From: a virus
Taxonomy: Duplodnaviria; Caudoviricetes
Reading direction: 5' to 3' (one strand)
Length of the DNA stretch: 25,844 nucleotides
IMG/VR virus record: IMGVR_UViG_3300016471_001133
Span: 1-25,844 of that record
The position numbers and the translations under genes were made by a program. Positions 1 to 25,844 of the stretch are shown piece by piece (position 1 is the stretch's first letter; every line of letters begins with the position of its first letter). Below the pieces are notes generated by a model. That model saw only the letters and a program-made list of their open reading frames with translations, searched no databases and was not told the DNA's origin.

Positions 1-504
1 GAGCAGCCCGCCGATCCGCTCGCCGGTCTGCCAGGCGCACATGAGCATCGACCGCCAGAGCCACCACGCCGGCACCGGGCCGATCATGCCCCGACAGGTC
101 AGCGCGGCCTTGAGCATCTTGTCGATTTCCTCGAGCGAGTACCCGCGGGGCGGCCTGATGGACACTCTGACGAGGCCGCGCGGAAGGTCGGGGTGCTCGA
201 TCAGCCCGCCGTCGCTGCGGGTCATCCGCTTTTTCGCGGCGTGCTCCCAGAGGGTGACCAAACTTGTCAGATCCTTTTTCACGGTCGCCGGCCGCGGCGG
301 CTTGCCCCGCCAGTGCGGCGTCGCCGCTCGCCAGCGGGCGAACTGTGCCAGCGTCGTGTCGTCCAGGTCGTCGAGGCTGGCTGGACGGCCAAGGTATTCG
401 TCGAACCGATCGAGCGACATCCCGAACACGTGGACCGTGCGGTCGGAGAGCGCGTGCCGGACGCGGTAGATCTGCAGCAGATCGCGGAGCGATGTCGTCG
501 CCAT
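1..504 (-). CDS. Tyrosine recombinase / phage integrase, N-terminal part (continues beyond the window)
   Basis: Not in the ORF track because it has no stop in the window. Manual translation from ATG 504: MATTSLRDLLQIYRVRHALSDRTVHVF...PATVKKDLTSLVTLWEHA...PRGYSLEEIDKML...WRSMLMCAWQTGERIGGLL. This is a core-binding domain followed by the box I motif TGxRxxxLL with the catalytic Arg. Confidence 0.85.
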   Translation of the reverse strand, partial: MATTSLRDLLQIYRVRHALSDRTVHVFGMSLDRFDEYLGRPASLDDLDDTTLAQFARWRAATPHWRGKPPRPATVKKDLTSLVTLWEHAAKKRMTRSDGGLIEHPDLPRGLVRVSIRPPRGYSLEEIDKMLKAALTCRGMIGPVPAWWLWRSMLMCAWQTGERIGGLL

Positions 505-623
505 GGCCGATACTGTACACGCGTCCCCTGCATATCGCGAGGGGAGTGCCCTCCGTTGTGCAAAACTCGATTCCTTTCGACATTTTCGCCCGCCTCGGCG
601 GGTTAGGCAAATTCGGCGACGGT

Positions 624-652
624 TTGACTCGTTTCGGTGTCGAAACTACGAT
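624..652 (+). promoter_or_regulatory. sigma70-type promoter with a palindromic operator in its spacer
   Basis: TTGACT (624-629), 17 nt, TACGAT (647-652). The spacer holds GTTTCG-N4-CGAAAC (631-646). ATG 659 lies 6 nt after the -10, consistent with a leaderless mRNA. Confidence 0.7.
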
Positions 653-658
653 GCAGGT

Positions 659-970
659 ATGATCGCGATGGCTGTGCAGGATGACTGGGTTCCCGTGGAA
701 AAAGCGGCGGAAATCGCTGGCTGCACGCCGCAGTATTTGCGGCGAATCTTGGATAAGTCTCTGCCCAGAAACGAGGCCGGAAAGACCACGAGCGACCGCA
801 CCCAGAGCGGCCGCGTCGAGGGCTGGCGGGTCAACGGCAAGGCGTGGCTGGTGCTCAAAAGTTCAGCGGAGGCGCTCCGCGAAACGCTCTCTTCGAGGGC
901 GATCGCGAACCGGAAAAAGGCTCCCGCAGCCGCTCGCCGGAAGGTCGCCAAGCGGAAAAAACCCCGCTAA
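659..970 (+). CDS. Helix-turn-helix DNA-binding protein (excisionase/repressor-like)
   Basis: WVPVEKAAEIAGCTPQYLRRIL is HTH-like, followed by a wing-like GWRVNGKAWLV and a basic tail. It is divergent from the integrase. Start is 659 or 668 rather than 503. Confidence 0.7.
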   Translation: MIAMAVQDDWVPVEKAAEIAGCTPQYLRRILDKSLPRNEAGKTTSDRTQSGRVEGWRVNGKAWLVLKSSAEALRETLSSRAIANRKKAPAAARRKVAKRKKPR

Positions 971-1013
971 TCCCCGGCGAAAACGCCGTTTTGAAAAAAT
1001 CTTTCAAGCCCCC

Positions 1014-1041
1014 TTGACCGTAGTTTCGATATCGCTACAAT
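1014..1041 (+). promoter_or_regulatory. sigma70-type early promoter with a second operator copy
   Basis: TTGACC (1014-1019), 16 nt, TACAAT (1036-1041), with an AT-rich stretch upstream. The spacer GTAGTTTCGATATCG resembles the operator at 631-650. Confidence 0.65.
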
Positions 1042-1092
1042 GGGGGCATGACGCGGCGGACACCGCGGCAAACACCAACCGGAGAGAAAACG

Positions 1093-1362
1093 ATGGAAAT
1101 CAACGTGATCGACACCAGCCGCCAGACCGCCCTCGGGAACGAGTACCTCTACGTCGAGATGACGTGCGGCAAGCACGCCGCCCTCGTAGTCGTGTGCCGT
1201 GGTGCCACGAACTACGTGCAGGTGGTCGTTCAGAACGCGATGAATCGGGCGTGGCGCGGTATGGGCAAGAGGTTCGCCAGCCTGGACTCGGCCCTCAAGG
1301 CGTACAAGACCGACGCCATCAAGGCCATGATCTCGACCGCCTGCGAGATGCAGGCCGCCTGA
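1093..1362 (+). CDS. Hypothetical early protein
   Basis: GGAGAG RBS before ATG 1093; GC3-rich codons; first gene after the promoter. Confidence 0.7.
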   Translation: MEINVIDTSRQTALGNEYLYVEMTCGKHAALVVVCRGATNYVQVVVQNAMNRAWRGMGKRFASLDSALKAYKTDAIKAMISTACEMQAA

Positions 1363-1372
1363 CCGCTACCCC

Positions 1373-1398
1373 GCCCGCCGGCAACTGGGCCGGCGGGC
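1373..1398. other. Intergenic 10-bp GC stem-loop
   Basis: GCCCGCCGGC-AACTGG-GCCGGCGGGC. There is no U-tract, so a processing or stability hairpin is more likely than a terminator. Confidence 0.5.
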
Positions 1399-1427
1399 AA
1401 CACACCACAAACACGAGGACCGACACA

Positions 1428-1634
1428 ATGACCGAAAACGAGCGACACACGGCGTGCTGCATCGGCGTTGCCGACAGCATCATGCAGCGGCTCGGCAACC
1501 CCGCCTTAGGGCAGCGGTGGAGCGACGACGAGCTCCGCGACATCTACCGCACGCTCAGCGACATTGAGAATCGCCTCTACCGCAAGGGCGAGTACGACCC
1601 CAAGAACGTCGCCACGCTCCCGGCAATCCACTGA
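1428..1634 (+). CDS. Hypothetical early protein
   Basis: GAGGA RBS, ATG 1428, MTENERHTACCIGVADSIMQRL...; coding-like codon use. Confidence 0.65.
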   Translation: MTENERHTACCIGVADSIMQRLGNPALGQRWSDDELRDIYRTLSDIENRLYRKGEYDPKNVATLPAIH

Positions 1635-1743
1635 CCGCACATGGTGGGGCCACCCGGCCAGCCGACAGCAGCGAAACGGGTGGCATCCGCACACGATAGA
1701 CTCGACACCCCGCCCCGTGAGGGCACAACCACAGGAGATGACG

Positions 1744-1989
1744 ATGACCCAGCGATTCACGTTCATGGCGTTGCACCGAGCCGGCCGGTTTGCGGTTGTG
1801 CGTGTTCTTCAGAGCGGCGAGGTGGCCGGCTACGATCCCGTGGCCGACCGGAACGACGAGCAGCGGCACTTCCAGATTCACCGCGGGCCGGCGGCATACG
1901 ACCGCGCCTTCGGCGATTCGCGGAAGTACCAGAGTATCGAGGCGGCGATTGCCGACGCCGAGGCGTCGGGCCGCGAAGTCTGCGTTTGA
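1744..1989 (+). CDS. Hypothetical early protein
   Basis: AGGAG RBS at 1733-1737, ATG 1744, MTQRFTFMALHR... Confidence 0.65.
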   Translation: MTQRFTFMALHRAGRFAVVRVLQSGEVAGYDPVADRNDEQRHFQIHRGPAAYDRAFGDSRKYQSIEAAIADAEASGREVCV

Positions 1990-2062
1990 CCACCGGATCG
2001 GCACGTCGCCGGTCAGGGACGACCACCACCGTTTCTTCCTGCCGACAACTGGAGGCCGCAGC

Positions 2063-2545
2063 ATGACACCGGAACTCTCCGCCCTCCTCGAGCACGGTGC
2101 CGCCTGCGTCCGCGTGGCGAAGGGCGACAAGCGACCGCTGGGCAACGCGTGGCAGACCCTCGCGACCAGCGTCGCCGATGTGATCGACGGCTGGCTTGAC
2201 CAGGGCTACAACCTCGGCATCCTGCTCGGGCACGGGAATCTGATCGACGTGGAGTACGACGATGCCGATGGGCGGGCGGTGCTCGCCGCTCGCGGACTAC
2301 TCAACATCGAGACGCCGACCTGGGCGAGCGGCAGGGGCGAGCACAGGCTCTTTCGCCTGGCCGGCCAGCTGCCTGCGATGGGGTGGCGCAAGGTCGGCGG
2401 TGCCGAGATCCGCATCGGCGGCAAGCCGGCCCAGAGCGTGCTCCCCCCGAGCCGCCACCCGAGCGGCAGGCCATACTCATGGATCGTGTCGCCCCTGCAA
2501 TGCAGCCCGGCAGTGGTGACTCTGGCTCAGCTAGGGCTGGCGTAA
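2063..2545 (+). CDS. Stand-alone bifunctional DNA primase/polymerase (Prim-Pol) N-terminal domain
   Basis: GGAGG RBS. Motifs KRPL..W, YNLGILLG, LIDVEYD, TPTWASGRGEHRLF and SVLPPSRHPSGRPYSW match the Prim-Pol pattern. Confidence 0.8.
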   Translation: MTPELSALLEHGAACVRVAKGDKRPLGNAWQTLATSVADVIDGWLDQGYNLGILLGHGNLIDVEYDDADGRAVLAARGLLNIETPTWASGRGEHRLFRLAGQLPAMGWRKVGGAEIRIGGKPAQSVLPPSRHPSGRPYSWIVSPLQCSPAVVTLAQLGLA

Positions 2546-2567
2546 CCACCAGGGCAAGGAGGCCCAC

Positions 2568-2639
2568 ATGAACCCGACCGTCTGGCTCGAGCTCGCAATC
2601 CTGATTCTGCGGATTCTCGCGGCAGGACTTGCGGATTGA
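2568..2639 (+). CDS. 23-aa hydrophobic peptide
   Basis: AAGGAGG RBS then MNPTVWLELAILILRILAAGLAD*; below the ORF-track cutoff. Confidence 0.6.
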   Translation: MNPTVWLELAILILRILAAGLAD

Positions 2640-2732
2640 CAAAAGTTTCCCCACCGCTCCATAATGTTTCCCCATTGCGACTAGGTGATTTTTCGAACGG
2701 TACTTGACGACCTGAACTTCCGTACATATCCT
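2636..2732 (+). promoter_or_regulatory. Tandem sigma70-like promoters
   Basis: TTGACA (2636-2641)-18 nt-CATAAT (2660-2665), with GTTTCCCCA repeated on either side of the -10. Then TTGACG (2704-2709)-17 nt-TATCCT (2727-2732). The region is an AT-richer intergenic stretch. Confidence 0.55.
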
Positions 2733-2758
2733 ACCCCACCCACGCAGGAGATGACCCT

Positions 2759-3043
2759 ATGTACAGCAACTGTCAACCCGGCGACGCGGAGGCCGCGGCC
2801 GCGATCGCAGCCATGGACGAGATCTACGGATCGCCCGCCCAGGGCGAGGGACGCTGGATCGGCGGCCGCCTCATCAGCACCTACGCGGTTGGCGACAGCG
2901 TCAACGTGGCGTTTCCCGACGGGCACCGCCGCTGCGTCGTGATCGAGCGACTCACGGACACGACCTACCACGTCGTGCATCACAAGAGGACCGGCGGCCG
3001 CGAGCACTACGCCATCGACGTGGACGCCATCGCGGCGTTCTGA
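2759..3043 (+). CDS. Hypothetical protein (C-terminal SH3/Tudor-like beta pattern)
   Basis: AGGAG RBS; YAVGDSVNV...VVIERLTDTTYHVV suggests a small beta-barrel. Confidence 0.65.
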   Translation: MYSNCQPGDAEAAAAIAAMDEIYGSPAQGEGRWIGGRLISTYAVGDSVNVAFPDGHRRCVVIERLTDTTYHVVHHKRTGGREHYAIDVDAIAAF

Positions 3044-3155
3044 CCACAGGAGACCCGGTGGAACCGGGGACGCAAGGACGCAGATCGCCGCTGACGCAGG
3101 ACGGGGACGCGGCGGGTTTGACACGGGATCGACAACGCAAGAAAGCGAGGGACAG

Positions 3156-3986
3156 ATGACGACGGAGATCTCCACACACACGGCACCCGCGAGAGGGTTG
3201 GCTCTCGCCACGTTTGACGATGCGTTCCGGTTCGCGAAGGTCGTTGCGGCGACCGAGTTCGCACCGAAGGACTTTCGCGGCAAGCCCGAGGCGTGCCTGC
3301 TGGCGATTCAGCACGGGGCCGAGCTCGGCCTGTCGCCGATGCAGAGCCTGCAGTCGATCGCCGTGGTGAACGGCAGACCCAGCGTCTACGGCGACACCGC
3401 CCTAGCGGTCTGCAAGGGCTCGCCCGTCTGCGAGTGGGTCCGCGAGCGGATCGAGGGCGACGGCGACGCCATGGTGGCGATCTGCGAGGCCAAGCGGCGC
3501 GGCGATGCCGAGCCGGTTGTGAGCCGCTTCACGATGGGCGACGCGAAGCGGGCCGGGCTCGCCGGCAAGGCCGGTCCCTGGACGCAGTACCCTCGCCGCA
3601 TGCTCCAGATGCGGGCTCGAGGATTCGCCCTGCGTGACGCGTTCCCCGACCTCCTGCACGGGCTCATCACGGCGGAGGAGGCGCAGGACTACCCGACGCC
3701 GGCGACGCCGCGCGAGCCGGTGCAGGTGCGGCCGAAGTTTGAGCCGCCGGCGGACGCCGAGCCGGAGACGCCGGACACGCCGGCGAGGGCGACAGTCGAG
3801 GACATGGAGCAGGCCAGGCTGGCGATCAGCAAGGCCCGCACGCCGGAGACGCTCACGAAGATCCGCCGCACGGTGGAGCGTCGGCTTCTCGACGAGCAGT
3901 TCTACACCGACGCCCAGGCGGACGAGCTCCTCGGCTTGCTGGACCACAAGGCCGAGTTCATCAACGGCAGCGAGGTGACGGCATGA
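3156..3986 (+). CDS. recT: RecT-family single-strand annealing recombinase
   Basis: PKDFRGKPEACLLAIQHGAELGLSPMQSLQSIAVVNGRP and GPWTQYPRRMLQMRARGFALRDAFPD are RecT-type motifs. Confidence 0.85.
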   Translation: MTTEISTHTAPARGLALATFDDAFRFAKVVAATEFAPKDFRGKPEACLLAIQHGAELGLSPMQSLQSIAVVNGRPSVYGDTALAVCKGSPVCEWVRERIEGDGDAMVAICEAKRRGDAEPVVSRFTMGDAKRAGLAGKAGPWTQYPRRMLQMRARGFALRDAFPDLLHGLITAEEAQDYPTPATPREPVQVRPKFEPPADAEPETPDTPARATVEDMEQARLAISKARTPETLTKIRRTVERRLLDEQFYTDAQADELLGLLDHKAEFINGSEVTA

Positions 3987-4243
3987 GCGAGCGTCAACGC
4001 CTCTACCGTGCCGAGCTCGGCACGAGCGTGACCGCGAACAATGGACACAGCGTCCTGTCCTGGTACGGCACGCTCACTGAGTGCGGCGAGTGGGTCGAGC
4101 AGGGCCAGACCAGGTGGCGTCGCGACGGCACGTGGCATGAGACGAAGGCCGCGGCGCTGGCGTCGCTCGCCGACAGGATCGACGCGATCGGCTTGGCGTG
4201 CCGACAGCAGGCCCAGCAGCTACGCGAGCAGTCGTCGTCATAG
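3983..4243 (+). CDS. Hypothetical protein
   Basis: ATGA overlap with the recT stop; GAGGTG RBS. Confidence 0.65.
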   Translation: MSERQRLYRAELGTSVTANNGHSVLSWYGTLTECGEWVEQGQTRWRRDGTWHETKAAALASLADRIDAIGLACRQQAQQLREQSSS

Positions 4244-4252
4244 GTACACCAC

Positions 4253-4348
4253 GGCCCGCCCTGGCCGCAGCGGCTGCTCCATACCGGCTGCATGGGTCGC
4301 CAACCGGGAGTGGCGAGTAACCACCGGCGCAGCCCAGCGACACGGGCC
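4253..4348 (+). ncRNA. Candidate structured intergenic RNA
   Basis: Closing stem GGCCCG/CGGGCC, inner CTGG/CCAG, GGCTGC/GCAGCC and TCGCCA/TGGCGA pairings in a 125-nt gap of an otherwise gapless operon. Confidence 0.35.
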
Positions 4349-4368
4349 ACCACAAGGAGGAGCAAGCA

Positions 4369-4629
4369 ATGAGGAAGCGATGGACGCCGCGCCAAGCGCC
4401 GGCATACGACGACGAGCCGCTGGACTTTTCGACGAAAGACGTAGTGCGTTTTCTGCGCGAGCGTAGGCGGCCCGGCTTCGCCGATCTAGTGCAGCACATA
4501 CAAACGAGCCTAATCAGCGAGAGGAAGTGTGCTGAGGAGCTACGCGAGCAGCTGCGGGCGCTGCTGCCACCTCCACCGCCGTACTACGAGCCCTACAACC
4601 CGCGGCCGCCGGCTGAGGCGAGCGACTGA
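4369..4629 (+). CDS. Hypothetical protein
   Basis: AAGGAGGAG RBS; coiled-coil-like middle section and Pro-rich tail. Confidence 0.65.
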   Translation: MRKRWTPRQAPAYDDEPLDFSTKDVVRFLRERRRPGFADLVQHIQTSLISERKCAEELREQLRALLPPPPPYYEPYNPRPPAEASD

Positions 4630-4718
4630 GGGACCAGCCACGAAAGGCTTAATCGACGCTGGGTGTACCCGCTCGGTCAGGCCCGCATTTTCACAAAAGA
4701 GGCGACCAGGAGGATGGC

Positions 4719-5051
4719 ATGAGCAACGACTTCTTTCACCTCGACACCGTCTCGCGTCTAGCCGACCTGCCGCTCTTCGCGCCGGCCCGGGCTCGAGTAA
4801 GCGACCCGCCGACATCGCACGCGGCCGCGAAGCGTGCCCCGGTGGCGAATCACAACCAGCGGATCCTCGACGCCCTGGCGGCCGGGCCTGCCGGCCAGAG
4901 CGAGCTCGCGAGCCGCACCGGGCTGACCGTGGCCGCGGTGTCGAAGCGGCTCAGCGGGCTGCGAGCCGACGATCGGATCGAGCGGTGTGGCGAATGCCGA
5001 TCGGCGACGGGCGGACGCGAGGCGATGTATCGGTTGAGGGCATCGCAATGA
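4719..5051 (+). CDS. Winged-helix HTH protein
   Basis: AGGAGG RBS; ARVSDPPTSHAAA followed by RILDALAAGPAGQSELASRTGLTVAAVSKRLSGL, a wHTH pattern. Confidence 0.75.
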   Translation: MSNDFFHLDTVSRLADLPLFAPARARVSDPPTSHAAAKRAPVANHNQRILDALAAGPAGQSELASRTGLTVAAVSKRLSGLRADDRIERCGECRSATGGREAMYRLRASQ

Positions 5052-5275
5052 AAAAGCCTTTGACGACTGCCGAGCGGGAGCAAAGCCGTTCAGTTGTAAT
5101 CGAGAGCCTTTGTTTGGCGATTCAGGCGGGATGGACAGAGCAAGAAAAACTTGAGCGATCAGTGTGGCGAAAAATCGACCATGTGTCGTGGGACGTTCCG
5201 TACTTCTACGTTCATCACACTGAAATCGCGAAGCAAGGAAAAGGGCGAACTCTCGTCTATCGACGAGGCGAATGA
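5048..5275 (+). CDS. Hypothetical protein
   Basis: ATGA overlap with the upstream gene; MKKPLTTAEREQ...; visibly lower GC. Confidence 0.55.
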   Translation: MKKPLTTAEREQSRSVVIESLCLAIQAGWTEQEKLERSVWRKIDHVSWDVPYFYVHHTEIAKQGKGRTLVYRRGE

Positions 5276-5363
5276 TCAAACGGGCGTCGCGTTGACGTGC
5301 TGAGCAGACTTGACGCCCGTGCCACGGTATGGGCTCGGTAACACGACACGCAAGGAGGCAAAG

Positions 5364-6800
5364 ATGACGACGACACGATCCGGGCTCACGGTTGATGCTG
5401 ACTTTTCTCAGCTGATTGAGCCGCTTGACAAAGCAGAGCTGGCCCAGCTGGAAGCAAACATTGTCGAGCACGGTAGCGCTCGCGACCCTTTGGTTGCATG
5501 GCGAATTGCCCCTAAAGGTATTTCTGAATATGCGGAACAGGCGGCACTTGATGGCTCACAACTACAGGCCGCGACGGACGATGAAATTCTCGAGGCTGCC
5601 ACACAGTCGGCGGCCGACTGCGGAAGCCGTCGCCCGTACCCTGACTGCCGAATTGCCGGTCGTACCCAGCACTGGGTTCTGGTCGAGGTAACTGGACACA
5701 TTGACGGCGACGACTGCAAGTACGGGTCATGGCGTGATTTCGTGTGGCACTGCGCGTACACCTGCGAGCCATGCTTTGACGACACCGATCTGATTTTGAT
5801 CGACGGCCACAACAGGCTGGAGATTTGCACGCGACTCAACCTGCCCTACGAGGTAGTCGAGGTTGCGTTTCAAGACCGGGACGCCGCTGCCCTTTGGATC
5901 GAAGAGAACCAAGTCGGGCGGCGTAACCTCAGCGACGATCAACGGAGCGTTATTGCGGACAGCATCCGCGACAGACGCAGCCGTGCTTCTGTGGTCGCGG
6001 CAGCTGCAAAGGCGAGGCAGGCAAAGATTGCCGGCTCTGTTGAGGACAACGCGTCCTCGACAAAGAAAGACGATGGCAAGAAGGGTCGCACGCGCGCTGC
6101 GGTCGCCGAAGAGCTGAAGGTGCCAGAGCGAAAGCTTCGGGCCGTAGCCGAAGTGAAGAAGACCGACGCCGGCAAAGATCTTTTGAAGCAGGTTCGCAAG
6201 GGCGAGATCACGCTGGCCGAGGCTAGGCGGCAGGTGAAAAAGGCCGAGGTCGTTGCCAAGCTCGAGGACGTTTCTGCCCGCGAGGCCAAGGCGCTGGCCG
6301 GGCAGTACGACGTGATCGTCATCGACCCGCCGTGGCCGATGGAGAAGATTGAGCGTGACGTGACGCCAGAGCAGGTGGCGTTTGAATACCCCACCATGCA
6401 GGAGGACGAGCTGGCTGCGATGCAGATGCCGGCTGCCGACGACTGCCACGTCTGGGTTTGGACGACCCACAAGTTTCTACCGATGTGCCTCCGGCTACTT
6501 GACGCTTGGGGCCTGAAGTACGTCTGCACATTCGTCTGGCACAAGCCAGGCGGATTCCAGCCGTTCGGACTGCCTCAATACAACTGCGAGTTCGCCGTCT
6601 ACGCCAGGCGTGGAACGCCGCAGTTCATTGACACCAAGGCGTTTCCAGTTTGCTTTGACGCGCCGCGCGGAAAGCACAGCGAAAAGCCAGAGGCTTTCTA
6701 CGACGTTGTTAGGCGTGTAACGGCTGGCAGGCGGATCGACATTTTTAATCGTCGAGCACTTGAAGGGTTCGACGTTTGGGGCAAGGAGGCCGACGAGTGA
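5364..6800 (+). CDS. ParB-like domain fused to an MT-A70-family N6-adenine methyltransferase
   Basis: AAGGAGG RBS. ParB-like LEANIVEHG..RDPL...LIDGHNRLEIC...NQVGRRNL, then MT-A70 motifs YDVIVIDPPW, VWVWTT, FVWHK, HSEKPEAFY and IDIFNR. Confidence 0.85.
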   Translation: MTTTRSGLTVDADFSQLIEPLDKAELAQLEANIVEHGSARDPLVAWRIAPKGISEYAEQAALDGSQLQAATDDEILEAATQSAADCGSRRPYPDCRIAGRTQHWVLVEVTGHIDGDDCKYGSWRDFVWHCAYTCEPCFDDTDLILIDGHNRLEICTRLNLPYEVVEVAFQDRDAAALWIEENQVGRRNLSDDQRSVIADSIRDRRSRASVVAAAAKARQAKIAGSVEDNASSTKKDDGKKGRTRAAVAEELKVPERKLRAVAEVKKTDAGKDLLKQVRKGEITLAEARRQVKKAEVVAKLEDVSAREAKALAGQYDVIVIDPPWPMEKIERDVTPEQVAFEYPTMQEDELAAMQMPAADDCHVWVWTTHKFLPMCLRLLDAWGLKYVCTFVWHKPGGFQPFGLPQYNCEFAVYARRGTPQFIDTKAFPVCFDAPRGKHSEKPEAFYDVVRRVTAGRRIDIFNRRALEGFDVWGKEADE

Positions 6801-7348
6801 CTGCGACGTACAAGCAGCAGCGTGCGTGGTCTGATTCATTGTTGGGCGAGGCACGGATGCTGGTCGGCTTTTGCACTGTGTCTGCGGCCAGCTACGAAGA
6901 CGACACCGAGCGTGCAACCGATCTGCGGTGGCTCAACACAAGCGGGGCGCAGTCTGCTCGTGTGGCTTGTCGGCTTCGCGACCACACCTACTTCGAGCGT
7001 TATCCAGATGAGTTCACCATTCGTTCGTACTCAAACGGATACGAGACGGAACTAGACAAGATTATGTCTGGCCACGGAACCCACATGCTGTACGGATTCA
7101 GGACGCCAGACGGCAGGCACATTGGTGCGTGGCGGTTCCTAGATCTGTTTTCGTTTCGGAAATGGTACTTCCGGGTTGCGCCTCTTGTTTTGAACGGCCG
7201 TGTGCAATTGCCTTGGTCAGTTCAAGACAACGGCGACGGCACCAAGTTTCACGCATTTCGGTTTTGCGATCTGCCATCGGACCTTGTCTTGTTTCGAGGG
7301 ACTGGCTTGAAAGTTTGCGACAACGCACAACTGGATTTTCCGTTTTAG
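6797..7348 (+). CDS. Hypothetical protein, possible PD-(D/E)XK-like nuclease
   Basis: GTGA overlap with the MTase stop and an AAGGAGG RBS. Acidic motifs EDDTERATDL...VACRLRD...DEFTIRS...ETELDKI. The nuclease call is an inference. Confidence 0.55.
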   Translation: MTATYKQQRAWSDSLLGEARMLVGFCTVSAASYEDDTERATDLRWLNTSGAQSARVACRLRDHTYFERYPDEFTIRSYSNGYETELDKIMSGHGTHMLYGFRTPDGRHIGAWRFLDLFSFRKWYFRVAPLVLNGRVQLPWSVQDNGDGTKFHAFRFCDLPSDLVLFRGTGLKVCDNAQLDFPF

Positions 7349-7358
7349 GAGGCCAGCC

Positions 7359-8213
7359 GTGGCCGGTGAATGGATTCCCATCGACTGCAACCTCGGCACG
7401 AAGCCCGAGGTGCTAGAGCTGGTGGACGAGACTGGCGAACCTGTTGAGGTCGTCGTCTATCGTCTCATCCAGTTGTGGTCGTGGGCGTCCATGAACACCG
7501 CTGACGGGACGATCCGCACCACACCGGCGCGGCTCGCAGCGGTGGCAGGAGGTGACGAAGCGTTTTGGCTCGCTGTTGAGCGGGTCGGCTGGGTGTCGTT
7601 TTTGAACGATACCGTCGTCATCCGGGGCTGGGAGAGGCGTTTTTCCCGGGCCGCAAAGGCGCGTGCGGAAAACGCGCGACGGGCGTGCGCTTATCGTGCG
7701 CGAAAAGCGCGACCACAGGAGAGGACAGGAGAGGAGAGTACAGAAGAAGAAATACCGGCTGCGCCGGTTCCCACGACCGAGGCGGCTACGCCGCCTCGCT
7801 CGCGGGCGAAGCCTGGCGTTTCGTGGTCGGCTGACGCCGGGTGGGACGGCATCACGGACGCTGACCGCTCCGAGTGGGCCGCGGCGTTCCCTGGGGCGGT
7901 GCTCGATCAGGAGCTCGCGAAGGCGACCGCCTGGCTGCGGGCGAACCCGAAGCGGTGCGGCAAGCGGAACTGGCGTCGGTTCCTTGTCGGCTGGCTGCAG
8001 CGTTGCCAGGACAAGGGCGGCACGAACCGCGAGCCAGGGAACCGGCCGACCGGGCCGCCGCCGGTTGAGGCCGCGAAGCGTCGGTACTACCGCTCGGATG
8101 CGAATCGCAGCATGACCGACGCGGAGTACGCGGCGTGGCAACGCGACCGCAACTCCGGTGGCGTGGTCGCCGCGCTTGCATCAGGGTTCAGACTCAAGGA
8201 GGAGATCACATGA
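7359..8213 (+). CDS. Phage replication initiator-like protein
   Basis: GTG start with AGGAGG RBS. N-terminal WIPIDCNLGTKPEV...YRLIQLWSWA helix domain, charged linker, C-terminal ELAKATAWL..NP...NWRRFLVGWLQR domain typical of phage initiators. Confidence 0.7.
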   Translation: MAGEWIPIDCNLGTKPEVLELVDETGEPVEVVVYRLIQLWSWASMNTADGTIRTTPARLAAVAGGDEAFWLAVERVGWVSFLNDTVVIRGWERRFSRAAKARAENARRACAYRARKARPQERTGEESTEEEIPAAPVPTTEAATPPRSRAKPGVSWSADAGWDGITDADRSEWAAAFPGAVLDQELAKATAWLRANPKRCGKRNWRRFLVGWLQRCQDKGGTNREPGNRPTGPPPVEAAKRRYYRSDANRSMTDAEYAAWQRDRNSGGVVAALASGFRLKEEIT

Positions 8214-8461
8214 CCGCCATCGCCCTACCGCCGATCACGGCCAAGCAGCGTCGCGTGTGGGAGTTCATCAGGAACCACAACGCGGCCACGCGCACCGGCA
8301 CCGGCTACCGCGAGATCTGTGCCGCTATGGGTTGGCGTTCGCCCAACGCGTCATACGGGCACTGCGTGGCGCTTCGCCGCAAGGGCTGGATCACGTTTGA
8401 GCCGTCGCGGCCGAACACGATTGTTCCGACGGCTGAATCGCTGGAGGTGTGCGATGACTGA
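8210..8461 (+). CDS. LexA-like DNA-binding domain protein (no peptidase domain)
   Basis: ITAKQRRVWEFIR...YREICAAMGWRSPNASYGHCVALRRKGWI matches the LexA N-terminal wHTH; only 83 aa. Confidence 0.8.
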   Translation: MTAIALPPITAKQRRVWEFIRNHNAATRTGTGYREICAAMGWRSPNASYGHCVALRRKGWITFEPSRPNTIVPTAESLEVCDD

Positions 8462-8672
8462 CCGGGACGTAACCGCGATCCACGCCGCGTGTCGTCGCCG
8501 CTCGTGGGAGGACTCGACCGACGACGCGTCGCGGCTGGTGCTCGAGCGTGCCGGCGACTGCATCACGCACTTGAGGAAAACGGTGCGAGACATGCGGCGC
8601 CGGCTGGTCCGTCAGGCCGCGCACCTCGAGCGGGCCGAGCTCGCCAACGAGCAGCGGGGGAACACGAAATGA
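8454..8672 (+). CDS. Hypothetical coiled-coil protein
   Basis: GGAGGT RBS; overlaps both neighbours. Confidence 0.6.
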   Translation: MTDRDVTAIHAACRRRSWEDSTDDASRLVLERAGDCITHLRKTVRDMRRRLVRQAAHLERAELANEQRGNTK

Positions 8673-8893
8673 CGATTTATCAGCGACACATAACGTCGAA
8701 GAAGTGGCAGCGGTTCAAGCGTCGCGTGAAGTCATCGCGTGGCGAGTGCTGTGAACGCTGCAGGGCCGCCGGCGTAGGGCTTGAGGTTCATCACGTGACA
8801 TACGAGCGGCTCGGCAACGAACTGCCCGAAGACGTGCGGGTGTTGTGCCACGAGTGCCACGTCGCGGCCGACGCGGCGAGGAGGTCGGCATGA
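8669..8893 (+). CDS. Small HNH-family endonuclease
   Basis: CERC...LEVHHVTY...EDVRVLCHECH: two CxxC pairs and an HNH-like core, with Asp at the Asn position. Confidence 0.8.
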   Translation: MTIYQRHITSKKWQRFKRRVKSSRGECCERCRAAGVGLEVHHVTYERLGNELPEDVRVLCHECHVAADAARRSA

Positions 8894-9132
8894 CCAGCGA
8901 CCTGGCACTGATCGCACTTGGAGCAATCACGACCGTGGCGACGTTCGCCCTCGGCGTGGCGGTGGGACGGCAATCACGGAGGACTGCACATGACGACGGC
9001 AACCAAGCGGCGACGAACTACTGGCGGCGTGACGCTCTCAACCGCGTCGCTCAAGGCGGCGCTGGCGGCGATCAAGCCGGCGATCTCGACCCGGCCGACG
9101 AAGCCGGCCCTATCCGGCGCTCTGCTCGCTGA
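8890..9132 (+). CDS. Small membrane protein overlapping the start of dnaN
   Basis: ATGA coupling and GAGGAGGT RBS; hydrophobic N-terminus LALIALGAITTVATFALGVAVG; 143-nt overlap with dnaN. Confidence 0.5.
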   Translation: MTSDLALIALGAITTVATFALGVAVGRQSRRTAHDDGNQAATNYWRRDALNRVAQGGAGGDQAGDLDPADEAGPIRRSAR

Positions 9133-10120
9133 CGGCACGATCACGGCGACCGATCTGGAAATCCAGATCTCGGCCGAGATCGACTACCACGGCGAGCCGC
9201 TCCTTCTCCCGCACGCCAGGCTGGCGGCGATCCTGCAGACGGCGATCGGGCCGGAGGTCTCGCTGGCCGTCGAGGGCTCCGTATGCGTCGTGAGCGTCGG
9301 ACGCGGCGTCTGGCGGCTTCCGGTTGAACAGGCGGCCGAATTCCCGGCCTGGACCCCGGAGGGCGTCAAATCGCTTGTACGGCTTCCAGGCGACCAATTC
9401 GTCCGGGCGGTCGCCGCGACCCACTACGCGACGGACACCGAGTCGTCGCGGTACGCCCTCGGTGCGGTGCTGCTCTCGGTGAGCCGCGAGGACGGCCGTG
9501 CCAATTTCGTGGCGACCGATGGCCGGCGGATGTCGGTGGTGGTCTGCGAGCACGGGCAGGACACCGACGGCGGCGAGCCGCTGGTCCCGGGCCACGTGCT
9601 GCAGGCGATCGCCAGGTTGTCGTCGTCGCACGCCGACAGCATCGAGGTGCAGCTGGAGGCGTCGGATCGCGAGCTTGTCGCCACGATGCCGGGAGCGACG
9701 GTCCATGCCCGGCTGATCGAGGGCAAGTTCCCGCGATGGCGCGATGTCGTCGTGATCGACCGGCCCGGCGAGCAGGTCTGCGTGATCAACCGCGAGGAGC
9801 TCAGGCACGCCACGACTAGCGCGGCGATCGTGACGACCGAGCAGAGCAAGGGCGTGGAGTACCGGTTCGAGGCGGACGGCCTGCACGTGCATGGCAAGAG
9901 TTCTGAGGCCGGCGAGTCGTCGATCACGGCCGATGTCGTCACGGGCGTGGAGCGGCCGGTCACGGTCAAGCTCGATCCGCGGTTTGTGGCGGACTGGCTC
10001 CGCGGGCTGTCAAGCGAGAACGACCCGGATGTGTCGGTCCATGTCGTCGATGCGGCGTCGGCGACGGTGCTAACGTGCGACGACTGCACGGGCGTGATCA
10101 TGCCTCTGGCGGCCGACTGA
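8990..10120 (+). CDS. dnaN: DNA polymerase III beta sliding clamp
   Basis: 376 aa; motifs KPALSGALL, ITATDLEI, EFP, SRYALGAVLL, FVATDGRRM, RLIEGKFPRWRDV and C-terminal VIMPL. Confidence 0.9.
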   Translation: MTTATKRRRTTGGVTLSTASLKAALAAIKPAISTRPTKPALSGALLADGTITATDLEIQISAEIDYHGEPLLLPHARLAAILQTAIGPEVSLAVEGSVCVVSVGRGVWRLPVEQAAEFPAWTPEGVKSLVRLPGDQFVRAVAATHYATDTESSRYALGAVLLSVSREDGRANFVATDGRRMSVVVCEHGQDTDGGEPLVPGHVLQAIARLSSSHADSIEVQLEASDRELVATMPGATVHARLIEGKFPRWRDVVVIDRPGEQVCVINREELRHATTSAAIVTTEQSKGVEYRFEADGLHVHGKSSEAGESSITADVVTGVERPVTVKLDPRFVADWLRGLSSENDPDVSVHVVDAASATVLTCDDCTGVIMPLAAD

Positions 10121-10121
10121 C

Positions 10122-10604
10122 ATGGATGACAATTCGAAAGAGCGTCTGGCGGCTCTTGTGGACGCCGGGCACAGCATGCGAGAGATCGCCGAGATACTCG
10201 GAGTGTCTGTGCAGCATGCGGCCCGCGCGTTCGCGGTCGCCGGCGTGGCGATGCCGATGCCGCCGAGCCGCGGGATCGTGTACCGCACGCGGGTGCGTGA
10301 CGTGTCGAAGCTGCTCCACCTGTGGCAAGAGACGACGCTGTCGCAGGCGGACGTGGCCCAGCGGTTGAACGTGACGCGTGGTGCTGTCTCTCGGGCGGTG
10401 CGGTACTACGGGCTCGAGCCGCGACCCGGAGACGTGCCGGACAAGCCGCCGGACTCGGAGATCGAAGACTCGGCGGGCGATCTGCGATTGGCTCCGCACG
10501 TCGAGGCGGCGGCCGAGCTGATTCGCCGGCAGTGGTCGCCGGAGGAGGAGTACCTGAGGCGAGTCACGATGGTTCAGCCGCTGACGATCGGAGAGTTGCC
10601 ATGA
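10122..10604 (+). CDS. Double-HTH DNA-binding protein
   Basis: GHSMREIAEILGVSVQHA and LSQADVAQRLNVTRGAVSRAV are two HTH-like segments. Confidence 0.7.
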   Translation: MDDNSKERLAALVDAGHSMREIAEILGVSVQHAARAFAVAGVAMPMPPSRGIVYRTRVRDVSKLLHLWQETTLSQADVAQRLNVTRGAVSRAVRYYGLEPRPGDVPDKPPDSEIEDSAGDLRLAPHVEAAAELIRRQWSPEEEYLRRVTMVQPLTIGELP

Positions 10605-10744
10605 GCGTGACGCTGCTCTTCGTCGTGTCGCTGATCTACTGGGGCGTCGCCATCGACCAGTGGATAAAGGGTTCACCGGCCGGGTTCGTCGTGTGGGCGA
10701 GCTACGGCGCGGCGAACTGGGGGCTCATGTGGCTGACGAGATAA
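10601..10744 (+). CDS. Small membrane protein
   Basis: ATGA overlap; MSVTLLFVVSLIYWGVAIDQWIKG...; two hydrophobic segments. Confidence 0.6.
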   Translation: MSVTLLFVVSLIYWGVAIDQWIKGSPAGFVVWASYGAANWGLMWLTR

Positions 10745-10756
10745 CGGAGGCTGATC

Positions 10757-10978
10757 ATGGAATCCTTGGCTCTCGCCGCCGCGCTCGTCATGCTGTCGAT
10801 CTGTGGCGTGTCGCTCGCGGCCCTGGTCGCCGGGATATTCCGCCGGCCGGTGCTGTGCTGGCTGTTCGGTGGATTGTCCGTCTTGGCCGGCGGTTGGCTG
10901 TGGGTGACGGTGCCGCACCTCTGGCCTCTGGCGGCGTGGTGCGTGGCGGTCGGCGTATATGCGGTGTGGCGGGTGTAG
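10757..10978 (+). CDS. Small membrane protein (about three TM segments)
   Basis: GGAGG RBS; almost entirely hydrophobic; its TAG stop overlaps the first attC core. Confidence 0.65.
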   Translation: MESLALAAALVMLSICGVSLAALVAGIFRRPVLCWLFGGLSVLAGGWLWVTVPHLWPLAAWCVAVGVYAVWRV

Positions 10979-11064
10979 AACGCCAGCGATCAGCGGCCCG
11001 CGACCTATGACCATGAACAAACCAACCGACACTCTCGCGGGTCAGCTGCATCGCGTGGTTAGCC
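10975..11064 (-). repeat. attC site A (90 bp)
   Basis: Minus strand: GGCTAAC-CACGC-GAT[G]CAGCTG[A]CCCGCGA...TCGCGGG-CCGCTG-ATC-GCTGGC-GTTCTAC. 5/6-nt spacers and two extrahelical bases, as in canonical attC. Confidence 0.85.
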
Positions 11065-11507
11065 TGCGGATTGTGCCGATTGACCACAAAGGGGCGAACG
11101 CTTTTGTCCAGAAGCACCACCGGCACCACAAGCCCACGGTGGGCCATAAGTTCAGCCTCGCCATTGCGGACGATACTGACGCCATTCGCGGCGTGGCGAT
11201 TGTGGGCCGCCCGGTGGCTCGGATGCTGGACGATGGATGGACGCTGGAGGTGAACCGCTGCTGCACGGACGGCGTTCGCAACGGGTGTTCGATGCTCTAC
11301 GGCCGGGCGTGGCAAGTGGCGAAGGCTCTCGGCTACCGGAAACTCATCACCTACACGCTGCCTGCGGAAGGCGGGTCGAGCCTTCGCGGAGCTGGGTGGA
11401 AGTGCATCGGGGAACGTGGTGGCGGCAACTGGAACGTTAAGTCGCGGCCACGGGTGGACACCGACCTTTTGCTCCAGGGACAGAAGCTACTTTGGGAAGC
11501 AGGCTAA
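11007..11507 (+). CDS. XF1762-family-like protein (GNAT fold, related to Mom-type base modifiers), cassette A
   Basis: ANAFVQKHHRHH, GVAIVGRPVARMLDDG.TLEVNR, NGCSMLYG...KLITYT...GSSLRGAGW. The start lies inside attC A, and the TAA stop ends at the crossover point. Confidence 0.7.
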   Translation: MTMNKPTDTLAGQLHRVVSLRIVPIDHKGANAFVQKHHRHHKPTVGHKFSLAIADDTDAIRGVAIVGRPVARMLDDGWTLEVNRCCTDGVRNGCSMLYGRAWQVAKALGYRKLITYTLPAEGGSSLRGAGWKCIGERGGGNWNVKSRPRVDTDLLLQGQKLLWEAG

Positions 11508-11592
11508 CACGGAAGATGAGCGGCATCGCCACGGAGGACGATGATATGACGAAAGACGCTGCGGCGATGTCCGCTCCATCGGCTGGTTCTGC
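11502..11592 (-). repeat. attC site B (91 bp)
   Basis: Plus strand: GGCTAAC-ACGGAA-GAT-GAGCGG-CATCGCC...GGCGATG[T]CCGCTC[C]ATC-GGCTG-GTTCTGC. Perfect stem with a compensatory G/C swap relative to sites A and D. Confidence 0.85.
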
Positions 11593-11623
11593 TGCGTCGG
11601 CGTGGGAGATGTGTAATGCCTGA
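11546..11623 (+). CDS. attC-encoded leader peptide coupled to the cassette B gene
   Basis: GGAGG at 11533-11537 in the attC loop; MTKDAAAMSAPSAGSAASAWEMCNA*; its end overlaps ATG 11616. Confidence 0.4.
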   Translation: MTKDAAAMSAPSAGSAASAWEMCNA

Positions 11624-12464
11624 ACACCACTTCCTGAATCTCGGCGCTGGCGTCCAATCGACGGCGCTCTACCTCTTGAGCATCGACGGCGACGAGCCGG
11701 AAGTGCCGCGATTTGACGCCGCCATCTTCGCTGACACGCAGGAGGAGCCGGATGAGGTCTATCGGCACCTTGAATGGCTGGAGAAGCAGGGCGGGCCGCC
11801 GATTGTGCGGGTCACGGAGGGAAAGTTAGGAGACGCATTAGACAGTCGAAAAAACGATGGGCATTACACTGCCATTCCGGCGTACACGCTCCACCCTGTG
11901 ACCGGACAGCGAGCAATGGTTCAGAGACAATGCACAGGCGACTTTAAGGTTAAGCCACTAGAACGAAAAATGAGGGAACTGCTCGGAGTTGTCCCTGGCC
12001 GACCTATTCCGAAGGAGCAAATACTCCACCAATACATGGGGCTGTCGTTCGATGAGCCAAAACGAGTCATTCGCGTAAAGGAGCGATTCCTCGCCAAGCC
12101 GTCGAACTGGAAGGTGCATTTCCCGCTATGGGAAATGCAGTGGGATCGCGGTGACTGCAAGGCATACCTGCGCGACCGGATGCCATATGAGGTGCCGCGC
12201 TCGGCGTGCGTGTTCTGCCCGTTCAAGTCAGACGAGGAGTGGCGTCGGCTGCGTGACAGCGACCCGAAGGGGTGGGCGCGGGCCGTTGAAATAGATCACG
12301 CTTGCCGCATTGGAAAGATGGACGCTCACCGCTTCTTGCACAAAGCGTGCTTGCCTCTGGACGAGGTTGACCTACGGTCCGCCGACGAGAAGAGCGGGCA
12401 GATGAATATTTTCAAGCACCTGCGCGGGTTTCAAGACGAGTGCGAAGGGTATTGTGGGAACTAG
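11616..12464 (+). CDS. PP-loop / PAPS-reductase-like adenine nucleotide alpha-hydrolase, cassette B
   Basis: FLNLGAGVQSTAL (SxGxxS-type loop), AIFADTQEEP, RQCTGDFKVKP, RSACVFCPF and a terminal ECEGYCG Cys cluster. Confidence 0.75.
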   Translation: MPEHHFLNLGAGVQSTALYLLSIDGDEPEVPRFDAAIFADTQEEPDEVYRHLEWLEKQGGPPIVRVTEGKLGDALDSRKNDGHYTAIPAYTLHPVTGQRAMVQRQCTGDFKVKPLERKMRELLGVVPGRPIPKEQILHQYMGLSFDEPKRVIRVKERFLAKPSNWKVHFPLWEMQWDRGDCKAYLRDRMPYEVPRSACVFCPFKSDEEWRRLRDSDPKGWARAVEIDHACRIGKMDAHRFLHKACLPLDEVDLRSADEKSGQMNIFKHLRGFQDECEGYCGN

Positions 12465-12466
12465 CA

Positions 12467-12557
12467 GCAGAACACGGAAGATCAGCGGCGGCGAGCCACG
12501 GACTATGAGCAAACCAACCGACGATAACGAGCCGTCTGCTGCATCGCGTGGGTCTGG
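12467..12557 (-). repeat. attC site C (91 bp, core mutated)
   Basis: Plus strand: GCAGAAC-ACGGAA-GAT-CAGCGG-CGGC...GCCG[T]CTGCTG[C]ATC-GCGTG-GGTCTGG, with GTT changed to GGT. Confidence 0.8.
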
Positions 12558-12762
12558 CGGGCCTGACCTTCGCGGCCCTGCCGTGATTGTTACCGGGTCA
12601 GTGATCGGAGGATTCACGTTCATCGGGCCGTTTCCAACAATCGAACACGCTGCGGAGTGGCACGCCAAGCGGTCGCTTCCCGGTGTGCTGGGCCTCCCGG
12701 CGGATGCGATTGTCTTGCTGGAGTCGCCGGATCGGCACGCTGTAGTGAGGAACGACGATTAG
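12505..12762 (+). CDS. Hypothetical protein, cassette C
   Basis: ATG in the attC C loop; MSKPTDDNEPSAASRGS...VIVTGSVIGGFTFIGPFPTIEHAAEW; TAG immediately before the next core. Confidence 0.65.
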   Translation: MSKPTDDNEPSAASRGSGGPDLRGPAVIVTGSVIGGFTFIGPFPTIEHAAEWHAKRSLPGVLGLPADAIVLLESPDRHAVVRNDD

Positions 12763-12852
12763 CCAGAACGCCAGCGATCAGCGGCCCGCGACCTATGACC
12801 ATGAACAAACCAACCGACGCTATCGCGGGTCCGCTGCATCGCGTGGTTATGC
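12763..12852 (-). repeat. attC site D (90 bp), near-identical to site A
   Basis: AGAACGCCAGCGATCAGCGGCCCGCGACCTATGACCATGAACAAACCAACCGAC is shared exactly with site A; only three differences up to GTTA. Confidence 0.85.
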
Positions 12853-13376
12853 GCTTTTGCTACGCGGACCCGCCCTACCTTGGCTGCGGCAAAAGGCTCT
12901 ACGGCAAGATGCACGCCGAGGCCGCCGAGTGGGACGATCCCGAGCGGCATCGCCATCTCATCGGCCGGCTCTGTGACGAATACCCGGACGGCTGGGCCAT
13001 GAGCCTGCACACGCCGAGCCTGCGGACGATCCTGCCGATGTGCCCCGAGGACTGCCGAGTGGCGGCATGGGTGAAGCCGTTCGCGGTGTTCAAGCCCAAC
13101 GTCACGGTGGCCTACGCATGGGAGCCGGTGATATTCCGGGGCGGCAGGCCGCGACCGCGAACGATGCCGACCGTGCGGGATTGGGTGTTGGAGTGCATCA
13201 CGCTGAAGAAGGGCTGCCCAGGGGCGAAGCCGGAAGGTTTCACGCTCTGGCTACTGGATTTACTCAACGTGGAACCGCAAGACGAGTTCGTTGATATGTT
13301 CCCCGGAAGCGGCATGGTCAGCGAGGCGGTCGAACGGTGGCGTCGGTCGCCACGGTTGCCGCTTCAGTACGCATAA
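12795..13376 (+). CDS. DNA amino-methyltransferase (N6A/N4C), cassette D
   Basis: YADPPY catalytic motif near the N-terminus, AWVK, WEPV, AKPEGF, and a C-terminal SAM motif VDMFPGSG. Alternative starts at 12801 and 12849. Confidence 0.8.
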   Translation: MTMNKPTDAIAGPLHRVVMRFCYADPPYLGCGKRLYGKMHAEAAEWDDPERHRHLIGRLCDEYPDGWAMSLHTPSLRTILPMCPEDCRVAAWVKPFAVFKPNVTVAYAWEPVIFRGGRPRPRTMPTVRDWVLECITLKKGCPGAKPEGFTLWLLDLLNVEPQDEFVDMFPGSGMVSEAVERWRRSPRLPLQYA

Positions 13377-13389
13377 CCAGTGCTTATCC
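13371..13389 (-). other. attI-like simple recombination site
   Basis: Minus strand: GGATAAG-CACTG-GTTATGC, an inverted L-like box, a 5-bp spacer and a GTT core, with no attC stem. Confidence 0.5.
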
Positions 13390-13399
13390 GGTCCGCACA

Positions 13400-13459
13400 G
13401 CGATCCCGGCGGGCATCGACCGCACATATAAAGCGGTGACGAGCACCCGCCGGGATCGC
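13400..13459. repeat. 14-bp perfect inverted repeat with a nested hairpin
   Basis: GCGATCCCGGCGGG (13400-13413) / CCCGCCGGGATCGC (13446-13459), enclosing ACCGC-N9-GCGGT. Confidence 0.7.
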
Positions 13460-13475
13460 CAACACAGGAGCAACC

Positions 13476-13697
13476 ATGACAGGCGAGGTAGATGAGATGT
13501 CCGCTGCATCCGCTGGTTCTGCGAGCAGTGGGAAAGACGCCGACCGACAGGCGCTGGCCGATTCATCCGGCCCAACAAAGCCTGCGCGGCTTTATTTTGT
13601 GCCGCCGCCGGAGATGCTGGTGGATGCGATCCATGACCCAGTCGGCCCGACGAGCGGACGACGGATTGCCAGCAAGAGATTCGGGACGAAGAAGTAG
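13476..13697 (+). CDS. Hypothetical protein, probable relic cassette
   Basis: AGGAG RBS; the N-terminal MSAASAGS segment is encoded by an attC half-site at 13500-13522. Confidence 0.5.
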   Translation: MTGEVDEMSAASAGSASSGKDADRQALADSSGPTKPARLYFVPPPEMLVDAIHDPVGPTSGRRIASKRFGTKK

Positions 13698-13706
13698 GCA
13701 GCACCC

Positions 13707-13802
13707 ATGTCCGACATCGTCTCTCGCCTGCGTCGGTGGAGTCACGCGGTCGATGAACCGGACGAAGTGAGACAGGTGCTGCGGCAAACTGTCGGAAACT
13801 GA
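13707..13802 (+). CDS. Short or truncated hypothetical protein
   Basis: MSDIVSRLRRWSHAVDEPDEVRQVLRQTVGN*; fills the gap between genes. Confidence 0.35.
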   Translation: MSDIVSRLRRWSHAVDEPDEVRQVLRQTVGN

Positions 13803-13806
13803 CATC

Positions 13807-14013
13807 ATGCCGCTAGTTATCGTCCAGTACCGCCTGCCAGACGAAGAGCACGAATACCTCGCGGCGATGCAAGGCGTCGCGGCGCTCGCGGTGTTGCATG
13901 ACATCGACCAGCATTGCCGCAGCCTCGTGAAGCACGGCACGCCAAGCGAAGAGACCGAGGCGCTTGCCGAGCACATCCGGCAACTGATTGCCGAGGCGGA
14001 CGTAACGCTGTGA
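13807..14013 (+). CDS. Hypothetical protein
   Basis: MPLVIVQYRLPDEEHEYLAAMQG...; coding-like. Confidence 0.65.
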   Translation: MPLVIVQYRLPDEEHEYLAAMQGVAALAVLHDIDQHCRSLVKHGTPSEETEALAEHIRQLIAEADVTL

Positions 14014-14039
14014 TTTGACACGGCGGCGATCATGCCGCC

Positions 14040-14202
14040 ATGCCAACCGCCACGCTCCGCTTCCGCCATCGCGCACCTCGACGAGCATCTCGCCGAGGCG
14101 ATCAAGGGCGGCGAGCTCGGCCACGATGTCGAGACGGCGTACCAGGAGCTACGCGAGTGGCTTCGGACCCACTGCGCTTCATACGGGCTCGATCTGCCAT
14201 GA
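14040..14202 (+). pseudogene. Frameshifted paralog-like remnant of the 13807 gene
   Basis: MPTATLRF in one frame, then SAIAHLDEHLAEAIKGG...YQELREWLR...DLP* in the +1 frame, ending in an ATGA overlap with rusA. Confidence 0.45.
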
Positions 14203-14597
14203 CCGTCACGCTGTCCATCCCGGGTGATCCGGTGCCGCAGCCTCGCCCGCGGGTGTCCACCGCCGGCGGATTCGCACGGGCGTACGTGCCGAAGTCGCAT
14301 CCGATCCACGCCTATCGCCAGGCGATCGCACTGGCGGCGAGCGTCGCCGGGCTCCGCGAGCAATCGCGGCCCGTGAGCGTCATCATCGACGCGGTGTTCG
14401 CGCGGCCGAAGTCGCACTTGACGAAGTCCGGCGTCAAGCCATCGGCACCAGCGCTGCCGCGTCCCGACGTGGACAACCTGGGCAAGGCGGTGCTTGATGC
14501 GTTGCAAGAGGTGATGGGCGACGACACACACGTAGCCCGGCTTGTGGTCGAGAAATCGTGGGGCACCGAAGGACGCACGACGGTACGGATCACATGA
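14199..14597 (+). CDS. rusA: RusA-family Holliday junction resolvase
   Basis: IPGDPVPQPRPR...RPDVDNLGKAVLDAL...GDDTHVARL carries the RusA catalytic Asp pattern. Confidence 0.9.
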   Translation: MTVTLSIPGDPVPQPRPRVSTAGGFARAYVPKSHPIHAYRQAIALAASVAGLREQSRPVSVIIDAVFARPKSHLTKSGVKPSAPALPRPDVDNLGKAVLDALQEVMGDDTHVARLVVEKSWGTEGRTTVRIT

Positions 14598-15643
14598 ATC
14601 TGCACGTGAACATGGTGGCGTACAACGAAGAGCGCCACATCGAGGAGGCGATTGACTCGATTCTGTCGCAGTCGTTTCGTGACTTCGAGCTCGTCGTTCA
14701 CGACAACTGCTCGACCGATCGCACGGTCGAGATCTGCGAGCGGATCGCCAGCGGCGACCGGCGGCTGCGAATCAACCGTGGCCGATTCAACGTGGGCGCG
14801 GTGCTGCAGCAGCTGCGGGTTCATTGCAACTGGGACGCCGACTACGTCGCGTTTCGCTCGGCCAATGACGTGATGCACCCGGACTACGTCGCGGAGGCGA
14901 TGGAGCTTCTGTCATCCAATCCCGATGTTGGCCTGGCGTACAGTCACGGCTGTGATTTCGCGGGCGACATCGCGACGGCGACTCCGACGCCGGATGAATT
15001 TTGCATCGACACTCGCGGTCTCTCGCGATCGCAGGCATGCGCCGAGGTGATGGGCCGATACTGTTCGCCGCATCCGCTGTGGGGAGTGTGGCGACGCGGC
15101 GTCCGCGAGATGTGCAGGGCGTGCCAGTTCTCCTACGGCTCCGATCACGTGCTGATTGCCGAGGCGGCCCTCTACGGCCATGTCGCCGCGACTCCCGGCA
15201 GGCTGGACTATCGGCGACAAGCGGCCCGCGACGGGCGGGAAGTGCTCCGCGACAACGCCACGCACCACTCGTGCGAAGAAAGCGTCCGCGGGTGCGACCT
15301 CGGTAGCGTGTTCTCGTCGCCGAAAATTCTGATGCCGTTCGTCGATCTGGCGTACAGCCACATCGAGATGTTGAGCATGGCTCGCATTTCCGACGACGAG
15401 CGCGTGGCACTGATGGACGCGGCGCTTGTGATATTCCGCGCGAGGTTCGGCGAGCGGCTCGCGATGGAGGCGCGCGTGTTCGCGGAGTGGCTGAGCACGG
15501 CGGCGGATGCCGTGTCCGAGGCGAGTCAATCGAGCCGCGTGCTGATCTGCACGTGGCGGACCAAGGTGGCTCGCGAGATCGGGAAGTTGCGGACGCTGAA
15601 TTTGCCGACCGAAGCGTGCGACAGGATGCTCGCGCAATGCTGA
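14594..15643 (+). CDS. Glycosyltransferase family 2
   Basis: VAYNEERHIEEAIDSILSQSFRDFELVVHDNCSTDRT and YVAFRSANDVMHPDY. Confidence 0.9.
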   Translation: MNLHVNMVAYNEERHIEEAIDSILSQSFRDFELVVHDNCSTDRTVEICERIASGDRRLRINRGRFNVGAVLQQLRVHCNWDADYVAFRSANDVMHPDYVAEAMELLSSNPDVGLAYSHGCDFAGDIATATPTPDEFCIDTRGLSRSQACAEVMGRYCSPHPLWGVWRRGVREMCRACQFSYGSDHVLIAEAALYGHVAATPGRLDYRRQAARDGREVLRDNATHHSCEESVRGCDLGSVFSSPKILMPFVDLAYSHIEMLSMARISDDERVALMDAALVIFRARFGERLAMEARVFAEWLSTAADAVSEASQSSRVLICTWRTKVAREIGKLRTLNLPTEACDRMLAQC

Positions 15644-16422
15644 CGCTTTTCACCATCGTCTTGAACGGCGAGCCGTACATCGAGCAGCACCTGGCGACGT
15701 TTCGCCGGCTGACGATCCCGTGGCAGTGGCGGATCGTCGAGGGCGTCGCGGAGCCGACGCACTGCACGGCGTGGTGTCAGACGATGCCGGATCGCTGGCA
15801 CCGCGACTACGCCAGCGTCGATGGAACGCACGAGTACCTCAAAGCGATCAACGGATGGCGTGGCGACATCGGCAGCGTCGGCGTGTCGGGCCGTCGCTCG
15901 CCGTGGCCTGGCAAGCTCGCGATGGTTGCCCGCGCCCTCGAAGGCGTCCAGGGCGGCGTCGTGATGCAGATCGACTCGGACGAGATCTGGCAGGCGTGGC
16001 AACTAGAGCGGATCTACTGGCTGATGATGGAGCAGCCGGTGGCGACGGCCGCGCGGTTCGCATGCCGCTACTGGGTCGGGCCGACGAAGCTGCTGACATC
16101 GACGACGGGCTGGGCACGCGGCGACCTCGAGTGGCTGCGGGCGTGGCGTTGGGGGCCGGGCATGAAGTTTTTCCGACACGAACCGCCGATCGCCACGGGG
16201 TTTGACCGGTGCGTCACGATCGAATCGACGCAGGCGGCTGGGCTCGTGTTCGACCACTTCGCGTATGTGACCGAGCAGCAGATTGCGATGAAGCAGGACT
16301 ACTACGGCTACACGGGGCTGGTCGATGCGTGGCACCGGCTGCAAGCGACGCCGGGGCCGGTGAACCTGCAGGAGTTCTTTCCGTTCGCCATCGGGGCGAC
16401 CGCGGATGACGTGAGGATATGA
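15637..16422 (+). CDS. GT-A-fold glycosyltransferase-like protein
   Basis: TIVLNGEPYIEQHL, IVEG, SVDGT and a DxD motif in VMQIDSDEIW. Confidence 0.7.
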   Translation: MLTLFTIVLNGEPYIEQHLATFRRLTIPWQWRIVEGVAEPTHCTAWCQTMPDRWHRDYASVDGTHEYLKAINGWRGDIGSVGVSGRRSPWPGKLAMVARALEGVQGGVVMQIDSDEIWQAWQLERIYWLMMEQPVATAARFACRYWVGPTKLLTSTTGWARGDLEWLRAWRWGPGMKFFRHEPPIATGFDRCVTIESTQAAGLVFDHFAYVTEQQIAMKQDYYGYTGLVDAWHRLQATPGPVNLQEFFPFAIGATADDVRI

Positions 16423-17276
16423 CGACCTACACCATCACCGCCGAAGAGATCGAGGCTCACCGCCCCGACGTGTTGCTCCCGCCCGACGAAGAGTTCGCTG
16501 CGGCGTACGCCGCAGACGTTCGCATCGGGCGTGAGCTCGCCGCCGAGCGGACGGTTGCACTCGTTGCCATCTGCCGCAATGCCATGCCCTGGCTGCCGCA
16601 GACGCTGCGGCTCGTCGAAGAAACGGGCGCGATGTTTCGGTCGTGGCAGGCGTTCATCTTCGAGAACGACTCAAGCGACGAAACAAAAGGCGTGCTCTCG
16701 GAGTGGGCCGACGGCAACCGTCGCCAGGCGCTGCTCAACATCAACCATCGGCCGCACCTCTCGCACACGATCGCCACCGAGCGGACGGTCGCCCTCGCCG
16801 AATACCGCACGCAGTGCCAGTGGTGGGTGCGGCACATCGAGCCGGTGGACTACGTGATCGTGTACGACACCGACCCATGGGGCGGGTGGAGCGTAGACGG
16901 TGTGGCGACAAGCGTGGCACACATGCAGGCGAACCGCGACGCGTCGTGCATGGCGAGCTACTCGTGGGCCGAGCACAACGGGCACGCGATCCACTATGAC
17001 GCATTCGCGGCACGCCAGAATCACTGGCGGCGTCGCGACCAGACGTGGTTTCACCATTGGCATCCGCCGGTCGGCTCGCTGCCGCTGCGATTCAACAGCG
17101 CCTTCGGACAACTGGCGCTCTACAGGAGGGACGCATACCTCGCGATGCAATACAGCGGCGAGGACTGCGAGCACGTTTGTGCCCATGCCACGATGCCGGG
17201 GCGGTTGTATCTCAACCCGTCGAGCCGGTGCGTGTCCTTCTGGACGCCTCGAGATGTTTGCGACAGCGGCGATTGA
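16419..17276 (+). CDS. Glycosyltransferase, CAP59/GT69-like
   Basis: ICRNAMPWL, FIFENDSSDET, LAEYR, VIVYDTD, YDAFA, FNSAFGQLALY and DCEHV. Confidence 0.65.
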   Translation: MTTYTITAEEIEAHRPDVLLPPDEEFAAAYAADVRIGRELAAERTVALVAICRNAMPWLPQTLRLVEETGAMFRSWQAFIFENDSSDETKGVLSEWADGNRRQALLNINHRPHLSHTIATERTVALAEYRTQCQWWVRHIEPVDYVIVYDTDPWGGWSVDGVATSVAHMQANRDASCMASYSWAEHNGHAIHYDAFAARQNHWRRRDQTWFHHWHPPVGSLPLRFNSAFGQLALYRRDAYLAMQYSGEDCEHVCAHATMPGRLYLNPSSRCVSFWTPRDVCDSGD

Positions 17277-17649
17277 TCGCGCCGTACTCGAGGCGCAGTG
17301 GGAATCGTACATGCCGATGGCGGAGATATGCACCCACTGGACGATATCGAAGGACAACCTGATCTCGCTGCGTGACGCGTGGTCGATGCCGAAGCGGCTC
17401 GATCGAGCACGCCGCCACAAACCGCCGCGAGCGGAAAGGCCAGATGACGCTGAGGAGCTCGCGAGCCAGGCGAGCCTGTCGCTCGCGCCGCAGATCGCCG
17501 CGCGAGTGACGATCGTGCAGGCGACATGGTCGGCCGAGGTGCGGCTGTCACGTGAGGTCGCGAAGGGCACGCCGTTCTCGTTGCGGCACATTCGCGTCGA
17601 TGACCTGATCCAGGCGGTGATCGACGACCACGAGCAGGACGCGAACTAA
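17254..17649 (+). CDS. Hypothetical HTH-like protein, paralogous in part to 10122-10604
   Basis: PMAEICTHWTISKDNLISLR is HTH-like; LSLAPQIAA...WSAE resembles LRLAPHVEA...WSPE. Confidence 0.6.
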   Translation: MFATAAIDRAVLEAQWESYMPMAEICTHWTISKDNLISLRDAWSMPKRLDRARRHKPPRAERPDDAEELASQASLSLAPQIAARVTIVQATWSAEVRLSREVAKGTPFSLRHIRVDDLIQAVIDDHEQDAN

Positions 17650-17681
17650 AAGACGAGCTTCGCGCGGGCGACACTGTGGGC

Positions 17682-17807
17682 ATGGACGCTCACGCGTACG
17701 CTCCGACGCCGGCCGCCGTGCTGATGCTCGCCGCCGCGCGACGCGTCAACGGCCAATCGCTACGCCCGGCGTCACCGAAGCCGAAGCCAACGGAGGCGGC
17801 ACCGTGA
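17682..17807 (+). CDS. Small hypothetical protein
   Basis: MDAHAYAPTPAAVLMLAAARR...*; GTGA overlap with the next gene. Confidence 0.35.
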   Translation: MDAHAYAPTPAAVLMLAAARRVNGQSLRPASPKPKPTEAAP

Positions 17808-18163
17808 CTCGCCGCGAGTTGCACGAGCACGTGTGGCGGCAGCTGCCGCTGCGGCGTCACATGGCGGGCCGCGATACGGTCGAGACGATCACCGATCTGT
17901 GCGTCGAGTGGTGGGAGCCCGAGTATCTGCGACACGCGAGCCGAGCCCGGGAGCGGGCGGTCGTGCTGGGCGGCATCGTGGCATCGGTGAAGCGCGCCCA
18001 CCAGTGGCAGAGCGACCGCGAGCCAGTGGAGTACGACATGACCTGGACCGTGCTCTACGGGCTCCTGGCTCACGAGATCGCCACGATCCTGGAGCGGTGG
18101 TGGCGGGCGTCCGCCGCAAACAGGCGGCTCATGGCGGAGTGGCACGAAGCCATCCGCGCATAA
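17804..18163 (+). CDS. Hypothetical protein
   Basis: GTG start with GGAGG RBS; Trp-rich, helical. Confidence 0.65.
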   Translation: MTRRELHEHVWRQLPLRRHMAGRDTVETITDLCVEWWEPEYLRHASRARERAVVLGGIVASVKRAHQWQSDREPVEYDMTWTVLYGLLAHEIATILERWWRASAANRRLMAEWHEAIRA

Positions 18164-18219
18164 CTGCAAGTGTGTCCGATGGTCTGGCACACTTGGGGTG
18201 TACCCAGGAGACATGCCAC

Positions 18220-18534
18220 ATGCGCGTTATCGCCGCCATCATCGTGTTCCTGCTGGCGAGCCTGTCGGCTCACGCCGGCGACCTGCTGATTTTCACTCGC
18301 TCCGGTTGCGGAGCGTGCGACCGCGCGAAAGCCGCGATTGCGTCGGATCCGGCGATCGCTGCGGGTCACACCCTGACCAGCATCGACACGCAGTCGCAGC
18401 CGCTGCTCGCTCGGATGTACCGGGTGCGTGCGGTGCCGGTGTTTGTGCTGGAGATCAACGGCAAGGAGGTCGCTCGCACGGTGGGATTTTCGACGGGTGC
18501 GGATCTCAAAGCCTGGCTGGAGGCCCAGAAATGA
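18220..18534 (+). CDS. Exported thioredoxin-like protein
   Basis: Signal peptide MRVIAAIIVFLLASLSAHA, CGAC motif, YRVRAVPVFV (cis-Pro loop) and NGKEVARTVG. Confidence 0.8.
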   Translation: MRVIAAIIVFLLASLSAHAGDLLIFTRSGCGACDRAKAAIASDPAIAAGHTLTSIDTQSQPLLARMYRVRAVPVFVLEINGKEVARTVGFSTGADLKAWLEAQK

Positions 18535-18905
18535 CAGCGATCACCACAGCGGCCTACGCGGCGGCGAGCGACGCGAGCGACCTAGCCTCGGCCGTGCAGG
18601 CGTTCTTGGATACGGCCGTCGCCAAGGCGTCGGACGGCATCACCTGGGCGGAGTTCGGAGAGCTGCTCATCGCCCTCCTGCGGTTGACGGTGACGAGTCT
18701 GGATGTCGTCAGCGGCATGGACGGTGCGGAAAAGAAAGCGCTCGTCATGGTGGCGGTCGGGACGCTTTTCGACCGCTTGGCTGACCGCGCGGTCCCGCCG
18801 ATCGCGCTGCCCGTGTGGTGGCTGGTGCGGCCCGCGGTGCGGTCGCTGCTGATGTCTCTGGCGTCTGGTGCGGTCGAGGCCCTCCTCCCACTGGTGCGTG
18901 CATGA
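18531..18905 (+). CDS. Hypothetical hydrophobic / membrane-associated protein
   Basis: ATGA overlap; amphipathic and hydrophobic helices. Confidence 0.65.
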   Translation: MTAITTAAYAAASDASDLASAVQAFLDTAVAKASDGITWAEFGELLIALLRLTVTSLDVVSGMDGAEKKALVMVAVGTLFDRLADRAVPPIALPVWWLVRPAVRSLLMSLASGAVEALLPLVRA

Positions 18906-19438
18906 CGACACTCCTGCTGGTCGGTGCCGCCGCGGCGTTCGGTTGGCCCTGGCTTCGCGATCACTGGCATCAGGTCGACATCCGCAAAATCCCGTCGCAC
19001 TATGCGGCGGTGGTGCTGCTCGCCGCTGCGGCGTGGATGCAGTACCGGCCGTCGGCTCCTGCACCAGGGCCGACGCCACCGCCTCCGCCGGCGGCTCTCT
19101 CGCTGCGTGGATTGTTCACCGGCGCGGATGCCGCAGCCGATGCCGCGATCTTGGGCGCGTTGTGCGGCGAGCTTGCGGACGAAATCGAATGGGATTCCAA
19201 GCAGCCAGAGCCGTTGCTCAAGACGGGCGTGGCCCTAGACGAGCTGCGGATCCGCTCGCGAGTGCTGCTGGTGCGCGGCGTCAGCCTCGGCCAGAAATAT
19301 CCGTTGGTGCGTGACGCGATCGACCGGCACCTCACCGCGATCGCCGGCCGCAGCGGCGGGCCGCTCACGCCCGAGGCCCGGGCGAAATGGGTGCAGGCGT
19401 TTCGGGACATTGCCTCCGCATGTGAGGACGCAAGATGA
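18902..19438 (+). CDS. Membrane-anchored protein with a Pro-rich linker
   Basis: Two N-terminal hydrophobic segments, PAPGPTPPPPP, then a helical domain with two Cys. Confidence 0.65.
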   Translation: MTTLLLVGAAAAFGWPWLRDHWHQVDIRKIPSHYAAVVLLAAAAWMQYRPSAPAPGPTPPPPPAALSLRGLFTGADAAADAAILGALCGELADEIEWDSKQPEPLLKTGVALDELRIRSRVLLVRGVSLGQKYPLVRDAIDRHLTAIAGRSGGPLTPEARAKWVQAFRDIASACEDAR

Positions 19439-20514
19439 GGGCGTCCGTCGCACTGCGTGTGATCCTCGCGGGCGCGTGCCTGCTGCTCGCGGCGTATGCG
19501 CTGCAGCGGCCAAGCCTGCCTCAGCAATCACCGCCAGTCGATCAGCCGCAGGGCTACACGCCGGACCCGGAGGGCGTGCGGAGATTCTTGGACGGTCTGC
19601 CGCAGCCGTACTTCGCCGAGGCCGGCGCGGAGTGCATGGAAAAATTCTCGGGGCAGGACAGGTTCTTGTTCCGCGCGCTGTACAAGGCACACCAAGACCG
19701 ATACGGCACGCCGTTCACCGTCGGTCGGCAACTGATCGGCGACTGCGTCTCATGGGGTGCGATGCACGCCGTGTGGGTTGCCGAGAGCGTTGACTACGAA
19801 CTTGGCAAGCGGAGCGAACCGCCGGTCGCGCCATCGACCGAGGCGATCTACGGTGGCTCGCGAGTAGAGGCACGCGGCAAGGATGGCAGCGGCGCGCGGC
19901 CCGTCGGCGGGTTCTCCGACGGCAGCACGGGCTGGGGTGCTGCGAAGTTCCTGTCAGATTGGGGCGTCGTCTATCGCATCCCATATCCCGATCTCGGATA
20001 TGACCTCACGCACTACGACTCAAAGAAGGCGAAGGCATGGGGAGCCTACGGCTGTGGCGGCGAGGGTGACGGCGGCAAGCTTGACGAGCTCGCGAAGAAA
20101 CACCCGTGCAAGCATGTCGTCCAAGTGAAAACTTGGGACGAGCTGTGCGCGGCGATCGACTCGGGCTATCCGGTGACGATCGCAAGTTCGCAGGGATTTT
20201 CATCGCAGCGCGACGAGCATGGATTCGCTCGCGGCCAAGGCACATGGATGCACCAGATGATGGTGCTAGGCACGCGATTTCAGGCGAACGGCTCTCCGAA
20301 AGACGGAGCGCTCATCCTCAATAGCTGGGGACCGTCATGGATCTCCGGTCCGCGATGGCCCGAGGATCAGCCGGAGGGATCGTTCTGGTGTACCAAAGAA
20401 ACGATGCAACGCATCCTCGGCCAGGACGATAGCTACGCAGTCGGTAGTGTCGATGGTTTCAAGCATAGAGACTTGAACAATGCCAACTGGCTCATGCCAG
20501 CACCAACGGAGTGA
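19435..20514 (+). CDS. Papain-like (C1) cysteine peptidase with N-terminal signal/anchor
   Basis: QLIGDCVSWG (Gln and catalytic Cys), YPV, WMHQMMVLG (His) and ILNSWG..W (Asn). Confidence 0.85.
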   Translation: MRASVALRVILAGACLLLAAYALQRPSLPQQSPPVDQPQGYTPDPEGVRRFLDGLPQPYFAEAGAECMEKFSGQDRFLFRALYKAHQDRYGTPFTVGRQLIGDCVSWGAMHAVWVAESVDYELGKRSEPPVAPSTEAIYGGSRVEARGKDGSGARPVGGFSDGSTGWGAAKFLSDWGVVYRIPYPDLGYDLTHYDSKKAKAWGAYGCGGEGDGGKLDELAKKHPCKHVVQVKTWDELCAAIDSGYPVTIASSQGFSSQRDEHGFARGQGTWMHQMMVLGTRFQANGSPKDGALILNSWGPSWISGPRWPEDQPEGSFWCTKETMQRILGQDDSYAVGSVDGFKHRDLNNANWLMPAPTE

Positions 20515-20518
20515 CGCC

Positions 20519-20701
20519 ATGTTTCGCCGCCTGTTTCGCCGTGACGCCGCGATGCAATCGCAGACACACTCGCAGTCTGTGATCGCCGGATGTCTGTTCG
20601 CTCTGGTGATCCTGTCGGCCGTCGCCCTCGGCATGGCCGTCGGGTCGTCTGCCTGTCACTGCCACCACTACGGATGGACGCCCGATGACTGCTGCGAGTG
20701 A
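20519..20701 (+). CDS. Small membrane protein with a Cys/His-rich tail
   Basis: TM segment VIAGCLFALVILSAVALGMAVG, then ACHCHH...DDCCE. Confidence 0.45.
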   Translation: MFRRLFRRDAAMQSQTHSQSVIAGCLFALVILSAVALGMAVGSSACHCHHYGWTPDDCCE

Positions 20702-20996
20702 GCCGGATCGACGGTACAGCGTCCGCGCGCTGGCCTTGTGTTTCGTCGTCTCGGTGGCCGTCGGCTACGGTGCCGCTACGGTAGTGGCGTCCTATGAGCA
20801 GAGCCGGCCGGTTCTCCAGACGATCAGTAGAGTCGCGAGACTGCTGCTCTGGGGTGCCGCGTTCCTCGAGCGGCCGCCGGCGTATCACGATGAGCATGCG
20901 ATCCAGGCCGCACCGGAGGACTACGCCGTCGTGCCGCCGCGACCGCTGCCCCGCCGCGACGGCGAGGAACTGATCGACCACGCGCGAGGCTGGTGA
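20685..20996 (+). CDS. Hypothetical membrane protein
   Basis: N-terminal hydrophobic segment; C-terminus IDHARGW. Confidence 0.6.
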   Translation: MTAASEPDRRYSVRALALCFVVSVAVGYGAATVVASYEQSRPVLQTISRVARLLLWGAAFLERPPAYHDEHAIQAAPEDYAVVPPRPLPRRDGEELIDHARGW

Positions 20997-20997
20997 C

Positions 20998-21165
20998 ATG
21001 TGGCGATACCTCATCTACTGGCTGACCTGGCTGGCCGGCGAGCCGGGCGAGATGGACGTGGCCCACGCCAAGGCCGCCGCTAGCGTGAGCGCCGCCCGGG
21101 CGAGCATGACGACCGCGCCGCCGGCACCGCCGACGCCTCCGCCGCAGACGGAACCGGAGAAATGA
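20998..21165 (+). CDS. Small hypothetical protein
   Basis: MWRYLIYWLTWLAGEPGEMDVAHAKAAASVSAARASM...PPAPPTPPPQTEPEK*; exactly fills the gap. Confidence 0.55.
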   Translation: MWRYLIYWLTWLAGEPGEMDVAHAKAAASVSAARASMTTAPPAPPTPPPQTEPEK

Positions 21166-21168
21166 TCC

Positions 21169-21504
21169 ATGGCCGAGTTCTCGCTGCTGCCCGGTCAACT
21201 CGCGCTTAAGACCCGCCGCGGTGACGAGTTCAGCGCGACCGTCACTCTCTCGCAGTCTGGCTCGCCGTTCGTGCTGACCGGCTACACGGTCACGGCTGCG
21301 ATCACGTCGCTCGTGGACGGCACGAGCGTGGACGACTTCACCTGCTTGGTCGTGTCCGCGACTGCGGGCACGGTGTCGATCTCGCTTCAGGAGAACGAGA
21401 CCTCCGCGCTTGCGTCGGGCTCCTATGCTTGGTCGCTGCGGTGGATCGCGCCCGGCGCGGTCACTCGCACCGCACTGTCGGGCGTGCTAGAGGTGACGCG
21501 GTGA
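21169..21504 (+). CDS. Virion structural protein (BppU/Ig-like beta-sandwich)
   Basis: RRGDEFSATVTL...LTGYTVTAAI...GTVSISL..NETSAL..GSYAWSL...LSGVLEVT; lies upstream of the fibre genes. Confidence 0.6.
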   Translation: MAEFSLLPGQLALKTRRGDEFSATVTLSQSGSPFVLTGYTVTAAITSLVDGTSVDDFTCLVVSATAGTVSISLQENETSALASGSYAWSLRWIAPGAVTRTALSGVLEVTR

Positions 21505-21782
21505 GCATCGAGGTCAGCGTCAGCGGCAATCCAATTCAGGCAAGCGTCACCGAAAGCGGCGCGAGCGTCGCAGTGTCGCCCGTGGCGATCTCGGCGACGG
21601 TGCTCGCGGGCATCGGTCCGCAGGGACCGGCGGGCGCTGGCGGTGAGGTCGGCTCTTCGACGCTCGCAGGGCTCACCGATGTGCAGATCACGTCGGCCGC
21701 CGACGGTGACGTGCTGAGATACAACGGCTCGAAGTGGGCCGACTACGCTGAAGTGAACCTGACCGATGGAGGTAATTTCTAG
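21501..21782 (+). CDS. Small tail-fibre-associated protein
   Basis: GPQGPAG collagen-like triplets, LTDVQITSAADGDVLRYNGSKW and a terminal DGGNF. Confidence 0.65.
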   Translation: MSIEVSVSGNPIQASVTESGASVAVSPVAISATVLAGIGPQGPAGAGGEVGSSTLAGLTDVQITSAADGDVLRYNGSKWADYAEVNLTDGGNF

Positions 21783-21784
21783 CC

Positions 21785-22861
21785 ATGCCGAACGTCATCA
21801 GAATCAAGCGTCGCGCATCGTCCGGTGGCGCAGGAGCGCCGAGCTCGCTCGCCAACGCCGAACTCGCGTTCAATGAAAACTCGAACATCCTCTACTACGG
21901 TACAGGCACCGGCGGTGCTTCTGGCTCGGCCACTAGCGTGATCGCGATCGCGGGATCTGGTGCGTTCGTCTCAATCACCGAGGTCCGCGCGGCAAACACG
22001 GTCCTCGCTGGCCCGACGAGCGGTGCCGCAGCTGCGCCGACGTTCCGGGCTCTGACATCCGACGACATCCCTTCACTGTCGGGCGTGTACATCCCGATGA
22101 CCGGCACTGCGACGCCGACCGGGACGTACACGTTCAGCGGCACGGTCAACGTCACGGGCACGTTTCAGCTGGGCTCGACGACCGTCACCTCCTCGGCCGC
22201 CGAACTGAACCTCGTGGATGGCTCGATCGCGAACACGGTCGTGAACTCGAAGGCGGTGATCTACGGCTCGGCCGGGCAGATCGCGGCGACGACGCTCACC
22301 ACCAGCGGCAACGCGACGGTCGGTGGGAACCTCACGGTCACGGGCGACCTCACCGTGAACGGGACGGTCACGACGGTGAACAGCACGACCGTCACTGTGG
22401 ACGACAAGAACATCGAGCTCGGCAGCGTCTACAACCCGACGGACACGACCGCCGACGGTGGCGGCATCACGCTGCGTGGCACGACCGACAAGACGATCAT
22501 TTGGTACAACGCGACCGACTCGTGGACGTTCAATCAGAACATCGAACTAACCGCCACCTACGCCTACCGAATCGACGGCGTGTCGGTTCTGAGCAAGACT
22601 ACGCTGGGCTCCACGGTCGTGTCGTCATCGCTCACGAGCGTGGGCACGATCGGCACCGGCGTCTGGCAGGGCACGGCGGTGGGCGTCGCCTACGGCGGCA
22701 CTGGGCTGACCTCCGCACCGCAGGGCTCGGTGCTCGTGGCAAACACGGCGAACACGTACACCGCGCTTGACGGCGGCGGTACGAACGATGGACTGCTCGC
22801 CTACACGGCATCAAGCGACACGATCGCGTGGGCGACGAGCATCGACGGCGGGACGTTCTGA
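21785..22861 (+). CDS. Tail fibre protein with an Mtd_N-like N-terminus
   Basis: IRIKRR...APSSLANAELAFN...LYYG; Thr/Gly-rich beta repeats (GNLTVTGDLTVNGT); terminal IDGGTF. Confidence 0.75.
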   Translation: MPNVIRIKRRASSGGAGAPSSLANAELAFNENSNILYYGTGTGGASGSATSVIAIAGSGAFVSITEVRAANTVLAGPTSGAAAAPTFRALTSDDIPSLSGVYIPMTGTATPTGTYTFSGTVNVTGTFQLGSTTVTSSAAELNLVDGSIANTVVNSKAVIYGSAGQIAATTLTTSGNATVGGNLTVTGDLTVNGTVTTVNSTTVTVDDKNIELGSVYNPTDTTADGGGITLRGTTDKTIIWYNATDSWTFNQNIELTATYAYRIDGVSVLSKTTLGSTVVSSSLTSVGTIGTGVWQGTAVGVAYGGTGLTSAPQGSVLVANTANTYTALDGGGTNDGLLAYTASSDTIAWATSIDGGTF

Positions 22862-22864
22862 CGC

Positions 22865-24586
22865 ATGCCCACGACAGTCAAGATTCGCCGCAGCGGCACC
22901 GCGTCGGCAACGCCGTCGGCGCTTGAGCACGGCGAGATCGCGATCAACTACGCCGACGGGAAGGTCTTCTGGAAAAATGCGAGCGACGTGATCACGTCGT
23001 TCACGTTCCAGAGTTACGCCCTCGCGTCGCACACGCACTCGATCTCGGATGTGACGGGGCTGCAAACCGCCCTCGATGGCAAGGCGGCAAGCAGTCATAC
23101 GCATTCGATCTCGGACGTGACCGGCTTGCAGACAGCGCTCGATGGGAAGGCGGCTTCCAGCCACACGCATTCGATTTCCGATGTGACCGGGTTACAGACG
23201 GCCCTCGACGGCAAGGCGTCGTCGTCGCACACGCATGCAGCGTCGGACATCACATCCGGCACGCTGGACATCGCCCGTATCCCGACGGGCTCGTCTTCGA
23301 GCACCGTGTGCATCGGAAACGACGCGAGGCTCTCCGACTCCCGCGCCCCGACGGGCAGTGCTGGCGGCTCGCTCGCAGGCACATACCCGAATCCGACGAT
23401 CGCCGCGAGCGGTGTGTCCGCAGCGTCATACGGCTCGGCAACGCAGGTCGCCACGTTCACCGTCGGCGCTGACGGCCGCCTCACTGCGGCGTCGAACACG
23501 ACGATCGCCATCGCGGCCAGTGCGGTGACATCCGGCACGCTGGACGCCGCCCGACTGCCTCTCGCGACGACGGGTGCTGCCGGGGCGATGATCGTTGGCA
23601 CGGGTCTTGGTGTCTCGTCTGGCACGGTGAGCGTGACTTACGGGACTAGCAACACCTCTGCCTGTCGCGGCGATGACAGTCGCTTGAGTGACACCCGCAC
23701 GCCGACCGATGGCAGCGTGACGACAGCGAAAATCGCCAACGACGCCGTCACCTACGCGAAAATCCAAAACGTCAGCGCCACCGACCGCCTGCTCGGTCGC
23801 TCGTCATCCGGTGCAGGCGACGTGGAGGAGATCACCTGTACGGCGTTCGGCCGATCGCTTATTGACGACGCCGACGCCGCAGCGGCACGCACCACTCTGA
23901 GCGTGCAGCCGACGGCGAGTCCTACATTCACGGGCAGCGTTGGGATCGGCAATGCTGCTGGGGGAAACTCTAGGCTGAATATAAACGGAACGTATACGTC
24001 ATCAACCGTTGACTGCCTTCCAGTGCATTGCAACGGGACTATACCCAGCACTACCGTTTCCCCCGGAGAGGCGCAGATATTCCGCAGCGCTGTTTCAACG
24101 GAAGCAGCATCTTTTACGCTTCCTAATTGGACGCACTACTACGCCAACCAAGGAACCATCGGAGCGGGGTCAAGCGTTACAAATCAGTTTGGCTTTCGCG
24201 CCGCTGGCGGGATCATTGGCGCGACCAACAACTACGGTTTCTACAGCGATATCGCCAGCGGCAGCGGACGGTGGAACTTCTACGCCAACGGGACGGCGCA
24301 AAACTATTTTGGCGGGCAAGTCCTCGTCACCGCAGGCAGCGTGTCAGCGTGCAGCGTCGCACCGAGCGGCGATCCGAATACGGGGCTGGTGTTCCCGTCG
24401 GCGGACGTTGTGACGTTGATTACAAATGGCAGCGAGCGGATGCGCGTCAAATCAACTGGTTCAGTTCGATTTCTACCTCTCGCGTCGGACCCTGCGTCTG
24501 GAAACGAAGCCGGAGATGTTTACTACAACTCAACCACAAACAAACTCAAGGTCTACAACGGCACCTCTTGGGTAGACCTGCACTAG
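22865..24586 (+). CDS. Tail fibre protein with an Mtd_N-like N-terminus and HxH repeats
   Basis: [32 protein letters not shown]; [18 protein letters not shown] repeats; C-terminal [20 protein letters not shown]. Confidence 0.8.
23027..23236 (+). repeat. 66-bp (22-aa) tandem repeat, three copies plus a partial copy
   Basis: HTH motifs start at 23030, 23096, 23162 and 23228. The amino-acid unit is essentially identical while the codons have diverged. Confidence 0.9.
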
Positions 24587-24594
24587 GAGTAACC

Positions 24595-24909
24595 ATGCCT
24601 GACATCCCCACGCTGTACGCCGCAGAGCCGCTCGCAATCTCCGCGACCTACGACAAACTGTGGGTGCGCGAGATCGTCATCTCCGCACAGTCAGTCGGCG
24701 GCGAAGCCGAAGCCCGCGTGACGCTGGTGCGGTTCAGGACGACCGCAGACGGCGTGGAAGAGGCACCCGCCGAGCCGGTGCGGCTCCACGTCAAAGACCT
24801 GCTCGCGGGGGCCGACTCCGATCCCGATCTCGCGGCTGCGGTCGGGGCGTTGATGAACTACGTGGCGAAGGTGGCACGCGAGGAAGGCGTCGTCGCGCCC
24901 GCCGACTGA
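24595..24909 (+). CDS. Hypothetical protein, possible fibre chaperone
   Basis: AGGAG RBS, ATG 24595, directly after the fibre gene. Function is inferred from position only. Confidence 0.6.
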   Translation: MPDIPTLYAAEPLAISATYDKLWVREIVISAQSVGGEAEARVTLVRFRTTADGVEEAPAEPVRLHVKDLLAGADSDPDLAAAVGALMNYVAKVAREEGVVAPAD

Positions 24910-25844
24910 TGGCGCGTATCGGAGAGATGCTGCGGTCGCAGATGATGCCGCAGCGTCGCCGAAGACGCACGCCGCTGCCCGGCGATCTCGCGGTCGTGAC
25001 GTGCCACTGGAACCCGGCCGGCTGGCAATCGCTGCGACGCAACTACCTGCGGTTCCTCCACGAGATGCGATGGTGGGCCGTCCCGACGTTCGCCGTCGAG
25101 GTCGCATACGACGGCCAGGACTTCGCGACCGACGATGCGTGGCTCCAGGTGCGTGGCACGGACCGAAACGTGCTCTGGCAAAAAGAGCGGCTCATCAACC
25201 TCGCCGTCGAGAGACTGCCGGAACGGTTCGACAAAGTGGCTTGGATCGACGCCGACATCCTGCTCCTTGATCCGCAGTGGGAAACGAGGCTACGGAACGA
25301 GCTCGAGCTCTCGCCCGTCGTGCAGCTGTGGAACCGCTGGCACTGTGCCGACCGTCTCGGCCGGGTCGGCGAGATCCTCGAATGTGTCGGCGATCTCTCG
25401 CAGCGGTACATCCGAGGGGAACTGTGCTCGCCAGGCGGAGCGTGGGCCGCGCGTCGCGAGGTGTTTCCGCTCTACGATCGCCACATCGTGGGCAGCGGAG
25501 ACGCGATGTGCATGGAGGCGTGGGTCGGCATGGACAAGAGCCGCTGCCTGCGACGATGCACGCCCGCGATGGCGGAAGATTTCTCCGCGTGGGGCGAGGC
25601 CGCACACGCTAAGGTCAAGGGCGACATCGCCTGCCTGCCGGGCGACGCCGTGCATCTGTACCACGGCACGCGGGCCGACCGGCAATATGTGGACCGCTGG
25701 CAGCCGGTGATCGACGCCGGATTCGATCCGCGAGAGCACGTCGAGGTGGACTCTGGCGGGCTCTTGGCGTGGACGGACGCGGCACCGCCCGAGCTCGTCG
25801 AGTGGGTGCGTGGATACTTCGCCAGCCGCAACGAGGACGGCTGA
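24909..25844 (+). CDS. GT-A-fold glycosyltransferase-like protein
   Basis: TGATG overlap; LWQKERLINLA, KVAWIDADILL (DxD), PGGAWAARR, GSGD and VHLYHG. Confidence 0.7.
   Translation: MARIGEMLRSQMMPQRRRRRTPLPGDLAVVTCHWNPAGWQSLRRNYLRFLHEMRWWAVPTFAVEVAYDGQDFATDDAWLQVRGTDRNVLWQKERLINLAVERLPERFDKVAWIDADILLLDPQWETRLRNELELSPVVQLWNRWHCADRLGRVGEILECVGDLSQRYIRGELCSPGGAWAARREVFPLYDRHIVGSGDAMCMEAWVGMDKSRCLRRCTPAMAEDFSAWGEAAHAKVKGDIACLPGDAVHLYHGTRADRQYVDRWQPVIDAGFDPREHVEVDSGGLLAWTDAAPPELVEWVRGYFASRNEDG

Follow-up and report, generated by a model that had tools for sequence, protein, structure and literature searches.

Integrons have been treated as a bacterial device for gene capture, and their recombination sites also carry translation signals: attI1 contains ORF-11, and short ORFs and structure in attC sites affect the translation of cassettes. 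In phages, 17 CALINs were reported among 10,705 genomes of isolated phages (Qi, Rajabal, Ghaly, Tetu and Gillings 2023, Front Microbiol, PMC9892861), of which those of TJE1 and PH101 have the typical bacterial layout, and the same study already put forward the idea that phages tap integron cassettes against host restriction (PMC9892861). Here, we present an analysis of a viral DNA of 25,844 nucleotides (the window). This DNA is a prophage of freshwater planctomycete bacteria, a host link that consists of MAG contigs and a sequence family and not of a known phage-host pair, and it carries at least two DNA-modification genes among four accessory genes. Like the phage CALINs described by Qi et al., it has an attC array without intI and DNA methyltransferases, putatively here, in the cargo; unlike in the CALINs described there, the attC bottom strand is the one that carries the genes, throughout an entire lineage of uncultured planctomycete phages, and the site precedes its gene, often with the start signals of that gene (PMC9892861). 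We found no published description of this reversed, start-bearing attC layout in the literature. Altogether, our findings make it probable that positions 10979-13518 hold four integron cassettes and a truncated fifth site of an attC family linked to IntI of Pirellulales, with the genes on the bottom strand, and that the array is rearranged by the IntI of the host.

Four imperfect hairpin sites of 82-83 nt, measured from AAC to GTT, lie within positions 10979-12848 (sites A-D; Table 1). On the + strand, they have the layout AAC-N6-GAT(C/G)AGC, stem, loop, stem, [T]-6 nt-[C]-ATC-N5-GTT. The initial annotation had placed its four sites correctly, and the formula that it gave for the minus strand is the reverse complement of this layout; its site length of 90-91 bp includes flanks, and a fifth, right-half site (site E) lies just past the end of its array extent (10975..13389). 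R1, a covariance model for which 26 short sites from other viral contigs and none from the window were used, matched all of sites A-D on the + strand with 39-57 bits; the next best match was 11.7 bits. Site D is the best-formed site of the window and is 96% identical to site A. The triplets that pair as R box are AAC and GTT in sites A, B, and D, and AAC and GGT in site C, which is the AAC-to-ACC change previously read on the minus strand; the compensatory swap previously noted in site B (C:G to G:C) is likewise present. The stem of site C is weakened, with one mismatch relative to a near-identical copy in locus L006 (94% over 98 nt) in which the stem is intact, and site C folds no better than its shuffles (z +0.3). 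Site E reaches only 8.3 bits under R1 (E 4.7) and, for lack of a left arm, is unable to adopt the attC fold. The decay of sites C (GGT, weak stem) and E (half site) indicates that part of the window array may be frozen. A search of all families of Rfam 15 with E up to 10 gave no match in the window.

Table 1. Features of the array and its flanks in the window
Feature	Position	Strand	Details
73-aa predicted membrane ORF	10757..10978	+	upstream of array; TAG stop abuts AAC of site A
attC site A	10979..11060	+ (bottom strand on +)	82 nt; R1 45.0 bits, E 1.3e-9
Cassette gene 1, Mom-like / XF1762-family protein	11055..11507	+	phrog_1384 E 4e-38; NCBIfam XF1762_fam E 6.6e-64
attC site B	11506..11588	+	83 nt; R1 42.9 bits
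Cassette gene 2, PAPS-reductase-like protein, 282 aa	11616..12464	+	phrog_424 E 2.5e-38
attC site C	12471..12553	+	83 nt, decayed; R1 39.1 bits
Cassette gene 3, 85-aa ORF	12505..12762	+	ATG start in loop of site C
attC site D	12767..12848	+	82 nt; R1 57.1 bits, E 8.8e-13; DNA fold z -3.1
Cassette gene 4, putative DNA methyltransferase	12849..13376	+	motifs only
Orphan AAC + CAGTGCTTATCCGGTCCG	13375..13395	+	array-end junction; no L box after
Hairpin, perfect 14-bp arms (13400-13413 / 13446-13459)	13398..13461	+	backbone element
Site E, right part of long attC	13462..13518	+	loop with AGGAG-N6-ATG, right arm, N5, GTT
73-aa ORF	13476..13697	+	starts at ATG within site E; no attC after

The site family has attC geometry, as initially proposed, with 5/6-nt spacers and two extrahelical bases: when 127 viral loci (768 kb) were scanned for structure, the strict geometry returned 82 sites, and each variant with an altered spacer or extra base returned 0-4. 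Across the family, the sites have N6/N5 spacers and, on the + strand, T and C bulges in the 3' arm; two size classes of 41-50 nt and 77-84 nt have a common base, and the length varies at the tip of the hairpin. In 103 R1 matches, 99.1% of the pair cells are paired (22-45% in slid controls), 76 cells are doubly changed, and for the three R pairs, the paired fraction of cells is 99.7%. Compensatory double changes occur in seven of 13 modelled pairs, all within the 10-pair L-box stem, which none of 500 shuffles equalled. The bottom-like strand is more stable by little (-0.40 kcal/mol, 49/76 sites). The criteria for bulges and spacers follow Nivina et al. (2016, NAR, PMC5027507). Compared with the canonical sites attCaadA7 and VCR2 treated there, the sites have an L box of GAT/ATC (or variants) instead of GTT/AAC, the base bulged beside it is C rather than the G of studied attC sites, and the extension of the R box often deviates from RYYY/RRRY (PMC5027507). 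Because of the bulged C, recognition by the studied IntI proteins cannot be assumed. None of the R'' boxes in the window (GGCTAAC, GCAGAAC, CCAGAAC, and GCATAAC) fully fits the consensus RYYYAAC / GTTRRRY, and deviations such as GCAGAAC are frequent in the family; among the IntI-linked host sites, those of genome G127 fit (GCCTAAC) and those of G123 do not fully fit. Two other types of element were ruled out, i.e., MITE-like or REP-like elements, which would not yield complementary ends flanking each gene, and plain transcription terminators, since T runs are absent from the sites and the AAC/GTT boxes, the spacer asymmetry, and the bulges would be left unexplained.

The complementary core ends initially annotated for each cassette are present in the window, i.e., GTTAGCCTGC/GCAGGCTAAC, GTTCTGCTGC/GCAGCAGAAC, GGTCTGGC/GCCAGAAC (7/8), and GTTATGCG/CGCATAAC, and the complementarity extends past the triplets by 7, 7, 5, and 5 bp in cassettes 1-4, respectively. 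The same holds for the family, in which end sequences differ between cassettes while each pair is complementary over 4-8 bp beyond AAC/GTT: at least 4 bp are complementary in 41 of 52 cassettes, compared with 21% of random pairs, and the mean complementary run is 4.44 in the 52 cassettes versus 1.93 within single sites and 2.00 in random pairs.

We found no integron integrase in the window (PF00589, E up to 1), and none of five related contigs, three of which are at least 92% complete, has a TIGR02249 match. Neither intI, attI, and Pc together nor a recognisable attI is present beside the phage array. As it is without intI, the array is a CALIN and not a complete integron. In host DNA, by comparison, 20 of 121 sampled Pirellulales genomes encode an IntI above the cut-off. 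In contig C155 of genome G123, R1 matches of 53.8, 45.0, and 29.4 bits lie 1.2-2.6 kb upstream of an IntI gene (TIGR02249, 404.7 bits; cut-off, 265), and this contig has GATCAGCGGC and ATT-type sites resembling the phage ones; weaker R1 matches lie beside IntI in genomes G121 and G127. Sites of this geometry are found on the intI-upstream side in seven of 11 integrase loci, with a constant orientation to intI; the other four have no site on that side, and there was one stray match on the opposite side. Because the R1 family recurs directly upstream of IntI genes, the window sites are genuine planctomycete-type attC sites. As in the sedentary chromosomal integrons of Pirellulales, the bottom strand of the phage sites reads AAC-N6-L box...[T]-6 nt-[C]-L box-N5-GTT, and the cassette ends are complementary; unlike the phage array, the host arrays adjoin intI and have their genes on the top strand, pointing away from intI. 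Given that the phage has no IntI of its own, a host enzyme likely rearranges the array.

The four cassette ORFs had been described as antisense to attC. Consistently, PHROG matches among phage cassettes fall on the attC bottom-like strand in 19 of 51 cassettes and on the other strand in 0 of 51, while the host genes are on the opposite strand: in IntI-linked host cassettes, Pfam matches are on the top strand in 7/22 and on the other strand in 2/22, both of them transposases, and the gene-bearing strand of host arrays, which points away from intI, reads AAC-N5...N6-GTT. All cassette genes of the window are on the bottom-like strand, rather than on the top strand with attC downstream as in the typical layout. 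Thus, the polarity of the phage cassettes is reversed relative to that of the host cassettes. Among the 44 long phage sites, 34 contain an ATG and 28 an SD-like motif as well; 31 open frames of at least 60 codons enter the cassette, of which 26 keep register, and in 26 of the 44 sites, the loop has an SD-like motif and an ATG reading into the downstream gene. None of the 24 short sites (41-nt class) has an ATG. As with ORF-11 of attI1 and the attC signals, a recombination site here likely gives an RBS and a start codon to a cassette gene; however, the known signals are located in attI or, on the top strand, in the attC of the cassette before, and those described here are in the cassette's own attC on the bottom strand.

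Based on this layout, we propose that, in an infected planctomycete, the host IntI would bind to the + (coding) strand in its folded form, cutting the 5' AAC between A and C. Excised as a circle and reinserted at a different attC, each mobile unit would comprise an attC and the gene that follows it. Transcription of the cassettes would be part of that of the early (replication) operon of the phage, with expression by read-through. The attC loop would then lie in the 5' leader of the mRNA, where in many family members it likely provides the RBS and the start codon. In the window, such loop-borne start signals likely act from site B (for a short upstream frame), the truncated site E, and possibly site C.

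The cargo consists of a Mom-like protein, a PAPS-reductase-like protein, an ORF that, like gene 4, has no Pfam, PHROG, or NCBIfam match (gene 3), and a putative methyltransferase, which suggests a swappable toolkit for DNA modification and anti-restriction. The start of gene 1 is uncertain (GTG at 11055, or ATG at 11007 or 11013 within the loop of site A), and its TAA stop is inside the R box GCAGGCTAAC. In the loop of site B, GGAGGA-N7-ATG (11546) opens a 25-codon frame that ends at 11623 and overlaps the ATG of gene 2, which has its own GGGAG-N8-ATG; a homologue of gene 2 in L063 (79% identical) sits between other sites. Gene 4 is putatively assigned as a DNA methyltransferase from DPPY near the N-terminus and FPGSG near the C-terminus. 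Its ATG directly follows GTT, with another in-frame ATG at 12801 in the loop, and its TAA stop lies within CGCATAAC; a copy in L133 (93% identical) lies behind a D-type site. The 73-aa ORF upstream of site A, for which there was also no Pfam, PHROG, or NCBIfam match, is probably not a cassette because no matching GTT-end is seen upstream of it.

The same layout is found in dozens of viral contigs with varying sets of cassettes, at the end of the early operon beside dnaN or SSB genes, and the relative L007 is wholly without positions 10741-13394 of the window. Related phages carry differing cassettes between like sites, with homology breaking exactly at the 5' AAC. In 33 site pairs with only the upstream gene in common, core identity is 0.59 compared with a background of 0.60; in nine pairs with only the downstream gene in common, mean core identity is 0.82, and by eye, the core is the same in five, partly the same in one, and different in three. 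The initial idea that the phage plugs in accessory genes is thereby supported indirectly, in that relatives vary in their cassettes and break at the 5' AAC (the 33 pairs), and the integrase would be the agent. In the three downstream-gene pairs with differing cores, however, the break is at or near GTT, and among 58 pairs with at least 97% identity over the rest of the core, only 20 have identical N6 spacers; neither is expected of a single AA|C crossover. For the cassettes of the window itself, only L063 (79%) and L133 (93%) are homologous among the loci compared, too few and too diverged for placing breakpoints at base level. Contigs from four DNA runs over positions 10000-14700 contained no excision or circular junction, although contigs cannot show rare forms; apparent joints in these contigs were other family sites, with flanks of their own, partly aligned to sites A, C, D, or E and not cassette deletions. 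Site A with its flanks had no match in 50,697 phage records, and a 5.7-kb region matched known isolated phages only over the Mom-like gene (66-72% identity).

The breaks at both site edges and the uncoupling of the N6 spacer from the core are also what one would see if the attC-derived sites were now mainly linkers and mRNA leaders, shuffled by homologous recombination between sites of 40-80 nt, e.g., by a RecT-like protein during co-infection. The window encodes such a protein (phrog_561, E 8e-52), the phages are without IntI, and because the transcripts contain the sites in coding-strand sense and an SD-like motif and an in-frame ATG are present in 26 of the 44 long ones, selection at the RNA level could keep the stems. 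However, this scenario leaves unexplained the cassette-specific complementary ends of 4-8 bp (41/52) as well as the kept AAC/GTT, the 6/5 spacer asymmetry, and both bulges, and the short 41-nt sites are conserved best although they have no ATG (0/24). We consider it unlikely.

Alternatively, a recombinase other than IntI could act on the sites, either from the phage (an ordinary tyrosine integrase or an unrecognised protein) or from the host. Of the five related contigs, four encode ordinary tyrosine recombinases (three exceed the Pfam cut-off) and none encodes IntI; however, these genes lie far from the arrays, none is in the window, and the sites share a family with those beside bona fide IntI genes. 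Moreover, to our knowledge, single-strand hairpin sites with bulged bases are, among tyrosine recombinases, specific to IntI, and we regard this option as very improbable. A weak recombinase match in contig C165 of genome G006 (L150) has no bearing because that contig differs from the L140 record. We give a slightly lower probability still to the reading that the array is a passive piece of a host integron that hitch-hikes as a frozen CALIN after illegitimate recombination with no role for the phage. Such routes of capture for phage CALINs are discussed by Qi et al. (PMC9892861), and sites C and E are degraded. Against this argue that the genes oppose the direction of host cassettes and are of phage type (PHROG matches in 19/51; Mom-like, PAPS-reductase-like, and phrog_924 family), that dozens of viral contigs show this layout with varying cassettes, that the loops gained start signals in register, and that none of 22 host cassettes has a non-transposase family match on the bottom-like strand.

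Returning to rearrangement by the host IntI, we give slightly less than even odds to the broader idea that planctomycete phages keep a pool of reversed cassettes and use the host enzyme to swap anti-defence and DNA-modification genes of the early operon, with the hairpin serving both as recombination site and as mRNA leader with RBS and start codon, i.e., a self-contained unit of site plus start plus gene that needs no Pc. Reports of attC clusters in phages have so far described rare cargo with the usual layout; in the present case, a host attC family with reversed genes is carried across an entire lineage. If the host IntI acts on these sites, phages would be using an enzyme of the host to reshuffle genes for counter-defence, and the orientation rule for cassette genes, i.e., away from the integrase, would reflect the source of expression rather than the chemistry. 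The system is testable, with Pirellulales IntI, defined sites of 41 nt and 82 nt, and a strand-specific prediction.

A scan for promoters and terminators over positions 8000-15000, which was not tuned to planctomycetes, found a single promoter-like site, which is on the minus strand; terminator-like matches were no more frequent than by chance. At the end of the array, AACCAGTNNTTNTCCGG was considered as an attI-like element and set aside because it occurs only in the window (and duplicates) and L006, too few to judge; the array in L006 ends in a string similar to CAGTGCTTATCCGGTCCG of the window. In L007, the hairpin that follows this junction in the window comes right after the upstream backbone gene.

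The window carries four imperfect hairpin sites (A to D) and a truncated fifth site (E). On the + strand, the 5′ half of sites A to D consists of AAC, N6, GAT(C/G)AGC, a stem, and a loop of ~30 nt, while the 3′ half consists of the returning arm of the stem, in which a T is bulged, followed by six bases, a bulged C, ATC, N5, and GTT. Sites A and D are 96% identical; in site C, GTT is replaced by GGT, the stem is weakened, and the fold is not better than that of shuffles. The C:G to G:C swap in site B and the cassette-end complements described in the initial annotation are all present in the sequence. Scanning strictly for the complete geometry, we found 82 sites in 127 viral loci (768 kb in total, fetched by the left-half pattern), and altered geometries (bulged base changed, bulge on the other arm, or either spacer length changed) gave 0 to 4 sites in the same 768 kb. 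Arrays contain up to six or seven sites, which fall into two size classes of 41 to 50 nt and 77 to 84 nt. R1, a covariance model trained on 26 short sites, none of which is from the window, scored sites D, A, B, and C on the + strand at 57.1, 45.0, 42.9, and 39.1 bits, respectively; its next best match in the window had 11.7 bits, and site E had 8.3 bits. Altogether, R1 finds 103 sites over 42 sources. In their alignment, which was fitted to the R1 model and favours pairing, 99.1% of the pair cells are paired, and compensatory double changes are present in seven of 13 modelled pairs (76 cells), all within the 10-pair L-box stem. None of 500 shuffles reached the observed level of covariation, and with a slid partner 22 to 45% were paired. 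Both the slid controls and, independently, the strict scan speak for a real site structure.

Coordinates of features in the window and in related loci
Feature	Location	Strand	Remark
496-aa protein	window 5310-6800	+	MT-A70 methyltransferase domain
dnaN	window 8918-10120	+	in early/replication block
Site A	window 10979-11060	+	imperfect hairpin
Site B	window 11506-11588	+	imperfect hairpin
Site C	window 12471-12553	+	imperfect hairpin
Site D	window 12767-12848	+	imperfect hairpin
Array-closing string	window 13375-13391
Hairpin with perfect 14-bp arms	window 13398-13461		at expected place of site E left arm
Site E	window 13462-13518	+	loop and right arm only
rusA	window 14040-14597	+	3′ of early block; tail genes further on
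Tail-fibre-like proteins	window 21785-22861 and 22865-24586	+	phage tail repeat (PTR) domains, Pfam E 6e-25
Same 14-bp-arm hairpin	L007 6578-6641		3′ of upstream backbone gene
Array-closing string	L006 11820-11836
phrog_924-group cassettes	L006 9842-10204; L078 5009-5236; L016 2601-2888		examples
Host array L184	G127:C3 2948766-2966000		Pirellulales genome

According to the account by Nivina et al. 2016 (PMC5027507), an attC bottom strand has 5′-AAC in its R box, with extrahelical bases located on the arm opposite; both features are present on the window + strand. Rfam gave no match for the sites. A scan for the short core with one genome per species found two MAG contigs, one of them labelled Pirellulales; this MAG has two integron integrase (IntI) genes above the TIGR02249 cut-off, and an integron integrase above this cut-off was found in 20 of the 121 Pirellulales genomes sampled. 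We analysed 11 integrase loci, with both flanks for nine genes and a stretch reaching or holding the gene for two more. Sites of phage-type geometry are located on the intI-upstream side at seven loci, and no such site was found on this side at the other four; a single stray match lies on the other side of one intI. In all seven site-bearing loci, the strand directed away from intI reads AAC-N5...N6-GTT. On one contig (G123:C155), three sites 1.2 to 2.6 kb from intI are of the same sequence types as in the phage (GATCAGCGGC and ATT types), and the phage-derived R1 scored them at 53.8, 45.0, and 29.4 bits. Because the bottom-strand features are present and the same geometry and types occur beside intI, we class the window sites as attC sites of the planctomycete type and their array as a CALIN, i.e., a cluster of attC sites lacking an integron integrase. 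The observation of a phage-borne cassette array is confirmed, and its structural interpretation as an integron cassette array is supported.

Two host arrays of one Pirellulales genome (L184 and L188) have insertion sequences inside cassettes, with transposases of the DDE_Tnp_1 and Y2_Tnp families; this genome has four TIGR02249 matches, of which three are above the cut-off.

The initial annotation also held that the four ORFs are antisense to attC. We compared the longest open frame on each strand of 51 phage cassettes with PHROG families (E 1e-5 or better) and obtained 19 matches on the bottom-like strand and none on the other. Among 22 host cassettes, seven top-strand frames had a Pfam match (HicA, DUF2442, DMP19, and others), while two bottom-strand frames had one, both of them transposases of insertion sequences. 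Therefore, the inverted polarity is real, with host genes being mainly on the top strand. The phage matches comprise the phrog_924 group (10), Mom-like (2) and PAPS-reductase-like (2) proteins, two other unnamed families, and single cases of a methyltransferase, an HNH endonuclease, and a phosphoesterase. In the window, the Mom-like gene encodes an XF1762-family protein (E 6.6e-64), the PAPS-reductase-like gene matches at E 2.5e-38, and the fourth cassette gene is called a putative methyltransferase by its motifs.

The phage cassette encountered most often codes for a small phrog_924/phrog_60/phrog_7704-group protein with a conserved C-terminus (...HWMPLP.PP..., terminating in TAGCCACAGAAC); it is present in several copies per array, beside many different sites. 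A 3.3-kb MAG contig (L139) has eight R1 matches, phage-type gene polarity, and a phosphoesterase cassette (phrog_547, E 1e-50) and probably represents a piece of phage DNA that was binned into the MAG.

Start signals appear to lie within the sites. Among 44 long sites with sufficient downstream sequence, 34 contain an ATG, which is preceded by an SD-like motif in 28; no ATG was found in 24 short sites. In the long sites, 31 ATGs open frames that cross the right arm, extend into the cassette, and span at least 60 codons, and 26 of these 31 frames share one register; an SD-like motif and such a frame occur together in 26 of the 44. Since GC-rich DNA favours long open frames, their length carries little weight by itself, and the case for these putative signals is based on the register, which is constant, and on the SD motif. 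In the window, GGAGGA-N7-ATG in site B opens a 25-codon frame overlapping the start of gene 2, AGGAG-N6-ATG in site E opens a 73-aa ORF, the in-frame ATGs of sites A and D lack an SD motif, the loop ATGs of sites B, C, and E are at 11546, 12505, and 13476, and gene 4 has an ATG directly 3′ of GTT.

Between neighbouring sites, the complementary run beyond GTT/AAC has a mean of 4.44 and is at least 4 in 41 of 52 cassettes, compared with means of 1.93 within single sites and 2.00 for random right-left pairs (21% at least 4). Such complementary ends are expected had each cassette closed on itself via the R box. If IntI cut at AA|C of the bottom strand, the mobile unit on the coding strand would be a site followed by its gene. 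A comparison of 78 sites with flanks, in which pairs are not independent, supports this unit, though not cleanly. In 33 pairs with only the upstream gene in common, core identity is 0.59 against a background of 0.60, and homology ends at AAC. In nine non-independent pairs with only the downstream gene in common, core identity averages 0.82; visual inspection showed the same core in five, a partly identical core in one, and different cores in three, where the break falls at GTT or close to it. Moreover, of 58 pairs in which the rest of the core is at least 97% identical, only 20 have identical N6 spacers. Homologous exchange within the conserved arms is a candidate source of both the second class of breakpoints and the loose N6 spacer, and the phage encodes a RecT-like gene.

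We infer that a host IntI acts on the phage array and that the cassette genes are expressed by read-through. No tyrosine recombinase was found in the window and no IntI in five related contigs, three of which are at least 92% complete; four of the five encode ordinary tyrosine recombinases, at a large distance from the arrays. Among 10,705 phage genomes, Qi et al. 2023 (PMC9892861) identified 17 CALINs, and they also report methyltransferase cassettes in phage CALINs and recombination of five of six phage sites by IntI1; by contrast with the window, the typical cassette layout is described there for two of the phages. We found no description of reversed cassettes with start signals in attC or of planctomycete phage arrays in open-access papers and preprints. 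Loot et al. (bioRxiv 10.1101/2022.09.11.507474) describe cassette insertion by IntI at positions other than att sites, through which a first cassette may have entered a phage.

Among the relatives, L005 (99.94% identity) is the window phage itself. Three sites with other cassettes occur in L006, whose DnaN is 44% identical; its copy of site C (94%) is flanked on each side by genes other than those in the window. In L007, whose DnaN is 59% identical, window 10741-13394 has no counterpart at all, and two sites of its own lie further on. In a 100%-complete relative, the array is again 3′ of dnaN and is 5′ of the portal gene; in another, it is 3′ of SSB and endonuclease VII genes. In site E, 18 nt and a perfect 14-bp hairpin stand in place of the left arm. 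In L007, a T run and then the first attC come after this hairpin, which resembles a terminator-like element belonging to the operon itself; in the window, the array seems to have been inserted upstream of it. The string closing the array is AAC-CAGTGC-TTATCCGG in the window and AAC-CAGTAA-TTCTCCGG in L006, the only two independent occurrences among 194 loci; it may represent a simple site resembling attI or one half of an attC.

The window is the entire IMG/VR provirus record (25.8 kb; completeness about 64%), and all its family-matched genes are on the + strand. The early/replication block also encodes a primase-polymerase, a RecT-like protein, an MT-A70 methylase, a replication initiator, a LexA-like protein, HNH proteins, and an HTH protein; the array lies between the HTH gene region and rusA. 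Terminase, portal, and capsid genes were not found in the window, consistent with the completeness of the record. The 496-aa protein, with its C-terminal MT-A70 domain and a weak mid-protein ParB-like nuclease match, is a predicted second DNA-modification gene product encoded outside the array. Glycosyltransferase and thioredoxin-like genes are located upstream of the tail-fibre-like genes.

Follow-up and report, generated by a model that had tools for sequence, protein, structure and literature searches.

What are the hairpin repeats that separate five co-oriented genes in a viral genome, and why does translation appear to begin inside them? The locus lies in a 25,844-nt viral record (IMGVR_UViG_3300016471_001133), the whole of which was analyzed and is called the window here. 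A first-pass annotation of this DNA proposed that the repeats are attC sites that double as translation-initiation modules and encode shared N-terminal peptides. The hairpin repeats themselves are real, comprising four complete copies of about 82 nt and one degraded copy (Table 1). The interpretation placed on them is partly supported. We consider it likely that the repeats from 10975 to 13522 are attC-type sites of an integrase-less prophage array whose genes lie on the attC bottom strand, and that the loops likely act as portable translation starts.

Table 1. Repeats and genes of the putative cassette array in the window (CM, covariance model)
Feature	Position	Strand	Basis	Boxes (5', 3') and start signals
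attC-type site A, long form	10975..11064	+	CM 83.2 bits; repeat finder family D2	GTAGAAC, GTTAGCC; loop ATGs 11007 and 11013
Cassette gene A, Mom-like DNA-modification protein	11007..11507	+	PHROG 1384, E=4e-38, aligned from residue 16	
attC-type site B	11502..11592	+	CM 70.0 bits; stem compensatory changes versus A and D	GGCTAAC, GTTCTGC; loop GGAGG and ATG 11546
25-codon leader ORF, site B loop to gene B start	11546..11623	+	translation; overlaps gene B start	
Cassette gene B, PAPS-reductase-like	11616..12464	+	PHROG 424, E=2.5e-38	own GGAGA and ATG 11616
attC-type site C	12467..12557	+	CM 70.5 bits	GCAGAAC, GGTCTGG; loop ATG 12505
Cassette gene C, 85 aa, no known family	12505..12762	+	loop-ATG translation, SAASRGS frame	
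attC-type site D	12763..12852	+	CM 95.3 bits; 96% identical to site A	CCAGAAC, GTTATGC (includes ATG 12849); loop ATGs 12795 and 12801
Cassette gene D, DPPY-motif DNA methyltransferase-like	12795..13376	+	some relatives carry PF02086	
Degraded site E	13371..13522	+	CM 14.4 bits over 13428-13522; sequence	GCATAAC (13371-13377), GTTCTGC; loop AGGAG and ATG 13476
Cassette gene E, 73 aa, no known family	13476..13697	+	translation; start in site E loop	
GCAGCAC, candidate box partner of site E 3' box GTTCTGC	13698..13704	+	sequence, 6/7 positions	

The array occupies an accessory-gene region of the phage, between a sliding-clamp gene and a RusA gene. Elsewhere, the window encodes a RecT-like annealing protein (3156-3986) and a partial integrase (1-504) that matches PHROG 1 only. 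Gene A has phage Mom-like matches in blastn searches, and genes C and E gave no Pfam or PHROG match. The repeat finder aligns sites A and D over 85 nt, and shared 3' arm and loop blocks were also detected. With a covariance model built from 98 family members, the window copies score as listed in Table 1, and the best other plus-strand match within the window is at most 8.8 bits. Locus L100 carries a site identical to site C. In the degraded copy, the 5' arm is broken by a perfect hairpin with a 14-bp stem (13400-13459), and the loop and 3' arm are intact.

Folded as RNA, site A reaches -34.5 kcal/mol with its loop unpaired, and site E reaches -62.7 kcal/mol. As-good folds appeared among 200 shuffles once for A, never for D, twice for B and 44 times for C, a signal that is weaker for B and C. 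The family as a whole gives a clearer picture: 90.5% of stem alignment cells pair compared with 72.8% in shuffles, and double-change stem cells number 279 versus 75.6 expected, a value that none of 500 shuffles reached. The consensus is an imperfect hairpin of 21 pairs, 15 of them covarying. Of 97 distinct sites, 97, 95 and 97 form the three AAC/GTT pairs; within the window, A, B and D carry both triplets, and site C ends in GGT. A C at position 16 and a T at position 23, counted from the plus-strand 3' end, bulge from the plus-strand arm opposite AAC and are separated by the 6-bp stem CCGCTG. For the attC bottom strand, a published description (PMC5027507) gives extrahelical bases at 16 and 23/24, a 6-bp stem between them and an unpaired central spacer. 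The family departs from this norm in that the bulge at position 16 is a C instead of the usual G, and in an unpaired spacer of 3-4 nt instead of 5-6 nt. The same paper gives the R-box consensus as RYYYAAC/GTTRRRY, with AAC alone conserved in all sites. The boxes GGCTAAC/GTTAGCC and GCATAAC/GTTATGC are near that consensus, and the commonest boxes, TGAGAAC (the most frequent) and ACAGAAC, are off it. Loops range from about 5 to about 37 nt and the arms are kept, such that site length without boxes is bimodal (41-43 and 79-83 nt). Among the 128 sites of the viral arrays, 90 are long and 38 have loops of about 5 nt; these short forms fall below the published attC range of 57-141 bp.

Members of this family also adjoin integron integrase (IntI) genes. 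On contig G003:C19, an IntI gene whose TIGR02249 match reaches 454.5 bits (cut-off, 265) lies beside at least 10 family sites. On contig G001:C197, a family site and the C-terminal half of an IntI lie about 480 nt apart, in the same relative orientation. The first of these genes points at its array, whose first cassette junction follows 137 nt past the intI stop. This arrangement resembles an integron type described in 2016 (PMC4889954), whose name refers to the integrase gene; the inversion in the phage arrays affects the cassette genes, relative to attC. One of the two IntI-bearing MAGs is labelled Planctomycetaceae and the other Planctomycetota, and in both the family flanks ordinary cassettes. 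The attC-like architecture, together with family members that adjoin IntI genes in two MAGs, supports the identification of the repeats as attC-type sites at the level of sequence. Planctomycetota-lineage MAG labels are found on 10/17 contigs with true sites, and on the strength of these labels the host is probably a member of Planctomycetota.

No integron integrase turned up in the window or among 29 viral records, of which 6 are at least 90% complete, and the 25.8-kb record, which is estimated to be 64% complete, gave no TIGR02249-like match at E<=1e-5. Recombination would therefore depend on a host enzyme, which was never seen together with a phage array. With four sites, a relic and no intI in the 25.8-kb record, the window array fits the definition of a CALIN, a cluster of attC sites that lacks an integrase, although the prophage may encode one outside this record. 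The model search showed such integrase-less arrays of the family in each of 28 viral records (the window included), and a 16-nt family motif is present in about 200 viral stretches. The phage cargo includes DUF551 genes, Mom-like genes and many ORFans.

The boundaries of the units are marked by the boxes. A 7-bp inverted repeat, GTTnnnn ... n'n'n'n'AAC, frames each unit and is split between adjacent sites. The 4 nt after the GTT of one site and the 4 nt before the AAC of the next are complementary at all four positions in 88/106 viral and 27/44 chromosomal segments. An earlier test of box complementarity gave 48/73, compared with 15% for random pairs and 22/155 for the two boxes of one site. 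Within the window, the boxes match at 7/7 positions for units A, B and D, where the 5' boxes of sites B, C and E complement the 3' boxes of sites A, B and D, respectively. Units C and E match at 6/7; in site C, GGT has replaced GTT. The TAA stops of genes A (11505-11507) and D (13374-13376) lie inside the boxes GGCTAAC and GCATAAC and end at the A|C step, just as the first-pass annotation had placed them at the crossover. The TAG stop of gene C abuts the 5' box of site D.

It had also been claimed that each attC is inverted with respect to its gene and that the start signal travels with that gene. Both statements agree with the comparisons made here. In chromosomal arrays, Pfam matches were obtained for 12/19 tested ORFs opposite the site strand (ParE, MazF, PIN, DinB, GrpB and others) versus 0/7 tested site-strand ORFs, whereas the window and the other viral arrays carry their recognizable genes on the site strand. 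Phage genes thus lie on the strand whose extrahelical bases face AAC (the attC bottom strand), and Pfam-supported chromosomal genes lie on the attC top strand. As a consequence, each phage gene has its own attC upstream. Linkage was measured as the mismatch fraction in 22 homologous cassette pairs. Because the viral records were picked via a 16-nt motif from the window and the pairs share members, neither these values nor the other counts from the viral arrays are independent. The outer upstream box shows a mismatch of 0.35, and the inner boxes show 0.03 and 0.07. The upstream 5' arm (0.19, background 0.345) and upstream 3' arm (0.14, background 0.26) are linked to the gene, whereas the gene-abutting downstream 5' arm is at background (0.395) and the downstream 3' arm stands at 0.29. 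These values show that the upstream site is linked to its gene and that this linkage is lost abruptly at the next site's AAC, the apparent exchange point. Taken with the split inverted repeat, this linkage would define the mobile unit as C, hairpin, GTTnnnn, gene, n'n'n'n'AA.

A second property of the sites concerns translation. The first-pass annotation held that every attC loop contains an ATG, which is true of the window but not of the viral arrays at large, where the 38 short sites lack one and, among the long sites (20 records), 78/90 have one and 12 do not. A Shine-Dalgarno-like motif lies 5-13 nt upstream of the loop ATG in 70/78 cases. Where a following site exists, the loop-ATG frame runs exactly to its 5' box in 54/66 sites, versus a chance expectation of about one third for an in-frame ATG. 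Chromosomal sites of the same family compare poorly: a loop ATG occurs in 9/53, a Shine-Dalgarno-like motif in 1 and read-through in 0/44. The hairpins in the phage arrays likely supply a ribosome-binding site and a start codon, so that the start of translation would move together with each mobile gene. All of the peptides quoted previously translate as written, and the 3' arm is read in two frames, PLHRVV in A and D and SAASxGS in B, C and E. The peptide MSAASAGS is the inner part of the ORF at 13476, which reads MTGEVDEMSAASAGS. No sign was found of selection on the shared peptides themselves; proteins share them because the DNA arms are conserved.

Individual genes use the loops in different ways. 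Gene A likely starts at a loop ATG, since its own 5' region offers no ATG; 4/4 other copies, with two loop types, have an in-frame loop ATG. Gene B has its own start, 27 nt past site B, and this spacer is kept in relatives. As described in the first-pass annotation, the site B loop opens a 25-aa leader, with GGAGG 8 nt upstream of its ATG and an end that overlaps the next start; its stop falls within ATGCCTGA, 3 nt past the gene B ATG. The leader ends on the same TGA in all five copies (the window included), even though the four copies from other records carry four loop types that differ from that of the window. By its sequence, the leader has the layout of a short attC ORF that stops on the next start codon. 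For gene D, whose loop ATG is in frame with ATG 12849, a conserved loop start held up less well. Loop ATGs are present, and in frame, in 5/7 other copies. The 2/7 copies without one indicate that the loop start is dispensable for D, and 15/23 homologs have their first residue at the position of 12849. In one relative (P0002), an Arg occupies the position of the internal Met of D, which implies that this protein needs an upstream start.

Known systems share parts of this arrangement. PeSL (promoter-early stem-loop) modules shuffle small genes in T4-type phages. Those modules, too, are intergenic stem-loops that recur beside small accessory genes in a hyperplastic part of the phage genome, but the repeats described here contain no promoter-like hexamers and have attC geometry and a link to IntI. 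A promoter in each repeat is not seen: the sole promoter-like hit in 10000-14600 is on the minus strand, inside gene B (shuffle mean, 0.8). Other parallels come from integrons. CALINs have been reported in phage genomes (Qi et al. 2023, PMC9892861). The window array shares with them and with attC sites an imperfect hairpin with AAC/GTT ends, extrahelical bases and a variable loop, as well as arrays of single-gene units with no integrase nearby and DNA methyltransferases in the phage cargo. Unlike the phage CALINs of that report, it belongs to one highly conserved site family with arrays in every viral record searched, and it has genes on the attC bottom strand, phage-type cargo and start signals within the sites. 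In class 1 integrons, termination-reinitiation at a short ORF within attC lifts the block that the hairpin puts on the next cassette (Jacquier et al. 2009, as related in PMC8876359; see also PMC11511950), and the site B ORF likewise starts in attC and ends on the next start codon. PMC11511950 presents such attC ORFs as few and anecdotal, found in class 1 cassettes in which attC belongs to the upstream gene. Here they are systematic, attC belongs to the downstream gene, and the loop ATG mostly opens the cassette protein itself. Synthetic coding attC sites (Nivina et al. 2020, PMC7439510) are similar in that a hairpin is read as codons to give a short linker-like peptide; those are laboratory designs, whereas the sites of the window are natural, N-terminal and include initiation signals.

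Several other explanations deserve to be weighed against this one. It is unlikely that the array is attC-derived but frozen, captured long ago and now shuffled by homologous recombination between the conserved 20-nt arms (for example, by phage RecT), with no current role for IntI in phages. The lack of IntI in the 29 viral records searched and the RecT-like protein of the window would suit such a history, as would the length and conservation of the arms, which suffice for recombination substrates. Moreover, loops have been swapped between identical arms: L386 and L388 share their arms and show no difference in the 400 nt that directly follow the site, yet carry different loops, and loop sequence changes faster than the gene. 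This difference suggests that another process also acts, perhaps homologous recombination by phage RecT. However, exchange between arms should loosen both sides of a gene equally, and only the upstream arms are linked. The break at AAC, the integron integrase cut point in PMC5027507, and the complementarity kept in most viral box pairs also argue against a frozen array. It is very improbable, more so than a frozen array, that the repeats function chiefly as RNA elements instead of recombination sites, serving either as RNase III-type processing sites or as operators for a translational regulator of toxic DNA-modification genes. The regulation of phage Mu Mom is an example of translational control of a toxic DNA-modification gene. 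All sites are co-oriented with transcription and sit at gene starts, the first gene is Mom-like, and the RNA hairpins are stable (-28 to -37 kcal/mol). Yet chromosomal family members are antisense to genes and adjoin IntI, inverted repeats of 7 bp split between sites and a loss of linkage at AAC are signatures of DNA exchange, a search of Rfam gave no match for the repeats, and promoter or terminator signals are not above chance. An extra RNA role is compatible with the attC reading, and the explanation favored here includes one.

Even if the repeats are attC-type sites, the loop ATGs might go unused, with true starts at or after the 3' box (12849 for D), open frames as tolerated by-products and hairpins that serve as DNA sites only. 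The D homologs that start at 12849 and the D copies that lack a loop ATG point in this direction. In addition, 41/93 unique viral cassette ORFs begin past the site, and no clear Shine-Dalgarno motif is seen in the loops of A and D, which are of type II. Nevertheless, the frequency with which loop ATGs run in frame to the next box and follow a Shine-Dalgarno-like motif, and the rarity of such signals at chromosomal sites, make idle loop ATGs quite improbable. The same conclusion is favored by gene A, which lacks its own ATG but is in frame in 5/5 copies with two loop types; by the 5/5 copies of B that end the leader on one TGA with five loop types; and by the Arg of P0002.

If the repeats are mobile attC-type sites with translated loops, a host integron integrase would fold the plus strand and exchange strands at the A|C step of the box, so that whole units move into and out of the accessory-gene region between the sliding-clamp and RusA genes. 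In the mRNA, the hairpin would present its Shine-Dalgarno motif and ATG in an open apical loop. The stop codon of each upstream gene falls within or next to the 5' box, so a ribosome that terminates there would melt the stem at its base; the 3' arm would open next, once a ribosome initiates in the loop. Translation through the hairpin may also relieve polarity in the operon, as the first-pass annotation proposed. The products of A, C and E would gain an attC-encoded N-terminal tag. B would be reached by termination and reinitiation via the 25-codon leader that ends on its ATG, and D would start either at the loop ATG, which gives an extended form, or at its own ATG.

A broader proposal is possible, though we hold it only tentatively. 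Phages that infect Planctomycetota (the probable host) may run their accessory region as a cassette array served by the host integrase, with a pool of their own that mirrors bacterial cassettes, in which genes lie on the attC bottom strand and the attC loop is a self-contained, context-proof module for ribosome binding and initiation. If so, phage cassettes would be expressed in phage operons and silent when parked in a host integron, and host cassettes would show the reverse. Two separate gene markets would then share a single recombination system. In the window, the array's right end bears GCAGCAC directly after gene E, probably all that is left of a lost terminal site.

Integron cassettes are classically described as promoterless genes, each followed by its attC site and read from one platform promoter, and attC hairpins are usually treated as obstacles to translation. 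The array in the window points to a large natural family with the reverse design, in which the attC lies 5' of its gene and appears to bring the ribosome-binding site and first codons of that gene. The window covers the whole of an IMG/VR provirus record (25,844 bases, G+C about 65%, estimated completeness 64%), and its genes lie mostly on the + strand. The order of the genes around the array places it within the prophage, with replication genes on one side and a resolvase gene on the other. A twin record from another sample (IMGVR_UViG_3300016652_000106) carries the same A-B-C-D-E array with 99-100% protein identity. Of the two small hydrophobic ORFs next to the array, the second has its TAG stop inside the 5' box of site A.

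Features of the window and of two MAG contigs with integrase genes (bits, covariance-model score; box pairs are those around each gene)
Feature	Sequence	Coordinates	Strand	Details
Partial integrase	window	left end		
Replication module	window			Prim-Pol, RecT, MT-A70 methyltransferase, replication initiator, LexA-like protein, HNH endonuclease, sliding clamp
ParB-like/MT-A70 ORF	window	5310-6800		496 aa
Sliding clamp	window	8918-10120		part of replication module
HTH protein and two small membrane ORFs	window			between replication module and array
Two small hydrophobic ORFs	window	10603-10978		47 and 73 aa, no family; immediately 5' of array
Site A	window	10975-11064	+	83.2 bits
Gene A, Mom-like	window	11007-11507	+	GTTAGCC/GGCTAAC
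Site B	window	11502-11592	+	70.0 bits
Gene B, PAPS-reductase-like	window	11616-12464	+	GTTCTGC/GCAGAAC
Site C	window	12467-12557	+	70.5 bits
Gene C	window	12505-12762	+	GGTCTGG/CCAGAAC
Site D	window	12763-12852	+	95.3 bits
Gene D, DNA methyltransferase-like	window	12795-13376	+	GTTATGC/GCATAAC
Site E, degraded	window	13371-13522	+	14.4 bits
Hairpin inside 5' arm of site E	window	13400-13459		perfect 14-bp stem
Gene E	window	13476-13697	+	GTTCTGC/GCAGCAC
RusA resolvase	window	14040-14597		right of array
Glycosyltransferase and tail genes	window			after RusA resolvase
Tail protein gene	window	22865-24586		573 aa
Tandem repeats in tail protein gene	window	23030-23227		three, 66 nt each
Chromosomal integron (L170)	G003:C19	1-7890		complete
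Family sites (at least 10)	G003:C19	667-6106		
intI	G003:C19	6754-7890	-	full
Family site	G001:C197	147-235	+	
IntI, C-terminal half	G001:C197	717-1205	-	

Copies A and D share 85 nt at 96% identity, and a repeat finder also recovered shared loop and 3'-arm blocks. Beyond the five sites of the array, a covariance-model scan of the + strand of the window gave matches of at most 8.8 bits. Copies of a 16-nt 3'-arm motif are carried by about 200 viral stretches (138 among the matches listed), and many viral contigs among the matches listed hold several copies inside a few kilobases. Sites of the family follow one plan, in which two conserved arms of about 20 nt flank a variable center, with bimodal lengths of 41-43 and 79-83 nt. 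An alignment of 98 sites yields a 21-pair hairpin whose stem cells pair in 90.5% of cases, compared with 72.8% for shuffles and 26-40% for partners shifted out of register. Changes on both sides were seen in 15 of these pairs. Double-change cells numbered 279 where 75.6 were expected, and none of 500 shuffles reached these pairing and double-change values. The differences of site B from A and D are compensatory.

In the attC bottom strand as described by Nivina et al. (2016, PMC5027507), a 7-nt box at the 5' end contains 5'-AAC with the A/C exchange point. Extrahelical bases lie on the arm opposite AAC at position 16 and position 23 or 24, the first and last being a 6-bp stem apart, while the R and L boxes are parted by an unpaired spacer and the terminal structure varies. 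Read on the + strand from the 3' end, the window sites present a 7-nt box, a 3-nt spacer, a 5-bp box, a bulged C at position 16, a 6-bp stem, and a bulged T at position 23. They differ from that description in having C rather than the usual G at position 16 and a shorter spacer, and many boxes of this family are TGAGAAC or ACAGAAC in place of RYYYAAC. As judged from alignment and predicted pairing, the hairpin repeats of the window have attC architecture. An Rfam search with the sites returned no match, and a promoter and terminator scan of the array region gave no signal above chance. The additional hairpin in the 5' arm of site E, which has duplicated GCGATC/GATCGC on its flanks, resembles an insertion that put the final array site out of action; the twin record has the same arrangement.

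When prokaryotes were scanned at one genome per species, true sites (both arms present) turned up on 17 contigs, 10 of which carry Planctomycetota lineage labels; it is such MAG labels that suggest the host of the phage. One of them, contig G003:C19 from a Planctomycetaceae MAG, encodes a full integron integrase (TIGR02249, 454.5 bits vs. a cut-off of 265). Because the first cassette junction lies 137 nt past the intI stop, the integrase reads into its own array, as in the “inverted integron-integrase” group described in PMC4889954. The layout of a second MAG contig, G001:C197, is similar. The top strand, reading away from attI, is the complement of the orientation used for scoring sites, an assignment consistent with where the bulged bases lie. 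The complete chromosomal integron on G003:C19 has its presumed attI within the 137 nt and at least 10 cassettes, with ParE-like and MazF toxin-antitoxin genes among them. No IntI-like match was found in 29 viral records (window included; six at least 90% complete), all selected through a motif taken from the window. Among deposited phages searched by blastn, only the Mom-like gene was matched (12 records, 60-80% identity), and no hairpin site of the window was.

The boundaries of the array genes carry a further signature. In 88 of 106 viral-array segments, the four bases that follow GTT are complementary at every position to the four that precede the next AAC, and the same holds for 27 of 44 segments between neighboring sites in chromosomal arrays. 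An earlier test of box complementarity gave 48/73, compared with 15% for random pairs and 22/155 for the two boxes of one site. The resulting split inverted repeat around each gene is the classical mark of units exchanged beside a conserved triplet, and by this mark each gene of the window array is a cassette.

The first-pass annotation had claimed that the start signal travels with its own gene, and comparison of 22 homologous cassette pairs (at least 85% identity, different arrays, the near-identical twin record left out) supports this for the upstream site as a whole. On the upstream side, the mismatch fraction was 0.35 in the 4 nt before AAC (background 0.45), 0.19 in the 5' arm (0.345), 0.14 in the 3' arm (0.26), and 0.03 in the inner box after GTT (0.45), so that linkage to the gene spans the whole hairpin. 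On the downstream side, the values were 0.07 in the inner box before AAC (background 0.45), 0.395 in the 5' arm (0.345), 0.29 in the 3' arm (0.26), and 0.34 in the 4 nt after GTT (0.45). Linkage therefore stops sharply at the AAC of the next site. This pattern is what A/C exchange on the + strand predicts, whereas recombination within the arms would not be expected to leave such an asymmetry between upstream and downstream sites. When the twin record was included, the upstream arms were closer in 20 of 24 pairs, the downstream arms in two, and the two sides were equal in two, although these counts are not independent because cassette pairs share members.

Loop sequence alone gave an ambiguous answer to the linkage question, since loops turn over faster than genes, and the matter was settled by the arms and boxes. 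In one loop-only comparison of 17 pairs, six were the same upstream and different downstream, one was the reverse, nine differed on both sides, and one matched on both; in a second, 16 of 17 scorable pairs differed on both sides. Two stretches with a site 5' of the PAPS-reductase gene (L386 and L388) share identical arms and 400 identical nt immediately past the site but have unrelated variable loops, so a second process is also at work. Judging from this pair, an attC loop can be replaced without change to the arms or the gene. Apparent joints in Logan contigs (e.g., 12494 to 13499 and 10997 to 12829) come from further members of the family, the arms of which align to two sites of the window; Logan contigs of public runs break at the repeated arms.

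The orientation of genes relative to sites also separates phage from chromosomal arrays. Of 19 ORFs tested in chromosomal arrays that run antisense to the sites, 12 had Pfam hits (ParE-like, MazF, PIN, DinB, GrpB, ankyrin, and several DUFs), as did none of seven tested on the site strand. The Mom-like and PAPS-reductase-like genes of the window lie on the site strand. For 19 other viral records, the Pfam scan covered site-strand cassette ORFs only and gave hits in 16 of 93 unique ORFs (14 DUF551, one N6_N4 methylase, and one zinc ribbon). Cassettes in canonical orientation were sought among the six viral-array segments that lack an ORF terminating at the following box, and these segments too have site-strand genes. 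Assigning the coding strand from the longest open frame proved uninformative in GC-rich DNA (49 vs. 43 in viral arrays), and Pfam and PHROG hits were used instead. By these gene assignments, phage cassettes are mirror images of chromosomal ones. In each of 27 viral records searched with the covariance model, the sites form one co-oriented cluster, which, where inspected, has a clamp gene on one side and a resolvase gene (RusA, endonuclease VII, or another) on the other, or else lies near portal, tail, or integrase genes. DUF551 is the commonest recognizable cargo (14/93 unique cassette ORFs; viral arrays L216-L235), and its cassettes occur both with and without an attC-encoded N-terminal extension.

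Start signals were surveyed in 21 stretches from 20 viral records (128 sites) and in nine chromosomal stretches (53 sites). Ninety of the viral sites are long, and the variable part contains an ATG in 78 of these, preceded in 70 by GGAG, GAGG, or AGGA 5-13 nt upstream. The other 38 viral sites are short forms with no room for a start. Where an ATG-bearing viral site is followed by a further site, the ORF it opens extends to the 5' box of that site and stops there in 54 of 66 cases, and 50 of these 54 use the SAASRGS frame. The 93 unique viral cassette ORFs divide into 52 with a start in the loop and 41 with a start after the site. Among the 53 chromosomal sites, nine have an ATG and one has a Shine-Dalgarno-like motif; none of the 44 followed by a further site opens an ORF reaching it, no phage-type cassette was found, and the ATGs there are incidental. 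On these counts, start signals in attC loops would be a property of phage arrays only.

How a ribosome might use such a site is suggested by its predicted RNA fold. Predicted folding energies of the four intact sites range from -28 to -37 kcal/mol, and the open apical loop holds the ATG and, in B, the GGAGG as well. Of 99 viral cassette segments examined, 93 have the preceding stop codon within or next to the 5' box, so a terminating ribosome would melt the foot of the stem, after which initiation in the loop would unwind the 3' arm. In class 1 integrons, a short ORF in attC is described as relieving the hairpin block by termination and reinitiation (PMC8876359; PMC11511950), and synthetic attC sites have been translated as peptide linkers (Nivina et al. 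2020, PMC7439510). The shared N-terminal peptides arise because the arms are conserved, and no evidence was seen of selection on the peptide sequence itself.

Individual genes of the window differ in how their starts relate to the site. In silico translation confirmed the peptides quoted in the first-pass annotation and the two frames it assigned to the 3' arm. Genes A and D, whose TAA stops were said to end at the crossover, do terminate inside 7-nt boxes. Gene A has no ATG of its own, and its PHROG alignment begins at residue 16; four other cassette copies (94-99% protein identity), with two different loop types, all keep the loop ATG in frame. Gene B has its own GGAGA and ATG 27 nt past the site. 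The proposed 25-codon leader of B and its GGAGG were borne out, but rather than ending over the next ATG, the leader stops 3 nt past the ATG of B, within ATGCCTGA, and in all five copies of the gene (window's included, five loop types) the loop ORF stops on the same TGA in ATGCCTGA. Genes C and E have reading frames that open at loop ATGs, that of E with AGGAG 5 nt upstream; the peptide MSAASAGS assigned to position 13476 is present, but the ORF opens ahead of it with MTGEVDEM.

Gene D has an ATG inside its own 3' box, and 15 of 23 homologs begin at that residue. Seven other cassette copies all keep this 3'-box ATG. Five of them also have a loop ATG, in frame in every case, and two do not, the ATG position in one reading ATT. 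In a relative of protein D (P0002), Arg replaces Met, so an upstream start is needed. Distant relatives of these genes are not flanked by sites; among the loci surveyed, sites were present at 5/69 for A, 6/31 for B, and 8/80 for D.

Clusters of attC sites without an integrase are known from phages, with 17 such CALINs reported and some tested with IntI1 (Qi et al. 2023, PMC9892861). As far as the literature was searched, what is new relative to these is the mirror orientation, the systematic presence of start signals in attC loops, the phage-type cargo, and the size of the family; no publication turned up that deals with attC-loop start codons in phage arrays or with CALINs of phages of Planctomycetota. 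If this reading is correct, it would show how a mobile gene could carry along its own start of translation, functional at any site of insertion, as a natural counterpart to engineered attC sites within coding sequences. Integron recombination would also reach the hypervariable accessory region of a widespread environmental phage group. The recognizable cargo of the window (Mom-like, PAPS-reductase-like, and DNA methyltransferase-like) consists of DNA-modification genes of the type that phages use against restriction, and thus the array could be a means by which these phages swap such genes.

Four DNA-modification functions are predicted in the prophage as a whole, namely the ParB-like/MT-A70 ORF, in which a ParB-like N-terminal part is fused to an MT-A70 methyltransferase domain, and the Mom-like, PAPS-reductase-like, and DPPY methyltransferase-like genes. 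Outside the array, the tandem repeats within the tail protein gene are 74-79% identical to their first copy.
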